Shown here: piece after piece, positions 1-64,000 of the stretch
Numbering within the stretch: position 1 is the stretch's first letter
Layout of the letters: each line of letters begins with the position of its first letter
NCBI GenBank assembly: GCA_963809865.1
Contig: CAWELL010000009.1
Coordinates: 67,263-131,262 of the forward strand
Source of the DNA: an uncultured Acidobacteriaceae bacterium
GTDB lineage: Bacteria > Acidobacteriota > Terriglobia > Terriglobales > Acidobacteriaceae
DNA: 64,000 nucleotides
Direction: 5' to 3'
Translations under genes and position numbers: made by a program
Notes under the pieces: generated by a model
What the model was told of the DNA's origin: nothing
The model's database searches: none
Seen by the model: only the letters and a program-made list of their open reading frames with translations

Positions 1-1301
1 TGCCCAATGCGCATCAGGCGCGTCTCCTCGCCGTCGCCGACTGCAACCTGCGGTTGAACATGTGTGTTCAACACGTTGCCCCATACCGGGATGTAGTTCG
101 GGCCGGTGGGAGGAGTGGACCACGACAGGATGGCCCGCAGCGGAACGCCTTCCATTTTCTCGCACGGTAGCTCGGTCAGGTTGGAGATGCGGAACACCGC
201 GTAGCTGATGGGGTGCTTCGCACTCGCCGCCTTCAGATCGTGGACTTGCACCTGGGCAACGCCGAGCGCGTTCCACACTCCGCCGAAGTAGGCATAGAAG
301 CCGACGTATTCGGTGCTGCCTGCGGTGCACAGGCCGCCGGAATAACCGCTGCTCTGCCTGATCTGGATGACAGCTTCCAGCTCGCGGGTCTGCGGGTTGT
401 ATCCGGCACAGGTCAGTTGCTCGTAGTTCGTGTCGCCCTCGAGCTTTTGAATCTCGCCAATGATGGACGATAGTTCTTCGCCGGAGATCACTCCTGAACC
501 AGCGTTGAGCTTGCCGACCGATAGCTGAGTGATGCCTTGGCTGATGGGACCGCCCGAGACTTTCTGGGCAAACTGGAAGCCAAAGCGGTGCTGCGGAACC
601 TTCTCCTTGGCATACAGGTTCTTGAGTTCTCCGTAGCTAAGCGGCTGGAGTTCGGTTGCAGCCAATGGCTTGCTGGTGTCCAGTTGCTTCAGCACGCCGG
701 GATCGATGGAGACTATTTTCTGTTCGAGCAATTCCGAAAGGGGTACTTCGAAGAAGAAGCGGGGCGCTACCTGGACCTCAGCATCCACCACATTGCCCCA
801 CACCGGAATAAAGTTCGGATTGCCCGGTGTCGGCTCCCACTCCCACGAGAGAATGGCTCGCACCTCAACGATGTTCTCGGTGAAGCAGAACTTACGTGTT
901 TCGCTGAAGTCCACCGACACGGAGTAGCTGAGCGGCAACGGGCCGGCAAGATCGAATACCTGGACTGAGCTCAAGCCCAGATCGTGCCAGCCTGTCGAGT
1001 CCTTCACAAAGAAGCGTACGTACTCGGTTGTACCTGCGCCGCAGGCGTTTGTACCGTAACCGGAGTGCAGCTTGATGTTGATAACACCTTCCAGCACGCT
1101 GCTGCCGGGATTCAATCCCAGGCATTCGAGCTGTTCGTAGCTGGTGTCTCCGCTGAGAGGCTTGACCGGTTTGCTGCCCAGTTTCGGGTAAGTGCCGAAG
1201 TAATTGGGATTGGACAACACCAGGTTCTTGAAATTTGAGCGCTCTGCCGGAAGCTCAACCTGCTTCGACAGGCCCGGGTTCTTCACTTCATCCTTTGCCA
1301 T
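1..1301 (-). CDS. hypothetical protein with two tandem ~190-aa internal repeats (N-terminal 433 codons; stop lies left of the window)
   Basis: Minus-strand frame is open from ATG 1301..1299 (AAGGAGAG RBS 6 nt upstream) to the window edge. My translation starts MAKDEVKNPGLSKQVELPAERSNFKNLVLSNPNYFGTYPKL. It is missing from the ORF track only because no stop falls in the window. No family recognised. Confidence 0.65.
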   Translation of the reverse strand, partial: MAKDEVKNPGLSKQVELPAERSNFKNLVLSNPNYFGTYPKLGSKPVKPLSGDTSYEQLECLGLNPGSSVLEGVINIKLHSGYGTNACGAGTTEYVRFFVKDSTGWHDLGLSSVQVFDLAGPLPLSYSVSVDFSETRKFCFTENIVEVRAILSWEWEPTPGNPNFIPVWGNVVDAEVQVAPRFFFEVPLSELLEQKIVSIDPGVLKQLDTSKPLAATELQPLSYGELKNLYAKEKVPQHRFGFQFAQKVSGGPISQGITQLSVGKLNAGSGVISGEELSSIIGEIQKLEGDTNYEQLTCAGYNPQTRELEAVIQIRQSSGYSGGLCTAGSTEYVGFYAYFGGVWNALGVAQVQVHDLKAASAKHPISYAVFRISNLTELPCEKMEGVPLRAILSWSTPPTGPNYIPVWGNVLNTHVQPQVAVGDGEETRLMRIG

Positions 1302-1727
1302 AGATCTCTCCTTGCCGTAGTGGCATCGCGTGAAAACAAACGGCGAGACTCGGCAACACATGGCTGAGATCGCTCGTTCATTACGACTGACTTTCGAGTG
1401 AAGAGCTCGTGACAGCGGGATCCTCGCGCGAGGAGTGTCAGCAAGTCTGAACTTCGCTCACGTTGTGAAACGCTTAAGCGATTGCGGGTAATCGGATCAG
1501 CACAATGTCATGGAGCAGTTGCCATGCCAACTGCGTGAAGGGCTGACTTTCGCAGACGTCGTGTGAAGAGTTGCCTGTGCTATCAACGCTTTGCTGTGTA
1601 GGGTGCCTGTCGGTACGGGCTCATCTGGAGCGGTTCGCCAAGTTTGCGTCTATCTGTACGGATAGATTGGCTAGCCATGAGGTGAGTCAGAGGGAAAATA
1701 TCTTTGAGCGTACTAAAGCCACACCCC

Positions 1728-3962
1728 TCAGTGTTCCTTGCCGAAGTAGTAGGTGAAGCTCAAGCTGACGTAAGACTTGAGCGGAACGCCAACAACACGC
1801 TCGAACGGCTCTTGTTCATTCGGCAGCGCCAGTGTTTCCAGCGTCTGGCCTGTGTACCCGTTCGCGATGAGGAAGTTCCCTGCTACCGACATCAGGTTGT
1901 CCTTGAACGTGCGCAGTATCGCTCCGCGCACTTCAGTTACTGGAACGCCGGTGAATCCGTCGCCCAGCGGCTTGGCTTTCACAAACTCGAACTCGCCACG
2001 CACTTGCAGGTTATACGGCAAACGATTGATCGACCCGAGAGCGTCCCATATCTGGCGTGGCGCTTCAGGAATTGGCTCACCTGTGTCGAGATCGCGAGCA
2101 TCGGCCTGAGCGTAGGAGATGAGCAGACTGCCGCGCGAAAAGTTGTGTTGTATCGAGGCCGAGAGGACATGGTTGAGCGACGGGCCGACAAGCTCCTGCA
2201 ACCCGGTGTCAGGATCGATTTTGGCCAGCTCCAGCGAATTGCTCACCCGGCGCAGTGTCAGATAGAACTGCGTGTTCTTCAGCGTCTTCGATAGCACGAG
2301 CTGATAGGCGCGTGACGGTGCAAGCAAGGTCGGCGCAACCGTGCCACCTTCCGTACCGATTCGCGGGTCGTTGGTGTGGAACGACTCGCCGAAGCTAAAC
2401 GACACCATCGGCAGGTACCAGTGGTCGGCCGGTGGCAAAATCGAAATCGTTCCCTTGGGCAGACTCAGGCTCGCCAGCCGGTTGAAGCTGTTTTGCGAAT
2501 TGATGAGGTCCTGGTTGTCCATCCAGACCTCTTCCTGACGAACTCCCAGATTAAAGTGAACGTACTTGGTTGCGCTGCCGTCGAAAGCGACAAACGGCTC
2601 GAGAAACGATAGCGTCAAATTGTTGCTGGTGACCGGCTGAAACACGCCGTCGTCGTCGACGTGCTTGAGATCGAGATTGCGCGGCGCATCGCGGCGTACA
2701 TCGACTCCTGCCATCACCGATAACCAGTGCCGGACGCTCTGGATGTACATGGCCTCGCCGCCGAACACGTTGCGATTTTCGCTCTGCTGAATGAGGCCAT
2801 CGCCGAAATTCGAGCGCAAGGTCAGCGCATAGTTGCGATAGAAGCCGGAGAATACAAACTGCCGTTGCTCGCTCAGCTTCCATGTATCGCTCACGGCAGC
2901 GAGGAAGTTGTAAGTGTTGTCGAGTTGGCGATTATCGATGGTGTCGCCCTTTACTGGAACGTTGATCGGGGTGAGTCCTGGCACGTAGGAAAAGCCATAG
3001 TATCCGGCGCCGTATACCGTCACGTCGTGGCTGCCGAGCAGGAACTCACGCGCGCCGTTAAGCTTGTATTGTTTGCGATCTTCCGGCCGCTCGAGAAATC
3101 CGTTGCCGAACGAGAACTCTCCGGCGACCCACGCATTGGTGTCGGGATTCCGCGGCGCCCATCCTGCCATGATGTCGCCGTCGCGGTAGTCGCCGGTGGC
3201 CTGCACGAAGGCGCTGGTGCGCGCCCGCGGCAGATACGTCGCAGCCAGATCGATGGAGTTGTTGCCCTGGCGCACGTTGAATGCGCCGCCGTCGACGCTG
3301 ACGCCTGCCAGCGTCGGCGTAATCATGAAGTTCGGATCGGAATATCCATTGCCATGAGCGTTTGCTGGTAGATTGTTGGGGAACAGAAAGTCGCCGACCT
3401 GCAAATATTGCGCGATAGGCTCGCCGTGATCCCCTGCAACACCGGGAGCAAAGTACTGCGGCGCTTTGATGCCGCCAGACGCCGTCTCAATCGGCAAGCC
3501 GGGAATGGAGATTGGCGCGCCGGGACGTCCCGGATTAGCGTCGAGCACCTGATCTTTGATCAGCACATCACGCCCGGGATCGGGGGTAAGGATCGACGGG
3601 GCCGTAGCAACCACAGTCACGTATTGCTGGTCGGAAACAATCTGCTTGAACGCCAGCATCACGGTTGTGGGTTGCCCTGCTCCGACAGCAACCGGCGTGT
3701 TCGTCAAGACAAATGCCGGCGACTCGGCCGTGAGGACATACTGCCCCGCGTCGATCTCGCGAAAAGCGAACACCCCGTTGTGGTCGGTGACAGCTTCTTT
3801 CACCACTTGGCCGCCGGCATTCAGAAGCTGCACCTTAGCCTGATCCACGGGCTGACCTTGCGGGTCGACTACGCGTCCGATGAGAGGAAAGCTCGCGGCC
3901 CACGCCAAACTGCAGAGCGTCAGGCAGAGGACCGCGATAACGAGTTGGACACGCATTCGCAC
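1728..3962 (-). CDS. outer-membrane TonB-dependent-receptor-like beta-barrel with N-terminal carboxypeptidase-regulatory-like domain
   Basis: 744-aa ORF with signal peptide MRMRVQLVIAVLCLTLCSLAWA. GRVVDPQGQPV..VQLLNAGGQVV..TDHNGVFAFREIDAGQYVLTAES is a typical CarboxypepD_reg signature. It has a plug-like GGIKAPQYFAPGVAGDHGEP segment and a long beta-strand-like C-terminal region. Confidence 0.8.
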   Translation of the reverse strand: MRMRVQLVIAVLCLTLCSLAWAASFPLIGRVVDPQGQPVDQAKVQLLNAGGQVVKEAVTDHNGVFAFREIDAGQYVLTAESPAFVLTNTPVAVGAGQPTTVMLAFKQIVSDQQYVTVVATAPSILTPDPGRDVLIKDQVLDANPGRPGAPISIPGLPIETASGGIKAPQYFAPGVAGDHGEPIAQYLQVGDFLFPNNLPANAHGNGYSDPNFMITPTLAGVSVDGGAFNVRQGNNSIDLAATYLPRARTSAFVQATGDYRDGDIMAGWAPRNPDTNAWVAGEFSFGNGFLERPEDRKQYKLNGAREFLLGSHDVTVYGAGYYGFSYVPGLTPINVPVKGDTIDNRQLDNTYNFLAAVSDTWKLSEQRQFVFSGFYRNYALTLRSNFGDGLIQQSENRNVFGGEAMYIQSVRHWLSVMAGVDVRRDAPRNLDLKHVDDDGVFQPVTSNNLTLSFLEPFVAFDGSATKYVHFNLGVRQEEVWMDNQDLINSQNSFNRLASLSLPKGTISILPPADHWYLPMVSFSFGESFHTNDPRIGTEGGTVAPTLLAPSRAYQLVLSKTLKNTQFYLTLRRVSNSLELAKIDPDTGLQELVGPSLNHVLSASIQHNFSRGSLLISYAQADARDLDTGEPIPEAPRQIWDALGSINRLPYNLQVRGEFEFVKAKPLGDGFTGVPVTEVRGAILRTFKDNLMSVAGNFLIANGYTGQTLETLALPNEQEPFERVVGVPLKSYVSLSFTYYFGKEH

Positions 3963-3983
3963 AGGACTTCCCTTATTGCGATT

Positions 3984-5249
3984 CTACTTAGCTGCCGGAG
4001 CCTGAAGCTGGGCCAGAGTGTTGCGCGCCTGCTGTGAGCCCAACGTGTTCAGGTCGGACGCCTGCTTGAGATAGCGTTCGGCTGCAGTGGTGTCTCCAGC
4101 CTTCAATGCGATCTCGCCTGCGTGCCGATACATCTGGGCATCGCGTACTCCCACCGCCAGCGCCGTTTCGATCTGCTTGCGGGCTTCGGCATACCGGCCA
4201 TTCTTATAAAGCGCCCAGGCGTAGCAGTCCAACGTGTGGACATCGCGACGGCGCGCGATCTCGCGCTCGGCAACGCTCAATGCTTTGTCAGGTGCGTTCG
4301 CATAATCGGCGTAGTACATGATCAGCTCGTGGTTGGAGTTGTCGCCGATGTTGGTTTCCTTCAGCGACTTCTGCTCGAACTCCGCGAAAGCTTTGTTCGC
4401 TTCATCCGTTCGTCCGGCAAGCTGCAAGGCTACGGCTAGCTCATACAGGTTCTCTGCGTGCGGCGCAGCGTTGTAGCGCTGCTGAAGAAGGGACACCGCC
4501 TCGCCATACCGCTTCTGCTGAATTCGCACCTTTGCCAGGTTGCCGAGCGCATAGTGATAACCAGGAAACATCGCCAGCGCCTGTTGAAGTTCCTTCTCTG
4601 CCTGGATGGTATCGCCGGTCGCAAGGTGCAGATGCGCCATTTGCGTGAGAATCCACGCGCCATCTTCCGCCTGGCTGGGCGCGTTAGACTGATACGCCAT
4701 GTTCATCAGCTCCAGCGCGCCATCAATGTCACCAAACAGCTCGCGTAGATATGCAGCGCGAGTGGCAGCGGGCTGATTGGCGCCGCGAAGCTTCATCATC
4801 CAGTTGGCAGCGTTCTCGGCATCGGCATAATTTCCGAGCTCGACGTTGGCGTCGGTAAGAAAGCCGTACACCGTCACATCGTCCGGAGTGCGCTTGTTCA
4901 GCTTCTTCGCCTCCTCGAGTGCGGCGGCAAACTCGTGCTTACCCAGCAGCAGCCATACCTGGATGCGCTTGCCATCAAAATTCTCGGGAGAAATCGCAAA
5001 CGACTTTTGCAATGCCGCTTCGCCCTGATTGTAGAAGCTGGGATCCGAGGTCTCCCGTGCACGCCTGGCCAGCGCCAGTGCCATACCGTTATAGGCTTCG
5101 TAGTTCTTAGGGTTTTTCTCGATCATCCGTTGTGCAGCAGCGATGCTTTGCTGCGCGGGAGAAAGCTTGGTATCCGTGGTCGTGCCGCTCTGTGCCCATG
5201 CGCTGACAGCAGCCATCAGCACTAAGAAAATTACGCATAACCGTTTCAT
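3984..5249 (-). CDS. secreted tetratricopeptide-repeat (TPR) protein
   Basis: ORF 3984..5369 trimmed to ATG 5249 (MKRLCVIFLVLMAAVSAWAQ signal peptide, AAGGAG RBS upstream). It has repeated A/Y/L-rich 34-aa TPR-like units (YEAYNGMALALARR, YALGNLAKVRIQQKRYGEA, and others). Confidence 0.8.
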   Translation of the reverse strand: MKRLCVIFLVLMAAVSAWAQSGTTTDTKLSPAQQSIAAAQRMIEKNPKNYEAYNGMALALARRARETSDPSFYNQGEAALQKSFAISPENFDGKRIQVWLLLGKHEFAAALEEAKKLNKRTPDDVTVYGFLTDANVELGNYADAENAANWMMKLRGANQPAATRAAYLRELFGDIDGALELMNMAYQSNAPSQAEDGAWILTQMAHLHLATGDTIQAEKELQQALAMFPGYHYALGNLAKVRIQQKRYGEAVSLLQQRYNAAPHAENLYELAVALQLAGRTDEANKAFAEFEQKSLKETNIGDNSNHELIMYYADYANAPDKALSVAEREIARRRDVHTLDCYAWALYKNGRYAEARKQIETALAVGVRDAQMYRHAGEIALKAGDTTAAERYLKQASDLNTLGSQQARNTLAQLQAPAAK

Positions 5250-5310
5250 CGTGTTTGCTCCTTTCGCGAGAAGATAAGGCGGCTGCCCATTGCGGACAGC
5301 CACCTGCCCA

Positions 5311-6804
5311 TTAGTTGACGGGGCAAATGCCGCCGGGCTGGCCGGAGCAACCTTGCTGTCCGGGACCAACGTGGACGCTCTGGCGTCCGCTATTGGCGGG
5401 CGTCACGAACGGAAAAGTATTGTTGTAGCCATGATCGTTGAGCTGCACGCCATCACCGATGCGCGCGTTGTACTTATTGGGATCGGCGAGGATTCCCTGC
5501 ACGGCGCGAGCAGCGATGTCGACTACGTCATCCACCGGACGACGTCCGTTGGGGAAGCCTGCGTTGTCACCCACGATGAAGCCCAGACGCTTCTGCTGAT
5601 CAACGGGAGTGGGAGGAATGCCGGTGTTGAGGCGCAACAGGTCAGCAATTGGCCCTGCATCGTTCGGTCCGCATCCCGGGCAGATTGGAGGCATGTACTG
5701 CACCAGCGGCAGCAGATCAAGACGCGGCGGAGGGGGAATTGGCACACCCAGCACGCTGTTGAATAGATGCGCGAGTAGTGGATCGAGGAAGAAGTCGGCA
5801 AACTGCGAATCGTTTACCGGGAAGTCGGTGCTGAACTTGTCCTTCGAGCCGGTGCCGATAATCAACTCGTTGATGAGCGAGTTGCCTTCACGGTTCACTT
5901 GGGCCACGGCAGTGTTCGGCGACAGCGTGTACTGACCACGCCGAACAGTAATAACCGGGCGCGAAGTGGAACCGTAAGTTCCGATCACGGCCCGCTTGTC
6001 GCCGGCGCCGTGCATCATGCCGTCCTGCGTGAGCATGGTGATAGGCACTTCAATCGCGATGCTGTTAACGTTGTAGCCCGCAACGGCGTCGGGTGCGTAG
6101 TTGTTCTTGTCGTCGTTATCGACGGCGGGAGTCAGTATCCCGCCCACGCCCATGCGGAAGTTCAGCGAGTCGAAGGCCGCGCCCAGGTCGATGTAGAAGG
6201 GATCGTCCACCGTTCCGGCGAACACGTGTATGTTGTTCCCCAAGTCGTAGATTCCCTGGCTGAATAGCGACGGGTAACTCGGCATGGTGAGCGGCCCAAC
6301 ATTGGACGGCACGGCGAAAACTGTCTTGCCCGCTGTGAGGTCCGTCGAGACGCCGTTCTTGATCATGGTGACGGTGTAATGCTGACGTAGGCTCAGGCCT
6401 TCGGAGCCAGGGCCGTCGAGAGCAGTAATGGGCGGAATGTTGTAGATGCCACCGACAAATCCGGTGAACACATCGGGCAGGCGAATTTCAGTAGTGAAAC
6501 GGAACTGAAACTTAATGTCGGGAATGCCGTCGCGGTTGTTATCGACAAGCATCTCGTACACTACATTCGGATCGAAGGGAAAGTAGTTGGGGCCGTTGGC
6601 CGGCTCCAGCAGCGGATCGACATTGAGAATCATGGTCACGCGATCTGGGTGGTCATAGCTCACGAACGCGTACCAGTCGGTAACGTCCGCGCCGTGATCG
6701 AGGGCAGTGATAGGCGCTTCACGGTGGCTGGATGCGAACGCAGCAGCGGGCACCAGCAACAGCAGAGCGATAAGACACACTACGGGTATATAGAGTCTCC
6801 TCAT
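5311..6804 (-). CDS. DUF4331 family secreted protein
   Basis: 497-aa ORF with a signal peptide followed by ASSHREAPITALDHGADVTDWYAFVSYD, the characteristic N-terminal motif of DUF4331. It lies 62 nt upstream of the TPR gene on the same strand. Confidence 0.8.
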   Translation of the reverse strand: MRRLYIPVVCLIALLLLVPAAAFASSHREAPITALDHGADVTDWYAFVSYDHPDRVTMILNVDPLLEPANGPNYFPFDPNVVYEMLVDNNRDGIPDIKFQFRFTTEIRLPDVFTGFVGGIYNIPPITALDGPGSEGLSLRQHYTVTMIKNGVSTDLTAGKTVFAVPSNVGPLTMPSYPSLFSQGIYDLGNNIHVFAGTVDDPFYIDLGAAFDSLNFRMGVGGILTPAVDNDDKNNYAPDAVAGYNVNSIAIEVPITMLTQDGMMHGAGDKRAVIGTYGSTSRPVITVRRGQYTLSPNTAVAQVNREGNSLINELIIGTGSKDKFSTDFPVNDSQFADFFLDPLLAHLFNSVLGVPIPPPPRLDLLPLVQYMPPICPGCGPNDAGPIADLLRLNTGIPPTPVDQQKRLGFIVGDNAGFPNGRRPVDDVVDIAARAVQGILADPNKYNARIGDGVQLNDHGYNNTFPFVTPANSGRQSVHVGPGQQGCSGQPGGICPVN

Positions 6805-7106
6805 TGAAAGAACCTCGCAAATGTCGGATTGAAAGACGCGCGGTGATCTGTCTGGGGAAGGGGCCTTACCGGCGTCGCTCTATCCTGAGTTACGCGGAAA
6901 CTTTGAAATCAGATTGTGCGGAGCAGATTTTTCGTGAGAGAAATTGCTTTCGTGAATTGTTGACAGTTTTCGTTTGAGAATCCAAACCGAATCGAGGCTC
7001 GTTACGTACCTCTTTGAGGGGTGCACGACAGGTGGCCCATATCGGCGCATTCGCTCGAGCGATAGATCCATCCCGCCCGCCGAAATCGCGTGCGCTTCAT
7101 AACATC

Positions 7107-8081
7107 TCAGCCGGTTCGCTGGCGATAGCTGGCCCTGAGCTCTGTGACAATCTCATCCGCCGCCTTCCGGGCCTCGTCAAATTTCCCCGGAGGAAACGAG
7201 ATAGCGCCCACCCGAGCGTGACCTCCGCCGCCATAGCGCTCGCAGATCTTTGCCAGATTCTCCGTCGGTTTGATCGGCGCCCATGGGTTCGAGCCAACCG
7301 AGACCTTGGTACGAAACGAACTTTTGCTCAGTCCCACACTGTAGGTGCCGTTGGGATGAAGGTAATAGGGGATGAACTTGTTGTATCCCTCCAACTCGTG
7401 GTCGGTGATATCGAAGAAGATGGTGCCGTCGGTGCAACTGGAGCGCTGCCGCAGGACTTCGATTGACTGTTTGTGTCGCCCCAGCAGCGCCGGCAAACGA
7501 TCAGCCACTATCGGCTCGGCCACGATATCGGCCAGCGGCTTGTAGGCCAACATCGGGATAAGCTTGGGAAGAAGCTCGGAATCCTGGGTTGATTCGATTA
7601 CCATGGTCAGCTTCATCGCGGGCTCGGCCATCTCCACCGCAGTTTTTGCGTCGGCATAGAGCGCACCATCGATGATGTCGGCCCATTCAACGAGCTGGGC
7701 CACACTATCCTTCCTGAACCCGAAGCGGTTCTCTGTCACGTCGGCGATGAACTTGGTACACGAGCGGTAGTCGGGATCGTAGAACTTGGTGTTGCTCAGC
7801 GTGCTCTCGTAGTGCTCGGCATCTTCGGGCGTAAGGAACGCGCTCTGGTGATGATCGAACCACCAGGTAATCTGCGGCGACGGCGAATACTTGAAGTCGA
7901 CGATCGCGTTCTCGTCGCCGGTAAACTCCGCTTCATTGAACAGCGCTCCAGCGCGATGCAGCAGGCCCGAGTATTCGAACTCCGCGTGCTCGCGGATGCG
8001 CTCGCGATAAAACCGGCTGAATACCGCCGCCGAACATGCTCCGTCAAAACAACGATCGTGGTAGAACACCTTGACCCGCAC
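7107..8081 (-). CDS. DHH/DHHA1 family phosphoesterase
   Basis: 324-aa ORF with an N-terminal FYHDRCFDGACSAAV motif, the WWFDHHQSAF (DHH) motif and the C-terminal GGGGHARVGAISF (DHHA1 GGGH) motif. Confidence 0.75.
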   Translation of the reverse strand: MRVKVFYHDRCFDGACSAAVFSRFYRERIREHAEFEYSGLLHRAGALFNEAEFTGDENAIVDFKYSPSPQITWWFDHHQSAFLTPEDAEHYESTLSNTKFYDPDYRSCTKFIADVTENRFGFRKDSVAQLVEWADIIDGALYADAKTAVEMAEPAMKLTMVIESTQDSELLPKLIPMLAYKPLADIVAEPIVADRLPALLGRHKQSIEVLRQRSSCTDGTIFFDITDHELEGYNKFIPYYLHPNGTYSVGLSKSSFRTKVSVGSNPWAPIKPTENLAKICERYGGGGHARVGAISFPPGKFDEARKAADEIVTELRASYRQRTG

Positions 8082-8301
8082 AGCCTTCGCACCGCTCCCT
8101 TCGGCCGTTTGTCCTTACATTGACGTCCGGCGCGACCTGCTACTGCAATGACTTTTTCGAAAAGTGAAAAGTAAATAGAAATGACATGCGCAACGGGGCG
8201 CTGTCAAGCGACCGCGCAATGTGTTCTCTCAATATACATGGGGAAAGGCGCTGAAGAAGCGTTTCAAGGGGCAACGAAACACCAGAATTACACGGCTCGA
8301 C

Positions 8302-8874
8302 TTAAGGTGCTTCCGCCAACTTCTCTGCAAAGTCGCCCACCAGCGGCAGCTTGAAGGTCTCGTGTTCGTACGCCTTGAAAACCAGCAACAGCCATAACGT
8401 GAGCTCCGCCAGAATGAGCAGACCATATAGTGAAAGCACCAATAACGGAAGGAGCTTTCCAAACAGCGCAATCGCCAGCTGCAAAACGATCAACGCACCG
8501 ACCGTAAGCAGACACTGGATACTGTGGAACCTGACAAAGCGGTTTCGGTTGAAGGGACGAACCAGCAGGAACACGATCGCAGGCACAACGAAGTAGGCCA
8601 GCATGCCTGCGATGTTGTCGGGCAGACCCGAAGCGATATTGGGCACTGTCACCTGCGGCTCGCGGGCTGCAACAGCGGGAACGTTCGGAGTTGCAGCAGA
8701 CGCCGCATTCGGCAAAGGCGAAGACGTGCCGGTTCCACAGTTCGGGCAGAACCGGGCCGACTCCGCAATCTGTTGAGCGCAACTAGGACAGGCTGGCAAC
8801 GAGTCAGGCCTTGGCGCTGACTGCTGCGTCGGCGGCGATTGGCAGACCCGCTTTCTCCCAGGCGTCGAAACCAC
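8302..8874 (-). CDS. zinc-ribbon plus DUF4870-like integral membrane protein
   Basis: CPSCAQQIAESARFCPNCG zinc ribbon followed by three predicted TM helices (GMLAYFVVPAIVFLLVRPFNRNRFVRFHSIQCLL resembles DUF4870). The start is uncertain. ATG 8874 overlaps the upstream gene by 71 nt, and TTG at 8799 would remove the overlap. Confidence 0.6.
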   Translation of the reverse strand: MVSTPGRKRVCQSPPTQQSAPRPDSLPACPSCAQQIAESARFCPNCGTGTSSPLPNAASAATPNVPAVAAREPQVTVPNIASGLPDNIAGMLAYFVVPAIVFLLVRPFNRNRFVRFHSIQCLLTVGALIVLQLAIALFGKLLPLLVLSLYGLLILAELTLWLLLVFKAYEHETFKLPLVGDFAEKLAEAP

Positions 8875-10201
8875 CGATCACGTTGACGACGTTATCGTGG
8901 CCCGCACGCTGCAGGAAGCTGCACGCAATGATGCTGCGGTAACCGCCCTTGCAATGTACGGCGACGGGCACATCGGAATTGAGTTCAGGCAACGCGCCCT
9001 TGAAATTGTCCAGCGGATGCCAATCTGCGCCTTCGAGGTGGCCTGCGTTCCATTCACCTTCGCGGCGAACGTCGAGCACGTGAAGTGCCCTCTTGTCGAG
9101 TTGATTTTTGAGCTCTTGCACTGTCACCTGAGCTACTTGTGCGAGCGGCAGCCCTGCCGCTTTCCACGCTGAAATGCCGCCCTCAAGGTAGCCCGCAACG
9201 TCTTCGATGCCCACACGCGCCAGCCGCAGCCGCGCCTCGGAAATCTGCTCTTCGGTTTCGCCAATCAGCACCGGATCCGCCGCCAATCCCAAAACCGCGC
9301 CGGCCCAAGAGGCGAACTGGCCTCCCAGCGGAATGCTGATCGACTTGGGCACATGGCCGGCGGCAAACTCATCCTGGTGTCGCACGTCCACCGCGGTGAC
9401 ACCCTGAGCAATCTGATATTGCAACTCAGCCGGCGCGATCGGCGCTAGCTCAGGAAGTTCATTGAGCGCCGCAGCACCTTCGCGATTGATGGCGGCATCC
9501 TGGGCGAAATACTCAGGGCGCGCAGGAAGGTTCGAAGTCATCTGCGCCACGAAATCCTCCCGCGACTGGATCTGTAGCGCCCAATTGGTCAGGCGCTCAG
9601 TGCCAATGGTTGATGAGCTCTCGGCTCGCATCTTGCGTCCGCAAAGCGAACCGGCACCGTGCGCGGGATACACCAGCGTCTTATCGGGCAGGGTCATCAG
9701 CTTGTGGTGCAGCGAGTCGAACATCATGTCGGCGAGCTGTTGCGGGGTGTGCGTCGGAGAAAGGTCGGGCCGGCCCACATCGCCGATGAAGAGCGTGTCG
9801 CCGGTAAACACCGCCCACGGTTCATCTCCATGCTCACAATCCGTAAGCACCAGGCAGATGCTCTCGGGCGTGTGGCCGGGAGTTTCCAACGCGGTCAAGC
9901 GGACGTCTCCAACTTGCAACGCGAACCCGTCATGCAGTGCGACGTGCTCGAACTTCGCGCCCGCGGCAGCACCGACGTAGATTTTCGCCCCCGTTCGTTC
10001 CGCCAACTCGCGATGCCCGGAGACGAAGTCGGCATGAAGATGCGTTTCGAAGATGTAACGGATCGTAAGTCCGTTCTTCTGCGCCGCCTCGATATAGATT
10101 TCGACATCCCGCTGCGGATCGACGACGACCGCCTCGTCCTTCGAGCCGAACATGTATGAGGCATGCGCCAGGCAGCCAAGATAGAACTGCTGAAAGTACA
10201 T
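8804..10201 (-). CDS. MBL-fold metallo-hydrolase fused to two rhodanese domains (persulfide-dioxygenase-like)
   Basis: ORF 8804..10213, with the probable start at MYFQQFYLGCLAHASYM (ATG 10201). It has the metal-binding motif ETHLHADFVSGH and C-terminal rhodanese repeats with the active-site loop VHCKGGYRS. Confidence 0.8.
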   Translation of the reverse strand: MYFQQFYLGCLAHASYMFGSKDEAVVVDPQRDVEIYIEAAQKNGLTIRYIFETHLHADFVSGHRELAERTGAKIYVGAAAGAKFEHVALHDGFALQVGDVRLTALETPGHTPESICLVLTDCEHGDEPWAVFTGDTLFIGDVGRPDLSPTHTPQQLADMMFDSLHHKLMTLPDKTLVYPAHGAGSLCGRKMRAESSSTIGTERLTNWALQIQSREDFVAQMTSNLPARPEYFAQDAAINREGAAALNELPELAPIAPAELQYQIAQGVTAVDVRHQDEFAAGHVPKSISIPLGGQFASWAGAVLGLAADPVLIGETEEQISEARLRLARVGIEDVAGYLEGGISAWKAAGLPLAQVAQVTVQELKNQLDKRALHVLDVRREGEWNAGHLEGADWHPLDNFKGALPELNSDVPVAVHCKGGYRSIIACSFLQRAGHDNVVNVIGGFDAWEKAGLPIAADAAVSAKA

Positions 10202-10376
10202 GGAATCCCCCATTCGCGCGCAATCATAAACCGCTGGCGACTGTGAATAGTATCAGGTATTGGTAAGGCTTGGAGTATGTGGCCTGCGCTCGCGAAGGAG
10301 ATTGGTGCCAGAAGCAGTTCAGGGTGGGTGTACCGGGTAGCGCGGACTCTTTTAGGTCGCGGCTCAGGCGGCACCT

Positions 10377-11783
10377 TTACGCGGCTTCCCGCGACGAGTC
10401 CTTAGGCTCGAGTTCCGGAATCACTTCAGGGCGTCCCACGCTGTAGTAGATGAATCCGGCCTTCTCCATCTGCTGAGGCGAGAAAAGGTTTCGCCCGTCC
10501 AGCAGAATCGGCTGCTTCATGCGCGCCCGCAACCGTTCCAGATCCAGGGCCGCGAACTCTTCCCATTCTGTCAGCACAAGTAGAGCATCGGCGTCGGTCG
10601 CCGCCGCATAGGCGCTCTTGGCGAAGGTGATTGCCGCGCCTTCGGCAAACTCCACCTTCGCCCGAGCCGTTGCCGCAGGATCGTAAGCAGTGACGCGGCA
10701 GCCTTCTTTCAGCAGCCTGTGAATCACTGCGATAGCGGGTGACTCGCGCACGTCGTCAGTGCCCCCCTTGAAGGCCAGGCCAAGCACCCCGAGCCGCTTC
10801 CCTTTTAGGGGCCATAATGCCTGCCGAACCTTGCGGACAAAATGAGTGCGCTGGTCCTCATTGATCTGCATCACGTCTTCTAAGAGGCGGAAATCGCAGC
10901 CGCTTTGATGAGCGACGGCGCGAAGGGCCTTCAAGTCTTTCGGGAAACAAGAGCCACCGTAGCCGATGCCGGGCCGCAGGAACTTGCCTCCAATGCGCTG
11001 ATCGCTGCCGATCCCGTCAACCACTTCCTCGACATCGGCCCCATTAGCTTCACAGATCTTTGCGATTGCGTTGATGAAGGAAATCTTCGTCGCGAGAAAG
11101 GCATTGGCAGCATGCTTGATCAGCTCGGCGCTGGCGGAGCTGGTCATCACCACGCGCGTGGGTATCCGCGCCCCATCGGGTGCAGGGATCGCGCCATTTG
11201 AGGCGGCGTAGCTCCCGTCGAGCAGCGGCTTATACGCTTTGCTCAGCAAATCGGCGCTGCGGGGACAGTCGCAACCCAGCACGATCCGGTCGGGATACAG
11301 GAAGTCGGTAACCGCTGTGCCTTCACGCAGAAATTCGGGATTGGAAGCTACACGAAAACATGATGGGTGCCCGCCGTAATGCTGCAACACACGGGCAATC
11401 CGATTATTGGTACCCACGGGCACAGTGCTCTTTATCACGACTACCTTGAAACCGTCGACGGTGCGTGCGATTTCGCGGCATACGGAGTCGAGCACAGAGA
11501 CGTCCGCTTCGCCGTTGTCGCACGGTGGCGTACCTACCGCGACGAACACCATCGCAGCGTCCTCCAGTCCCTGAGCGAGTGACGTGGTGAATTGCAACTG
11601 CTCGCCGACATAACGGGCGAGCAGTTCGGGAAGAAATTCTTCGTGAATGATGGTTTCGCCGCGCTTAAGCGCCGCGACTTTGGTCTCGTCCTTGTCAACG
11701 CAGACGACTTGGTGGCCGATCTCTGCAAAACACGCAGCCGCCACTAAGCCAACATAGCCCGAGCCTACAATTGCAATTCGCAT
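10377..11783 (-). CDS. ugd: UDP-glucose 6-dehydrogenase
   Basis: ORF 10377..11834 trimmed to MRIAIVGSGYVGLV (Rossmann GxGxxG). The catalytic motif GYGGSCFPKDLKAL is present and the length is typical. Confidence 0.9.
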   Translation of the reverse strand: MRIAIVGSGYVGLVAAACFAEIGHQVVCVDKDETKVAALKRGETIIHEEFLPELLARYVGEQLQFTTSLAQGLEDAAMVFVAVGTPPCDNGEADVSVLDSVCREIARTVDGFKVVVIKSTVPVGTNNRIARVLQHYGGHPSCFRVASNPEFLREGTAVTDFLYPDRIVLGCDCPRSADLLSKAYKPLLDGSYAASNGAIPAPDGARIPTRVVMTSSASAELIKHAANAFLATKISFINAIAKICEANGADVEEVVDGIGSDQRIGGKFLRPGIGYGGSCFPKDLKALRAVAHQSGCDFRLLEDVMQINEDQRTHFVRKVRQALWPLKGKRLGVLGLAFKGGTDDVRESPAIAVIHRLLKEGCRVTAYDPAATARAKVEFAEGAAITFAKSAYAAATDADALLVLTEWEEFAALDLERLRARMKQPILLDGRNLFSPQQMEKAGFIYYSVGRPEVIPELEPKDSSREAA

Positions 11784-11808
11784 CACGAAGCGGGTCCCCG
11801 AAAGAAAT

Positions 11809-13152
11809 TCAGATGTTTGTTGTTGAACCAACATCGTCGCGCCAACTTATGCCGCCCGTTTCCAGTTCTCCGAGCGAGACGGGGCGCTGGTCTTGAATGT
11901 CACTAAACCCCTTGTCGCCGAAGAGCGACAAATAATGCTGGTGCGCGCGCTCCCAGGCTTCGTCGTCCGGCGGCTGGCCGAAAATCTCGATATAACTTGG
12001 ACTACCTGGGAACGGGAACATCGGAACCGGTTCGCTCACCCAGACTCCGCGCGCTTTCAAGGTTTCTTGCCAACGGCGAATCTCGTTCTTGTTATCTTTA
12101 TCCGTCAGGATCAGGTTCGCCTGTACCCAGGGAATTCGCTGGCGCGCATAGATCAGCAGCTCAGTTATGCGCTCAGTTGACATGCGACAGTTCTTGTTCA
12201 ACTCGTCGCGGCCCTCGTCCGTAATCGACTCGATGCCACACTCCATCGAAATGCAACCGGCACGTCCGAGAAGGTCGAGCGTTTCTTCGTTCCACAGATC
12301 GATTCGCGTCTGGAAGCCGATCTTCACGTTTCGCTCGGCTAGACCCTCCACCAGCCTGAGCACGTTCTTGCCAACACCAAATATTTCGTCAATGAAGTAG
12401 ACGTAATCAACTCCGCGCTCGACTAAACGATCTACTTCTGTGAGGACGGCCTCGATCGTGCGCTCGCGAAACTTGTTACGGAAGAGTGTCTTATTGCAAA
12501 AGCTGCAGGCCCAGGGACACCCGCGGGCAAACTCCAATTCAGCGCCGCGTCCTTCTCCGCTGAAGACGTGGTGCCGATGCCGATGGCGCTCCACGTTGTA
12601 GTTGTGGAAGTCCAGCGGTGCAAGAGCTCTCATATCGGTAACGCCCAAGCCCGGGTTGAGGCGCAGCGTTCCGTCGGGTAGGCGATAGCAGCAGCCGACA
12701 ATGTCCTCCCATAATTTGGTCGCCAACTCAGGAATGGTTTGATCCGGCTCGCCGCGTAGCACCACATCGCAATTCAGCTTGCGCAGCGTTGCTGCCGGAG
12801 TCGCTGAGCCGTGGGGACCGATCGCAACCTGTATGGTTCCGTCGCCCAGCGCGGCGAACCACTGTTTCGGAACGCGCAGCTCCGGCTGAGGACAACGCCA
12901 AAATAAATATGAGGGGGCCGTCGGAATCACCAGGAAGTTAGGCCCGAAAACCCGTAGTTCCTGGCGAACCTGCTGGATCGTGAGATCGTCCACTTGCGCA
13001 TCGATGAGCAGCGGCTCGTGCCCGGCAGCACGGATCTGGTCGAAAGCAAACAACAGCTCCAGCGGGTAGTGCGGATCGCGACATCCGAAGTAGGTCGAGC
13101 CTTCGAACGTCCAATTCGGATTGACTAGCGCGAACTTCATCATGCCGTCCAT
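11809..13152 (-). CDS. B12-binding-domain radical SAM protein
   Basis: 447-aa ORF. The N-terminal Rossmann-like B12-binding region is MKFALVNPNWTFEG...HEPLLIDAQVDDL. It has the CxxxCxxC cluster motif GCPWACSFCNK. The alternative ATG at 13143 forms an ATGA overlap with the stop of the upstream epimerase gene. Confidence 0.8.
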   Translation of the reverse strand: MDGMMKFALVNPNWTFEGSTYFGCRDPHYPLELLFAFDQIRAAGHEPLLIDAQVDDLTIQQVRQELRVFGPNFLVIPTAPSYLFWRCPQPELRVPKQWFAALGDGTIQVAIGPHGSATPAATLRKLNCDVVLRGEPDQTIPELATKLWEDIVGCCYRLPDGTLRLNPGLGVTDMRALAPLDFHNYNVERHRHRHHVFSGEGRGAELEFARGCPWACSFCNKTLFRNKFRERTIEAVLTEVDRLVERGVDYVYFIDEIFGVGKNVLRLVEGLAERNVKIGFQTRIDLWNEETLDLLGRAGCISMECGIESITDEGRDELNKNCRMSTERITELLIYARQRIPWVQANLILTDKDNKNEIRRWQETLKARGVWVSEPVPMFPFPGSPSYIEIFGQPPDDEAWERAHQHYLSLFGDKGFSDIQDQRPVSLGELETGGISWRDDVGSTTNI

Positions 13153-14252
13153 GGGAGCGGGACCGGGCTAGCCGGCGAGGGCATCTCCGCAACCTTAGCT
13201 GGGGCGAATAGGTCACGATTCTGCTTCCACCATCGCTGCATTCTGCTTAGTGTCTCGGGTAGCCGGATGTTGGGCCTCCACCCGGTATCGTTTTGTAGCT
13301 TCTGCGTATTGCTGACGTACACTGCCTGATCGCCGGGGCGTACCACGTCGAAGCTGGTTTCTAGCTTGCGGCCAGTGAGTCGCTCGATCATTGCCATCAG
13401 CTCAAGCAGGGACACGGAATTCTCTGGACCTCCGCCAACGTTATAAACGCGTCCTTCGCCTGAGAGCTCAAGGTTCCGCACCGCGTCGAACGCGCGTACC
13501 AGATCGGCGACGTCGAGCACATCGCGAACTTGCAGGCCATTGCCATAGACAGTTACGGGCGTGCAGTTCAAAGCCGAGTACAGAAAGTGAGCCACCCATC
13601 CCTGGTCTTCAGTACCAAACTGGTGCGGACCGGCAACACATGACATGCGAAACACGGCGGTGTTCAATCCGTAGATGCGTGAGTAATCGCGCACGTACTG
13701 GTCAGCCGCGCCTTTCGAGCAGCCGTAGGGAGAGTGGAAATCCAGCGGCTGGGTCTCCGAAGTTCCTTCGGGATTCGAGCAGCCGTAGCGGGACTTCTCG
13801 GGCCAGACGTCGCCGCTGCTGGCACTCCCATATACCTTGTTGGTAGAAGTGAACAATAGAAAAGGTTGATTGCCCGACTTGCGCGCTGCTTCCAGAATGT
13901 TGAAGGTGCCGACGAGGTTGATGTCAAAGTCCAGTCGCGGCGCCAGGACTGAGGTGGTAACAGCCACCTGAGCGGCGAAGTGATAGACCTCTGTGGCGTG
14001 GCGCAGGGCCCGCTCCACCATCTCGGCGTCGCGAATGTCGCCTACCGTAATCCGGAGCCGGCGCGACCGCCCAGCTACCGCTTCCAGCGCGTGCAGGTTG
14101 TGGCGAACGCCGCTGCGCGAGAGATTGTCAAAAACATGGACCTTGGCCTCGGTATTCTGCAGCAGCCACTCCGCCCAATTGGCACCTATGAAGCCGGCGC
14201 CTCCAAAAATAAGGACTGACCGAAACGGATTTCTCCTGCTCGTCACGGGCAC
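13140..14252 (-). CDS. NAD-dependent sugar epimerase, CDP-paratose 2-epimerase (tyvelose epimerase)-like
   Basis: 370-aa ORF with a GTG start. It has VLIFGGAGFIGANWAEWLL (GxxGxxG), FDNLSRSGVRHNL, STNKVYG and DFHSPYGCSKGAADQYVRDYSRIYGL (YxxxK). These match my memory of the Salmonella RfbE/tyvelose epimerase family. Confidence 0.8.
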   Translation of the reverse strand: MPVTSRRNPFRSVLIFGGAGFIGANWAEWLLQNTEAKVHVFDNLSRSGVRHNLHALEAVAGRSRRLRITVGDIRDAEMVERALRHATEVYHFAAQVAVTTSVLAPRLDFDINLVGTFNILEAARKSGNQPFLLFTSTNKVYGSASSGDVWPEKSRYGCSNPEGTSETQPLDFHSPYGCSKGAADQYVRDYSRIYGLNTAVFRMSCVAGPHQFGTEDQGWVAHFLYSALNCTPVTVYGNGLQVRDVLDVADLVRAFDAVRNLELSGEGRVYNVGGGPENSVSLLELMAMIERLTGRKLETSFDVVRPGDQAVYVSNTQKLQNDTGWRPNIRLPETLSRMQRWWKQNRDLFAPAKVAEMPSPASPVPLPWTA

Positions 14253-14427
14253 ACCTGTCGAAGAATCACGTGCTCTCCTCTGCTACCTGCAAAAGGTAAG
14301 TAGATGCGCCGCGCAAGGCTTGCAGTTTGCCCAGCAAGATCGTTGAAGCGGGAAATCGGCTACTGGCGAGCAAGAGTCACTTCTGAAAAAGGGCTCTGTC
14401 TGGCGAAAAAGCCAAGTTCGAACCAAC

Positions 14428-14457
14428 AAAAAAACGCAAGAGCCCAAAGCTCTTGCG
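14428..14457 (-). terminator. rho-independent terminator downstream of the PQQ-repeat gene
   Basis: On the minus strand, a CGCAAGAGC-TTTGG-GCTCTTGCG hairpin (9-bp stem) is followed by 7 T residues. Confidence 0.75.
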
Positions 14458-14513
14458 TTAGCGTTTCCAAGCGCACTCAGCAATCTGGGTTTGCTTCAGG
14501 TTGCAACGACAGC

Positions 14514-15707
14514 TTACTGCCTGGGTGAAAGGCCAATGGATTCGGACTGGTCGAAAGCGTACAGATTCCCGTCACGCGAGCCGACATACACCACGCCATT
14601 AAACACGGCCGGCGAAGAATCAACCTCATCTCCGGTGGTGTAGTTCCACAGGAGTGCTCCCGAGTTGGCGTCCAACGCGTACAGGTTATCGTCGCCGGAA
14701 CCGACGTACACGACCCCGTTGGCCACCGTCGGCGAAGATACGACGTAACTATACGTCGGGTACTCCCACAGGAACGCTCCCGTCGTGGCATTTAGGGCGT
14801 AGACGTTGTTGTCCAGAGATCCGATATACACCACACCGTTAGCTACCGCGGGCGAAGACCAGATCTGATTCTCCGTCGTGTAGTTCCACAGGAGGGCTCC
14901 TGTGTAGGCGTTAAAGGCATAGAGGTTGTTATCTTGTCCTCCGACGTACACCACTCCATTGACCACCGCCGGCGAAGAGTAAAAAGACACGCCACTGCCT
15001 ACCCTCCACTGGAGCAACCCCGTGTGAGTATCGATAGCGCACAAAGCATCGGGACACACGACGTATACCATTCCGTTGGAGACCGCTGGCGAAGACTCTG
15101 AAGCTACGCCCGTCGGGTACTTCCAAATCAGTGCTCCGGTGACGGCGTCCAAGGTATATAGAAGCCCGTCATTCGAGACAACGTAGACCACGCCCAGAAC
15201 CACCGCCGGCGAAGACCAGATCTGGTTCCCTGTGGAATACGACCACAGGAACTTTCCCGTGGTGGCGTCTAAGGCGTACAGATTGTCGTCGTCGGAACCA
15301 ACATATACGATGCCGTTGGCTACTGCGGGCGACGAATGTACGGACCCTCCCGTCGTGTACTGCCACAGCAAGGTCCCGGTGCCGGCATCTACCGCGTAAA
15401 CGTTCTGGTCGTCGGAGCCGCTGTACGCCACGCCATTCGCCACCGTCGGTGAGGCAAAAAAGATGGAATTCTCAGTCGTGTACTCCCAGTCCAGCCTGAG
15501 ATTCCCGACGTTCCCTCGGTTCAAAATATATTCGTATAAATTGAAACCAGAGCGGCAGGGGTCAAAGCGATACTGCGACTTCCACTCGATCGCTCCTCCA
15601 TGAGTGATGGATTCGCACAGGTTGGGCGGTGGAATTGTCTTGGCTTCTGCGGTGCCCGCGCCCACGGTCAGGAACAATACCAAACAGCAAATGCTTGTAG
15701 TCTTCAT
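14514..15707 (-). CDS. secreted PQQ-like (BamB-type) beta-propeller repeat protein
   Basis: 397-aa ORF with a signal peptide. It has about 8 repeats of the form SSPAVANGVVYVGS.D.NLYALDA.TGALLW.Y. Confidence 0.8.
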   Translation of the reverse strand: MKTTSICCLVLFLTVGAGTAEAKTIPPPNLCESITHGGAIEWKSQYRFDPCRSGFNLYEYILNRGNVGNLRLDWEYTTENSIFFASPTVANGVAYSGSDDQNVYAVDAGTGTLLWQYTTGGSVHSSPAVANGIVYVGSDDDNLYALDATTGKFLWSYSTGNQIWSSPAVVLGVVYVVSNDGLLYTLDAVTGALIWKYPTGVASESSPAVSNGMVYVVCPDALCAIDTHTGLLQWRVGSGVSFYSSPAVVNGVVYVGGQDNNLYAFNAYTGALLWNYTTENQIWSSPAVANGVVYIGSLDNNVYALNATTGAFLWEYPTYSYVVSSPTVANGVVYVGSGDDNLYALDANSGALLWNYTTGDEVDSSPAVFNGVVYVGSRDGNLYAFDQSESIGLSPRQ

Positions 15708-15739
15708 ATCTTCGTCCTTACCGACATAGCAGCGAGGGG

Positions 15740-18397
15740 CTACTGCGTAGTTGTGAAATTCAAAAAGTCTCCATTCAGATTATTTGTTGGGTCAATGGCT
15801 GAAAAAGCGTAATTGCTCGCAGCGTCGGTGCCGCCCACGCCGAAGTAATACCGGGTGGCTGGACTGAGGCCGGAGATGTCACAGGTATTAATCCAGAGAT
15901 TATCCGTACCGGTGTAGACACTCGGCCCGCAGTTGGTCGGATTGTTGATGTTGTTTGAATTCTTTCCGACCATCACTACAGTACTTACCGCCTTCTCGTA
16001 GGTGTACCAGGTGATAGTTGCGGTGCTATTTGTGATGTTGCTGGCCGTCGGTTTTGCCGGATATTCGCCGGCGGGATACGGCCCAATGATGTCTGGATAG
16101 GGCAGGTGACCAAGTGCGTTATGCGACGGCAGGACGAAGGAGTCGGTCCCTGCCAGCGTACCGGAGCGCCAACCCACGTAGTTGGAGAAGTCCTGGAAGA
16201 GCTGATTGAAGTTTTTCCCGCTGCCGGTAAAAGCCGCCCAGGAGTTCGAATATAGCTGATCGGCAGCATCCCAGCACTTTGCTCCGCTGGTGGGCAGCTT
16301 GCAGGAATCTCCATAGACTGCACCCAGCCACGCATAGGCGGGCGCCACCAGCCCGTTCAAGCTTCCGAACGGCTGCTGGCAGCCGCCCTGGAAAATCGAA
16401 CAGTTGTACGGAACAGCCCACGGTTGATAGGGAAATGAGTTGTCGTTCCCGAGCAGATTGACCTGAGTTGAATAGAACCAGTCGAGGAGTTTCATCAACT
16501 CGATGGGAATTCGAGCGTCGGGCGTGACGTTCATGTAGGTTTCGACGTTATAGGTCTCGATTAGAGTCATCGCCCATAGACCAATATTGAAGTTTGAAGC
16601 GCTATAGCAGCACTTATAGGTGTTGCCGGGAGCGGAAGGATTATACTGGATTGCTTCAGCGATCGTCTGAATCAGAAGATCAACTCTCTTCTGGAGTTCG
16701 TTCGTAGGCTCCACGCCGGTTTCCAACCAGTCGACTAACACAACATTCGTGTTGTAAGGCAGGTTTCGGATAGTGCCCGTCTGGTCTTCATAATAGGTAT
16801 AAGTAAAGCTTTCATCTTTGAATCCCGAAGATGGATAGGACAGAACATTGGCGCCAAACCTGAGGTTCGCCAAGGCGTTAAGCCCGGAGCAGGTCGGACC
16901 TCCGTCGCAGTTCTCGTCCAGTATGTCCCCCTGGCGCAGGAAATCCATATACATTCCCCAGGGGAATATGTTCCATTGTTCCGTTCCGGCCCATCTTGCG
17001 ACGTTTACCGCCCAGTTAAGATATTGCATTCCGATGGTCTCGGAACAATTCGTCCAATACTGCGCGTTTCCCGCGTTAATCCAGGTCATGCCCCAGTCCT
17101 GCGTAAAAGCACCCGGCTGCAAGCTGAAGGGCGGAGGGTTTGCGCCGGATTGGCCAGCCGAGTTCGCCATATAGGTAAACCCGCCATTTACTATGATGTC
17201 TCCGATTGAGTAGTAATGACTTGGCTGCCAAGCGCCTCCGGTAACCCCATCCAGACGCCCCGCTGTCTCTTTGAATACTCGATTTCCGTCATAGGTATAA
17301 ATATCCCAAGGTTCATCGTTCGATGACGTCGAGGTGAAATTCGCATTCAGGTAGACGCCTTGCTGATTGAACGTCGTCAGCATGTTGCATATACCAGGAC
17401 CAAATCGCGCCGCGGTGAAGGTTGCTCCCAGCAAATTAGGAATAGGCGGAAAGTTTGTGGGAGCCGTTACCTGGAACTGAGCCGGCGGATTGACCGAGAA
17501 ATTGTAAGTTAGCTTTTCGGGGTCGCCTACGGGCACACCATTCTTGGTATAGTCCACCAGCTGGAATACCAGACGTAGAGTATGGCTGCCGAGGGCTAAC
17601 GGGCGGGTTTGGTTGCCGCCAGACGCCACGATCCTGGCTTCCATGCCGGGCTCGGCAAAATAATAGTTCCAGCAGAAATAGTCGCCGGCATAAGGCTTTG
17701 AACCGTAGGTTTGGACCGGATAATTGTTCGTCGCCGGATTAACCTCTTCGCGGCTGGTGGTGCACATTATCGTAAGCGAGAGGCCGGTGTTGCCACATGG
17801 GGACCCCAGCAGTTGTCCGGGCAAGCACGAGACGCCGTCTATGCTGGCCTCCGTAACCATCATGGCGTAGTCGGAGTTCATCACGCCGGATTGCTGGATC
17901 AGGCTGAGTCCGACATTAATTCCGGAACCCTGATACACGTAGCTGGGGCCAAACGCGAAGGCTGAAAAGGTCAACGATCCGCTGGTCGAGGTCGCCGTGG
18001 TGAAAGTGGGAGTGGATGTAGGCCACGGCGCCGAACTCCAATTCGTGTCCGTGATGTAGCATTGTTTGCCGCCGACAGGGTCGGTGCAGCTTGCTGCAGA
18101 ATAGCTGTACTGTGTGCCGGGCTGAAGATTCTTAACTACAACACAGTGGTTAGTGGTGAGAGTAGGGTCGTAGATCTGACGGAAGAAGTTTTCATCGCCA
18201 CCAAGCATGACCAGAGAGTCACTTGGATTGTTGGTAGTCCAACAGATTTGTGCCCAGCTCACGTTATTGGAGTATGGGTTGGTAACAGTTACATTCTGCG
18301 GCGGATCGTTACCTGCCTGCGCTATGGCAAGCTGTGTCATCCATACAAGCTGTGTCACTGACAACAGAACTGTGAGTAAGAGGATCTTGTAACGCAT
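15740..18397 (-). CDS. large secreted hypothetical protein with FN3-like modules at both ends
   Basis: ORF 15740..18499 trimmed to MRYKILLLTVLLSVTQLVWMTQLAIAQA (ATG 18397). The N-terminal module reads PQNVTVTNPYSNNVSWAQICWTT...NLQPGTQYSYS. The C-terminal module reads ASNITNSTATITWYT...GLSPATRYYFGV. The central ~600 aa is unassigned. Confidence 0.7.
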   Translation of the reverse strand: MRYKILLLTVLLSVTQLVWMTQLAIAQAGNDPPQNVTVTNPYSNNVSWAQICWTTNNPSDSLVMLGGDENFFRQIYDPTLTTNHCVVVKNLQPGTQYSYSAASCTDPVGGKQCYITDTNWSSAPWPTSTPTFTTATSTSGSLTFSAFAFGPSYVYQGSGINVGLSLIQQSGVMNSDYAMMVTEASIDGVSCLPGQLLGSPCGNTGLSLTIMCTTSREEVNPATNNYPVQTYGSKPYAGDYFCWNYYFAEPGMEARIVASGGNQTRPLALGSHTLRLVFQLVDYTKNGVPVGDPEKLTYNFSVNPPAQFQVTAPTNFPPIPNLLGATFTAARFGPGICNMLTTFNQQGVYLNANFTSTSSNDEPWDIYTYDGNRVFKETAGRLDGVTGGAWQPSHYYSIGDIIVNGGFTYMANSAGQSGANPPPFSLQPGAFTQDWGMTWINAGNAQYWTNCSETIGMQYLNWAVNVARWAGTEQWNIFPWGMYMDFLRQGDILDENCDGGPTCSGLNALANLRFGANVLSYPSSGFKDESFTYTYYEDQTGTIRNLPYNTNVVLVDWLETGVEPTNELQKRVDLLIQTIAEAIQYNPSAPGNTYKCCYSASNFNIGLWAMTLIETYNVETYMNVTPDARIPIELMKLLDWFYSTQVNLLGNDNSFPYQPWAVPYNCSIFQGGCQQPFGSLNGLVAPAYAWLGAVYGDSCKLPTSGAKCWDAADQLYSNSWAAFTGSGKNFNQLFQDFSNYVGWRSGTLAGTDSFVLPSHNALGHLPYPDIIGPYPAGEYPAKPTASNITNSTATITWYTYEKAVSTVVMVGKNSNNINNPTNCGPSVYTGTDNLWINTCDISGLSPATRYYFGVGGTDAASNYAFSAIDPTNNLNGDFLNFTTTQ

Positions 18398-19144
18398 GGT
18401 CGTAATGCCCATCCTTTGGTGTCTGATTCCAGCCGAGCGCTCAATAGGGCGGGAGCAGCCTTGAGGTTCGCTGAGCACTGCTCTGCAAGATGCACCCACC
18501 TTTTTGTCACGCTTAGCTGCCGTCGGGAAGTCCTGCTAATCCTGTCCCGGATGGACCGATCTAGGCCTCGCGCTACCGGCTGCGGCGTGGGCTTATTGTC
18601 ACCATCCACACCCTCGCTCGCGTTAGATAGTCGCTAATGGCAAAATGGTCCCTTTGCTACAATCAATCAGTAACTTTCGTTCGTCAACCACTTTCCAGCA
18701 TTCGAAGCTACCGAAAGTAACCTATCCCTAGGCAACTAAGTGCTATTTCTCAGGCGGTTGCCTCATATTCTCGAATCTGTCTACTACTTTCGGGTAAGAT
18801 TTGATTGAGAATTAAGTGACATTTGCAGCGGTCTAGGACCCTGGAGTAAGACACAATCGCTCTCAGCTAAGGTGGTTTGGTAACTCGGCCTGAGTGCCCT
18901 CCCTGAGCATCAGAGTCGAATGTCGGGACACCATCCTGGCGGCTTGATAGCGGGAGGGAACTCACGGAGGGGTCACGAGAGGGCGACGAAAACATCACCT
19001 AAGGAGTTAGTAACTAGAAAGCAAGAGTAGTAATTTAATGGGCAGTTACCTTACCCAGCAGCCGACATCAAATCGTAACGAAAGGAGGTGCTTCTGTTAC
19101 ATAGCCTACCGAGCCGGGCAACTCCTAGATGGGCGCGCCCGAGC

Positions 19145-19360
19145 CTAATTGACGGGACAGCCACCGCGTCCCATGCAGCAGTTTTCGGCTCCGCAGCTAC
19201 TGGCCGAAGAACCACTCGACTTCGTGCTGACTGCAAATGTGGATAGCTGCCTCTCCAGATTATGAGCGTGGCACTCGGGGCACTCAGGCGTTTGCTCTCC
19301 GAACAGGATGGCCTCGAACTTATTTCCGCAATTTTCGCAACGATATTCAAAAATCGGCAT
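19145..19360 (-). CDS. FmdB-family zinc-ribbon putative regulatory protein
   Basis: ORF trimmed to MPIFEYRCENCGNKFEAILFGEQTPECPECHAHNLERQLS (CxxC..CxxC) with a Ser/Cys/Gly-rich tail. Confidence 0.75.
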   Translation of the reverse strand: MPIFEYRCENCGNKFEAILFGEQTPECPECHAHNLERQLSTFAVSTKSSGSSASSCGAENCCMGRGGCPVN

Positions 19361-19834
19361 GATTTCTCCGCAACAAGTCTGGCTATACATCAACCATTAT
19401 ATAAAGAACTGCTTCACCGCGTGCAAGCTTGGAGGCGGACTACCAATTTTAGCGACTGTGTGCCATGGATTAAATTCACCTCACAGGGCCTTCGGTTGCG
19501 CTGATCGGTGTGCGGGCGCCGAAGATCGTCGACACCCGGAATACTCTGCCCGCCGAACCGCTGGGCTTGGGCTGCGCCGGCGGCTCCAAAGTTGCTTGCC
19601 CTTGGCATGAGTGCGGATCGAAGCCAAGACCGCTGAAGCCGTAACCGCCCCGGGTAACGTCCCGGTCTGCGAGCTGCGCTTCGAGGACAACGATGTTGGG
19701 GTTGGGCTCTGACCGTTACAGACCGCCCGCGAACTTTCTTGAGCTTCCTGACGTACCTAGGCCTAAGCTGGCGGCAGCTTTGCGCTCGCGTGCCGTAGGC
19801 GTAGCTGATACCCTCTTCCTCCGAAGGAGTTTAC

Positions 19835-21595
19835 ATGCGATTCCTGGCACTGGCCCTGTGCCTCGTTTTTTCCACACAAATGTTTGCTGCCGATAACCTT
19901 GACGCTCGCCGAAAGCAATTGAACGACCTGGTATCCGAGTACTGGGAGCATAATCTCAAGACGGATCCCGTCTTCGCCTCGATCATCGGCGACAAGCGCT
20001 ACAACGACCAACTTGGCAGCACCTCGGCGGAGTTCTTGAGAAAGGAAGCCGATATCGATCGGCAATATCTGGCGCGCTTCGAGGCGATCGACACCGCCGG
20101 CTTTCCGCAACAGGAGAAGCTCAACCAGGAACTGGAGATTCGCGAGATCAAGCGCGGCCTCGGTTTCTACGAGCTCAAACTCTGGCAAATGCCGGTCAGC
20201 CAGATCAGCGGCATTCATATCGAAGCCCCGCAAATCGTGACCGTTTTGTCCTTTGAGACAGTGAAGGACTACACCGACTACATCGCCCGCTTGCACCAGT
20301 TGCCACGCATCTTTGACGAGACCATGGACAACATGCGTCTGGGCATGGCCGACGGGATGATGCCGCCGAAGTTCCTGTTGGAGAAAGCGGTCGACCAGAC
20401 CAACGACATCGCGAGCACCCCGCCGGAAAAGTCGCCGTTCGCGCAGCCCTTCGACAAGTTTCCTGCCGGCTTCTCTGACGCTGACAAGACACGCCTGAAG
20501 AAAGATGGCCTCGATGCAATTCAGCACGATGTAGTGCCCGCCTACGTGAAGCTCGCCAAGTTTCTGAAAGACGATTACGCGCCCAAAGGCCGCACCGAGG
20601 TAGGCATCTGGTCTCTTCCCAACGGCGACAATATCTACCGCTTCATGGTGCGTGAGGCCACCACTACCGACGTTGAGCCTGAAAAAATCCACGAGATCGG
20701 ATTGCAGCAGGTTGCCGAGATCGAGAAGCAGGAGCTGGCGATTGCCAACAAGCTTGGTTACAAGGACCTGAAGAGTTTCTCGGCAGCGATTGCGGCCGAT
20801 CCCAAGCTCCATGCGCACTCCCGCGAGGAGATCCTTGATCTCTATCGCAAGTACATTGGGCAGATGGAGCCCAAGTTGCCGCAGCTCTTCGGACATCTTC
20901 CCAAGGCCAAGCTCATCGTCATGCCTGACGAGGCGTATCGCGAGAAAGATGCCTCGGGCGCCGAGTACGTCGAGGGCACTCCCGACGGCTCGCGTCCGGG
21001 ACACGTGATGGTTAACACCAGCGATCCCGAGAAGCGGCTTACCATCGACATCGAGTCCACGGCCTATCACGAGGGAGTTCCCGGGCATCACCTGCAGCTC
21101 TCGATGGCACAGGAGGTCGGCACACTGGCGCCCTTCCGCCAGCACGGATACTGGGGCGCTTACATCGAAGGCTGGGCGCTCTACTCCGAGCGCCTGGGCA
21201 AAGAGGTCGGCTTTTACCAAGACCCGTATAACGACTATGGCCGCTTGGAGGACGAGATGCTGCGCGCCATCCGCCTGGTCGTCGATACCGGTCTGCACTA
21301 CAAGCACTGGACACGCGAGCAGGTGGTGCAGTTCTTCCACGATCACTCATCGGTAGACGAGCCCAATGTGCAGTCGGAGACCAACCGTTACATCTCCTGG
21401 CCCGGACAGGCGCTATCCTACAAAATGGGACAGTTGGAGATTCTCGATCTGCGCGCTCATGCCCAGAAAGAGCTTGGCAGCAAGTTCGACATCAAGGAGT
21501 TTCACGACCAGGTGATTGATTCCGGAGCATTGCCACTGGATGTGCTACAGGTCCAGATCGACGACTGGATCGCGCAGAAGAAAGCGGCGAAATAG
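19835..21595 (+). CDS. DUF885 family secreted protein (metallopeptidase-like)
   Basis: 586-aa ORF with a signal peptide. The STAYHEGVPGHHLQ motif is typical of DUF885. The long antisense ORF 19763..21346 is treated as a shadow ORF. Confidence 0.8.
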   Translation: MRFLALALCLVFSTQMFAADNLDARRKQLNDLVSEYWEHNLKTDPVFASIIGDKRYNDQLGSTSAEFLRKEADIDRQYLARFEAIDTAGFPQQEKLNQELEIREIKRGLGFYELKLWQMPVSQISGIHIEAPQIVTVLSFETVKDYTDYIARLHQLPRIFDETMDNMRLGMADGMMPPKFLLEKAVDQTNDIASTPPEKSPFAQPFDKFPAGFSDADKTRLKKDGLDAIQHDVVPAYVKLAKFLKDDYAPKGRTEVGIWSLPNGDNIYRFMVREATTTDVEPEKIHEIGLQQVAEIEKQELAIANKLGYKDLKSFSAAIAADPKLHAHSREEILDLYRKYIGQMEPKLPQLFGHLPKAKLIVMPDEAYREKDASGAEYVEGTPDGSRPGHVMVNTSDPEKRLTIDIESTAYHEGVPGHHLQLSMAQEVGTLAPFRQHGYWGAYIEGWALYSERLGKEVGFYQDPYNDYGRLEDEMLRAIRLVVDTGLHYKHWTREQVVQFFHDHSSVDEPNVQSETNRYISWPGQALSYKMGQLEILDLRAHAQKELGSKFDIKEFHDQVIDSGALPLDVLQVQIDDWIAQKKAAK

Positions 21596-21617
21596 GATAT
21601 TCGCGTAGGTGTATAAC

Positions 21618-21769
21618 AACGGGTGGAGCACGCCTTCAGGCGTGCAGAGTGCCGCGTAGTTTGATGGCTGCGCTTTAGCGCCTGAGGTTATGTGCTCCTT
21701 TACCTCAGCGGCTAAAGCCGGCGTATACCAGGAGCGCGACTGCACCGCTGAAGCGGTGCTCCACCCGTT
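21618..21769. repeat. ~150-bp nested palindromic element (REPIN/MITE-like)
   Basis: The outer arms are AACGGGTGGAGCAC (21618..) and GTGCTCCACCCGTT (..21769). The inner arms are GCTTTAGCGCCTGAGGT and ACCTCAGCGGCTAAAGC. Each outer arm also carries a local hairpin (GCACGCC-TTC-AGGCGTGC and GCACCGC-TGAA-GCGGTGC). Confidence 0.7.
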
Positions 21770-21805
21770 GCACCCGCACAGAATCGCTCAAGGAGAAAGC
21801 CCGGA

Positions 21806-22285
21806 ATGTCGGTTTACGACTACAGTGCGAAGCTGAACAACGGTAGCCCTACCAAGCTGAGCAAGTACAAGGGCAAAGTGCTGCTGGTGGTGAACACTGC
21901 CAGCCAATGCGGCTTCACCCCGCAATACAAGGGCCTGCAAGAGCTCCACGCCAAGTACAAGGATCGCGGCTTTGCGGTCCTGGCGTTTCCCTGCGATCAG
22001 TTCGGGCATCAGGAGCCGGGCAGCGACGACGAGATCCAGTCGTTCTGCGAGACCAACTACGGCATCGACTTCCCGCTATTCTCGAAGATCGAAGTCAACG
22101 GTGACGACGCTCATCCGCTGTACAAGTTTCTGAAGAGCGAAAAAGGCGGACTGCTGGGCGATGCCATCAAATGGAACTTCACCAAGTTCCTGATCGACAA
22201 ACAAGGAAGCGTCGTCGACCGCTATGCCCCACTGACTCCGCCTGACAACATCGCGCGCGACATCGAGAGAGAGCTCGAGCGATAG
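21806..22285 (+). CDS. gpx: glutathione peroxidase (Cys-type)
   Basis: 159-aa ORF with LLVVNTASQCGFTPQY and AFPCDQFGHQEPG, which are canonical GPx motifs. The active site has Cys, not Sec. Confidence 0.9.
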   Translation: MSVYDYSAKLNNGSPTKLSKYKGKVLLVVNTASQCGFTPQYKGLQELHAKYKDRGFAVLAFPCDQFGHQEPGSDDEIQSFCETNYGIDFPLFSKIEVNGDDAHPLYKFLKSEKGGLLGDAIKWNFTKFLIDKQGSVVDRYAPLTPPDNIARDIERELER

Positions 22286-22314
22286 AGGGCGCCAGACGAT
22301 TCCGCACTTCTCGA

Positions 22315-23652
22315 TCATTTCGGTTCGATTCGATCGAGCGGTGATTTCCTCAGCAGTAGGCGCAATTTCTCAAGCTGTTCCACCGTGCTGTCGATCATCC
22401 ATTGCGGAACGGGCACGGGAGTGAGTGGGGGCGCAGGGAGACCCGCCGAACTTGGAGTCGGCGTCGCCAAGTCCAGCTTTTTCGCTTCATCCAGCAACTC
22501 GTTCGCCCTCGCATCATCGCCCAATCCGGCATAGGCCTGCGACATGGTTGCCTTGATCCAAAATTCGCTCTCTCCTGTTGGCAGCGGTTGCGATGCCAAC
22601 TGTCGCTCACATAACTGAAGCACGCGACGCCGTGTCCGTTGAGCAAGCACAAAGTCGGCGATCGCATCGGCGGGGTCCGCATCAGGTAGGGCAGCACGAA
22701 CATTCAGCATGTAAGCCAGATTGATACCGTTGTAATAGTCGTTCTTTACGTAAAAGCCTTTCTCCGACGCCCAAATCGCTCTATTAAGCTGAGCTATGTC
22801 CCTCACCTCATCCCACAGGCGTTTTTGCACCGATCCGTAAAGTCCCAGCGTTTCGGTATCGGTTGAAGTTTCCGGTTGGAGACTCAACAGCAACTGCTCC
22901 GCTTCCTTTAAAGCGTCGACCACCGTCGGCATCTTTGCCTTGTAAGTTGCCAGCGCTAACTTCTGCACGACATACGCATCGTTCGGCAGCATGCTCCGCA
23001 CCACAGTTAGCAGGCTCTTCGCAGTCGAAAAGTCGCTGCGCTTGACAGCCGCGTCCACCTGATCCATGAGCGCCCTGACGGTCGGCTGATCGGCTTCGGG
23101 CTCAGTCGAGGCCTGCTGCGCTACAGCTTTCGCTGCTCGCTTGATTTCCTCCTTGGCGAGCACGGGCGGCTGAAGCCGGTTCAGAAAGGTGTATACCGGG
23201 CTATCGATGGCCGCATTTTGACCGACGATAGTCACGGCTTTCTTGAGTTCTTCCTGCATTCGCATGGCTTCGTCAAAGCCGATGTCTTCCCCCAGATGGT
23301 GGTACTGCCGGATCGCAATCTGACCGATGTCGAACGGGAAAACCAGCTTGTCTTCGGCAATCGTGATGGTGGTGAAAGGTTTCAGGGCGTGACGGACGCC
23401 GAGTTCGTAAAACGCATTCTCGTTATAAGTGGAAACGTCAGCCACAACGACGTCCGCATCCAGCAACTGCTCGTACATAGGAACGTTGATGTTTCCAGCG
23501 TGCTGGATTTCGTCCGCCCGGATGCACTCATATCCTGCCGCAATGACGGCTGGCTTAATAATGTTCTTGTACGACTTGTCCAGATCGAGGACCCGGCCTG
23601 ACCGGTAATCGGTCTTCTTCCCGAAACCCATTACGACGAAGCAGGTTGGCAT
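22315..23652 (-). CDS. DUF4071 (MAP3K/ASK1 TRAFs-binding-type TPR) protein with N-terminal nucleoside-2-deoxyribosyltransferase/TIR-like domain
   Basis: 445-aa ORF. The N-terminus CFVVMGFGKKTDYRSGRVLDLDKSYKNIIKPAV...RADEI...VVADVSTYNENAFYELGVRHAL matches my memory of bacterial TRAFs-binding-domain proteins. The C-terminal half is helical-repeat (DAYVVQKLALATYKAK, DYYNGINLAYML). Confidence 0.55.
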   Translation of the reverse strand: MPTCFVVMGFGKKTDYRSGRVLDLDKSYKNIIKPAVIAAGYECIRADEIQHAGNINVPMYEQLLDADVVVADVSTYNENAFYELGVRHALKPFTTITIAEDKLVFPFDIGQIAIRQYHHLGEDIGFDEAMRMQEELKKAVTIVGQNAAIDSPVYTFLNRLQPPVLAKEEIKRAAKAVAQQASTEPEADQPTVRALMDQVDAAVKRSDFSTAKSLLTVVRSMLPNDAYVVQKLALATYKAKMPTVVDALKEAEQLLLSLQPETSTDTETLGLYGSVQKRLWDEVRDIAQLNRAIWASEKGFYVKNDYYNGINLAYMLNVRAALPDADPADAIADFVLAQRTRRRVLQLCERQLASQPLPTGESEFWIKATMSQAYAGLGDDARANELLDEAKKLDLATPTPSSAGLPAPPLTPVPVPQWMIDSTVEQLEKLRLLLRKSPLDRIEPK

Positions 23653-23709
23653 GAGCGGGAGAATAGCACAGGAGTCTCCCGCTCAGATGATGATTTCGGG
23701 GCTTGCAGC

Positions 23710-25335
23710 CTACTGCAACAACCCGAACACGGCTACGCCCGTGGGCGTGCCGACATACACCCGGCCATTCGCAATCATCGGGGTGATGAACTTGTTGCCG
23801 TTGCCGAACTGGTCGCGCGAACCCTGCTGATTACTGTTGTAGAGCTCCTGCGTCAGATCAAGCGCGTTGTAGGCGTGCAGCACCGCGGGCGACGTATTCT
23901 CGACCGCCCACAAAATGCCGTTCTGAGAAAAGTTCGACGAAATACTTGGCGTCGCGCCGGGATAAGTGAAGGTTTTGCTGGTCTGGCTCTTGGGTGAAGT
24001 CGCGAGCATTCCGTTCACGATGGGATAAGCCTTAATGTAGTCGCTGACTCCGCCGTAGTAGACGGTGTTGTAGAAGTACGCCGGCATCGACCACGCCCCA
24101 CCCGGCAGAGCGCCACTCAGTTCCTGGTAGACATTGTTGTTATTGTTGGGATTCCACTTGCCCATGTTGTCGCGGTTCGCGACATAGATGTTGCCGTCCT
24201 TGCCGGCGCCGACGACAAGGTGAACTTTCTTGTTAGCCGAGACCGAAATATCAGGCAGCACCAGCGCTCCGCCTGATCCCAAATCGGTGTCGGAGTTCGA
24301 CTCCTGCACCGTGTTGTACATATTGAAGTAATCAGCGACTGCGAGTGGCCCCGAGGTGGAAACCTTCACTATGGCGTTACCGTAGTCGCCGTTGATGGGG
24401 AACCCGTTGCCGTCGAGCGTCGTATCGAACGTCCCGTTGGCATCCAGAAAATAGAGATAGCCGTCGCTATCGGCGGCGATCCCCGCGCCTGCCATCCAGA
24501 TCGAACCTTCATTTCCATTGGGCGTGACATCGAGGACGGAGGTCTGTTGCAGCGTCGTCGCACTGTATTGCATCAGCCAGCCGGTGTAGGGACGTGCGTC
24601 GCAGTGCGAGGTGAATCCCAGGTAGATATTGCCGGCCACTTCAAGAAGTCCGGCGCGCTCGGCGTAATACTTCGGATCGAAGACCACATACCCGTTCTGG
24701 TGGTTGTCGCCGTTGCCGGGATACTTCGCCTGAATCTCCGTCGGCCCGCCGAACAACTCCGCTCCCGTGGTGAGATCGACCGCGTGCAGCCGCTGATGAT
24801 ACCCGCCGTTGGAGTCCTTCGACATGGCCACGAAGTACATGGCGCCGTTGCCACCTTGATTGCGATCGATCACCGGCGTGTTGGTGATGCCGATCTCGGG
24901 ACTGATCTGCCCGCACCCGAACACGGCTTCGCTGGTGGTTTCGCCCGCCAGCAGCGCGGTGGTGTTCCACAGCTGAGCCCCGGTGTCGGCATCGAAGGCG
25001 TAAATGCTGTCATGCTCGCTGACCACGTACAGCACGTTGTGAATCGCGCTGTTGATCATGACGTTGGAGACGTAGAGTGGCTCGGCATCCACCTTGCCGT
25101 CGGTGGTAAGGAAATTCACTTTGCCGAAGTTCGTCGAATTCACATTGGTCGTCGTGAGTACGGTCTCCAATGGCATCAGCCCCGTACGCAGGTTGTCGTC
25201 GTGGTAGGTGAGCACGTTGATTGGCTCAGCCGACGTAGGCGGCGCCGCGGTGCCAGCGCGTTTGTGCGCTGCCCGTGCTGCGAGAAGAACTGCGGGGAAG
25301 AGCAGTATGCAGAAAAGAGCTGTGCTGGAACGCAT
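23710..25335 (-). CDS. secreted PQQ-like beta-propeller protein
   Basis: ORF 23710..25626 trimmed to MRSSTALFCILLFPAVLLAARA (ATG 25335). It has repeated ...LYVVSEHDSIYAFDADTGAQLW..., ...MYFVAMSK.., ...IYVGTPTGVAVFGL blades. Confidence 0.7.
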   Translation of the reverse strand: MRSSTALFCILLFPAVLLAARAAHKRAGTAAPPTSAEPINVLTYHDDNLRTGLMPLETVLTTTNVNSTNFGKVNFLTTDGKVDAEPLYVSNVMINSAIHNVLYVVSEHDSIYAFDADTGAQLWNTTALLAGETTSEAVFGCGQISPEIGITNTPVIDRNQGGNGAMYFVAMSKDSNGGYHQRLHAVDLTTGAELFGGPTEIQAKYPGNGDNHQNGYVVFDPKYYAERAGLLEVAGNIYLGFTSHCDARPYTGWLMQYSATTLQQTSVLDVTPNGNEGSIWMAGAGIAADSDGYLYFLDANGTFDTTLDGNGFPINGDYGNAIVKVSTSGPLAVADYFNMYNTVQESNSDTDLGSGGALVLPDISVSANKKVHLVVGAGKDGNIYVANRDNMGKWNPNNNNNVYQELSGALPGGAWSMPAYFYNTVYYGGVSDYIKAYPIVNGMLATSPKSQTSKTFTYPGATPSISSNFSQNGILWAVENTSPAVLHAYNALDLTQELYNSNQQGSRDQFGNGNKFITPMIANGRVYVGTPTGVAVFGLLQ

Positions 25336-25487
25336 GCGCGGCACCTCCAGGGACTGTTCCGAAGAGTCTACTGCAAGGGAGATGGGTTGGTCGTCGGCGA
25401 GTTTGCCTGGTCTCGAAAATTTTACAGATAAGACCACTTTTGTGTCGGCCTGAAATTGAATATGACGGCACTGGCTATAATCGAGCC

Positions 25488-25820
25488 ATGGACGAACAAG
25501 ATTTCCGCCGCCAAGCTGACGCCAGTCTCGAAACCTTGAAACGCAGCCTCTACGAGGCCGAAGGGGAAGCCGACTTCGAAGTGGAAGAAAACGCCGGCGC
25601 GCTGCACATCGTCTTCGAAGAGCCACCCGGCAAGTTCGTCGTCTCGCCCAACGCCCCCGTCCGCCAGATCTGGATATCCGCGCTGTCCACCAGTTTCAAA
25701 CTGGATTGGTCAGAGAAGAAGCAGGAATTTGAACTGACGAAGACGGGTGAAACCATCAAACAGCTTGTCGGCCGGCTGATCAACGAACAGTTGGGCGAAG
25801 AGGCGATTCGATTGAAATGA
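25488..25820 (+). CDS. cyaY: iron-sulfur cluster assembly protein CyaY (frataxin homologue)
   Basis: ORF 25275..25820 trimmed to MDEQDFRRQADASLETL. It has GALHIVFEEPPGKFVVSPNAPVRQIWISA, typical of CyaY, and is 110 aa long. Confidence 0.85.
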   Translation: MDEQDFRRQADASLETLKRSLYEAEGEADFEVEENAGALHIVFEEPPGKFVVSPNAPVRQIWISALSTSFKLDWSEKKQEFELTKTGETIKQLVGRLINEQLGEEAIRLK

Positions 25821-26026
25821 CGGCGTTCGCCATTCGCTCTTCGCCGGACGGGACGACGCCACGTCGGCCACGCTTCTCAGCGTCCCTCAGCCCCTTTCGT
25901 GCGTAACAAACATCGTCCGTGGCGCAATATTCGCGGTTAACGTTGGCAACGCAAATCGTGCGCTCGCTGACGGTGAATGGGGCGGCGGAATCGACGTTGG
26001 CTTGAGCAGTTGCTGTAGCGGTCTTT

Positions 26027-26635
<609 letters not shown>

Positions 26636-26968
26636 CCGCTACCTCGCGACTTGCCCTTACTGCAAATACTATCCTGCGGCATGGCTTTCTCCAATGGCTG
26701 TGATGCCGGTCACAGAAACGCAATCGATGGAGTCACTTGCGTCATGCCCGGCGGGGGCAGTGGGCACGGTAATCAGCGGCAATAACCGGCAGCGGGGCTG
26801 TCTGAAGGGCAATTTCCTTGACATTGAGGGCGATGAAAACCAGAATACCCTCACACAAGACTGGCCCTCGCCATGGCTTTTTTCCTCCCACTGCGAGCCA
26901 GGCGCCCCCGGCGAGGAGCCGGAATCAAGGACGTCCAGCAGCAACGGACGAGAGAAGGAAGCACACCC

Positions 26969-28561
26969 ATGCAACTGGCAAAGCTGTTGAAGATCCTCAC
27001 TTTTCTGGCGGTTCTGGCCCTCGTTATGACCGCCTCGGCCCAGCAGATACGATATGAAGATTTCTCGAAGAACCTGAACTTCCTCACCCTGAACGGGACG
27101 GCTCATACCGACACTTGGAATAGCCTGGCGGTGCTGCGGCTGACGGATGGTCCTGGCGGGTCCAGCCAGAGCGCGCCCGCAAGTTCGGTATGGTTCAGTA
27201 TTCCGCAGCCGTTACCAAGCGGATTCACTTCTTACTTCCAATTCGTCATTCATCGCCCGGTAGCTTGCTGCACGCCGGGTGATGGTCTGGCTTTCGTCAT
27301 TCAGAGCGCGCCAAATACCGACGCCAGCCTCTGTGCCACGGGAGCGCAGTCGACCGCGCTTGGCACGGCGTTAGGCGGTCTTGGCTACACCGGAATTCCC
27401 AACAGCATTGCCATCGAATTTGACACTCGGCAGGATCCCTGGGACCCGAACGCCAACCATGTCGCAATGCAAAGTTGTGGCACGAACTCCAACACTCCAG
27501 TTCACAACTCGGGGGTTTATAGCATCTGCTCGAACAACAACGTAACCAGCTGCCTTTACAAGGGCAACATCAGCACCGCCATTCCCCCGCTCGGAGTCGC
27601 GTGCGGCAATGGGGGATGCGTTGATGGCATCCCGGTTACGGTCGTCGTCGAATACACGGGTACCTCGAAATCAGACCCGCACCATCTGTACGTCTACGTC
27701 GATCCCTTATTAATCCCGGGTACGCATACGCCGGTTGCTAACGCCACTGCACAGATTAATGTGCCGGGGTTCACGATCGAGAACCAAATTCAGATCATCC
27801 AGACGGCTACGGCATCTGCTTTGGTAGGTTTCACCGCCAGTGGGGACAATACTCAGACGACCGACTTGATTACGTGGGAGTTCACTCCACACACGCCAAT
27901 TCAGATCACACAGCAACTCAACAATAACGGTATGGAAAATGAGTTCGATTTCGGAGACCATCTTTACGGAGTCACCTATCCCGCGAACAGTTTCCAGGGC
28001 ACCTTTTACATGACGGTGAACGCCATCCCGATCAGTCAGGCGGACTTCTACAGCATGCGCCTGCAAAACAACACCTTGTTCAACAACGAGCAGTGCGTGA
28101 GGTATTACAGCACCGGCAACGGCTTAGACAACAACGGGAACGAGGGGCCCAATTGCATCTACTATGAAGTGACGTGCCAGGACAGCATGCACAACAACGT
28201 GGCCTGCCCCAACCCGATGATTAACAACGTGGAAGTACCGATTGACACCCTGACCACTTACAGCACGCCGGACAACGTCAATGCCGGCAATGCCGACTAC
28301 ATCAAAGCGCCGATCGGAACCAACAACTGGTGCTCCATCTTTACCAGCTTCCAGCAGAACGACATTGACCCCACCACCTCAGGAAAGGGCAACAACTTCT
28401 CCGACTTTGTTGCCACCTTCAAAACGGGACCCGGACAAGACCCACAGTGCCCGCCACCGGGAAGTTCGAGCAAACTGTTGCGCAAACTGCCGCAGACCAA
28501 TGCCGCTGCGCCAGCCGGCACCTCGCGGCAGGAGTCCGGCCCCGCAGGTGGGAATAAATAG
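26969..28561 (+). CDS. secreted legume-lectin-like (ConA-like) domain protein
   Basis: ORF 26873..28561 trimmed to MQLAKLLKILTFLAVLALVMTASAQQ (GAGAAGGAAG RBS). FLTLNGTA...LRLTDG...GDGLAFVIQSAP...LGYTGIPNSIAIEFDT...NHVAM is the L-type lectin pattern. Confidence 0.7.
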   Translation: MQLAKLLKILTFLAVLALVMTASAQQIRYEDFSKNLNFLTLNGTAHTDTWNSLAVLRLTDGPGGSSQSAPASSVWFSIPQPLPSGFTSYFQFVIHRPVACCTPGDGLAFVIQSAPNTDASLCATGAQSTALGTALGGLGYTGIPNSIAIEFDTRQDPWDPNANHVAMQSCGTNSNTPVHNSGVYSICSNNNVTSCLYKGNISTAIPPLGVACGNGGCVDGIPVTVVVEYTGTSKSDPHHLYVYVDPLLIPGTHTPVANATAQINVPGFTIENQIQIIQTATASALVGFTASGDNTQTTDLITWEFTPHTPIQITQQLNNNGMENEFDFGDHLYGVTYPANSFQGTFYMTVNAIPISQADFYSMRLQNNTLFNNEQCVRYYSTGNGLDNNGNEGPNCIYYEVTCQDSMHNNVACPNPMINNVEVPIDTLTTYSTPDNVNAGNADYIKAPIGTNNWCSIFTSFQQNDIDPTTSGKGNNFSDFVATFKTGPGQDPQCPPPGSSSKLLRKLPQTNAAAPAGTSRQESGPAGGNK

Positions 28562-28588
28562 ATTCACAGCAGTTAGCTAGCAACACCA

Positions 28589-28617
28589 AAGCCCCGGAAT
28601 TCCGGGGCTTCTTTATT
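28589..28617 (+). terminator. terminator hairpin between convergent lectin and kinase genes
   Basis: A perfect 22-nt palindrome AAGCCCCGGAATTCCGGGGCTT is followed by CTTTATT. Confidence 0.7.
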
Positions 28618-28635
28618 GTCGTTGGAAACCGTTGC

Positions 28636-31600
28636 TTAGGTCCCGCCCTGGTAGGCCTTCAGCGCGTCCTGATAGATGCCCTTGAGGTCGGCGCGATCCA
28701 GCAGGCGACCGACTCCGGGATCTTTGCTCACTGACTCCAGCAGCTTCACGGTATCGCGATATTGGAAGCCAAACTGTTTTTCCTTGCCGGTGACGGTTGC
28801 CAGTTGCCCCAGCAGATAGTGCGCCTGCGCCTGTTCGATGATCAGGCCAAGCTTATCGGCGCGATTCAACGCGCGATCCAATTCCTGCTCGGCAGGCTGC
28901 AGCTTCTTGGCGGCAAGCTGCGCCTCGGCAAGGTAGATCGAGGCCTGCACCGAGAGCGCCTTCAAACCCATGGCATCAGTTTCTACACCCAGCTTCTGCA
29001 GTGCCGGAATGGCTGCGGCGCCATGCCCCTGCATGACATCAAGGCGCGCCAATCCGAAGCGTGATACGGCAGCCTGCTCGCGATCTTTAGCGCGCGCCGC
29101 CACCGCGGCTGCTTTGTCATATTGCTGGCGCGCGTCGGCGAAGTTGCCCGCATACATATAGCTGTCGCCCAGCCAGTTCAGCGCAACGGCAAGGTAGTTG
29201 TCACTCTTAACTTCAGTAGCGAGATTTACCGCCTCCTGTAGTTTTTGTTGACCTTCCTCAGTCCGGCCCACCATCGACAAAACGTTGCCATAGCCGGCGA
29301 GCGCCGCCACCATCAAGTAGGTGCGATCATTGGCCGCCTGGAAACCTTTAACTGCATCTTCGTAGGACTTCAGGGCCCGGCTATATTGCCCCTGGGTGGC
29401 AAACAACTCTCCCAGGCTGGTGGACTCCAGTGCCACCTGTTCCTGGTCTCCTGCCGCGCGAGCGTTATCAATTCCCTTCAGGTACTGCGTGATCGCGACA
29501 TCGTACTGGCCCAACTTCACGTTGGTGTCGGCCAGGTTGTGCAGCGATTCGGCTATGCCGTCGGACTGTTTCAGCTTCTCCCGAATATCGTAGGACTGTT
29601 GATAGTAGGTCAGAGCCGCCTGATAGTTACCCAAGCCGTGCTCAGAGGTCCCGATATTATTCAGGCACTTAGCCTGGTTTGACGGATCACCCAAATCACG
29701 GAAACCGTTCAGCGCTTCGTTCAGGCTCTTCAACGCATCATCGTATTTCCCGTGATTGTTGTAGTACGCCCCCAGGTTCAGAAGGCTGAGAGCAATTCCT
29801 CCTTTGTCGCTGATGTTGCGTCGTATGTCGAGTGCCTCTTTCATGCTGGCGAGAGCGGCAGCGCTATCGCCCATCTGCTCCTGGATGTTAGAGATTTCTG
29901 CGAGGCTCGACGCCACTGAGCTCTGAAGATTCAGGGAGCGGGCAATGGCCAGCGAATCCTGGAAATTCTTCAAGGCCTCTTTCGGCTGATTGAGCTTGCC
30001 GTAAGCAATTCCTTCGGCCCGAAGGATTCTTGCCTTCAACGGCTCGTTGCCGGTGCGGGTCGCGAGGTTGTAGGCAGTGCTCAGAAATGCCAGACCGTCT
30101 TGCGGCTTGCCGGCTTCAATCTCAACCCGTCCACTGAGGTACAGGACGTCGGGATTGTTCTTATCGATCGACGTTACCTTCGCCAGCCTGGCGCGCGCCT
30201 CGTCGTATTTCCCCACGTTGTCATACAAAGTGGCGAGCGCAAATTGCGCGTCGGTGTCATCGGGATTGACCGCGGTCAACTTCTCGTAAGCGGCGATGCC
30301 TTTATCGGTATCGTTGGTGATAATCGCGTTGTTGGCCTGGATCAGGAACTTCTCGTTCTCCGGCAGGTTGTCGCTCAGGGTCACTGCCTGCCGCGATGCC
30401 AAGTCAGCCTTATCGTCAAAGCCCTGCGCGTGGTATGCCAGTCCGAGCTGCGAGAAGGCCAACGCGAAGGTCGGATCTTCCGCGGTGGCTTCTTCGAATT
30501 TTTTCGTCGCCTCGCCCAACTGGTTGGCACGCTGCAGTTGCAGCCCCTCGTTATAGGAACGTAGCGCGGGTACTGACTGGGTCAGGATGAAGGGAGCGCG
30601 CGACTGCAGTGCATCAAGCATCGCGGGATTAGTGGCGAGCTTGGCGCGCACATCTTGCGCGAGAGCGGAGATAGAAGCCAGCAGGTTCTTCTCGCCGGCG
30701 ACGTTGGTGTGAATCTCGGATTGCCGGTCACGCCTCAGGTCGTAAACCGTCGAGGTCACCTGAATCTGGTCCCCGATTTTCACGTACTTCCCGGTTACCA
30801 CCGTCTCCGCGTTAGTGAAGTCGGCGATGCGCTTGAGGGTCGAGAGATCGAGCTGCTGCTGCGCCGCGATGTTCAGGTCGCGAAGCACCTGTTGCAGACG
30901 GCTCTGCGAAACTAGCCGAACGCCTACTGACGGACCGATGTCAGCTCCCAACGTCTCCGACAAACTGGACGACAGCCAATCAAGGCTGGCATCACCCGAA
31001 GCGTTGTAGTAGGGGATGATGGCCAGCGACATCGTCGCCGCCGCCGCTCCGGCGCTCTGGCTGGTCAGACGTTTCTTGAAAGCGAAATATCCGCCGGTGC
31101 CCAGAACAGCGACCAGCACAGCGGTCGCGAGCGCCAGCCATTTGCGCGGAAACCCTGTTCCCCTTGTAATCGCAGGCTGCGGGATCGCGGGCGATGGAGC
31201 ACCTTCGGTAAGAGCTTCCCCGCTGAGCGCGCTCAGCCGGAGCGCCGACTGCCCTGCTCCCGATCGTGGCCGTTTGCCCTGCGCGACGTCGAGATCGTCA
31301 AGCAGTTCCTGTACCGATGAATACCGATTCTTGGAATCGCGCTCCAGGCACTTGGCGACGATGTGACTCACCGCCTGGGGCACGCTCGGATCGACTTCGT
31401 GTAGCGGCACAGCCCGCTCCTGGGTCCGCTTCACCAGGCTGGCGATGGCGCTCTCCGCGCGGTACGGCATATTGCCGGTGATGAGCTCGTAGAAAATCAG
31501 CCCGATGGCGAAGATATCGGAGCGCGCATCGAGATCGGAGCCCATCGCCTGCTCGGGCGACATGTACTCCATGGTGCCGATCATCATTCCGGTCTGGGTC

Positions 31601-32409
31601 ATGCCGTCGCCGGCGACGGTCTTTGCCAAACCGAAATCCATGATGACCACACGACCGGCGGCGTCGCGCATGATGTTGCTCGGCTTCAGGTCGCGGTGAA
31701 TCACGCCTTCCTGGTGTGCCGCTTGCAGTCCCGAACACGACTGGCGAATGATGCTGATGGCTTCGTCGGGCGTGAGCTTGCCTGCGCGCGTCAGGATGGT
31801 GCGCAAGTCCTCACCTTCGATGAACTCCATGGTGATGAACTTCACGCCCTCGGCTTCGCTTAGGTCGTAGATGCGGATGATGTTCTTGTGCGTGACCTGG
31901 CGCGCCAGTACCAACTCCTGCTTGAAGCGCGCAAGAATCGCGGGATTGCCGGCAAGATCAGGCCGGATAACTTTCAGCCCGACAGCGCGATCAACCTCAA
32001 GGTCATGAGCTTTGTAGACCGCGCCCATGCCTCCCATACCCAACAGGGCCTGGATCTCGTAGCGACCGCCCAGCACGCTTCCAACCTCGAAGATGGTGGC
32101 CCCGATGGAAGCGAAGACCTGCCTCGCGGCGCCGGAGCTGGGATCGCTCGGTTTGCGCGGCTCGGCTATGGTGGCGTCGTTGGAAGGATCGCTTTTGGGT
32201 TGGGCCGTAGACTTGGGCGAACGGGACAGCGGAACCGGCGAAAGGGCACCTTCAGGGAGTGTGGCCTCCAGGTCAGACTCAGTCCGAGGTAGTCCTTCGG
32301 AGTTCAGGGCCGCAGGCTGCTGCGCCGCCGAACTTTCCCCGCTGGAAACAGCGGTGCCTTCCCGTGCGCGCCGAGCCGCTCCCTCTGGATCCACCTTCAT
32401 GACTCCCAA
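28636..32409 (-). CDS. Ser/Thr protein kinase with transmembrane segment and long C-terminal TPR array
   Basis: 1257-aa ORF. The Hanks kinase motifs are GMGGMGAVYKA, HRDLKPSN, DFGLAK and MSPEQ. The TM helix is WLALATAVLVAVLGTGGYFAF. More than 15 TPR-like units follow. Confidence 0.9.
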   Translation of the reverse strand: MGVMKVDPEGAARRAREGTAVSSGESSAAQQPAALNSEGLPRTESDLEATLPEGALSPVPLSRSPKSTAQPKSDPSNDATIAEPRKPSDPSSGAARQVFASIGATIFEVGSVLGGRYEIQALLGMGGMGAVYKAHDLEVDRAVGLKVIRPDLAGNPAILARFKQELVLARQVTHKNIIRIYDLSEAEGVKFITMEFIEGEDLRTILTRAGKLTPDEAISIIRQSCSGLQAAHQEGVIHRDLKPSNIMRDAAGRVVIMDFGLAKTVAGDGMTQTGMMIGTMEYMSPEQAMGSDLDARSDIFAIGLIFYELITGNMPYRAESAIASLVKRTQERAVPLHEVDPSVPQAVSHIVAKCLERDSKNRYSSVQELLDDLDVAQGKRPRSGAGQSALRLSALSGEALTEGAPSPAIPQPAITRGTGFPRKWLALATAVLVAVLGTGGYFAFKKRLTSQSAGAAAATMSLAIIPYYNASGDASLDWLSSSLSETLGADIGPSVGVRLVSQSRLQQVLRDLNIAAQQQLDLSTLKRIADFTNAETVVTGKYVKIGDQIQVTSTVYDLRRDRQSEIHTNVAGEKNLLASISALAQDVRAKLATNPAMLDALQSRAPFILTQSVPALRSYNEGLQLQRANQLGEATKKFEEATAEDPTFALAFSQLGLAYHAQGFDDKADLASRQAVTLSDNLPENEKFLIQANNAIITNDTDKGIAAYEKLTAVNPDDTDAQFALATLYDNVGKYDEARARLAKVTSIDKNNPDVLYLSGRVEIEAGKPQDGLAFLSTAYNLATRTGNEPLKARILRAEGIAYGKLNQPKEALKNFQDSLAIARSLNLQSSVASSLAEISNIQEQMGDSAAALASMKEALDIRRNISDKGGIALSLLNLGAYYNNHGKYDDALKSLNEALNGFRDLGDPSNQAKCLNNIGTSEHGLGNYQAALTYYQQSYDIREKLKQSDGIAESLHNLADTNVKLGQYDVAITQYLKGIDNARAAGDQEQVALESTSLGELFATQGQYSRALKSYEDAVKGFQAANDRTYLMVAALAGYGNVLSMVGRTEEGQQKLQEAVNLATEVKSDNYLAVALNWLGDSYMYAGNFADARQQYDKAAAVAARAKDREQAAVSRFGLARLDVMQGHGAAAIPALQKLGVETDAMGLKALSVQASIYLAEAQLAAKKLQPAEQELDRALNRADKLGLIIEQAQAHYLLGQLATVTGKEKQFGFQYRDTVKLLESVSKDPGVGRLLDRADLKGIYQDALKAYQGGT

Positions 32410-32695
32410 ACAGCCTCGGCGGTTGACAGAGTTAGACTTATTGAAAGCCTGCCACCCACCTGGTTATCAGAGAGTATACCTTTGTTTCTGAATTTTCGGA
32501 TATAGATGGCCGAAAATGGCGACCTGGAACCATCCGGATAAAAGCTCTGCATTACAACCCGTCCTGGGATGGCGTTCAATTTCCAGTGCATAAATGCGTC
32601 GGCCTCACCGAACTGCCACGGGAATTCCAGGTTACCCCACGCTCGTCGGGTAACCGCGAATCCACAGAGCACCTCAAATCACCTAATATCGTATC

Positions 32696-34213
32696 GTGTC
32701 CCAAACCAACTTTGAACTGAACTTCGCCACTCGGCGCCAGCTCGGCTACGAGTTGATTGACCTCATCAACGAGTACTTTGAGTCGCTGCCCACGCGCCCG
32801 GTACAAGTGCCCCTTGCAGAACGATCGTTCGAGCCGCTGCGCGATGCCATGCCGGAGACCGGCATTCTTGAGCACTCCGCCGGCCATTGCGCTATGAACG
32901 GCAACGCTCACGAAGAGCTGACAGCTTTTTTGCGCCAGACCGCGCAGGAGATGATCGATCGTGGATTTCATCTTGGCTCGGCCAACTATTTCGGCTTGAT
33001 GAATCCCACTCCGACCTATGCCGGTGTCCTGGCGGAGGCGCTGGTCGCGGCGCTTAATCCGCAGTTGGCGACCACCGGACGTTCGCAGCTCGCCATCAAG
33101 ATCGAGGCCGAAACCATTCGCTGGATCGGGGAACGTTTTGGATGGCAGCAGCCCTTTGACGGCTCGTTCACCAGCGGCGGCAACGAAGCGAACTTCAGCG
33201 CGCTGGCGCTGTCGCTGGCCACGCACTTCCCGCAAGCGATAGAGGACGGGGTGGCATCCATCGGTGCGCAGCCTGTCGTCTACGCGTCGGCCGAGTCGCA
33301 TCATTCGCTCGATAAGTCGGTTGGCCTGCTGGGATTAGGCCGCAAGGCGCTTAGCCGCATCCCGCTGAACCAACGCTGCGCCATGGATGTCCTCGCGCTG
33401 GAGCAGGCAATCGCGGCGGATCGGCGTGCCGGGCGAAAACCATTCTGCGTAGTCGCAACCGCCGGCACGACAAACTCCGGCATCATCGATGCTATTCCAG
33501 CGATTGCCGACTTGTGCGAACGCGAAGGACTGTGGCTTCATCTCGACGGCGCGTATGGTGCGGCGGTGACGTTCAGTGATACCTACCGTCACCTGGTGAG
33601 CGGCATCGAGCGCTGCGACTCAGTGACCATCGATCCGCACAAGTGGCTGGCCGTTCCTTTCGTCGCAGGGATTATCCTCACGCGGCGTCCGCAAGCCATG
33701 CAGGCAGCTTTTGGCGTGACTACACCTTATATGCCCAAACCGGTTCCGGGCGTGGCGCTCGACAACTTCAAAGTCTCAATGCAATGGACGCGGCGCATGA
33801 ACTCGCTCAAGCTGTGGCTCACCCTCCAGATACACGGGCGCGCGGCTTACCAGAGGTTCATCGACAGCCAAATGGAGCTGGCGAGTGAGTTCGCATCATG
33901 GATTGGATCCAGCGACGTGTTTGAATTGGCTACTCCGCAGGTCTTACCCATTCTGAATCTTCGACTGAAGAACGCGGGCGAGGGTGATGAACTGGCTCAG
34001 GCCCACATCGACTTGGTCGATCGCGTCACCCGCGACGGCAGCCGCTGGATCTCCGAAACCCGGGTTGCCGGACGGAGCGTCATTCGCATCATGATCGTCA
34101 GCTATCTCACCGGCCAGCCACAGATCGAGGAATTGCAGAGGGCCCTGCTGGACGCAACAAAAATGCCCCTCTTACGAGGGGCGGAGGTAGGTTCAGGAGA
34201 GAGAGGACGATGA
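32696..34213 (+). CDS. pyridoxal-phosphate-dependent (group II) amino-acid decarboxylase
   Basis: 505-aa ORF with a GTG start. It has GGNEANFSAL, HLDGAYGAA and SVTIDPHKWLAVPF (PLP-lysine motif). Confidence 0.8.
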   Translation: MSQTNFELNFATRRQLGYELIDLINEYFESLPTRPVQVPLAERSFEPLRDAMPETGILEHSAGHCAMNGNAHEELTAFLRQTAQEMIDRGFHLGSANYFGLMNPTPTYAGVLAEALVAALNPQLATTGRSQLAIKIEAETIRWIGERFGWQQPFDGSFTSGGNEANFSALALSLATHFPQAIEDGVASIGAQPVVYASAESHHSLDKSVGLLGLGRKALSRIPLNQRCAMDVLALEQAIAADRRAGRKPFCVVATAGTTNSGIIDAIPAIADLCEREGLWLHLDGAYGAAVTFSDTYRHLVSGIERCDSVTIDPHKWLAVPFVAGIILTRRPQAMQAAFGVTTPYMPKPVPGVALDNFKVSMQWTRRMNSLKLWLTLQIHGRAAYQRFIDSQMELASEFASWIGSSDVFELATPQVLPILNLRLKNAGEGDELAQAHIDLVDRVTRDGSRWISETRVAGRSVIRIMIVSYLTGQPQIEELQRALLDATKMPLLRGAEVGSGERGR

Positions 34214-34217
34214 GAGC

Positions 34218-34730
34218 TTATTTGGCAAGCAGTTCACGCAGCCGCAGGCGGCCCTGGTGCAGACCGAGGCGCGATTCACGCTCAGTGATGCCGAGCAGGC
34301 GTCCAATTCGGTCATGGTCGTAACCTTCCAGATCGTGCATGAGGAAAATGAGCTTTTCAGTGGGTGGCAATTCAATAACGGCGATTTCCAGATCAGTGCG
34401 AAGAATGTTGCTGCGCACGTTGCGAACTTCCGTAGACGGTACGCAGTCCAATGTGAAGACCGGAATGTCGAACAACTTCCCAAGCTCGCCCATCAATGCG
34501 CGATCGATCTCGTCAGCACTCGGGCAAGAGGTCGCCACGAACGCAGCGCGGAACGCGTCGCTCATCAGATCCTCAGCCGCTAGTTCATTGCCCGTCATCC
34601 AAAAGGCCACGGCATAAACGCGATGGCGATTGCGCTCAAAAATCTCTCGGCGCTGCGGGACAGCAACGATTGCTTCAGGCGAAAATCCAGTGATCTGAGT
34701 ATGGGTAACTTCCTGCATGGTGTTCAACAT
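34218..34730 (-). CDS. ECF-type RNA polymerase sigma-70 family factor
   Basis: ORF 34218..34925 trimmed to ATG 34730 (AGGAGGG RBS 7 nt upstream). The region 2-like segment is IFERNRHRVYAVAFWMTGNELAAEDLMSDAF. The region 4 segment is LPPTEKLIFLMHDLEGYDHDRIGRLLGITERESRLGLHQGRLRLR. Confidence 0.75.
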   Translation of the reverse strand: MLNTMQEVTHTQITGFSPEAIVAVPQRREIFERNRHRVYAVAFWMTGNELAAEDLMSDAFRAAFVATSCPSADEIDRALMGELGKLFDIPVFTLDCVPSTEVRNVRSNILRTDLEIAVIELPPTEKLIFLMHDLEGYDHDRIGRLLGITERESRLGLHQGRLRLRELLAK

Positions 34731-35214
34731 CACGAGCCCTCCTAGGAAATGTTGCAGCTTTGAGAATGGCCGAACAGTGAGAGATGCGGTTCCTGCTAAA
34801 CTCTGACTTGGAATCATGCTCGCGCCGCTCACACTCTCCACAATGCAATCGCGCTGCCCAACGCGGTGACGGGAGTTGGAAAACCGGGAGGAGCGCTGTA
34901 AGCCATTGAAAATGCAATAGAACAATCGCTAAGCAGGATTGATAGATGGCCCAAAAGAACTAGGGCATTGGAACTAGTTATTGACGAAAGCGTCGAAACT
35001 GGGGTGCAGCATGCCTCTAGTTGGTATCGGCGTACCACTCTCCGATAAACCCGGAATGTAGATTTGACCTTTCGCGTGGAGGTTCAGCCATGATGGGTGG
35101 GTGGTTCGAAAATAAATGTATGTCGATCGTGCAGGACTGGTCGTCCAATTTAGCCGATGGGTATGGTAGGTCGGCGAGTAGAATGCAACTCACGCAGAGC
35201 TGGTGAGAGTAGCT

Positions 35215-36327
35215 ATGACAGCCGAGCCCATATTGATTCTCGACGATGAAGAAGGGGTACGGACGGCAGTAGCGGACGTTTTGCATTCGGCCGCCTATTC
35301 TGTCGAGCAGGCGTCCTCCGTCGAAGCCGCCATACCAATGCTTGCCAGCAAAAGCTGGGCGCTCATCCTCTCTGACCTGGTCATGCCGGGAACCAATGGG
35401 CTCACCCTCCTGGAGTACGCACAGCGCCACCATCACGATGTTCCGGTTGTAATGGTCACAGGGGTCAACGATATTTCCGTGGCCCTGGAAGCCATGCGCA
35501 TGGGCGCGTATGACTACCTGCTCAAGCCATTTCAGCGCGAGCAGCTTCTGGCGGTCGTGGCCAGGGCGATAGAGAAGCGCCGACTAGAGATGGAAAATCT
35601 CGCCTATAAGAACGAGTTGGAGTCCCTGGTCAAAGCCAGAACGGACCTGCTAGACGGAACCACGGCGGATCTAAAGCGCGCGCTGGCCGATCGTGAGCGT
35701 GCGATGGCTGAGTTGGAACGCTCTTACGACATTACCCTCGAGGCACTGGGCAATGCCCTCGATCTGAAAGACGCCGAAACCGAAGGCCACTCCAGGCGCG
35801 TCACCGCGTTTACCATGGCTATCGCTCACGCTTTGGGCCTGCCGGACGAGCGACGCAAGGTAATCGGCCGCGGCGCTTTTTTGCACGACATCGGAAAGAT
35901 GGCAATACCGGATGCGATCCTCCGCAAACCGGGACGGCTTACTGCCGAAGAGCAAGCAGTCATGCGCGAGCACTGTCTGCTCGGCTATCAGATGCTGCGC
36001 AAGATTCCCTTCCTGCATGAACCGGCGGAGATTGTGTACTCCCACCAGGAGCATTTCGACGGCAGCGGCTATCCGCGAGGTCTGCGAGGCGAGCAAATCC
36101 ATCTGGGAGCGCGCGTGTTTGCGGTAGCCGACGCGTTCGATGCCATCACCTCGGATCGCCCGTACCGTGCAGCTCAATCGATGCCGTCGGCCCGCCGCGA
36201 AATCGAAAAGCATTCAGGAAGCCAGTTCGATCCCAACGTGGTCAGCATTTTTCTGTCGATACCGAACGAATTCTGGGTGAAGTTGCGCGATCAGATCAGT
36301 GACCACGGCCGTGGAAGGCGCACTTAG
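35215..36327 (+). CDS. response regulator with HD-GYP phosphodiesterase output domain
   Basis: The REC domain is ILILDDEEGV...LILSDLVMPG. The HD-GYP domain is GHSRRVT...FLHDIGKMAIPD...HQEHFDGSGYPRGL. ATG 35215 is preferred over the track's GTG 35203. Confidence 0.85.
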   Translation: MTAEPILILDDEEGVRTAVADVLHSAAYSVEQASSVEAAIPMLASKSWALILSDLVMPGTNGLTLLEYAQRHHHDVPVVMVTGVNDISVALEAMRMGAYDYLLKPFQREQLLAVVARAIEKRRLEMENLAYKNELESLVKARTDLLDGTTADLKRALADRERAMAELERSYDITLEALGNALDLKDAETEGHSRRVTAFTMAIAHALGLPDERRKVIGRGAFLHDIGKMAIPDAILRKPGRLTAEEQAVMREHCLLGYQMLRKIPFLHEPAEIVYSHQEHFDGSGYPRGLRGEQIHLGARVFAVADAFDAITSDRPYRAAQSMPSARREIEKHSGSQFDPNVVSIFLSIPNEFWVKLRDQISDHGRGRRT

Positions 36328-36406
36328 GCGAGCCGAGGTACGACCGACCAGTAATCATCCCATCCCATTTGACAATTTCCGATATCATTCCTCGTCGGAG
36401 GGGTGC

Positions 36407-36694
36407 ATGAGTACTGTGCTGAGCGGAACGGAATTACAGCAGGCAATTCAAAGTCTTTCGGGCTGGGGTGTGCAGGGCAACACCATCGAGCGGGTCTTCG
36501 AATTCCCTAATTTCGTGGAAGCCATGGGATTCGTGAATCGCATTGCCGAGGCTGCTGAGGCCGTTAATCATCATCCTGATATCGCCATCAACTACAACAA
36601 GGTGAAACTGTCGCTCACCTCGCATGACTCAGGAGGGGTAACCCAGCGCGACCTGCGCATGGCGGGCAAGATCAACGAGCTCACCGCGGGATAA
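36407..36694 (+). CDS. 4a-hydroxytetrahydrobiopterin (pterin-4-alpha-carbinolamine) dehydratase
   Basis: ORF trimmed to MSTVLSGTELQQAIQSLSGW. It has FEFPNFVEAMGFVNRIAEAAEAVNHHPDIAINYNKVKLSLTSHD, which is canonical PCD. GGAGGGG RBS. Confidence 0.85.
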   Translation: MSTVLSGTELQQAIQSLSGWGVQGNTIERVFEFPNFVEAMGFVNRIAEAAEAVNHHPDIAINYNKVKLSLTSHDSGGVTQRDLRMAGKINELTAG

Positions 36695-36737
36695 AGAATA
36701 AATGCCCCAAGCACCTTGCCGTGGTTGAGGAGGAACA

Positions 36738-37730
36738 ATGTCATTCCAGAAGTTAGTGACTGCGCTCATACTGCCAGTACTGTTTGCAATCGCCGTTCAC
36801 GCAGACACCACCATATACGACGATCCGACAGACTTCTTCGCTGCAACCGGGACAAGAATCACGGACAACTACACTAATACGGGGTACCTGTACGCGCAGT
36901 CTGATGCCTACATGAGTGGGGTGTTGGGGGAGACCACATACCAAACCACCTCATGGCCGAACAGTGATTATGTCTTTCAACCTAATCCCGTGTACGGTCG
37001 AACGCAATACGGTCGAGCTTATTGCGGCGGCTGCAATGGAGGCTTCATTCTCGGTTTCACATCTACGAGCCTCGGCACTTCCTTAGGCGTGTACGGTGTT
37101 GGATTCTGGGTTTTCCAGAACGACCAGGAGATTCCGGCCTACGACCTTATAACTTTTGGCGATGGCAGCACGGATCTTCTCCCCATGCCGAGGGGTCTTC
37201 CGGCAGGATATTTCGGTATCACTTCGGACAAGTTGATTAAAGAAATGCAGATCGTCGATCCTAACGGTCACGTTCCACCGCACTCTGAGTTTGCTTTCGC
37301 AATCCAGGCGCTGACGATCGCGGCGCCGGTCCCAGAGCCAGGCAGCTTGGCGCTGCTGTTAACGGGATTAGTGGGGGGAGTCGGCTATGGTCGGCGAAAA
37401 ATTGGACCTCGCCCTTCAACGTGTGCTTCAGAGCACGGCAAATTTTATCGACCCATGTTCGTCCGCGGTTGCAGCGATTCGGCAAGACCCGTCAAAGCCT
37501 CTTGCAGACGATGCAACTCGGCCTCTGCCGTGTCGTTCCACTCTAACAGGCCTTCAGAATTCCGGCGAATATTACTGGCGATCCATCGCAGGGCCCGGCG
37601 GCCGGACTCACTGAATAGAAACACTCCCAATCCCCCGATACCTGCAACCGTCAACGGAAGGTACCATTTGCGCATCGTGACCTCTGGTCCCGGCCGACTA
37701 TCGGCTATGACCAGCAACTTACCTCTTTGA
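36738..37730 (+). CDS. PEP-CTERM-motif secreted protein with an anomalous ~105-aa extension past the sorting signal
   Basis: It has the signal peptide MSFQKLVTALILPVLFAIAVHA and the sorting motif VPEPGSLALLLTGLVGGVGYGRRK at aa 198-221. No stop follows the basic cluster. The frame stays open to 37730 across an opposite-strand gene. Confidence 0.6.
   Translation: MSFQKLVTALILPVLFAIAVHADTTIYDDPTDFFAATGTRITDNYTNTGYLYAQSDAYMSGVLGETTYQTTSWPNSDYVFQPNPVYGRTQYGRAYCGGCNGGFILGFTSTSLGTSLGVYGVGFWVFQNDQEIPAYDLITFGDGSTDLLPMPRGLPAGYFGITSDKLIKEMQIVDPNGHVPPHSEFAFAIQALTIAAPVPEPGSLALLLTGLVGGVGYGRRKIGPRPSTCASEHGKFYRPMFVRGCSDSARPVKASCRRCNSASAVSFHSNRPSEFRRILLAIHRRARRPDSLNRNTPNPPIPATVNGRYHLRIVTSGPGRLSAMTSNLPL
37445..37675 (-). 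CDS. small membrane-anchored coiled-coil protein (YtxH-like appearance)
   Basis: ORF 37445..37744 trimmed to MRKWYLPLTVAGIGGLGVFLFSESGRRALRWI. It has an amphipathic C-terminal helix, AEAELHRLQEALTGLAESL. It is fully antisense to the tail of the PEP-CTERM ORF. Confidence 0.5.
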   Translation of the reverse strand: MRKWYLPLTVAGIGGLGVFLFSESGRRALRWIASNIRRNSEGLLEWNDTAEAELHRLQEALTGLAESLQPRTNMGR

Positions 37731-37864
37731 TCGTCATTTTCCAATGGTTAGATGACCGCAAACTGATAACGAATGAGGGTCGTCCACATGCGGTGCCGAT
37801 GGGAGTAACTTGGGTTTTCACCCAAGATGTCCAGTGTTTGTTGGGTCGGGCTAGCAAGGCAGGA

Positions 37865-38179
37865 TCACAGGCCCCCGTGGAATCGTGCGAACGCGTGGGC
37901 AAGCATGAGCGACATGATGAGGATGCCCGTCCCGAGAACGAGAGCGTGCTGGGTCTTGCGGAGATTAAAGCTGCCCACCCGACAGACCAGCAGGTAGCCG
38001 ACGGCGAGGTTGAAGAGGCCCCAGAGGACATTGACGGTTGCGGAGGACATGCCTACCCCGGGCGGTGATGCAAAGGGACTCTGGAAGGCGTGCCCCGAGA
38101 TTCCGTTGCCGAGATGAGGCAGGGCGTTCGCCAGGAATGCGCCCCCGAAAAAATAGGCCACGTAGTGATACCAGCGCAT
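37865..38179 (-). CDS. small integral membrane protein, unknown function
   Basis: 104-aa ORF with 3-4 hydrophobic helices (YHYVAYFFGGAFLANALPHL, VNVLWGLFNLAVGYLLV, LVLGTGILIMSLMLAHAF). Confidence 0.55.
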   Translation of the reverse strand: MRWYHYVAYFFGGAFLANALPHLGNGISGHAFQSPFASPPGVGMSSATVNVLWGLFNLAVGYLLVCRVGSFNLRKTQHALVLGTGILIMSLMLAHAFARFHGGL

Positions 38180-38415
38180 CGAAGCTCCCTTCTGACTGCG
38201 AACCCGATGGTAGCCCAGACAGGTCAGAAACTAAAACGCTATAAAACAACAATTAGCCTTTGTTGATCCGAGGACGGCTTGTGCCGCTCTGCTCGTCAAA
38301 ACAGCAGCGGTGGCAAACTATCACCTGCTCGACTATGATTCGACCGGGCGAGGCGGTCGAGCTTCAGCGAGCTTGCTCCGCTCACTGTCACACATCACGC
38401 CCGTCTGAGTACATC

Positions 38416-39156
38416 ATGCAAGAACACAAATTGTGGTTGAGGTTGTTTCTAGCGCTCACTACGATCTTCATCGCAGCATCCGGTATGGCGCAGGAACGCA
38501 CACGCGAAGTGATTCCGAACACGGTGCTGGTGGGAGCCGACGGGAAGTTTGAAGCCGATCCGGATACGGTGCTGGTGCAGTTCAACATCTCCGCGCAGAA
38601 TGAGTCGCTCCAGGCGGCGAGTGACCGCGCTAAACAAGCGGCAGAACAGGTGCGCGACCTGCTTCGCAAGAACGGACTGGATCCCAAACTGGCGCAGATT
38701 GGCCAGTTCGTCGTCTCACCCGTATATGACTACAAGAACCCGAAGCGTAAACTGGTGGGCTATCGGGTGAACAGCAGCATCAGTATCAAGTTCAAGGACT
38801 TCGCCAAGGTAGGCCCGCTCACCAACGATCTCTTCGGTCTCGATGTCACCGACAGCCAGTCGGTGAGCTACATCCTGGAGGACATGGATGCCGCCAAGGT
38901 GAAAGCTGTTGAAGACGCAATGCGCAAGACCCGGCAGTTGGCGCAAGCCGTCGCGCAGAGCAGCAGCCATGCCTTAGGCCTCTTGTCCTACGCCTCGGTG
39001 GACGTGTCTGAGCCGGGGCCCATCATTCGTCCTATGATGAAAGCTTCGCCAATGGCGTTCGGAGCGTCCGCGCCGCCTCCGGCCCCCACCGAGGAGTTCA
39101 CGCCGCAGAAGATAACGGTAAACTCCCACGTCAATGCGCTTTACAATCTGCAATAG
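38416..39156 (+). CDS. SIMPL (DUF541) domain periplasmic protein
   Basis: ORF trimmed to MQEHKLWLRLFLALTTIFIAASGMAQ. The pattern VQFNISAQNESLQAASDRAKQAAEQVRDLL...GYRVNSSISIKFKDF...AMRKTRQLAQAVA is typical of the SIMPL family. Confidence 0.75.
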   Translation: MQEHKLWLRLFLALTTIFIAASGMAQERTREVIPNTVLVGADGKFEADPDTVLVQFNISAQNESLQAASDRAKQAAEQVRDLLRKNGLDPKLAQIGQFVVSPVYDYKNPKRKLVGYRVNSSISIKFKDFAKVGPLTNDLFGLDVTDSQSVSYILEDMDAAKVKAVEDAMRKTRQLAQAVAQSSSHALGLLSYASVDVSEPGPIIRPMMKASPMAFGASAPPPAPTEEFTPQKITVNSHVNALYNLQ

Positions 39157-39217
39157 CGCGACTTCGTCCGGCTTCTTGCGTTCTAAGAGCTGAAGACACG
39201 ATTCATTGGAGAGGGTT

Positions 39218-39943
39218 ATGAAGCGCTGGATTACGGTCACGACACTGCTCGCCGTCAGCTCGCTTGCGGTCTGGGCGCAAGACCAGCCACAGATCACGCC
39301 GCGCGTGGCGCCAACCGCGAAAGAATCGCGGCTCGATCAGCCGGCGACACCCGAACCATCGCAGGCCGTCACGGTGCCGTCCGGAACAAAAATCCCCTTG
39401 ACCTTGAAGCAAGGGATCAGCACGCATAGTGCTCGCGTGGGCGATCCGGTTTACGCGCAGACTGCGTTCCCCATCGTCCAAAACAACAAAATCGTGATTC
39501 CGGAAGGGACCTTTGTTCAGGGCACCATTCGCAGCATCGTGCGCCCGGGAAAAGTGAAGGGCCGCGCGCAATTGCAGATGACCTTCAATTCGATGATCTT
39601 CCCCAACGGCTACACCGTCGTGTTACCGGGTGCTGTCGAGGGAGTGCCGGGATCGGGCGATAGGGCCATGAAGGGCACCGAGGGCACGATTGAGCAATCT
39701 GGAACCAAAGGCAAGGATGCGCAGACGATCGCCGCCACAACCATTCCGGGCGCCGCCATTGGCGCCATCGCCAGCGGCGGAGAAGGAGCGGGCATCGGCG
39801 CCGGAGTGGGCGGCGTTGTGGGATTGGCGACCGTGCTGCTGACGCGCGGGCCTGACGTTGCACTCGGTGCGGGATCGTCAGTCGAGATGGTGTTAGAGCG
39901 AACCATCGAAATCGATCGCGCTCGACAGCACTCAGCTCAGTAA
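39218..39943 (+). CDS. secreted hypothetical protein with C-terminal glycine-zipper segment
   Basis: ATG 39218 (GGAGAGG RBS) with signal peptide MKRWITVTTLLAVSSLAVWAQ. The Gly-rich segment GAAIGAIASGGEGAGIGAGVGGVVGLATVLL lies near the C-terminus. No family assigned. Confidence 0.65.
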   Translation: MKRWITVTTLLAVSSLAVWAQDQPQITPRVAPTAKESRLDQPATPEPSQAVTVPSGTKIPLTLKQGISTHSARVGDPVYAQTAFPIVQNNKIVIPEGTFVQGTIRSIVRPGKVKGRAQLQMTFNSMIFPNGYTVVLPGAVEGVPGSGDRAMKGTEGTIEQSGTKGKDAQTIAATTIPGAAIGAIASGGEGAGIGAGVGGVVGLATVLLTRGPDVALGAGSSVEMVLERTIEIDRARQHSAQ

Positions 39944-42304
39944 AGCAGGTACTTCGCCCTGACCTGCATGAACTGATCCAGCCCATCGCGCCAGTCGTCG
40001 GCAATTCGTCGCGGATCTTCGCCGTTCTGCAACGCTTGTACGACAGCCTGGTTTCCCAGCAAGTCGCGAAAGGTGCGTCATCTCAAACTCTTTCGGATAT
40101 AGCTTGTGCAACGCTGCCGCCAGCTCAATTCCCAACTCCGCCGTATCCAGCGTTTCGCGATCGATGACCAGAATGTCCACACCGCCGCATTGCTGACGCG
40201 CATGTTTGCCTAGAGCCGGAGCGAACTGCACCGGGACAAAGCGTACGCCTTCAATCTTCCGTTCGTTGAGGTACTCGGCGAAGTCAACCGCATGTATCCA
40301 GGGCGCGCCGAGCATCTCATACGCCGATGTCGCTCCCTTGCGTACTGAGATATCCGTTCCCTCCAGCATGGCCACTCCGGAGTAGAGCAGCATCTGCTGC
40401 GAATCGTGCACATCGGGTGCTGGACTCACCCACATCAGGCCGGTCGAATCAAACCAATCCCCGCGCATCCACCCTTTCATGGGAACGACGGTTAGTTTGG
40501 CGCTGATGTTTCGCTCCGCATTCAACAGCTTTGCAAGTTCCGCAACTGTCAAACCGTGGCGAGGGGGAAGAGGGTAAATCGTAGCGCCGCTGTGTCCCGT
40601 ATCGGAAATCGGCCCTTGCACGTAAGCTCCGTTCAGCGGGTTCGGCCTATCCAACACCACAACCGGCTTGCCTGCTTTGGCCGCGGCCTCGAGGAACGGA
40701 CCCAGCGTCGTCGTCAGCGGCGAAACCCGAGCCCCCGTGTCCTGCACATCGATCACGATCACATCGAAATTGCGCAGCGCGTCGGCGGATGGGCGACTGT
40801 CTCCGGCAAGATTGTAGACAGGCGCACCCGTCGCACTGTCTTTGCTGGCGCCGCTTTCGGCAATGCTTCCGTCGATGTCGAAGATGCCAGCCAGGTGCAG
40901 GCCATTGCCGTGGGCGAGGACGTCGATGGTCCGATGTCCCAGACTGTCGATGGCCGCCTGATTGGTTAGCACGCCGATGCGTGGCTTATTGGTTCCGAAC
41001 TGGCGTAGCGCTTCGAAGTCGCTCGACTCCAACTGATCGATCCCGAGCAAGACCCTCCCATTGCGAGCAACGATTCGCCGGCTGGCGGCTGCGGCCTCGT
41101 TGTATCCGGTGATTCGCGACAGCCGATACTTCTGCTCCTGCGGCACGCTCAAGTTCAGGAGGGACGCAACCGCCGTCGCAACTTCAGTACGCAGGGCGAT
41201 GACGGTTCCTTCCTTCAGGTGCACGGCGTTGGTCAGCAAAACGATGTAGCTGTTCGTAGTCGGATCGATCCAGAGCGACGTCCCGGTGAATCCCGAGTGT
41301 CCATAGGAACCGACCGGCAACAGGTCTCCGCGAACGGATGAGAACGGGCTGTCGATGTCCCACCCCAAGCCTCGCACCACCGTGAGGTTCGGGGGCTGCT
41401 GCGGCGTGGTCATCTTCTCGACGATCTCCTTCGACCACACCGGCGAGCCGCCGTTGAGCATCACCTGCGCGAACCTCGCCGTATCGTCAGCAGTCGAGAA
41501 TAGTCCCGCATGACCTGCGACTCCGCCCATCGCTCGAGCCGTCGGATCGTGTACGACCGCGCGCAATACTTCGCCGGTCTTCTCGTTCACCTGAGTGGGC
41601 GCGGTGCGCGCCAGCAGAGTCAACGGCGGAAGGAAACGCGTCGTGTTCATGCCCAGCGGCCCGAAGATAAACGTCTCGGCGTATTGATTCAGCGTTATCC
41701 CGCTCACCTTTTGCACCAGCTCGCCCAGCACGATGAAGTTGATATCGCTGTACAGAAACGTCGAGCCCGGTGGGTTGACGAGCTTCTCGGCGTTCGCCCG
41801 ACGATAACCCTCCTCCATGCCGCTCCACGTGGGACGCAGGTCGAGGTCGGCGCGCAGACCGGAATAGTGCGTCAGCAACTGGCGAATCGTGACCTCTTCT
41901 TTGCCGTTTTGCGCAAAGTCAGGGATGTACTTGGCCACGGGATCATTGAGCTTGATCTGCCCCAGTTGCACCAGGCGCATGATCGATCCCGTGGTCGCCA
42001 TGACTTTCGTCAGCGACGCCATATCGAAGACGGTGTCGACCGTCATCGGCTCCAGTATTGGAGTGACGGCGCGAAAGCCGTAAGCCTTGCGATAGATGAC
42101 CGCGCCGTTGTGGCCGACGATACACACCACACCCGGCGTGAGCTTATTGGAAACCGCGTTCTGCAGTATCAGGTCGAGAGGTACAAAGCGGTCGGGGGCA
42201 CTTTGGGTGGCTGGAGCGGTGCGCTGCGCGAAGCCAGCGACCGAGCACAGCAGCAGAAGAGCAAACGTAGCAAATCGCAAAGAGAGGCGAAGGCGCAAAT
42301 TCAA
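39932..42304 (-). CDS. beta-lactamase-family serine hydrolase fused to DUF1343 (NamZ-like) domain; apparent +1 frameshift ~45 codons before the end
   Basis: The N-terminal half has the SxxK motif (MASLTKVMAT) and YGHSGFTGTSLWIDP. The C-terminal half reads GVLTNQAAID...VVLDRPNPLNG...RHGLTVAELA, which is DUF1343-like. The last 45 aa in frame are Arg-rich junk. The neighbouring frame reads FRDLLGNQAVVQALQNGEDPRRIADDWRDGLDQFMQVRAKYLLY and stops at 39937. Confidence 0.75.
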   Translation of the reverse strand: MNLRLRLSLRFATFALLLLCSVAGFAQRTAPATQSAPDRFVPLDLILQNAVSNKLTPGVVCIVGHNGAVIYRKAYGFRAVTPILEPMTVDTVFDMASLTKVMATTGSIMRLVQLGQIKLNDPVAKYIPDFAQNGKEEVTIRQLLTHYSGLRADLDLRPTWSGMEEGYRRANAEKLVNPPGSTFLYSDINFIVLGELVQKVSGITLNQYAETFIFGPLGMNTTRFLPPLTLLARTAPTQVNEKTGEVLRAVVHDPTARAMGGVAGHAGLFSTADDTARFAQVMLNGGSPVWSKEIVEKMTTPQQPPNLTVVRGLGWDIDSPFSSVRGDLLPVGSYGHSGFTGTSLWIDPTTNSYIVLLTNAVHLKEGTVIALRTEVATAVASLLNLSVPQEQKYRLSRITGYNEAAAASRRIVARNGRVLLGIDQLESSDFEALRQFGTNKPRIGVLTNQAAIDSLGHRTIDVLAHGNGLHLAGIFDIDGSIAESGASKDSATGAPVYNLAGDSRPSADALRNFDVIVIDVQDTGARVSPLTTTLGPFLEAAAKAGKPVVVLDRPNPLNGAYVQGPISDTGHSGATIYPLPPRHGLTVAELAKLLNAERNISAKLTVVPMKGWMRGDWFDSTGLMWVSPAPDVHDSQQMLLYSGVAMLEGTDISVRKGATSAYEMLGAPWIHAVDFAEYLNERKIEGVRFVPVQFAPALGKHARQQCGGVDILVIDRETLDTAELGIELAAALHKLYPKEFEMTHLSRLAGKPGCRTSVAERRRSATNCRRLARWAGSVHAGQGEVPALLS

Positions 42305-42434
42305 GGCGGATCAGGTTCCTGTGTCATCGGGAAAGAAGCACTGCGTCGTATATATAGACGGCTCAGTCTCCGATATATGATCGAGTCCGTATTATAAGGT
42401 TTGGTCAGCGTCCGCGCGGTGGACGACCAAAGGC

Positions 42435-43571
42435 TTGCGTTTGCAATCGTCACCACAATCCGCCAAACCCCTGCTGCCCGCCTATGACGACCAGCAGAAG
42501 CGGTTCGCCCGCGCCTTCGAAATCTTGCGTGAAGCCATCGAACGCCACGCCTTCCCCGCCGCGGCCCTTGCGGTGGCTCACCAGGGCAAGCTTCTCGCAT
42601 CCCACGGCTTCGGCCGTTTCACCTATGACGACGCGGCGCCCACGGTTACGAGCGAGACGGTATTCGACATCGCATCGATCACCAAAGCCGTCGCCACCAC
42701 CAGCATGGCGATGATCCTGTTCGAGCGTGGCGCGCTCAAGCTCGACGCGCCAGTTGCAGACCTGCTGCCCGAGTTTGTAAACCTTAGCCCGCCACATCAG
42801 AAACCGAAGCGCGAAGCAGTCACCGTTCGCATGTTGCTCTCGCACTCCAGCGGACTCCCAGCCTACGAAAAGCTTTTCGAGTTTGCCCACGACAGGAGAG
42901 AGCTGCTGCGCGCCGCCATGACGACTCCGCTGACCACCGCACCCGGCACTCGCGCCGATTACAGCGACATCGGATTCATTCTGCTCGGCGAACTTCTCGA
43001 TCGCCTCGCGGGCGAGCCGCTCGACCAATTTGCCCAACGCGAGATCTTCGACCGGCTGGGCCTCTCGCGAACCTGGTTCATACCGCCGCTGGAGATGCGA
43101 GCGCAAATTCCTCCCACCGAGAATGACCGCGCCTTTCGCAAACGCGTTGTCCAAGGCGAGGTCAACGACGAAAACGCCTGGATCATGGGTGGCGTCAGCG
43201 GGCATGCCGGAATGTTTACTTCGGCACTCGATCTCGCGGCTTTCGCCGAATGCCTCTTGCGAGGAGGCGCGCCGCTGATGAAGCCAGCCACCGTGGCGCT
43301 CTTCACCCGCCGCGAGGAGTCGCCGCGGGGAACGTCACGCGCCTTGGGATGGGATACGCCATCTCATCCTTCGTCATCGGGCACGCGCTTTGCGCCCACG
43401 TCGTATGGACACTTGGGCTTTACCGGCACCTCATTGTGGATCGACCCGAAGCGCCATCTATCGGTAACGCTGCTGACCAACCGCACCTGGCCCGATCGCA
43501 GCTCGCAACTCATCCGTGAGGTTCGGCCGAGGCTGCACGACGCGATAGTGGAGGCACTCGAAGGGACGTGA
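42435..43571 (+). CDS. beta-lactamase-family serine hydrolase (paralogue of the N-terminal half of the upstream fusion)
   Basis: 378-aa ORF with the SxxK motif IASITKAVATT, YSDIGFILLGELL, GHAGMFTSALD and YGHLGFTGTSLWIDP. The start is uncertain (TTG 42435, no early ATG). Confidence 0.75.
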   Translation: MRLQSSPQSAKPLLPAYDDQQKRFARAFEILREAIERHAFPAAALAVAHQGKLLASHGFGRFTYDDAAPTVTSETVFDIASITKAVATTSMAMILFERGALKLDAPVADLLPEFVNLSPPHQKPKREAVTVRMLLSHSSGLPAYEKLFEFAHDRRELLRAAMTTPLTTAPGTRADYSDIGFILLGELLDRLAGEPLDQFAQREIFDRLGLSRTWFIPPLEMRAQIPPTENDRAFRKRVVQGEVNDENAWIMGGVSGHAGMFTSALDLAAFAECLLRGGAPLMKPATVALFTRREESPRGTSRALGWDTPSHPSSSGTRFAPTSYGHLGFTGTSLWIDPKRHLSVTLLTNRTWPDRSSQLIREVRPRLHDAIVEALEGT

Positions 43572-43655
43572 GCCAGGGGACTCCGCTCGCTCTCTCTTTC
43601 CTCGTACAATTGTCACAAGCGCCTGCGTTCGGCGCTCCCCCGATCAGGAATTTTC

Positions 43656-44969
43656 ATGGATAAATTGGTCATTCGCGGTGGCAGCCCGCTGCTGGGCACG
43701 ATTCGCGTGAGCGGCGCAAAAAATGCGGCACTGCCCGCCATGGCGGCCGCCCTGCTCACCGACGACGACGTAATCCTGGAGAACATTCCCCAGGTCCGCG
43801 ACATTGAAACCGAGCGCCGACTATTAGCGGCTATGGGCGCTGAAGTCGAGCTTGGCTATGGCCGCGCGCAGCATCGCACCACTATCAACTGCCGCAACCT
43901 CGCAAATGCCGAGGCTTCCTATGAGCTGGTGAAAACCATGCGCGCCTCAACTCTGGTGCTGGGGCCGCTGGTGGCCCGGATGGGGCACGCTCGCGTCTCG
44001 CTGCCGGGCGGATGCGCCATCGGCGCGCGGCCCATCGATCTGCACCTGAAGGGACTGGAAAAGCTCGGCGCGAAGATCACGCAGGAACACGGCTACATTG
44101 AAGCCCGCGCAGATCGGCTCAAAGGTGCACACATTGTCTTTGAGAAAATTACCGTCACGGGCACGGAAGACTTGCTGATGGCCGCCACTCTCGCCGACGG
44201 TGAAACCGTTCTGGAGAACTGTGCGCTGGAGCCTGAAGTCTCCGATCTGGCTACCCTGCTCAACAAAATGGGTGCGCGCATCGAAGGTGCCGGTACGCAC
44301 ACTATCCGCGTGCGGGGAGTCGTCAAGCTGCACGGTGCGCGTCATCGCATCATTCCCGACCGCATCGAAGCCGGAACCTTCATCGTTGCTGCCGCGCTCA
44401 CCGGAGGCGACCTGATGGTCCAAAGCTGCGATCCTTCGCACCTCGGAGCGCTGCTCAAGAAGCTGTCAGACTGCGGGGTCACCCTGCGCATCAATGGCGA
44501 CTCCGTGCGCGTGATGGGGGATGCTCCGCTGAAGGCTGCTGACATCGCGACAGAAGAGTTTCCCGGCTTCCCCACCGACATGCAGGCTCAGTTCATGACA
44601 CTGGCCACGCAGGCCGAGGGATCCAGCATCGTCACCGAGAACATCTTCGAGAACCGCTTCATGCATGCGCAGGAGTTGGTGCGCATGGGAGCAAACATCA
44701 AGATCGACGGCCGGCGCGCTGTGGTGCGAGGAAAAACTCCGTTGAGTGGAGCGGCGGTGCTGGCCAGCGATCTGCGCGCCTCCGCGTCGTTGGTACTTGC
44801 AGCCTTGGTAGCAGACGGCGAGACCATCATCGACCGCGTTTATCATATCGATCGCGGCTACGAGCGTATCGAAGAGAAGTTGAAAAGTGTGGGAGCGCAA
44901 ATCCGCCGCATCGGTGAGCTGCTCCCCAGGCGTTCCGCCGCGCCGGCAACCAGCGCTGTGGGTCAGTGA
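43656..44969 (+). CDS. murA: UDP-N-acetylglucosamine 1-carboxyvinyltransferase
   Basis: 437-aa ORF starting [27 protein letters not shown]. It has the catalytic loop [15 protein letters not shown] and full-length similarity to MurA as I know it. Confidence 0.95.
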
Positions 44970-45089
44970 AATAGCTTTCTGGCTTTACGGCCAAAGCCGT
45001 CGATCTTGTCGGTCACGCCGCGTAGCATAAAAAGATAAACCGAACCAACTTAACCCTCCCGTTAAACCCTCGTAGCTGGTAGAATCGAA

Positions 45090-45261
45090 CCGTTGCTACA
45101 GTTGCAACTAAGTTGCATCTAATAATTGCTCCCAATACTTGCAACGTGATTGCAACTAGCAGCTTATCGATTAGGCATCACTGCTAACCGATTGCACAAT
45201 GGGCTCGCCACGCAACTGCCGGATTTTGTTGCACCTTGGTTGCAATTCTCTGCAACCAAGG
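45090..45261 (+). promoter_or_regulatory. array of TTGCA(A/C) motifs plus perfect palindrome overlapping the RBS of the fur-family gene
   Basis: TTGCA occurs at 45102, 45113, 45139, 45150, 45192, 45229 and 45240, and inverted (TGCAA) at 45251. CCTTGGTTGCA-ATTCTC-TGCAACCAAGG spans 45234..45261, 13 nt before ATG 45275. Confidence 0.5.
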
Positions 45262-45274
45262 TGGGAGACATGGA

Positions 45275-45748
45275 ATGCCTTACGCTGAGACAGCTGCTCC
45301 GGGCGCGTTACAAAATGTTTTGTTGAGCCGCGGAATCCGCCTGACCCGGCAGCGCCGTATCATCCTGGAAATCATCGAAACGGCAAAACAACACCTCGAC
45401 GCCGCACAGATTTTGCGCAAGGCTTCCAAGGTAGATCCCACGATCAACCGCGTCACCATCTATCGCACCCTGGCCTTGCTGAAGCGGCAAGGACTGGTCG
45501 ATGAACTGGACTTGCTGCACGTGAAGGGCGAGGGACACTTCTATGAGCGCCGCCCGCAGCGCGATCACATGCATATGACCTGCCTGCGTTGCGGAAAAGT
45601 TCAGGAGTTTGAGAGCGACTCTGTTCGATCGCGTGAAGGGGCAGGTAGAGCGCGATTGCCACTTTCACATTCTTATCGCACGCTTCGAGATCGGTGGCTA
45701 CTGCGCGAGTTGCAGGAAATGAAGCGCTCTTTCCGATTGTCATCCTGA
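45275..45748 (+). pseudogene. Fur-family transcriptional regulator with apparent +1 frameshift after codon ~115
   Basis: The wHTH region is LTRQRRIILEIIETAKQHLDAAQILRK...VTIYRTLALLKRQGLV. The metal motif is HMHMTCLRCGKVQEFESD. After 45619 the annotated frame becomes unrelated. Skipping nt 45620 gives LFDRVKGQVERDCHFHILIARFEIGGYCASCRK and a stop at 45720..45722, which is the canonical Fur C-terminus with a second CxxC. Confidence 0.7.
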
Positions 45749-45769
45749 GCGAAGCGAAGGACCTGCTTT
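45738..45769 (+). repeat. solo half-copy of the TGTCATCCTGAGCG-AGCGAAGGACCTGCTTT repeat
   Basis: 31/32 identical to 48874..48905. No inverted partner nearby. Confidence 0.7.
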
Positions 45770-45794
45770 CGTGGGCGGCGCAACGGTGCTCGCT

Positions 45795-46079
45795 CTACTC
45801 CGAACCCGCTACCAAATCCGAGTACTCCGGGTGTCGTTCCAAGTACGACGACACGAACGGACACCGAGCCACGACCTTCAGGTGGTTGTCGCGCGCGTAA
45901 TTCAGGGCCGCTTTGGCAAGCTGGCCGCCAATTCCCTTCCCTTCCATCTCCGCCGGAACTTCCGTGTGAACCAGATAGATGGTGTCGCCGTCTTGCTTGT
46001 ACGTGAGCACAGCGGTTGCTTCGCCCAGATGGACAGCAAAGCGGCGGAAGTTCTTCTCGTGCTGGACTTGAGAATCCAT
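45795..46079 (-). CDS. small GNAT-like N-acetyltransferase (YjdJ type)
   Basis: ORF trimmed to MDSQVQHEKNFRRF (AGGAG RBS). It has IYLVHTEVPAEMEGKGIGGQLAKAALNYARDNHLKVVARCPFV, typical of PF14542-type GNATs. Confidence 0.7.
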   Translation of the reverse strand: MDSQVQHEKNFRRFAVHLGEATAVLTYKQDGDTIYLVHTEVPAEMEGKGIGGQLAKAALNYARDNHLKVVARCPFVSSYLERHPEYSDLVAGSE

Positions 46080-46112
46080 AGTCTCCTGATTGTGATGCCA
46101 AAGTCGGGCGGA

Positions 46113-46148
46113 GTGCCCCACTCATTCCTGCATTTGGAATGAGTGGGA
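46113..46148 (+). repeat. REP hairpin, variant CCCACTCATTCC
   Basis: GTGCCCCACTCATTCC-TGCATTT-GGAATGAGTGGGA has a 12-bp perfect stem and sits between the GNAT and aldolase genes. Confidence 0.8.
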
Positions 46149-46227
46149 TTTATATCGAGGTTGAATCTGCGCTCCCGCACATTCGAAAACAGCGAATGTG
46201 TCGGGGCACTCAAACTGAATGTGAATG

Positions 46228-47226
46228 CTACCGCCCTGCCGCTGCGGGCTCTTGCACCTCATAGATGCTGTACCACGGCGTGGCAGCCTTCAGTGCGTTG
46301 TTCACGTTGTTGATGTTGGCAACGCCCTCGGTCTCGAGCCACTTGCGGAAGGCATCCACGCCCTTCTCGGCAAAGATCGGGATGCCGTCCTTCCAGGTGG
46401 CGCGGCCGCAGAGCACGCCATTGAACTTCACGCCCGACTCCGCCGCAAACTCCAGGTCCTCGATGAACTCCGGATTGCTCACGCCCGCCGACAAATAGAT
46501 GAACGGCTTGCTGGTCGTGCCGGCGGCAGCGCGATAGTGATTCAGCGCCTCAGCTTTCGTATAGGCCTTGGTTCCCTTGAACGACTTCGCGCCTTCCACG
46601 AATTGCAGGTTCACCGGAATTTCGACTTTCAGCACGTCCACGTTGTAGCGGTCCTTGGAAAACTCTTCCATCGACTTCGCCACCACCTCCGGCTTCAGCT
46701 TGGCGAATTCCGCCCCTTTCTCATCGACACCTTCCTTGTAGCCCACCAGCTCGAGGAAGAAGGGAATATCGTTGGCCTTGCATTCGTCGCCTACGCGCTC
46801 GGTCCAGGCATGCTTGTGGTCATTAATCTTCTGCTCGTCGTACGGCGAATAGTAGAGCAGAATCTTCACGCAATCGGCGCCCGCTTCCTTCAGGCGCTTT
46901 GCTGACCACAGATCCAGCAGGTCAGGCAAACGGCCGGGGAGGGTCTTGTCGTAACCGGTCTTCTCGTAAGCAAGCAGCAGCCCCGAGCCCTTGGCGCGGC
47001 GTCTGGCTGCGGGCAGTCCCCACTCGGGATCGAGCAGGATAGCGCTGGCGTGCTTGGTCAGCACTTCGGTTACGTTAATCTTGAATTGCTCCAGGCCGTC
47101 ATCGGTGGCGTACTGGCCAAGCGCCTTCTTCAAAGAACCACGCTGATCCATGGCTGCGGCTGCGATCACACCGCGATCATTCGAAACATTTTTGATGCCG
47201 GTTAATTTTCCAGGGGTAAGCTTCAT
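46228..47226 (-). CDS. class I aldolase, tagatose-1,6-bisphosphate aldolase (LacD)-like
   Basis: 332-aa ORF. MKLTPGKLTGIKNVSNDRGVIAAAAMDQRGSLKKAL resembles the LacD N-terminus, and the fold is a TIM-barrel-like alternation. Confidence 0.65.
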   Translation of the reverse strand: MKLTPGKLTGIKNVSNDRGVIAAAAMDQRGSLKKALGQYATDDGLEQFKINVTEVLTKHASAILLDPEWGLPAARRRAKGSGLLLAYEKTGYDKTLPGRLPDLLDLWSAKRLKEAGADCVKILLYYSPYDEQKINDHKHAWTERVGDECKANDIPFFLELVGYKEGVDEKGAEFAKLKPEVVAKSMEEFSKDRYNVDVLKVEIPVNLQFVEGAKSFKGTKAYTKAEALNHYRAAAGTTSKPFIYLSAGVSNPEFIEDLEFAAESGVKFNGVLCGRATWKDGIPIFAEKGVDAFRKWLETEGVANINNVNNALKAATPWYSIYEVQEPAAAGR

Positions 47227-47387
47227 GGCAAAAACCTCCAGGGCTGAGATGTGCCCGTTATGAATTTGTGCGTGCGACTGCGGAGAATGGCTGGTCCGAG
47301 GCCGTCGAACCCTTGATTCTAAATGAACGGCTCCGACGCAGCGAAGGGTTATGTTGAGAGCGGTGCCAGCCGCCCGAAGGTGCTAAG

Positions 47388-48846
47388 ATGCCGCCCTGCG
47401 CAACGACCATGAAATACCTCTACGAGGGTTCACGAGCTAACGGTTTGATCTCTAGCCGCCTTTGCGCGGCTACTCTGGTTTGTCTGCTGGCGCTGGGCGG
47501 CAATTCCGCGTTGGCGGTGAATCCTGCCAAGCATAAGGTTCTCATCGCCTCGGACATTCACTTCAATCCCATGGCCGACGCTGCGCTGGTGCCGCAGTTG
47601 ATCGCCGCCGAGCCCGCGCAGTGGGAAGCGATTTTGAAACAGACCGCGCCGCACGCCTTCAGCCCCTACGGGCAGGACACGAACTGGTGGCTGCTGCAAT
47701 CGTCGCTCGACCAGATGCGCAAGACCATGCCTCACCCCGCAGTGTTCCTCGTACTGGGCGACATGCTGGCACACCGCTTTCCCTCTACGTTCCGCGACAT
47801 CACGCACGACAACGACCGCCAGCACTACCGAGCCTTCGTGCTGAAGACGATTCAATTTCTCGCTTTGCAACTGCGGCGACGCTGGCCCGACACACAGATC
47901 CTGCTCACGCCCGGCAACAACGACAATGACTGCGGCAACTACTCCATCGAGTCGGGCGGCACGTTCCTCAGCGACACCGCCGCCACAATGCGCGAGCTGG
48001 CAAAGGTGGATGAGCAAGCGGCTGCCGATTGGAAGACGCTCGGCAGCTATACCCAAGTGCCTGCCGCAATCCAAGGCGTGAAGATCGTTTCGCTTAACAG
48101 CGTATTCTTCTCAGAGAGGTACGAGCCGCAGAGTTTCCGCGACTCTTGTGAAGAAGTGCAGACTACCGCGCCGAGCCAGGCATTTGCGATGGCTGGAGCA
48201 GACGATAAGCGCTGCCCAACAGGCCAACCAAAAGGTATGGCTGACGTTTCATATCCCGCCCGGAATCGACGGCTACGGTAGCGCCCATAATCACGAAGGA
48301 TCGTGCGAGGCGAACATCGTTCCCATGTGGGTTCCGGAGTGGACGGTCAAGTTCGACAGCCTGCTGATCAACTATCGAGAGACGATTGCGGCCAGCTTCG
48401 CCGGACATGACCATACCGACGACTTCCGCGTCATTCGCGACGGCGATATCCCCGTGCAGTTCGTGCTGATCGATCCGCCGATCTCGCCGGTGTACGGCCA
48501 GAATCCGGCATTTCGAGTGCTCGATGTGAGCGGCAGCGAGGTGCGGGACCAGACCACGTACTACCTGACCAACCTCACGAAGGCCGGGACGAACGGCGGC
48601 AAGTGGAAAAAGGAATACACCTTCTCGAGCGAGTGGAAGACGAAGCAGTTGGATGCGACCAGCCTCGCCAACATCTACAACAAAATCGCGAGTGATGACA
48701 CCGCGCGCGCGCACTGGTTGAAGCTCTACAACGTTTCCAGTAGCGCAGCCCAAGTTCCGCCAGACACGGTGCGCGGATTGTATTGCGCGATCGAAGGACT
48801 AGGCGTGGGGGCGTACAAGAATTGCGCGTGTGGGAGCGGGAAATAA
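47388..48846 (+). pseudogene. secreted calcineurin-like metallophosphoesterase (acid-sphingomyelinase-like), split by an apparent +1 frameshift
   Basis: Two overlapping ORFs (47388..48281 and 48148..48846) carry consecutive parts of one protein. The first part reads VLIASDIHFNP, LVLGDMLAH, TPGNNDND. The second reads WLEQTISAAQQANQKVWLTFHIPPG, AGHDHTDDF. The frames join if nt ~48189 is skipped. Confidence 0.7.
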
Positions 48847-48873
48847 GATTGTAGTTTCACGCTGAGCTCTGAC

Positions 48874-49017
48874 TGTCATCCTGAGCGCAGCGAAGGACCT
48901 GCTTTGGATGGGAGTGCCCAAAACGTCGTCACCTCGGCTATGTACACGTCAAGTTGCCCCCTATGCGGCGTCGTCAATCCCGGCGACAACAGATCCTACG
49001 CTGCGCTCAGGATGACA
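48874..49017. repeat. 144-bp MITE-like element with perfect 19-bp terminal inverted repeats
   Basis: TGTCATCCTGAGCGCAGCG (48874..48892) and its exact reverse complement CGCTGCGCTCAGGATGACA (48999..49017). Confidence 0.75.
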
Positions 49018-49043
49018 ATCTCCGAAGGAGACGCTCTCGGCCT

Positions 49044-50447
49044 CTACGCCTTGGCGCTGTCGGCTTCTTCCGGGAAGAGCAGGTGGTTCTCCACGTCTTG
49101 GTCGCGCCAGTCAGGAGCATCAAGTTGGCGCGCACTCTTGTCGACCGGCTGCAGGTCGGGAAGCGCTTCAGCATCCAAAGAAGAATTCAGCTCCGCGACT
49201 TTACGTCCCGCAGGAAATACCGACCGCTGCATGGAACCAATGGCCGAGTTATAAGCATCCAGTGCGCCGCCCAACCTTGAGCCGAGGCTCTCGAAATGGC
49301 GGGTCATGGTACATAGCCGCTCATACAGCGTCGTGCTGGCTTCGATGAGCTTGTGCGCGCTCTCCTCAACGTTTCTCTGGTTCCAACCATAAGCAACTGC
49401 CTTGAGCAAGGCGATCAGCGTGACCGGCGAGGCTACGACCACGCCCCGGCTGACGCTCTCCTCGATCAGTTCGGGATATGCGTCCCAAGCCGCACGAAAG
49501 AACACTTCACCCGGCAGAAACAGAATGACAAACTCGGGAGTCGCGGCGAACTGCTGCCAATAGCGCTTCGACGCCAAGCCATCGATATGGGCTCTCACCT
49601 GGCGAGCGTGATCGGCGAGCAGCAGGCTGCGCGTGGCCTCATCGGGCGCTTCCAGTGAGGCGAGATATGCCAGAATGGGCGCTTTCGCATCGACGACAAT
49701 CTGCTTGTCCCCCGGCAGCTTCACCACTACGTCGGGACGGATGCGACGATCGTCGCCAATGACCGTGACCTGCTCATCGAAGTCGCAGTACTCCAGCATG
49801 CCGGCCATCTCGATGACTCGGCGCAGCTGAACTTCGCCCCAGCGGCCGCGAGCCTGCGGCTCACGCAGCGCTTTCACCAGATTTCCGGTTTCCGTCTGTA
49901 ATGCCTGTTGGGTCTTCAGCATTGACTCAACCTGCGTCGAGAGAGTTCCGTAGGCGTGAGCCCGCTTCTCCTCCAGCGCGCGCACCTGCTCGTCAACCTG
50001 CTTCAGCGACTGCGCGATCGGCTCGACCAGGGTCTTCACCGCCTGCTCACGCTTTTCTAACTCGCCCTTAGCTTCCGATTGCTGACGCTCCAGCGTGGCC
50101 TTCGCCAAGTCGAGAAAGTTCGCGTTGTTGTTTTGGAGTGCGCGCGCGGCGAGCGACTCGAATTGCGCCCGCATCTCGTCTTGCGCTTGCCTGAGCAGTT
50201 GCAGCTTTTCTTCGGCATTGCGGCGTTCGCTGGCGAGCGTGGCTTCGAGGGCCACTTTGGATTCGACGACTTGGTCGTGCCTCGCCCGCAAGGCCGCGAG
50301 CTCGGTGCGAAGGGCAGAGCCTTCATTCTCCAGTGCTGAGCTTCGCTCCGCTAGCGCGGATGTCTTCCACCGCGCCGCCATCATGGCAAAGCCGACACCT
50401 AGCGCCACACCGACAACAAACAGCAGAATCGCGACCGTAAAGCTCAT
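49044..50447 (-). CDS. rmuC: DNA recombination protein RmuC
   Basis: 467-aa ORF with an N-terminal TM helix, a long coiled coil and a C-terminal RmuC nuclease-like region (RPDVVVKLPGDKQIVVDAKAP...FVILFLPGE). Confidence 0.85.
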   Translation of the reverse strand: MSFTVAILLFVVGVALGVGFAMMAARWKTSALAERSSALENEGSALRTELAALRARHDQVVESKVALEATLASERRNAEEKLQLLRQAQDEMRAQFESLAARALQNNNANFLDLAKATLERQQSEAKGELEKREQAVKTLVEPIAQSLKQVDEQVRALEEKRAHAYGTLSTQVESMLKTQQALQTETGNLVKALREPQARGRWGEVQLRRVIEMAGMLEYCDFDEQVTVIGDDRRIRPDVVVKLPGDKQIVVDAKAPILAYLASLEAPDEATRSLLLADHARQVRAHIDGLASKRYWQQFAATPEFVILFLPGEVFFRAAWDAYPELIEESVSRGVVVASPVTLIALLKAVAYGWNQRNVEESAHKLIEASTTLYERLCTMTRHFESLGSRLGGALDAYNSAIGSMQRSVFPAGRKVAELNSSLDAEALPDLQPVDKSARQLDAPDWRDQDVENHLLFPEEADSAKA

Positions 50448-50544
50448 GCGGGCCCCTCGCCGATGCCGTATTGTAGCGCAGGCGAAGATTTAGCGAAAGT
50501 GGAAAAGTGGGTTCCGGACTTCAGTGCTGGGAGAGCATAGCGCT

Positions 50545-50652
50545 GACGGGTGGCCCACATTTCCCGTCCTTTGGGAAATGTGGGAGTGCGACGAGTTGGA
50601 CGGGTGGCCCACATTTCCCGTCCTTTGGGAAATGTGGGATTACGACGAGTTG
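50545..50652 (+). repeat. two direct tandem 54-bp units each containing a REP hairpin (variant CCCACATTTCCC)
   Basis: GACGGGTGGCCCACATTTCCCGTCCTTTGGGAAATGTGGGAGTGCGACGAGTTG is repeated with 2 mismatches. Confidence 0.85.
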
Positions 50653-50665
50653 GACTATAAGGACG

Positions 50666-51307
50666 GGGTGCCCCACTCAATCCATCGTTTGGATTGAGTG
50701 GGATGTCACACTGTTGACGGCGCCAAGTCACAGACCTCACCTCACCAGTCGCATAGTCTCACGCTGTGACAGCCGGTCTCAAGCGCTATTACCTCGAAGG
50801 CTCTCTCCACTTCATCACCTTCAGTTGTTATCGGCGACTGCCTCAACTGGGAACGGCAGCGCGACGCGACCTCTTTCTGCAGGTTCTCGAACAGGCGCGG
50901 CGACGATACCGTTTCGCGCTTCTGGGATATGTCGTCATGCCCGAGCACGTTCATCTGCTGATGACCATGCCCACTGTGGGCGACCCGTCGGTGGTCATGA
51001 AGGTGGTGAAAGAACGCTTCAGTCGACTGCTGCGCAAGCGCGAAGCGCTGAGTGATCGGGTGTGGCAGAAGCGCTTTTACGACTTCAACGTATGCACCGA
51101 AAAGAAGCGGGTTGAAAAGCTACGCTACATGCACCGGAATCCGGTGAAGCGCGGACTGGTTTTCAGTCCCGAAGAGTGGGACTGGAGTAGTTTTCGGTTT
51201 TATCTCAACGGTGAGAAAAGACTCGTAGAGGTTAATCCTTGTCCTTGGCGATTCCAGCATCGCGAATCCCACTCAATCCAACCGATGGATTGAGTGGGGC
51301 ACCCGGC
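50666..51307 (+). mobile_element. REP-RAYT-REP cassette, copy 1 (642 bp)
   Basis: The 5' REP GGGTGCCCCACTCAATCC-ATCGTTT-GGATTGAGTGGGAT spans 50666..50705. The RAYT ORF follows. The inverted 3' REP ATCCCACTCAATCC-AACCGAT-GGATTGAGTGGGGCACCC spans 51265..51307. Confidence 0.85.
50766..51293 (+). CDS. REP-associated tyrosine transposase (RAYT; IS200/IS605-type Y1 transposase family), copy 1
   Basis: 175-aa ORF with a GTG start. It reads YYLEGSLHFITFSCYRR, has the HUH motif VVMPEHVHLLM and the catalytic Tyr region LRYMHRNPVKRGLV. It is flanked by inverted REP hairpins. Confidence 0.85.
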   Translation: MTAGLKRYYLEGSLHFITFSCYRRLPQLGTAARRDLFLQVLEQARRRYRFALLGYVVMPEHVHLLMTMPTVGDPSVVMKVVKERFSRLLRKREALSDRVWQKRFYDFNVCTEKKRVEKLRYMHRNPVKRGLVFSPEEWDWSSFRFYLNGEKRLVEVNPCPWRFQHRESHSIQPMD

Positions 51308-51414
51308 CTTCAGCTCCCATGCGGGGGTGACGTGTCGCTCACCCACCATCGCTCTCGATCCCCTCTTCGTACTCTCTCATCAAACACAACAAGGATCGGT
51401 TCTTGGCCAGCGAG

Positions 51415-51800
51415 TCACGCCCCTTTTGCCCGGTCATCATAAAGCTTCATCGTTCGCCTTATCGCCCAGATAGCGATAGGTCTGCGACAAGGCTTCATAT
51501 ACCTGCCGCGTGGGACCAAGACGTCTCCGTCGGGAAATCCCGTAGAATGGTCTCCAGCTGTTGTTTCGCCTGCGCTAGAGCACCGGCTTTGTACTGGCGA
51601 ATGGCGAACCGCCATAAAGCTCTATCCTCTATATCGTTCCCGAGTCCGAGAGTGACGCCCGGGCGAACTCCTGTTTCGCACCCTCGGTGTCGTTTACATT
51701 CAAGGCATACTCCTAGCGCGAAGTGTACTGTTGCTCACTGCCGGCAGACTGAAGGAAAACGAGCCCTTCCCGCGAATGGGCATCGCCTCCTTGAACCGAG
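51415..51800 (-). pseudogene. decayed fragment of a TPR/BamD-like gene
   Basis: Minus-strand translations in two different frames give LWRFAIRQYKAGALAQAKQQLETILRDFPTETSWSHAAG and then VYEALSQTYRYLGDKANDEAL-stop. Further upstream, LSRFKEA and ALNVNDTEGAKQEFARA pieces are interrupted by stops. Confidence 0.35.
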
Positions 51801-52222
51801 ACAGACTAAATAGCGTGAGTGCACGACGGCATTGAACGTCCTCGTATAGGTATCGATGCTCAGGGTCATTTCAATGCTAGCCACGATATCGATGGAGCAT
51901 CCCGGCAAAAGCTCCTGACCGCAGTTTTCATGAGTACCTAGCCGGCTAAGACAGAAGGCTCGAGTTCGCAGAACAAGCTAGAAGCCAAGTCCCGAGATCA
52001 GCCATGCCCAGATGCTTTCCCGTGCTCGCAGCGTGAGCTGAACTTTCTCAGCGATCTAGCTTCCACTAGGCACGTGCAGCGTGACAGCTTACTCTCATTC
52101 CTGCAATCGATTCATCAAGCAGGGTTGGACTCCCTAAGTACCCAACATGCCGATTACCGACGCATAGGTAGCTGTACTGTATCCAGGTAACTCCAGTACG
52201 CAGGTTGAAGGCGCAATGGGCC

Positions 52223-52864
52223 GGGTGCCCCACTCAATCCATCGTTTGGATTGAGTGGGATGTCACACTGTTGACGGCGCCAAGTCACAGACCTCACCTC
52301 ACCAGTCGCATAGTCTCACGCTGTGACAGCCGGTCTCAAGCGCTATTACCTCGAAGGCTCTCTCCACTTCATCACCTTCAGTTGTTATCGGCGACTGCCT
52401 CAACTGGGAACGGCAGCGCGACGCGACCTCTTTCTGCAGGTTCTCGAACAGGCGCGGCGACGATACCGTTTCGCGCTTCTGGGATATGTCGTCATGCCCG
52501 AGCACGTTCATCTGCTGATGACCATGCCCACTGTGGGCGACCCGTCGGTGGTCATGAAGGTGGTGAAAGAACGCTTCAGTCGACTGCTGCGCAAGCGCGA
52601 AGCGCTGAGTGATCGGGTGTGGCAGAAGCGCTTTTACGACTTCAACGTATGCACCGAAAAGAAGCGGGTTGAAAAGCTACGCTACATGCACCGGAATCCG
52701 GTGAAGCGCGGACTGGTTTTCAGTCCCGAAGAGTGGGACTGGAGTAGTTTTCGGTTTTATCTCAACGGTGAGAAAAGACTCGTAGAGGTTAATCCTTGTC
52801 CTTGGCGATTCCAGCATCGCGAATCCCACTCAATCCAACCGATGGATTGAGTGGGGCACCCGGC
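52223..52864 (+). mobile_element. REP-RAYT-REP cassette, copy 2 (642 bp, offset +1557)
   Basis: It has the same sequence as 50666..51307 by visual comparison and identical translations in three frames. The flanks outside these limits differ. Confidence 0.85.
52323..52850 (+). CDS. REP-associated tyrosine transposase (RAYT), copy 2, identical to copy 1
   Basis: Its 175-aa translation is identical to that of 50766..51293. The overlapping ORFs in other frames are also identical. Confidence 0.85.
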   Translation: MTAGLKRYYLEGSLHFITFSCYRRLPQLGTAARRDLFLQVLEQARRRYRFALLGYVVMPEHVHLLMTMPTVGDPSVVMKVVKERFSRLLRKREALSDRVWQKRFYDFNVCTEKKRVEKLRYMHRNPVKRGLVFSPEEWDWSSFRFYLNGEKRLVEVNPCPWRFQHRESHSIQPMD

Positions 52865-52903
52865 TCCTTGCCACTCAGAGTCATTGCTCGACCCCTTGAG
52901 CGC

Positions 52904-53698
52904 CTAAACTGCGACGTGCATGGCCCAAAAAAAGTACAACAAGGGCACTGCAGCCAAAGAAGCCCATCTTCCGGCTCCTTTCCCGAACAAGCAAAGAACA
53001 GCCGCAATCAAACACATCAAACCGTTCACATAGGTCCACGAACTTATGCGTGGCGTAGGCCACAGCGGATGACCAAATCCATACCGGTAGATAAACTCGC
53101 CCGAAAGCTGGACTAGGCTGATCGAGAGCACCGCCAACCCGGCGAACAAAAGCCACTTCCGCCATTGAGGATACTGCCGTTTGTCCCTCGTTTGCTGCAG
53201 CCAAGCCAAGGCTACGAGAAAACAGAGTGCCCCAAACAACGACCAGCCGATCACGAACGGTTTCTTGGATGGCGGACTTGTTTTGAACTCCACTGTCTGA
53301 ACAGTGACAACCTCAACCGGTACTCCGTCCTTCAAAAACGGCCGGTACTTCCAACCTCGCACTGCTTGGGACGCGGCCTCTCCCAATGTCGGATCACCTA
53401 TGATCCTCCGAACCGAACTGACGCTTCCCGAACTGGAAATGGTCACCTCTAGCCCAACTGTGCCCCCAGCGATGTGCTGTGATCTGCCGCTTTCCGGCAG
53501 CGTCGGGTATGTGCGCTGCAAAATGTGGGCGTCAGCATCTTCCGATGGAACATGAACGGGGGGCGGACCTTCTAGAGCGGCCGCAATCGTGCACCATCCG
53601 ATTGCTAGGATAGCGATAGTATGCGCCTGTCTAGAGATGCGGGCTGCGGTTACGTAGACCAATTTTGGCGTTCGCCAGCGATGGATTATGGACCACAT
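52904..53698 (-). CDS. polytopic membrane protein with central TonB C-terminal-like domain (candidate Rhs-tip immunity partner)
   Basis: ORF 52904..53725 trimmed to ATG 53698 (AAGAGG RBS). The N-terminal TM helix is AHTIAILAIGWCTIAAAL. YPTLPESGRSQHIAGGTVGLEVTISSSGSVSSVRRIIGDPTLGEAASQAVRGWKYRPFLKDGVPVEV matches the TonB_C pattern. Four C-terminal hydrophobic helices follow. Confidence 0.65.
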   Translation of the reverse strand: MWSIIHRWRTPKLVYVTAARISRQAHTIAILAIGWCTIAAALEGPPPVHVPSEDADAHILQRTYPTLPESGRSQHIAGGTVGLEVTISSSGSVSSVRRIIGDPTLGEAASQAVRGWKYRPFLKDGVPVEVVTVQTVEFKTSPPSKKPFVIGWSLFGALCFLVALAWLQQTRDKRQYPQWRKWLLFAGLAVLSISLVQLSGEFIYRYGFGHPLWPTPRISSWTYVNGLMCLIAAVLCLFGKGAGRWASLAAVPLLYFFWAMHVAV

Positions 53699-53735
53699 AG
53701 AGGACCTCTTATTACGGCTCGACAACTACTGATGC

Positions 53736-55016
53736 CTACTTGATGGAGCGCCAGCGGAACGGAGTCGGGGCGCCAAAGTTAATAAAAAAACCTCCGTAAT
53801 AGCCGGTCTCAGAGGTTCCGTTGAGAAAGAACCCTCCAGTCGAATATGCATAACCGTTACTGCCACCCGCACCTCCACCACCTCCGCCGTAGTATCCTTT
53901 TGGAAACTTCGCACCCCATTTGCCCAGCTGATTGATACTTCCTTCTGGAACGTTGAAGATGTTTTGAGGTTTCTTGCCAACCTGATAACCCCAGGCTTCC
54001 CACGATGGGTACGCTGAGCTAGAGCCACCATCGATAGAGCATCCTGTCGCACTGCACGTTACGCTCGTGCTCAGCAAAATGGCGCCAGGAGATCCGGGAA
54101 GTCCACAGAATCCATTACAGGCGCTGGCATATAGGAATCCTGTCGTTGAATCCGCAGTAGAACTGGAGCTCCAATACTGATTAATCGTGCCCTCGGCGCT
54201 CACGTAGAAATCAGGAATTTCCGGTAGGTCGATCAGGACTTTACTCGTACCGGGCGCAGCGCGTTCGAACATTGTGTTGCTCTGAACGTCGTATATGAAC
54301 TGAAACTCCGCACGGTAAGTCCCACCTGAACCGCTCGGACCGCGATTATCACCGAACCCTGTGACAAAAGGTGGCCCGGACAACGTCGCTGCTGAGATGT
54401 AGGCGTCGATACAAAGACCGATTTGGCCTTCCTGAAGTCCGGCTGGTTGTGAGCAGAGCCCCCTGGGATCGATTCTGCTCAGTGGGTTGTTGCCCACGTA
54501 GGCATAGCGGTTCCAGGTCTGGGGGTTGGTGATGTCGACGGCGGCCAGCCCTGCCGGATCGGGCGACAGCCAGCGTCCCATGCCCGCTGAATGCTCGCGG
54601 AAAAGGAAGTCATAGATGCCCGTCTGCCCCTTGATCACGTCCTGCGTGTTGCCGGTAAAGAAGCGGTCTGCCGTTCCCGTCTCGGCGTAGGTCTCGCCAA
54701 ACGGAGCATACGCCCGGTCGTACACCGGATTGCCATTGGGATTGGTCGCAAGCCGCGACGAGCCCAGCCAGTCGGCATGACGAATGTACTGCTCACCCGA
54801 GGCGTTGAACACCTCCACCATGCCGTTCACCATGGGCATGAAGTAATTCTGGATGCTGCCGTTCTGCAGCGTAGCAAAGCGGGAGCCGTCGGGCTGATAC
54901 AGAATGTGCGTCACCGTGCCGGTGGTATCCTCCACGGCAACCGTCTGTGCCGAGCCCAGTGTAAGATTCGGCTGTGAGGAACCCTCTGGCGTCGCACGAT
55001 ACCTCTGCGATCCCAT
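53736..55016 (-). CDS. orphan Rhs/YD-repeat core C-terminal fragment with unassigned 239-aa C-terminal (toxin-like) domain
   Basis: The sequence reads YDRAYAPFGETY...FREHSAGMGRWLSPDPAGLAAVDITNPQTWNRYAYVGNNPLSRIDPRGL. This is the RHS repeat-associated core signature, with a double DPxGL. A novel C-terminal domain follows. The only ATG lies inside a REP hairpin, and the N-terminal shell is absent. Confidence 0.75.
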   Translation of the reverse strand: MGSQRYRATPEGSSQPNLTLGSAQTVAVEDTTGTVTHILYQPDGSRFATLQNGSIQNYFMPMVNGMVEVFNASGEQYIRHADWLGSSRLATNPNGNPVYDRAYAPFGETYAETGTADRFFTGNTQDVIKGQTGIYDFLFREHSAGMGRWLSPDPAGLAAVDITNPQTWNRYAYVGNNPLSRIDPRGLCSQPAGLQEGQIGLCIDAYISAATLSGPPFVTGFGDNRGPSGSGGTYRAEFQFIYDVQSNTMFERAAPGTSKVLIDLPEIPDFYVSAEGTINQYWSSSSTADSTTGFLYASACNGFCGLPGSPGAILLSTSVTCSATGCSIDGGSSSAYPSWEAWGYQVGKKPQNIFNVPEGSINQLGKWGAKFPKGYYGGGGGGAGGSNGYAYSTGGFFLNGTSETGYYGGFFINFGAPTPFRWRSIK

Positions 55017-55050
55017 TCATTCCAACCGAAGGAATGAATGGGGCACCCGG
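55010..55050 (-). repeat. REP hairpin, variant CCCATTCATTCC (inverted orientation)
   Basis: TCCCATTCATTCC-AACCGAA-GGAATGAATGGGGCACCCGG. It contains the ATG of the Rhs fragment ORF. Confidence 0.8.
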
Positions 55051-55087
55051 CGAAAGTGGAAAACTGGGGGACAACTCAGGAAGCAAA

Positions 55088-55552
55088 TTACCTCTTACGT
55101 TGCCCTTGCCGCAGCATCTCCATCATCTGCGCGGTGCGCCGCTCGCGAGTTTCTTCTCTCTTCGCGTCCTCGATGGCGCGAACATGCTCCTTCTGATGAG
55201 TGAACGACAGCTTAGCCCAGCGTTGCTTCACCTGCGCATCGCTGTTAATGATCTTCTTGAGATAGGCCGGCAGCTCGACCTTGCGCTCTTCCTGGTCGAG
55301 TTCCATCACGATCTTCACTATATCGCCAGCCTTGCATTTGCCGCCCGCGCGCATTTGGGCATTGACGCACATCATGTGGCCCTCGCCCGTGTTCATCAAC
55401 GAACTACGAAACGGAAATCCGTTGACCGTGCCCTTCACCGGCACGCGGCCTTTGCGCCCGAACACTTCCACCACGTCGAAGGGAGGCTTCAGACCAGCAA
55501 CCTGCGAACCTTCTCGACCGATCAGCTTGACTGTGAACTTGTGCCGCGCCAT
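55088..55552 (-). CDS. DUF1905 / YdeI-like domain protein
   Basis: 154-aa ORF. PFDVVEVFGRKGRVPVKGTVNGFPFRSSLM is DUF1905-like. LPAYLKKIINSDAQVKQRWAKLSFTHQKEHVRAIEDAK is YdeI/OmdA-like. Confidence 0.75.
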   Translation of the reverse strand: MARHKFTVKLIGREGSQVAGLKPPFDVVEVFGRKGRVPVKGTVNGFPFRSSLMNTGEGHMMCVNAQMRAGGKCKAGDIVKIVMELDQEERKVELPAYLKKIINSDAQVKQRWAKLSFTHQKEHVRAIEDAKREETRERRTAQMMEMLRQGQRKR

Positions 55553-55607
55553 CCGTCCTCCTCCGTCTCAACTCCCCGCGCAACAGTTTATCCGGCCGCG
55601 GGTGAGA

Positions 55608-55748
55608 GCAGGCCCCGATGGGGCATATCCGTTCAGCAACGTGACCATCGACATCGATGGTACGCTCTATGGCACCGCACAGGCCGGTGGCAACCTAACC
55701 TGCAACGCCTCGGTTGGTTGCGGCACCGTGTGGATGATCGAGCCGTAG
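55608..55748 (+). pseudogene. terminal-repeat remnant of a GloVer (Gloeo_Verruco) repeat protein
   Basis: The in-frame tail AGPDGAYPFSNVTIDIDGTLYGTAQAGGNLTCNASVGCGTVWMIEP-stop equals one GloVer unit (compare GNLYGTT..GG....G.VF.L in 60908..62176). No signal peptide or earlier repeats lie upstream. Confidence 0.45.
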
Positions 55749-56176
55749 CGGAATCGTGGTCGCTCATCACACTGACCTGTGACGAACTCGCTTGGTGGCT
55801 AGCCCTCGCTTGCGTACAATTGCAACGTTGAGGACGAGGGAGATTTGTCTCTTTCGCCCGATCGCGCCCTGAATGAGGAGGCGTGACGCACTCCAATCGT
55901 CATACCGAGTCTTGGCCGCTGTTAACCACTTTTAAATCACCCCAGCTACTCCACCCTCAAGAAATCGCACTTAAGTCCTTTCCTTGTAAGATTTTGCCTC
56001 TAAGTCTCACGCGCTCAAGATTTTGCGGAGATTTTTTTCACGCGGCTCAATCGTTTCAAGATTTTAGGGTAGGGTGGGGGGAGGGGGTACCTCCTGCACT
56101 GCACTCAATACGGTGCAATCGTCCGAAGCGCGGAGATGTTACCAACCAGCCAACATTAGTTTCACTTCGGAAGGAT

Positions 56177-56710
56177 TCAGGCGGGGTGAATTCGCGAGCC
56201 CTTGCCCTTTTTCTGGCACGCTTCGCAAATACCGTAGATCTGAAAGGTGTGACGGGTGGTGGTGTAGTGATTAACGCGTCCGATCTCCTGCTCCAGGCGC
56301 TCGATCTCGGCGGAGAAAAATTCCACCGAACTGCCGCACTCGGTGCACACCATGTGATGGTGATTGCGCCGATTATATTGCGCCTCATAGCGCGTGATGC
56401 CGTCGTTGAAGGCCACTTCACTGGCGAGGCCACACTCAGCCAGCAACTTCAGCGTGCGATACACGGTGGTGAAACCGATGCCGTCGTCTTTTTTCTTAAC
56501 CAGCCGGTAAAGCTCGTCGGTCGAGAGGTGATCGCGCGTGTCAAGAAAGGCGCGCAGGATGGTATCGCGCTGTGCCGTCTGCTTCAGGCCGACACGACGC
56601 AGATGGTTCTGAAAAAGCGACTGCGCCTCGCGCACATTTTCGCGCGAGATGGCTGGGTGATCGTCCACCCTGCTCTGCAACGCCGACGTACTGGCCCGCT
56701 TGCCCGGCAT
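56177..56710 (-). CDS. Fur-family transcriptional regulator (intact paralogue)
   Basis: 177-aa ORF with LKQTAQRDTILRAFLDTRDHLSTDELY, FTTVYRTLKLLAECGL, HHHMVCTECGSSVEF and YGICEACQ (two CxxC pairs). Confidence 0.85.
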   Translation of the reverse strand: MPGKRASTSALQSRVDDHPAISRENVREAQSLFQNHLRRVGLKQTAQRDTILRAFLDTRDHLSTDELYRLVKKKDDGIGFTTVYRTLKLLAECGLASEVAFNDGITRYEAQYNRRNHHHMVCTECGSSVEFFSAEIERLEQEIGRVNHYTTTRHTFQIYGICEACQKKGKGSRIHPA

Positions 56711-56765
56711 GGTTTTTCAATCGGAAAGGACGCCAACAGCATAGCACTGGAACAATGCGCTGCTC

Positions 56766-58061
56766 TTAGTTTTGATCTGAACCTGGCGCACGCTTCAGGG
56801 TGGGGCGATCGGGATCGTCGCTGCCCTGGCTGGAGGAAGATCCACTGCCCGTATTCGTCTGGGTGTTACTACCTGCAGTGCGATTCAGCAACACCGGCCT
56901 GTGACTGTCCGCGCTGCCGAACTGCTGCTTCATGTCGAGTCCCAGCAGCCGTGCTTTTACCTGATCGAACTCACTGGTGTCCACAATGTAACTTTCGCGA
57001 TCAGGAAGATACTGGCGAATCTCATTCTGCGCTGCCGCCACGCGGTCGGCGTTCATCGGATGGGTGGAGAACATCTTCGCCAGCTTGCGATGTTTCGTTT
57101 TCTCGTCCACGTTCAGCTTCTCGAAAAATTGCACAAACGCCTGGGGATCATAGCCCGCGGCGTAGTCATATTCCAATCCCAGCAGGTCGGCTTCGCGTTC
57201 GGCGTCGCGCGAAAACTTCAGAAAGGTCATAGGCACGGCGATGCTGGCAATCTCAGCAATGGCGTATCCCGCCGGACCACCGACAAACATCAGCGGAATC
57301 GATGCCAGATTCCAGATCTCCGATTTAGTCATGTTCTTGGTCGCATGACGCGCCGCCACATGCGCGATTTCATGCGCCATCACGCCCGCCAGTTCGGCTT
57401 CATTGTCGGCGGCGAGGATCAGCCCGCTGTCCACGTAGAAGAAGCCGCCGGGCAGCGCGAAGGCGTTCACTTCTTCGTTGTCCAACACCTTAATGGTGAA
57501 GGGTACCCGCGCGTCGGAGTTGCGCACCAGGTTCTGACCGATGCGATTGACGTATTCGGTAACCACCGGATCGGTCACCAGCTTCGAGGTGGCTTCTACC
57601 TCTTTGGAGAGATCCCGGCCCAGCGCCATCTCGCGATCGAGCGAGTAAAAGTTGATGCCGCCGGCAACTTCACGCTGACCGATGAGGCGAACATCATACT
57701 TCGGCTTCAGCGGCTCGGCGGGAGCGACGCTCGCGGTGGGAACCATCGACTTCGCGGCACTGGGCGGCGGAGCTGGCAGTGGCTCGCTCATCGCCGCTTC
57801 TACCGAGGCCTTCGCTTGCGAAGCGTCTGGCGGCAGCGGAGCATCAGGCGGAACTGAAACGGACTGCAGTTTGAGGGAGTCGACCTGGCTGGCAATCGAA
57901 GGGCCAGCCGTTGCAGTAGATGCGTCCTGCGCTAATAGCGCAACCGGCACGATTGCCAGAGCAACACAGACCGCACAGCACAACCATCTGGAGTGGGGGT
58001 GATACGCGGACCGAGCGCTGCGGAGGAACTGCACGGTAGCCCCTATGATGTCGTTCTGCAA
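56766..58061 (-). CDS. secreted M48-family zinc metallopeptidase
   Basis: 431-aa ORF with the HExxH motif VMAHEIAHVAARH and a downstream glutamate region READ. It has an N-terminal hydrophobic anchor and a Ser/Gly-rich tail. Confidence 0.8.
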   Translation of the reverse strand: MQNDIIGATVQFLRSARSAYHPHSRWLCCAVCVALAIVPVALLAQDASTATAGPSIASQVDSLKLQSVSVPPDAPLPPDASQAKASVEAAMSEPLPAPPPSAAKSMVPTASVAPAEPLKPKYDVRLIGQREVAGGINFYSLDREMALGRDLSKEVEATSKLVTDPVVTEYVNRIGQNLVRNSDARVPFTIKVLDNEEVNAFALPGGFFYVDSGLILAADNEAELAGVMAHEIAHVAARHATKNMTKSEIWNLASIPLMFVGGPAGYAIAEIASIAVPMTFLKFSRDAEREADLLGLEYDYAAGYDPQAFVQFFEKLNVDEKTKHRKLAKMFSTHPMNADRVAAAQNEIRQYLPDRESYIVDTSEFDQVKARLLGLDMKQQFGSADSHRPVLLNRTAGSNTQTNTGSGSSSSQGSDDPDRPTLKRAPGSDQN

Positions 58062-58436
58062 TTATCCTGCTAAACCGCTAAGTCGGAAAGTGAAAGTTTT
58101 GCCGTCTCCGAGGGGCTTCCCCGCCTGCCAAATGCCGCCGTGTTTCGCGGTGTCTGCGCAACCTAGATGCCGAGCACGAAGAAGCGGCGGTCTGGAGCTT
58201 GGGTCTCAGTTGTCAGTATCCGTTGTCCGTCGGATCCGGCAGCCACCCGCCAAGTCAATTTTCACGCGCTTCGAGGATTTCGCGATCCCAGCGCGTTCCC
58301 GCGCGTGCAATGAGTTGAGCGCTGTCGCTGCCCGCCTCACCACATTCGCACCGCGGAAGACCCTCGGGGGTTGGCTGGAAGTTGGCGGCTGGCAGCTCGC
58401 GGTTCGAAATCTGACACCTGACACCTTCTTCCTGCC

Positions 58437-58465
58437 TTGACAACTGCCTTGTCAACCTTTATGAT
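58437..58465 (+). promoter_or_regulatory. sigma-70-type promoter of groESL (TTGACA-17 nt-TATGAT)
   Basis: TTGACA at 58437..58442 and TATGAT at 58460..58465, with a 17-nt spacer, lie directly upstream of the CIRCE element. Confidence 0.7.
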
Positions 58466-58491
58466 TAGCACTCGTTGGTAGTGAGTGCTAA
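58465..58491 (+). promoter_or_regulatory. CIRCE operator (HrcA binding site)
   Basis: TTAGCACTC-GTTGGTAGT-GAGTGCTAA is a perfect match to the CIRCE consensus TTAGCACTC-N9-GAGTGCTAA. It lies 150 nt upstream of groES. Confidence 0.9.
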
Positions 58492-58641
58492 CACTCCGGC
58501 CATCCCGCCGTCCAACAAGGGACTAACCCGAAGTTTTCATTAGGAATTGCCGGTCAGGCGCAACTTATGTATCGCGCTCGAACCCGGCGGTTCCTCAGCC
58601 CAAATAAATCGACCTAAGAGCAATTGAAAGGAGTTACAAGA

Positions 58642-58965
58642 ATGGCTACCAAGCTGACTCCCCTGCACGACCGGATCGTAATTCGTCGTGTGGAAGAGGC
58701 TGAAACTACCCGTGGCGGCATCATCATTCCTGACTCGGCGAAAGACAAGCCGCAGGAAGGCGAAGTGATCTCTGTTGGCCGCGGCAAGACCAACGACAAG
58801 GGCGAGACCTTCCCCCTTGATGTGAAGGCGGGCGATCGCGTGCTGTTCGGCAAGTACGCCGGCACCGAAATCAAGATCGACGGCGAAGACTTCCTAATCA
58901 TGCGTGAGGAAGAAGTGCTCGGCATCCTGGAAGGCGCTAGCAAGCCCGCGGTGGTCCACAAGTAA
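58642..58965 (+). CDS. groES: co-chaperonin GroES
   Basis: ORF trimmed to [46 protein letters not shown] (AAAGGAG RBS). Confidence 0.95.
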
Positions 58966-58980
58966 GGTCACCCACAATGT

Positions 58981-59015
58981 GGGTGCCCCATCCTTCCTGT
59001 GTTTGGGAAGGGTGG
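58981..59015 (+). repeat. REP-like hairpin (variant CCATCCTTCC) in the groES-groEL spacer
   Basis: GGGTGCCCCATCCTTCC-TGTGTTTG-GGAAGGGTGG has a 10-bp stem with one G-U pair. Confidence 0.65.
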
Positions 59016-59022
59016 CAGCGAA

Positions 59023-59095
59023 GTTTTGAAAGGGCACGACTTCGGCCGTGGCGAGCGCAACAGTTTTGAAAGGGCACGACTTCAGTCGTGCCGAG
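59023..59095 (+). repeat. two 33-bp direct repeats (period 40) GTTTTGAAAGGGCACGACTTC..GTCGTGCCGAG in the groES-groEL spacer
   Basis: Unit B (59063..59095) has a perfect GGCACGAC-TTCA-GTCGTGCC hairpin. Unit A (59023..59055) is a degenerate copy. Confidence 0.75.
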
Positions 59096-59123
59096 AGAGC
59101 TAACCAAAGATTCGGGGCTTTAG

Positions 59124-60806
<1,683 letters not shown>

Positions 60807-60853
60807 GAGCAGTAGCTAGCAATTAGCTGAAAGCTGGCGATATGAATTGGGTG

Positions 60854-60889
60854 CCCCACTCCGGCTGTATTTGTCGGGGTGGGGTTTTT
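60854..60889 (+). terminator. groEL terminator (REP-like head GGTGCCCCAC forms the stem)
   Basis: CCCCACTCCG and CGGGGTGGGG form a 10-bp stem (one G-U pair) with an 11-nt loop, followed by TTTTT. Confidence 0.65.
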
Positions 60890-60907
60890 ATTTGCGGGTA
60901 CCAGTCT

Positions 60908-62176
60908 CTAGGGCGTAAGCTCATAGGCGATGGCGCCGTTGTTGCCGCCCTGCGTCACTCCATAAATATTGCCAGTGTTGTTATCGAGGACAATGCCTAG
61001 CGGCCACCACCCATCAGTGTAGTAGTTGAAATCGTGGAGCGAGGTATAGGCCCACATTCCGTTCGAAGGTGCGAGGCTAAACGTATTGCCGCCTGAGTTG
61101 TACACCCCGGTGTTGTCGGACGTGCCGTACAGATTACCTGCGGCATCAACAAGCAGGTTTGCATTGCACTGCGCATAGTAGGCCGCAAATTTGTAAATTG
61201 CCTTGTAGGTCCATCCGTTGTCGCCCGGCGACAACTCGAAAACTCCGGCGCCGCCCGGGTCTCCGTCCTGACCAACACTCGTACATCCGTAGAGATTGCC
61301 CGATGAGTCAACCGTCACAGCAGTATCCGAATATCCTCCATCCCCGGTATTGAAGGCGTGCAGCACAGATTCAGAGCCGTTTGGGGTTACCTTGAACACT
61401 ACGCCCCAAGCTATGCCGCCGAGTTGAGTGGTCCCGTAAAGGTTTCCATTGGCGTCAAGTGTGAGGTTGCTCAAGGGTCTCGCACCGTCCCCGAGGCCCG
61501 CAAAGGTATAGAGGACGGAGTAGTTCCATTCGCCGTTGGAACGCGTCAGTTTGTAAACCACGCCGCAGCCATATTCGCCGCCGCAACCGTGTGATCCTCC
61601 GGCGCTGGTTGTGCCATACAGATTGCCCGCCGCATCAGCAACCACACCGCCGTAAGGGTATAGATCCGGGTTGTTCTCGCAGCCGAAGTCATGTAAGCGG
61701 GTGAGCGTCCAATGGGCATTTATAGTAGCCGAAACTCTGGCGCTGGAAGGAGTGAGTTGGAATACAGTGCCATCGCCGCAGGCGCCGCCAAGCTCGGTGG
61801 TTCCGTAGAGAACACCGCCGGAGCCGAGCAGCAATTGCCCCATCGGCAGGTAGCCGTTGCTGGTTTCCGGACCGAAGAGGTAAATGATCGAAAAGCTCCA
61901 ATGCGAGCCTTGCCGGCTGAGTTCGAAGATCAGCCCGCACCCCTGGAAGTCCGGATCGCAGGTATAAGGTCCGCCATAGACGGCGTTACCGTAGAGATTT
62001 CCGCTAGCATCCATTACCAGACTGGTGGGTACCCAGCCGCCATTTTCGTCAAGAAAGTTGTGAAGCACGGTCAAGGTTTGCGCCTGCGCCGCTTGTGTGG
62101 CAACGATCACCGGCAGGCCCGCTATGGCAATAGCCAGCACGGCAATTTTCGTCCAGTTCCAGACATGTTTTGTCAT
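60908..62176 (-). CDS. secreted GloVer (Gloeo_Verruco) tandem-repeat beta-propeller-like protein
   Basis: 422-aa ORF with a signal peptide. It has 7-8 units such as GVLYGTTELGGACGDGTVFQL, GNLYGTTSAGGSHGCGGEYGCGVVYKL and GNLYGTTQLGGIAWGVVFKV. Confidence 0.8.
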   Translation of the reverse strand: MTKHVWNWTKIAVLAIAIAGLPVIVATQAAQAQTLTVLHNFLDENGGWVPTSLVMDASGNLYGNAVYGGPYTCDPDFQGCGLIFELSRQGSHWSFSIIYLFGPETSNGYLPMGQLLLGSGGVLYGTTELGGACGDGTVFQLTPSSARVSATINAHWTLTRLHDFGCENNPDLYPYGGVVADAAGNLYGTTSAGGSHGCGGEYGCGVVYKLTRSNGEWNYSVLYTFAGLGDGARPLSNLTLDANGNLYGTTQLGGIAWGVVFKVTPNGSESVLHAFNTGDGGYSDTAVTVDSSGNLYGCTSVGQDGDPGGAGVFELSPGDNGWTYKAIYKFAAYYAQCNANLLVDAAGNLYGTSDNTGVYNSGGNTFSLAPSNGMWAYTSLHDFNYYTDGWWPLGIVLDNNTGNIYGVTQGGNNGAIAYELTP

Positions 62177-62449
62177 GGTTTCCTCCTTCGCAAAGCAGTT
62201 TCACCTGAGGGCCGTATAGTCTCTGCTAGATATCAATCCGTATTGTAAAGTCGCGCGCGGAAGCCCAACCATCACAAGAGAAAGCAGCGCGAACGTAAGG
62301 GAGGAAATTCGAGATGGCTGGCCGAAGTGGCTCATGCAGCACCTCCTGTGTGCCGTTCATTCAGAATGTCTGCTGCAGTTTCCGGTTTCCCCGCCTTTGT
62401 CAATAATTTGTCATTCTTCTCAACATGAGCCTGCCCATCGGCAGTCGCA

Positions 62450-63865
62450 CTATCTTATCGGCGGCACGTACGCCATATATCGCGCGAAGAGCCAGCACAG
62501 GAAAAATACTATCGGTATATGGACAAACATCTGTAACACGGTGTAGCCCACAAGGTACCGTGCCTTGAGCTTCAATATCCCGAGCAGCGGAAGCATCCAG
62601 AACGGATTGACTAAATTCGGTAGAGCTTCTGCCGCGTTATAGATTTGCACCACCCATCCTAGATGTACCTGGTGAAGGTTCGCCGCCTGCAACACATACG
62701 GCGCCTCGATAATCCACTTGCTTCCGCCGGAAGGTACGAAGGTACCCAGTATTGCCGAGTACAGTGCAACCAGTAGCGGATAGGTTCCGTGGGTAGTCAC
62801 GCGCGCGAAAAGATCGGCGAGCCACGCTGAAATACCAGTACCAACGATCATCCCAAAAATAACCGCATAGAAGGGAAATTGGATGAGCACCCCTCCAGTG
62901 GCCGGCACTGCGTCAGCGACGGAGCGAACAAAGTTTCGCGGCTTCCAGTGCAAGAGCAGACCGACAGTGATGAACATCAGGTTGTAGGTATTCAGGTCGA
63001 GTGCTGCCAGCGCGCCTTGCGGCGAGGTGCGGAAGAAGTCGATGAGGTACCACACCATCAACGCGCCGACGAAGATCGTCAGCAGCGGACTATACTCCAG
63101 CCACTCGCCCGGCTTGGTACGCTGCTCGGCAAGTTGTGGTCGAACATCGACTGTTATGCCGAAGTCTTCCGCCGTTCGCGCATTCTCAGCCGACGGCGCC
63201 GAAAGATACGCGATCATAACGGACACCACCACCAGTACCGCTGCCATAGTCATGCTCTGCCACAGGAACAATGTCTGACGTAGTGGGATGAGTCCCGAAA
63301 CAGCGAAAAGCGCCGGCGGAATCGAACTTTTGGTCGCCATCAGCATGGCCGCCGAGGACGAAAGCCCCAGCGCCCAGGTCGCACCCAATCCGAGGTACGA
63401 AGCCGCCCCCGCTGCGCGGTAGTCCATGCCTTTCACGCGCTTCGCCATCTCGCGGGTCAGCAGTCCGCTGAAGATGAGGCTCAGCCCCCACGAGATCAAC
63501 GAGGTCAGCATCGAGAACAGCGCAATCAGCGCGACCGCACCCCGCCCCGTCTTCGGCACTCGCGCCAGAGCCACAATCAGTCGATTCACCAGCGGCGTGG
63601 TCGCGACCACGTACCCGCCAATGATGATCATCACCATCTGCATGGTGAAGGGCACCAGCGTCCAGAAATTCTTCACGCCCTGCACCGCCAGCTTCGACGC
63701 GGATTCGTGCAGGCAGAGGCCGGCCAAGAACACGACCACAATGCCGAGCAGCGCGAAAACCAGCGGATCAGGAAACCAGCGCTCGCTCCAGTTGGCAAGG
63801 CTCAGTCCGAAACGCGCCAGCCCCGACTCACTGCTTCTGTTGTCTCTCTGCGATTGAGCTGTCAT
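62450..63865 (-). CDS. atoE: short-chain fatty acid transporter (AtoE family)
   Basis: 471-aa polytopic ORF. The N-terminus FGLSLANWSERWFPDPLVFALLGIVVVFL and the overall length resemble AtoE/TIGR00366 proteins. Confidence 0.7.
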   Translation of the reverse strand: MTAQSQRDNRSSESGLARFGLSLANWSERWFPDPLVFALLGIVVVFLAGLCLHESASKLAVQGVKNFWTLVPFTMQMVMIIIGGYVVATTPLVNRLIVALARVPKTGRGAVALIALFSMLTSLISWGLSLIFSGLLTREMAKRVKGMDYRAAGAASYLGLGATWALGLSSSAAMLMATKSSIPPALFAVSGLIPLRQTLFLWQSMTMAAVLVVVSVMIAYLSAPSAENARTAEDFGITVDVRPQLAEQRTKPGEWLEYSPLLTIFVGALMVWYLIDFFRTSPQGALAALDLNTYNLMFITVGLLLHWKPRNFVRSVADAVPATGGVLIQFPFYAVIFGMIVGTGISAWLADLFARVTTHGTYPLLVALYSAILGTFVPSGGSKWIIEAPYVLQAANLHQVHLGWVVQIYNAAEALPNLVNPFWMLPLLGILKLKARYLVGYTVLQMFVHIPIVFFLCWLFARYMAYVPPIR

Positions 63866-64000
63866 AAGCGATGCTCTTCCCCTATCTCAAAACTGTGCAA
63901 CTTTGTTAAATGCCGCAAAGTCTAGCACAGGGCCTCAGTCAGGCCGCCAATACTTGGAGGAAAAAAAGCCATAGAAAAGCAGTCAATCCAGTGAAACGGC

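Follow-up and report, generated by a model that had tools for sequence, protein, structure and literature searches.

The 64-kb window, that is, the whole stretch of DNA analysed here, contains two copies of a short cassette set among modules of an Rhs toxin/immunity array (Table 1). Both cassettes lie in direct orientation, 1,557 bp apart, and are separated by a decayed gene. An RmuC gene borders them on the left, while genes for a TonB_C-domain protein and an orphan Rhs core-end follow on the right. The comparison set consisted of long-read soil-metagenome contigs from strains that are ~99% identical, all of them metagenome assemblies.

Table 1. Features of the cassette region, in window coordinates.
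Feature	Position	Strand	Basis and remarks
RmuC gene, conserved left border of the array ("RmuC locus")	49044..50447	-	ORF; Pfam RmuC on orthologues
Second REP type (GGGTGG and CCCACATTTCCC stem) in two tandem units of 54 bp	50545..50652	+	-13.9 kcal/mol, z = -3.9
Cassette copy 1 (REP-RAYT-REP, "REPtron")	50666..51307	+	Repeat comparison; slot also filled in L002 and L008, with identical left flank
Left REP of copy 1 (hairpin 50672-50702)	50666..50704	+	REP pattern, folding
RAYT/TnpAREP ORF of copy 1, 175 aa	50766..51293	+	GTG start; ATG at that codon in L015
Right REP of copy 1, in inverted orientation to the left one	51266..51307	+	Encodes final codons and stop; folding
Pseudogene of TPR-like orphan, immunity-like module	51308..52222	-	85% nucleotide identity to intact gene; frameshifts and stops in tblastn
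Cassette copy 2, including the GCC that completes the 42-nt inverted repeat	52220..52864	+	Repeat comparison; orthologous slot old/mosaic in L001 and L010
RAYT/TnpAREP ORF of copy 2, 175 aa	52323..52850	+	ORF list
273-aa TonB_C-domain membrane protein, immunity position (module D)	52904..53725	-	Pfam TonB_C on orthologues
Orphan Rhs core-end and C-terminal toxin tip	53736..55016	-	TEN_YD-shell on orthologues
470-bp Rhs core-end homology block "R", right-hand module anchor	54466..54945	-	92-98% in all arrays

The first-pass annotation, made from the letters of the window, had described an exact 642-bp duplicate of REP-RAYT-REP build with borders at the REP edges, and each part of that description was borne out. 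Inverted REP hairpins and a 175-aa RAYT ORF are present in both copies. When 50666-51307 was compared with 52223-52864, all 642 of 642 positions were identical, and the first mismatches beyond copy 1 fall at 50665 and 51308, at the outer REP edges. The left REP is made up of GGGTGC and a 13-bp stem, CCCACTCAATCCA-TCGTT-TGGATTGAGTGGG, which folds as single-stranded DNA at -14.8 kcal/mol (z = -5.0); the right REP is its reverse complement save for one difference in the loop, with a fold of -15.1 kcal/mol (z = -4.2). Together, the cassette ends form an inverted repeat of 39-42 nt with 97% complementarity, the arrangement of inverted cognate REPs that characterizes a REPtron. The inverted repeat is 3 nt longer (GCC...GGC) in copy 2 and in most relatives, giving 42 nt and a 645-bp unit, whereas copy 1 has ACG on its left side; the left flank of cassettes is mostly this GCC, which also completes the inverted repeat. 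Based on shuffles of the window, 0 matches to the REP pattern are expected by chance. Within the 64 kb the exact stem occurs at the four cassette ends only, with variant stems at 46113, 50545, 55010 and 60849. Solo REPs of 83-95% identity are found in related contigs, and left and right stems co-vary across Terriglobia. A search of Rfam gave no match, and a Sigma-70 promoter scan gave no sites.

Both ORFs encode the same 175 aa, with the HVHLL and YMHRNP motifs recognized at first pass, and the 3' REP does supply the end of the ORF, as had been claimed, since the stop and the last ~9 codons lie inside it. The protein is a member of the RAYT/TnpAREP family (116.6 bits against NCBIfam REP_Tyr_transpos, NF047646; cut-off 80), and the suggested comparison with Y1_Tnp (PF01797) gave 45.6 bits against a cut-off of 23. 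Its best PDB match is E. coli TnpAREP (4ER8, E = 4e-14), where the HUH motif and catalytic Tyr are aligned, PEHVHLL on PEHMHCI and YMHRNPV on YIYINPV. A homologue in a Korobacter MAG is 55% identical. To judge from a dN/dS of 0.07-0.13 across species and paralogues, the protein is kept under purifying selection.

RAYTs are the textbook example of transposases that have become domesticated, single-copy genes. REPtrons, each a tnpAREP/RAYT gene flanked by its cognate REPs (Nunvar 2010; Ton-Hoang 2012, PMC3333891; Quentin 2018, PMC6006769; Corneloup 2021, PMC8266576), resemble the cassette in their Y1 HUH protein of TnpAREP type, in the inverted REP hairpins on both sides, with a conserved unpaired head (GGGTGC/GGGTGG, close to the GT[AG]G foot), in their intergenic, scattered REP variants and in strong purifying selection. 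[quoted passage not shown] Unlike these, the cassette has 2-4 copies, 99.7-100% identical, within a few kb, as well as copies at other loci; its unit is a minimal 645 bp, and the end of its ORF is formed by the 3' REP. Single-copy occurrence with no recent duplicates, a typical if not strictly defining REPtron feature, is thus absent here. An Acidobacteria-specific group, the TIRtrons/TIRYTs of Terriglobus, Koribacter, Acidobacterium and Granulicella (Di Nocera et al. 2013, PMC3733652), likewise has a RAYT-like gene bracketed by terminal inverted repeats, which carry GGGGWSAS (proteins tsa392, aba1552, acp645 and gma794) and some of which belong to moderately repeated families. The ends of our cassette are true REP-like hairpins; by end motif, the sequence GGGGCACC is one mismatch from GGGGWSAS, and the tandem arrays and exact duplicates seen here are not described in that paper. 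The cassette resembles insertion sequences of the IS200/IS605 family in size (~0.65-0.7 kb) and in having a Y1 transposase as its sole gene, with a hairpin at either end and no target duplication to be seen. Like them, it occurs in several near-identical copies and in internally deleted, non-autonomous forms comparable to that family's MITE-like derivatives. It differs in that its end hairpins are mutually inverted and its protein, which exceeds the RAYT cut-off, scores 36.2 bits against the IS200 equivalog NF033573 (cut-off 55); IS200 proper was rejected because of this score.

The 915-bp spacer between the cassettes had been read at first pass as a decayed TPR gene. The spacer shares 85% identity with a TPR-like gene of 256/265 aa that is intact in related strains, relative to which tblastn detects several frameshifts and stops; in L010 the intact gene has a cassette on either side, and in L002 it follows a cassette. 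The RmuC flank is 99.0-99.1% identical to L002 and L008 as far as cassette 1, and the TonB_C gene of module D is 99-100% identical in L001, L009 and L010. In the Rhs ORF, a core-end motif of the DPxGL type (...NPLSRIDPRGLC) precedes a variable tip, as in Rhs orphan toxin/immunity arrays, and this core-end has tblastn matches in nearly all related arrays, with 1-3 occurrences per related contig. Block R (W_dn 1602/1612-2081) matches L004, L005, L008, L009, L010 and L011, and homology of the window with L001 ends at W_dn 2081. The second REP type found left of cassette 1 also flanks a RAYT in another MAG (L068), with the CCCACATTTCCC stem.

As in Rhs orphan arrays, core-end, toxin-tip and immunity modules are stacked downstream of rhs, and as in Rhs C-terminal displacement, exchange would proceed through conserved core-end homology; both phenomena were reportedly described by Jackson in 2009 and Koskiniemi in 2014. 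Unlike in known Rhs arrays, each module here also ends in a conserved REPtron, that is, in a second homology arm, and our literature search found no paper describing REPtron-terminated Rhs toxin/immunity modules. Rhs elements of E. coli also carry the IS-like H-rpt.

Related strains have 1-4 cassettes per contig, 99.7-100% identical and in a single orientation. Each cassette closes an Rhs orphan toxin-tip/immunity module on its downstream side, and cassettes alternate with toxin-tip and immunity-like modules at two loci. Up to four lie within 6 kb in L010, and one sample possesses at least five exact copies of the RAYT gene on three contigs. The premise that RAYTs are single-copy agrees with the literature norm and fails in this lineage, where the window alone has two exact copies; because the family is not single-copy here, to call the pair an odd exception to the rule understates the array system. 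A cassette delimits each module at one end, and the 470-bp core-end block usually does so at the other; homology between modules breaks off at the cassette edge and, at the opposite end, within the core-end block or where that block stops. In L001 and L010, module D with block R lies at the Transgly locus; in the window it lies at the RmuC locus. Three strains with a common RmuC flank have three different sequences to the right of copy 1, three strains with a common TonB_C flank have three different sequences to the left of the slot, and the breaks in synteny coincide exactly with cassette edges. Related arrays differ in both cassette and module number, which agrees with the first-pass claim that recombination between the copies would delete the spacer. 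In this soil Acidobacteriaceae lineage the unit, a minimal REPtron, forms a multi-copy family instead of being one domesticated gene, and the pair in the window is one state of a hypervariable array rather than the product of a fresh insertion.

On the RmuC side, L002 and L008 also have a cassette in the copy-1 slot, next to an identical left flank, and copy 1 differs from these orthologues at 0-1 positions, compared with ~6 expected from the ~1% divergence of the flank. On the TonB_C side, L001 has an old pseudogene in the copy-2 slot (L001_b, frameshifted and 88% identical), and L010 has a 5'-truncated mosaic there, with the old allele at positions 526-562 and modern sequence in the remainder. 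One junction, that of L010_c4, starts precisely where an old right end lies. For the two SNPs at unit positions 267 and 496, all four haplotypes are present, an indication of gene conversion or crossover between cassettes. A look-up of the exact RmuC protein for cassette-less strains yielded no more than the known contig and a further two, both short and ending in the REPs.

Further afield, two contigs of one MAG from another species (L013_c and L014_c2) have only 646 bp in common, at 99.1% identity, and L062 carries two 892-bp units with terminal inverted repeats that are 100% identical in unrelated flanks. At least two RAYTs are found in 15 of 81 related loci, and in other soils, short-read contigs show the 645-bp unit attached to other flanks. 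A ~265-bp REP-remnant-REP derivative, internally deleted, occurs in three unrelated flanks; it came from a scan of JGI metagenomes with the REP head and stem that matched only 8 contigs and is therefore unusable for counting. Near-identical copies and deletion derivatives are both hallmarks of IS200/IS605-type elements, and by these comparisons the unit looks mobile over longer times. When 250-bp left and right flanks of 23 copies were paired against all loci examined, no empty site was matched, and transposition of the unit is therefore inferred only from distribution.

The identity of the two window copies is probably the product of gene conversion or crossover within the multi-copy REPtron family, at the joints of the Rhs toxin/immunity array. 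Since both slots are occupied in other strains, this explains the identity better than recent copying would. The first-pass annotation had proposed that the cassette was recently copied as a unit, or was duplicated locally very recently; the exact, REP-bordered repeat on which that proposal relied stands, whereas the recent event itself is at odds with slots already filled in L001, L002, L008 and L010. A very young insertion, catalysed by the RAYT in the manner of an IS200/IS605-like single-stranded unit and either added or replacing a resident copy, seems unlikely to us. It would fit the sharp end of identity at REP or terminal-repeat edges in three species, the intact ORF with its HUH motif, Tyr and purifying selection, the spread of the deleted derivative over three contexts, the 5'-truncated copies and the L010_c4 junction at an old right end, as well as the other flanks joined to the unit in other soils. 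It sits poorly with the graded series of old, mosaic and new alleles in the copy-2 slot, which is typical of conversion, with SNPs that pass the four-gamete test for recombination, with the failure to find an empty site among the loci examined, and with REPs that are inverted, whereas in IS200/IS605 the left and right end hairpins lie on the same strand; moreover, REPtron mobility is not reported in the literature (PMC6006769, PMC8266576).

It is also conceivable, but highly improbable, that the region was duplicated or mis-joined at a repeat during assembly, or that similar copies were homogenised by polishing. The source does appear to be a long-read metagenome MAG, and the 915-bp unique spacer was not found in the sequencing runs searched, the best of which were low-coverage short-read soil metagenomes with only a third of the sampled words and contigs that break at repeat edges. 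Such short-read contigs begin or end at 52219/20 and 52864/5. Nevertheless, the 50665/50666 junction, the only one crossed in these runs, is crossed exactly by an independent short-read contig (X2 record 8), and a spacer-like piece is present in an independent short-read run. Each of the four junctions has a different unique flank, the spacer is unique and homologous to a module between cassettes in an independent assembly, the order RmuC, cassette, X, cassette recurs in two other independent assemblies, and a 642-bp repeat is much shorter than typical long reads. Finally, plain tandem (segmental) duplication of a stretch that happened to hold a RAYT is scarcely credible, despite the direct orientation and the mere 1,557 bp between the copies. 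The spacer is an old, decayed and unrelated gene, the unit recurs at other loci and in other strains, and this candidate was ruled out because nothing beyond the REP edges is duplicated.

If recombination among cassettes is indeed responsible, homologous exchange of cassettes with one another and of core-end blocks with one another, by crossover and gene conversion, would add, delete or swap modules within and between the two loci, and the same process would hold the cassettes nearly identical through concerted evolution. The window copies would then represent two recombination joints, with copy 2 having overwritten an older, diverged cassette in front of the TonB_C gene. Over the long term, the REP-bounded unit may have moved to new sites, presumably through single-strand cleavage and joining by its own Y1 enzyme. 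Unless conversion took several steps, its tract must have ended within the final ~22-40 nt of shared REP sequence to cover the full 642 bp up to both edges. The shuffling could look greater than it is if the assemblies contain strain chimeras, joined at the 642-bp or the 470-bp repeats, and polishing could have removed one or two true differences between the copies. A bolder and rather doubtful possibility is that REPtrons are working parts of the array, with the RAYT nicking REP hairpins on single-stranded DNA and thereby starting or catalysing the excision, capture and replacement of modules. If true, the array would be a cassette system comparable to an integron but operated by an HUH enzyme, and it would offer the first REPtron to mobilise both itself and adjacent cargo.

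This acidobacterial clade provides a natural counter-example to the single-copy view of RAYTs, in the form of a 645-bp REPtron that selection has preserved intact, with several near-identical copies bounded sharply by the REPs. The MITE-like derivative that retains a piece of the gene is the intermediate predicted if REPINs descend from the ends of such elements. Moreover, a cassette lies at each joint of the rapidly shuffling Rhs toxin/immunity array, and this role as joint marker is apparently not described before. As cassette and Rhs core-end together give each module two homology arms, exchange between loci and between strains is easy to explain, and to test.

The first-pass annotation had claimed a duplicated, REP-bounded RAYT unit, and this proved real: a repeat finder and a base-by-base comparison found 642 of 642 positions equal between the two cassettes (each a RAYT, or TnpAREP, gene between inverted REP hairpins), with the first mismatches outside the repeat at 50665 and 51308. 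Such units are known as REPtrons (Ton-Hoang 2012, PMC3333891; Quentin 2018, PMC6006769; Corneloup 2021, PMC8266576). Each opens with GGGTGC and a 13-bp-stem hairpin, CCCACTCAATCCA-TCGTT-TGGATTGAGTGGG, and closes with the left REP reverse-complemented (loop ACCGA), then GGC. Folded as ssDNA, the REP hairpins reach -14.8 kcal/mol (z = -5.0) and -15.1 kcal/mol (z = -4.2), and shuffles give an expectation of 0 chance matches to the exact stem. An added GCC on the left of copy 2 and of most relatives lengthens the inverted repeat to 42 nt and the unit to 645 bp; the left edge of copy 1 has ACG in its place.

The REP head, (GCC)GGGTGCCCCA, is conserved across Terriglobia, and the left and right stems vary together; in loci L015 and L016 both ends carry a compensated A-to-T change in the stem. 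The stem type of the second REP found in the window also flanks a RAYT in another MAG (L068). Among the solo REPs, the one at 46113 has the stem that is cognate to the L015 and L016 RAYTs, CTCATTCC, and the element at 55010 overlaps the first codons of an orphan Rhs ORF.

Features of the window and related contigs, and array orders (+ strand, left to right; c, cassette; R, Rhs core-end block; modules B-D, toxin-tip/immunity-like segments)
Feature	Position	Details
Cassette copies	50666-51307; 52223-52864	
RAYT ORF	50766-51293; 52323-52850	175 aa; ends within 3' REP
Terminator-like hairpin (scan score)	51161-51187; 52718-52744	11-bp stem, then T-rich tail
Second REP type	50545-50652	Two direct tandem 54-bp units, GGGTGG + CCCACATTTCCC; abut copy 1
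Solo REP variants	46110-46149; 55010-55051; 60849-60890	Same head, other stems
R	54466-54945	470-bp block
~265-bp derivative	L097 3462-3727; L099 3457-3728; L102 816-1080	89-91% mutual identity; three unrelated flanks
Window array		RmuC, REP'x2, c, pseudo-TPR, c, module D (TonB_C protein + toxin tip), R
L002 array		RmuC, REP'x2, c, 682 bp, c, TPR, ..., R
L008 array		RmuC, c, module B, c, ..., R, Fur, M48, GroES
L010/L009 array		Transgly, c, TPR, c, 667 bp, c, module C + R fragment, truncated c, module D, R
L001 array		Transgly, c, 1.4 kb, old c, module D, R, IMPDH
L004 array		Transgly, c, module B, R, IMPDH
L005 array		TIR-domain gene, truncated c, module C, R, IMPDH

Membership of the encoded protein in the RAYT/Y1 family is borne out by both profiles, NCBIfam REP_Tyr_transpos (116.6 bits; cut-off 80) and Pfam Y1_Tnp (45.6 bits); identity as an IS200 equivalog was rejected (36.2 bits, below the cut-off of 55). 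Among solved structures the top match is E. coli TnpAREP (4ER8, E = 4e-14), to which both the HUH motif and the catalytic tyrosine align. L015 has ATG at the corresponding codon, which backs the GTG start, and dN/dS of 0.07-0.13 indicates that the protein is maintained. One tandem copy in MFD09671.bin.1.12, a MAG of another species (L014 5001-5528, = P0010), has HVYLL replacing HVHLL and thus lacks the second HUH histidine in an otherwise intact ORF. The terminator-like hairpin lies inside the coding region (VFSPEEWDWSS), ~100 nt upstream of the stop, and may be a coincidence.

Relatives came from exact-protein look-ups, which gave soil-metagenome contigs of long-read style ('contig_N' names), and from a scan of species-representative genomes, which gave Acidobacteriaceae/Terriglobia MAGs; all comparison contigs are metagenome assemblies, in which chimeric joins at the 642-bp and 470-bp repeats and polishing effects are possible. 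Several have flanking DNA ~99% identical to the window and are therefore strain-level relatives. Independent corroboration is limited to one short-read contig that spans 50665|50666 exactly and another that matches the spacer at ~97%.

Related contigs carry 1-4 cassettes, which share 99.7-100% identity with the window unit, all point the same way and alternate with minus-strand modules. Their element orders resolve into two loci, one bordered by an RmuC gene and the other the Transgly locus, within and between which the same modules reassort, and a cassette occupies every module joint. R, 92-98% identical across its sharers, terminates at the Rhs ...DPRGL boundary, and window-L001 homology runs from the cassette edge across module D and ends where R ends. 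The 915-bp spacer is, as first described, a decayed TPR gene: related strains have an intact TPR-like gene (256/265 aa) to which it shows 85% identity, and in the window it is disrupted by several frameshifts and stops.

How the two copies came to be identical is a separate matter. The first-pass annotation suggested a recent copying of the cassette as a unit or a very recent local duplication; its unit and borders stand, but a recent copy to a new place is not supported, since the copy-2 slot is filled in L001 by a cassette of 88% identity that carries several frameshifts and in L010 by a 5'-truncated cassette. The latter has the old allele at positions 526-562 and is modern in the remainder, and by its sequence is a conversion-tract mosaic. 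The left flank of copy 1 is common to the window, L002 and L008, with different right-hand sequence in all three strains; the right flank of copy 2 recurs in L001, L009 and L010, with the left-hand sequence different in all three. Only two SNPs segregate among modern cassettes, at 267 (Val56Ala) and 496 (synonymous), in all four of the four combinations, and orthologous copies 1 show 0-1 differences between strains whose flanks are ~1% different. Taken together, the shared flanks, old and mosaic slots, SNP combinations and copy-1 near-identity indicate that crossover and gene conversion between cassettes, rather than a new insertion, probably produced the identity, which stops at the REP edges because homology stops there. 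At L010 11157-11579 (L009 8262-8684), cassette position ~266 directly follows a right REP end of the old type; this deletion or junction begins exactly at the element end, like transposase-mediated adjacent deletions.

Sequence comparisons suggest that the unit is also mobile over longer time scales. MFD09671.bin.1.12 has three copies, 95.5-99.1% identical mutually and ~90% to the window unit, the two closest lying on different contigs with only 646 bp in common. Another Acidobacteriaceae MAG (L062) carries two 892-bp RAYT units (1616-2507 and 5612-6503), 100% identical, ending in terminal inverted repeats, 4 kb apart and unrelated in their flanks. The 645-bp unit is joined to other flanks in short-read contigs of other soils, and at least two RAYT copies occur within ~10 kb in 15 of 81 loci, mostly in direct orientation. 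Bertels 2017 reports recent duplicates for fewer than ~6% of true RAYT groups vs 66% for IS200. The ~265-bp derivative, on three JGI contigs, comprises a left REP, a ~185-bp RAYT 5' remnant and a right REP; it looks like a REPIN/MITE retaining a piece of the transposase gene, a predicted intermediate for REPIN origin. Related systems include TIRtrons, with an Acidobacteria-specific protein group (Di Nocera 2013, PMC3733652), and three related class 3 genes of Solibacter, possible insertion sequence-REPtron intermediates (Quentin 2018, PMC6006769). Because a search for an empty site among related loci found none, self-transposition is something we only infer.

Two further arrangements were observed. 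The L062 units bracket 3.1 kb that encodes a secreted protein of 330 aa and a second protein of 517 aa, an arrangement resembling a composite transposon. L020 has three tandem RAYT copies, two of which are separated by an IS110-family transposase gene (3666-4706) with a 1.5-kb inverted duplication on its flanks.

In more distant loci as well, RAYT copies have Rhs tips between them or beside them (L015, L032, L038, L065, L069 and L092). In two other species (L038 1389-3707; L065 3760-4655), the inter-cassette DNA encodes an Rhs repeat/core-end protein with a toxin tip and a small membrane protein, the genes oriented as the RAYT. A full-text literature search on RAYT and Rhs found no paper on cassettes as Rhs-array joints. 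On balance, we favor, with some reserve, a multi-copy REPtron family that gene conversion would keep homogeneous, whose cassettes would be the joints at which an Rhs toxin/immunity array recombines, and whose unit may occasionally move as a whole.

Follow-up and report, generated by a model that had tools for sequence, protein, structure and literature searches.

A probable orphan Rhs toxin/immunity cassette with a DUF3238-like tip and a TonB_C membrane partner in an acidobacterial chromosome

In the 64,000-nucleotide stretch of acidobacterial DNA analysed here (the window), the end of an Rhs protein stands alone, followed by a gene for a membrane protein with a TonB C-terminal domain. Does this couple form a toxin and its immunity protein, and if so, what would such a pair do apart from a full-length Rhs? 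The explanation that we favour, and consider probable, is an orphan Rhs cassette, kept as a stored allele, in which the variable C-terminus (CT) is an envelope toxin and its neighbour a membrane immunity protein. Systems of this kind are ordinary; both families found here are undescribed, and the source phylum, Acidobacteriota, is dominant in soil and almost unstudied with respect to interbacterial weaponry. The features of the locus are collected in the table.

Table. Features of the Rhs tip, its partner gene and their REP/RAYT surroundings (positions within the window)
Feature	Position	Strand	Evidence or remark
RAYT (REP-associated tyrosine transposase), copy 1	50766..51293	+	175-aa protein identical to that of copy 2; REPs at 50667..50704 and 51266..51303
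RAYT, copy 2	52323..52850	+	NF047646, 116.6 bits (cutoff 80); REPs at 52224..52261 and 52823..52860
REP hairpin, 3' boundary of cassette	52823..52860	-	pattern search
Probable immunity protein, 264 aa	52904..53698	-	PF03544; helices from AF2 model
4-TM module of the 264-aa protein	about 52907..53263	-	predicted helices
Periplasmic TonB_C domain of the 264-aa protein	about 53282..53506	-	PF03544
Orphan Rhs ORF, 426 aa	53736..55016 (stop codon included)	-	
Gly/Tyr/Phe-rich tail, residues 377-426	53739..53888	-	common only to the two closest relatives, P0002 and P0012
Putative toxin domain, DUF3238/3c5p-like all-beta fold, residues 188-376	53889..54455	-	HMMER, AF2, Foldseek
RHS core proper, with both DPxGL motifs	54456..54710	-	
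Residual YD-shell end and RHS repeat-associated core, residues ~25-187	54456..54945	-	TIGR03696
Non-Rhs leader adjoining the REP, residues 1-24	54946..55016	-	without homology to the L055 and L056 Rhs fragments (blastn)
REP hairpin, 5' boundary of orphan, contains the ATG	55010..55047	-	pattern search
Upstream gene, DUF1905 + OmdA	55088..55552	-	domain search

The first-pass annotation, made from the letters and their reading frames, had described the ORF as the remnant of an Rhs/YD shell, and the ORF with the motifs quoted from it is present as described. The assignment to the RHS core was borne out by a match to TIGR03696 (Rhs_assc_core) over residues 103-187, at 56.1 bits against a cutoff of 32.5, and this core sits immediately before the variable C-terminus. 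Both DPxGL motifs are there (PDPAGL and IDPRGL, 25 aa apart), although the 25 aa counted before NNPLSRIDPRGL are in fact 18 aa. The truncated tip also stands, but not its length of ~185 aa: DNA homology to the Rhs fragments of sister strains begins at 54945 (about residue 25), and the Rhs-derived part is therefore about 163 aa (residues ~25-187). The only ATG (55014..55016) lies inside a REP copy, as had been noticed, and a TGA is found in frame immediately 5' of it.

Neither a YD shell of more than 1000 aa nor an N-terminal export/delivery region was found in the ORF (TEN_YD-shell, 11.9 bits against a cutoff of 50). With only these ~163 Rhs residues and no shell, the locus is an orphan fragment and not a functional Rhs. 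Six full-length Rhs queries matched the window only at 53898..54977, within the orphan, in agreement with the earlier statement that no full-length rhs is present, and a scan of the four window ORFs with lengths of 744-1,257 aa found no RHS domain in them (kinase/TPR; purple-acid-phosphatase-N/fn3; beta-lactamase/NamZ; CarboxypepD_reg). A full-length rhs with the same core was not seen among the best 120 relatives of residues 1-187, all of 109-328 aa, in a search that may favour short proteins, and an exact-sequence look-up of the 426-aa ORF gave no match. The ORF is thus a 5'-truncated Rhs tip in which the self-cleaving core and the last part of the YD shell are retained; its truncation, the boundary at a REP and the missing shell all speak for this reading.

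The cassette is stranded between REPs in a REP/RAYT-rich recombination hotspot of the chromosome. The window holds five REP copies by pattern search, compared with none expected by chance, and a REP pair surrounds each of the two RAYT genes, which belong to the IS200-like Y1 transposases. The genes that neighbour the TonB_C gene are those for Rhs, RAYT, RmuC, DUF1905 and Fur; the upstream gene, already annotated as DUF1905, was confirmed and also carries OmdA. The impression that the stretch is AT-rich proved correct, since GC is 0.533 in the CT and 0.550 in the TonB_C gene, compared with 0.615 in the Rhs core and 0.577 in the window, and the CT and TonB_C stretch ranks in the lowest 5% of 1.5-kb windows by GC.

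The 239 aa that follow the core had been called unplaceable. This no longer holds for residues 188-376, for which the AF2 model (pLDDT 97.2) has a sole significant Foldseek match, 3c5p, with TM scores of 0.83/0.81, an rmsd of 2.5 A and a probability of 1.00; the same structure was retrieved when the profile of the CT family was run against the PDB with hmmsearch (E 1.3e-9). This is BAS0735 of Bacillus anthracis, Pfam DUF3238 (PF11579). Profile alignment showed two motifs common to the CT family and 3c5p, GD-x-R and [YF]P-[SC]-x-E-x-Y, and the columns C188, C202, D223, R225, P337, Y344 and E358 are invariant across the CT family. The relationship is a remote one: the PF11579 model does not match the window CT at E<=1 and matches 6 of 39 CT relatives weakly (best E 2.3e-4), a Pfam and NCBIfam search assigned the CT to no family, and Foldseek against viral structures returned no match. 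A word-index protein search gave only two relatives, and exhaustive HMMER searching enlarged the family to at least 170 sequence clusters. Many of its members terminate full-length Rhs proteins of 1,575-2,206 aa, mostly from Acidobacteriota, and these full-length carriers bear Sec signal peptides. The CT is therefore a remote DUF3238/3c5p relative by fold and belongs to a widespread Rhs C-terminal family, which differs from the stand-alone, Gram-positive BAS0735 in being Rhs-borne and in having an extra N-terminal Cys...Cys segment. No mention of DUF3238 or BAS0735 was found in a literature search, and the available text of the 2012 polymorphic-toxin catalogue mentions neither TonB, DUF3238 nor 3c5p. 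A family of Rhs toxin tips is thereby defined together with several candidate immunity families, and a crystallised domain of unknown function gains a testable functional hypothesis, that of an envelope-acting toxin.

The 264-aa protein begins on the same strand 37 nt past the stop of the Rhs ORF (ATG 53696..53698), as annotated. Its TonB_C domain, suspected earlier, matches PF03544 at 44.9 bits (cutoff 24.6) and TIGR01352 at 31.1 bits, and helices are predicted at residues 12-41, 146-170, 178-206, 220-238 and 242-263, which agrees with the one N-terminal and four C-terminal helices proposed at first; the AF2 model as a whole is of low confidence (pLDDT 67). Like TonB and TolA, the protein has an N-terminal membrane anchor and then a periplasmic TonB_C domain. 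Unlike them, it has a linker of only ~10-25 residues without a Pro-rich spacer, it continues with four more TM helices where TonB carries the domain at its very C-terminus, and no exbB/exbD lies near the locus. Because its TonB_C domain is anchored in the inner membrane on either side, without a periplasm-spanning linker, the protein is not an energy-transducing TonB. A TonB-like S-x3-H motif considered in the N-terminal helix was rejected, as its His varies across the aligned homologues, which is another difference from TonB.

Comparison with sister strains indicates how the present arrangement arose. Fragments in L003, L055 and L056 match the Rhs fragment of the window at 96-98% identity. 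In the sister contig L003, the same fragment with another CT and a faint-DUF4288 gene forms the first orphan in an array of three, the CT/TonB_C pair of the window forms the second, and a third follows. Relative to this array, the window has fragment 1 joined to CT 2 inside a repeated core of ~296 nt. In L055 and L056 this core, 96% identical, is followed by two more CTs, and the 5' break differs. Other tips on one core and the three-orphan array show that cassettes are swapped by recombination, which is recorded here as a natural process among sister strains at a single Rhs core.

Enterobacteriaceae such as Salmonella, E. coli and Dickeya are known to have orphan rhs-CT/rhsI modules and to undergo C-terminal displacement. 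The likeness lies in the 5'-truncated fragment with a conserved core, variable tip and adjacent small gene, and also in the arrays and in the recombination through a common core, by which tips are exchanged or lost, as the window and L003 illustrate. The locus differs from the enterobacterial orphans in having no full-length parent rhs beside it, which holds for the window and for the sister contig (62 kb) alike, and in having REP/RAYT elements at the limits of the truncation; its full-length relatives have Sec signal peptides and not PAAR/VgrG-type T6SS adaptors, and the toxin and immunity families are different ones.

With neither shell nor signal peptide, the CT toxin could not be delivered from this locus. 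Most likely the cassette would be a stored allele that recombination could fuse to, or exchange on, a homologous Rhs core, and the immunity gene would meanwhile guard against kin deploying the toxin. Perhaps the cassette is instead a decaying and unexpressed relic, with no present function as reservoir or protection. The same loss of shell and signal peptide would fit that, as would the position of the ATG in a REP directly after a stop codon; a promoter scan found no sigma-70-like site at the locus, which together with such a fortuitous start codon makes expression doubtful, and another assembly has a frameshifted copy of the TonB_C gene (P0007). We nevertheless regard a relic as unlikely, given that neither ORF is interrupted (426 and 264 codons), that an open frame of 239 codons at this GC has by our own estimate a chance of ~2e-4, that at least four assemblies encode the TonB_C protein with 100% identity, that the pair stays intact across 40-54% amino-acid divergence, and that cassettes are actively exchanged at this core among sister strains.

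The toxin/immunity reading depends on what accompanies the CT elsewhere. In about 40 related loci, the gene directly 3' of the CT always encodes an envelope protein (lipoproteins, signal-anchored proteins or polytopic membrane proteins), separated by short gaps or overlapping by 4 nt. Since all candidate partners are of these kinds, we infer that the CT domain is a putative toxin acting in the cell envelope, probably on the periplasmic face of the cytoplasmic membrane. A TM-TonB_C-4TM gene follows the CT in the window, in L003 and in the 60%-identical L002. In a third member of the subfamily (L058) the CT is followed by a homologue of the four helices only, with 52-58% identity, and the same is true of a full-length Rhs (L059; 30% identity, E 2.7e-4). 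These two loci suggest that the 4-TM module is likely the immunity determinant and TonB_C an add-on, presumably an accessory fusion. The earlier placing of the TonB_C gene in the immunity position is thus backed as to the pairing, but the conserved partner is the 4-TM module. In hhalign the module is collinear with the small 4-TM family most often seen as partner (probability 48-58%, E 1e-4; 0.1-0.9% for reversed or unrelated TM families as controls), a kinship that is only suggestive, and blastp of the 4-TM part against the other small TM partner families found no similarity. The idea that extra toxin tails go with periplasmic partner domains (TonB_C or X) was rejected, as L058 and L059 have tails and 4-TM-only partners.

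Could the TonB_C-4TM protein be an ordinary envelope gene that adjoins the Rhs tip by chance or through a single historical accident? TonB_C domains are common in Acidobacteriota, and homologues 73%, 67-68% and 44% identical stand alone on three contigs, in unrelated contexts and with no Rhs or CT remnant nearby, so that the conservation apart from the CT which had been named as evidence against the pairing was partly found. Two of these homologues (73%, 67-68%) are closer to the window protein than the CT-linked copy of L002 is (46%). However, the pair is found with more than one 5' truncation and more than one set of flanks (window and L003 versus L001 and L002), the 4-TM module alone lies 3' of two further related CTs, an unrelated SP-X-TonB_C protein overlaps the stop codon of a 1,684-aa Rhs of the same CT clade (L030), partner type goes with CT clade among 39 loci, the low GC of the gene is common to the CT, and the solo copies are not syntenic with one another. 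We consider an ordinary envelope gene distinctly unlikely. The solo copies are as compatible with orphan immunity genes as with a housekeeping role, and the pairs of the window and L002 may stem from one ancestral pairing and not from two independent events.

The toxin/immunity reading is supported by this comparative context: the TonB_C gene is on the same strand as the CT, directly downstream, co-inherited with it, and varies with the tip. By the same comparison, the 264-aa protein would be the cognate immunity protein. To our knowledge a TonB_C fusion in an immunity protein has no counterpart, and our literature search found no description of putative immunity proteins that use TonB_C as an accessory module. 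A more far-reaching proposal is that the DUF3238 fold represents a large and so far undescribed class of envelope-acting toxins of Sec-exported Rhs proteins in Acidobacteriota, and that two different immunity scaffolds found within one toxin clade, TM-TonB_C-4TM and SP-X-TonB_C, acquired a functional TonB_C independently of each other. In that case TonB_C could hold a toxin strand by beta-augmentation, in the way that TonB engages the TonB box, or could be a decoy for a toxin that exploits the TonB of its target. The 4-TM partners without TonB_C in L058 and L059 speak against an essential role of the domain, and we give the whole proposal a slim chance. That the DUF3238-like domain is a binding, adhesion or cargo-plug domain, with the downstream membrane proteins as export or anchoring partners, would suit a fold without described activity or recognised catalytic motif whose sole structural relative is an uncharacterised Bacillus protein, but is very improbable for a domain that is found in orphan arrays and comes immediately behind the DPxGL cleavage site, the established place of Rhs toxins, is replaced by unrelated C-termini on the same core, and has polymorphic and clade-specific partners as toxins have immunity genes.

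For the preferred toxin/immunity reading, the nearest likeness is to the immunity proteins of pore-forming colicins and to Tsi5 of the Rhs-type pore-former Tse5 (PMC9637101). In each case a small polytopic inner-membrane protein is encoded right after an envelope-delivered toxin; the comparison is one of architecture and gene position. By analogy, this suggests that the CT toxin may act at or in the cytoplasmic membrane. The CT differs from those toxins in being all-beta and globular, and not a helical pore-former or a glycine-zipper peptide, and some clades of the CT family differ from colicin and Tsi5 immunity in using soluble lipoproteins. Alongside the envelope location we also note the two invariant cysteines of the CT domain.

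The Rhs open reading frame reported in the first-pass annotation is present with all of its quoted motifs, and that observation was confirmed with small corrections. Residues 103-187 match the RHS repeat-associated core (TIGR03696; NCBIfam, 56.1 bits against a cutoff of 32.5), and the two DPxGL motifs read PDPAGL and IDPRGL at a spacing of 25 aa. As had been noticed, the ATG falls inside a REP hairpin, and an in-frame TGA lies immediately 5' of it. Because DNA homology with sister-strain Rhs fragments begins only at 54945, the Rhs-derived part comprises about residues 25-187 and the first 24 codons are fortuitous; the Rhs-shell remnant is real, but the ~185 aa first attributed to it must be reduced to that segment. 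The parent rhs gene is absent from the window, as had been claimed: six full-length Rhs queries matched only at 53898..54977, and the four scanned ORFs of 744-1,257 aa are unrelated to Rhs. The locus is an orphan, REP-bounded Rhs tip, and no promoter-like site was found at it. GC content is 0.533 in the C-terminal domain (CT) and 0.550 in the downstream TonB_C gene, compared with 0.615 in the Rhs core and 0.577 in the window; this stretch lies within the lowest 5% of 1.5-kb windows, in agreement with an AT-rich look judged by eye.

Features of the orphan Rhs locus and of the corresponding region of sister-strain contig L003
Feature	Sequence	Coordinates	Strand	Length	Remarks
Orphan Rhs ORF	window	53736..55016	-	426 aa	
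ATG of orphan ORF	window	55014..55016	-		
REP hairpin	window	55010..55047			
TonB_C gene	window	52904..53698	-	264 aa	start 37 nt past orphan stop codon
RAYT gene 1	window	50766..51293		175 aa	inverted REP hairpin pair around gene
RAYT gene 2	window	52323..52850		175 aa	identical to gene 1; inverted REP hairpin pair around gene
RAYT region	window	50659..52867			gene spacing 1,557 nt
Secreted repeat gene remnant	window	55608..55828			last ~74 codons
Secreted repeat paralogue	window	60908..62176			
Secreted repeat gene	L003	6179..7748		455 aa	site equivalent to window 55088..55832
Orphan 1 region	L003	7783..9569			208-aa Gly/Pro/Cys-rich C-terminus, then 186-aa protein
Third orphan	L003	12539..13222		227 aa	C-terminus without assigned family

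A word-index protein search with CT yielded just two relatives, one nearly identical and the other at 60% identity. Residues 188-376, searched exhaustively with HMMER, gave 170 clusters at E<=1e-3, many of them forming the extreme C-terminus of RHS-repeat proteins of 1,575-2,206 aa. These full-length carriers begin with a Sec signal peptide, and no further delivery domain was recognised in them. The AlphaFold2 model of CT (39-sequence alignment) is all-beta, with pLDDT 97.2 and pTM 0.91, and the one structure that matches it significantly is PDB 3c5p (TM 0.83, E 3e-9), the uncharacterised Bacillus anthracis protein BAS0735. The CT family profile also retrieves 3c5p by sequence (E 1.3e-9), and both share the motifs GD-x-R and [YF]P-x-x-E-x-Y. 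The Pfam DUF3238 model matches 6 of 39 CT relatives, weakly, and does not match the window's CT. Together, the structure, the profile match and the Pfam miss make CT a remote relative of the DUF3238 fold, below the Pfam threshold and without known activity; the domain that had seemed unplaceable in any toxin family is thus placed by fold, though not by function. Invariant or nearly invariant positions are C188, P191, G200, C202, D223, R225, P337, Y344 and E358. The 50-aa Gly/Tyr/Phe tail is common only to the window and its two closest relatives, and most family members stop within a few residues of the domain, so CT itself is the terminal module. CT belongs to a widespread Rhs C-terminal family with a DUF3238 fold. 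None of the papers searched names DUF3238 or BAS0735.

We gathered 46 CT-bearing loci from genomes and metagenomes, nearly all of the named ones being Acidobacteriota MAGs. Wherever the sequence past the CT could be read, the following gene on that strand codes for an envelope protein, most often at a distance of 1-20 nt or with a 4-nt overlap. These partners are a lipoprotein family of roughly 140 aa (9 loci), a 4-TM family of roughly 122-129 aa (at least 13 loci), a signal-anchored DUF6843 protein (2 loci), further proteins of 3-6 TM helices, and larger proteins. Clustering of the toxin domains demonstrated that the envelope partners are clade-specific, and this is the signature of cognate immunity.

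The lipoproteins (roughly 126-165 aa, motif MRPIGPEV..LV.YFK; loci L010, L012, L014, L015, L017, L018, L021, L023 and L025) follow DUF3238-like Rhs tips in Pyrinomonadaceae and relatives, have no Pfam family, and constitute a candidate periplasmic immunity family. The small 4-TM proteins (motif GPDYSxRRF, C-terminal SVV; L031-L044 and L050-L052) are the commonest partner; several of their loci then carry further Rhs-core fragments, which points to orphan arrays. The partner at locus L013 is signal-anchored, contains Cys and matches DUF6843 (34 bits), and that at L020 is homologous to it (blastp 27% identity, E 1.7e-27), pointing to immunity proteins among the members of DUF6843.

The 264-aa protein downstream of the orphan ORF was found as first described, with a TonB_C domain (PF03544, 44.9 bits) and one N-terminal and four C-terminal helices. 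The same architecture follows the toxin in L003, and also the 60%-identical toxin of L001/L002, where the TonB_C protein is 46% identical to the window's and both the truncation point and the flanks of the orphan differ. In L058, a third member of this toxin subfamily, the partner shows homology to the 4-TM part alone (52-58% identity) and the gap leaves no room for a TonB_C domain. In L059 a related toxin belongs to a full-length Rhs of 1,641 aa, and the gene after it encodes a 4-TM protein of 125 aa that is 30% identical to the window's 4-TM region over 106 aa (E 2.7e-4). Moreover, hhalign aligns the 4-TM module collinearly with the most frequent family of small 4-TM partners (probability 48-58%, E about 1e-4), against 0.1-0.9% for reversed sequences and unrelated TM families. 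These results indicate that the 4-TM module is the constant partner and TonB_C an addition. A second TonB_C scaffold occurs in the same toxin super-clade: an L030 gene encoding a signal peptide, a domain X and TonB_C (70 bits) overlaps a 1,684-aa Rhs gene, and the sister locus L026, whose toxin is 63% identical, combines domain X with TM helices.

Unlike an energy-transducing TonB, the window protein has a short linker that is not Pro-rich and four TM helices after the TonB_C domain, which by the positive-inside rule is periplasmic and anchored to the inner membrane on either side; with no exbBD genes near its gene, a true TonB is ruled out. A copy of the gene on an 81,777-nt ENA contig (P0007) is identical for 136 residues and then frameshifted, reflecting either a misassembly or a gene inactivated naturally in another population. 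The L059 rhs gene sits amid three phage-type integrases, ISL3 and IS66 transposases and a reverse transcriptase (1..3953 and 9838..12926), and so lies on a mobile island; in L059 and L060 a 261-aa signal-peptide protein is encoded immediately 5' of rhs.

The first-pass annotation had named retention of the TonB_C gene elsewhere without CT as an argument against pairing, and this was found in part. Three homologues (73%, 67-68% and 44% identical) occur by themselves in unrelated surroundings that hold no trace of an Rhs or of the toxin, as would be expected if the gene were only a chance neighbour of the orphan tip. Orphan immunity genes, too, have this appearance, and no synteny links the three contexts; we consider a chance association improbable.

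Cognate immunity is the reading that we prefer. The envelope nature of all partners, the two invariant cysteines and the Sec signals of the carriers suggest that CT, a putative toxin, acts in the envelope, and the 264-aa protein would be its candidate immunity protein, acting through the 4-TM module. The orphan tip itself is presumably undeliverable and probably serves as a recombination reservoir, while the immunity gene would protect against kin. Orphan Rhs toxin/immunity cassettes are a well known kind of system; as far as we could find, this toxin family, its immunity families and the TonB_C accretion are undescribed.

The 62-kb contig L003 has flanking GroEL, M48 peptidase and Fur genes 99% identical to the window's, and at the orphan site it holds an array of orphan tips. 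These comprise, in order, the window's truncated fragment, at 98% identity across residues 1-187, joined to another C-terminal domain; a 186-aa gene with a faint DUF4288 match; a 333-aa orphan equal to window residues 100-426, followed by an identical TonB_C gene; a REP-associated tyrosine transposase (RAYT); and a third orphan with yet another C-terminus. The window ORF corresponds to L003 fragment 1 plus the C-terminus of L003 orphan 2, joined within a core of roughly 296 nt that is repeated in L003, and is what homologous recombination between core repeats would be expected to produce. Cassette exchange between strains is evident. In two more strains (L055 and L056) this core, 96% identical, bears two other C-termini, and the genes downstream differ as well (tip partners of 206 aa and 210 aa); their fragments extend about 35 YD residues further 5', and their truncations are therefore independent of the window's.

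Relatives that carry a name are Terracidiphilus, Korobacteraceae and Sulfotelmatobacter, and the window is probably acidobacterial. The best 120 database relatives of residues 1-187 (P0160-P0279) are all 109-328 aa, even on contigs of 0.1-4.2 Mb, so orphans of this core type are common. No full-length parent of this core type was among these 120; either the search favours short proteins, or full-length Rhs genes are far rarer than short Rhs-core genes in these Acidobacteriota.

The window holds five REP copies, against 0 expected by chance; one is the hairpin at the ATG, and the other four border two identical RAYT genes. Four RAYT-like genes are present in the same region of L003 versus two in the window, indicating an expanding REP/RAYT cluster. 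A second rearrangement adjoins the hairpin at the ATG: just the end of the gene for a secreted repeat protein, which occupies this site in L003, is kept in the window, and a DUF1905/OmdA gene takes the place of the lost part.
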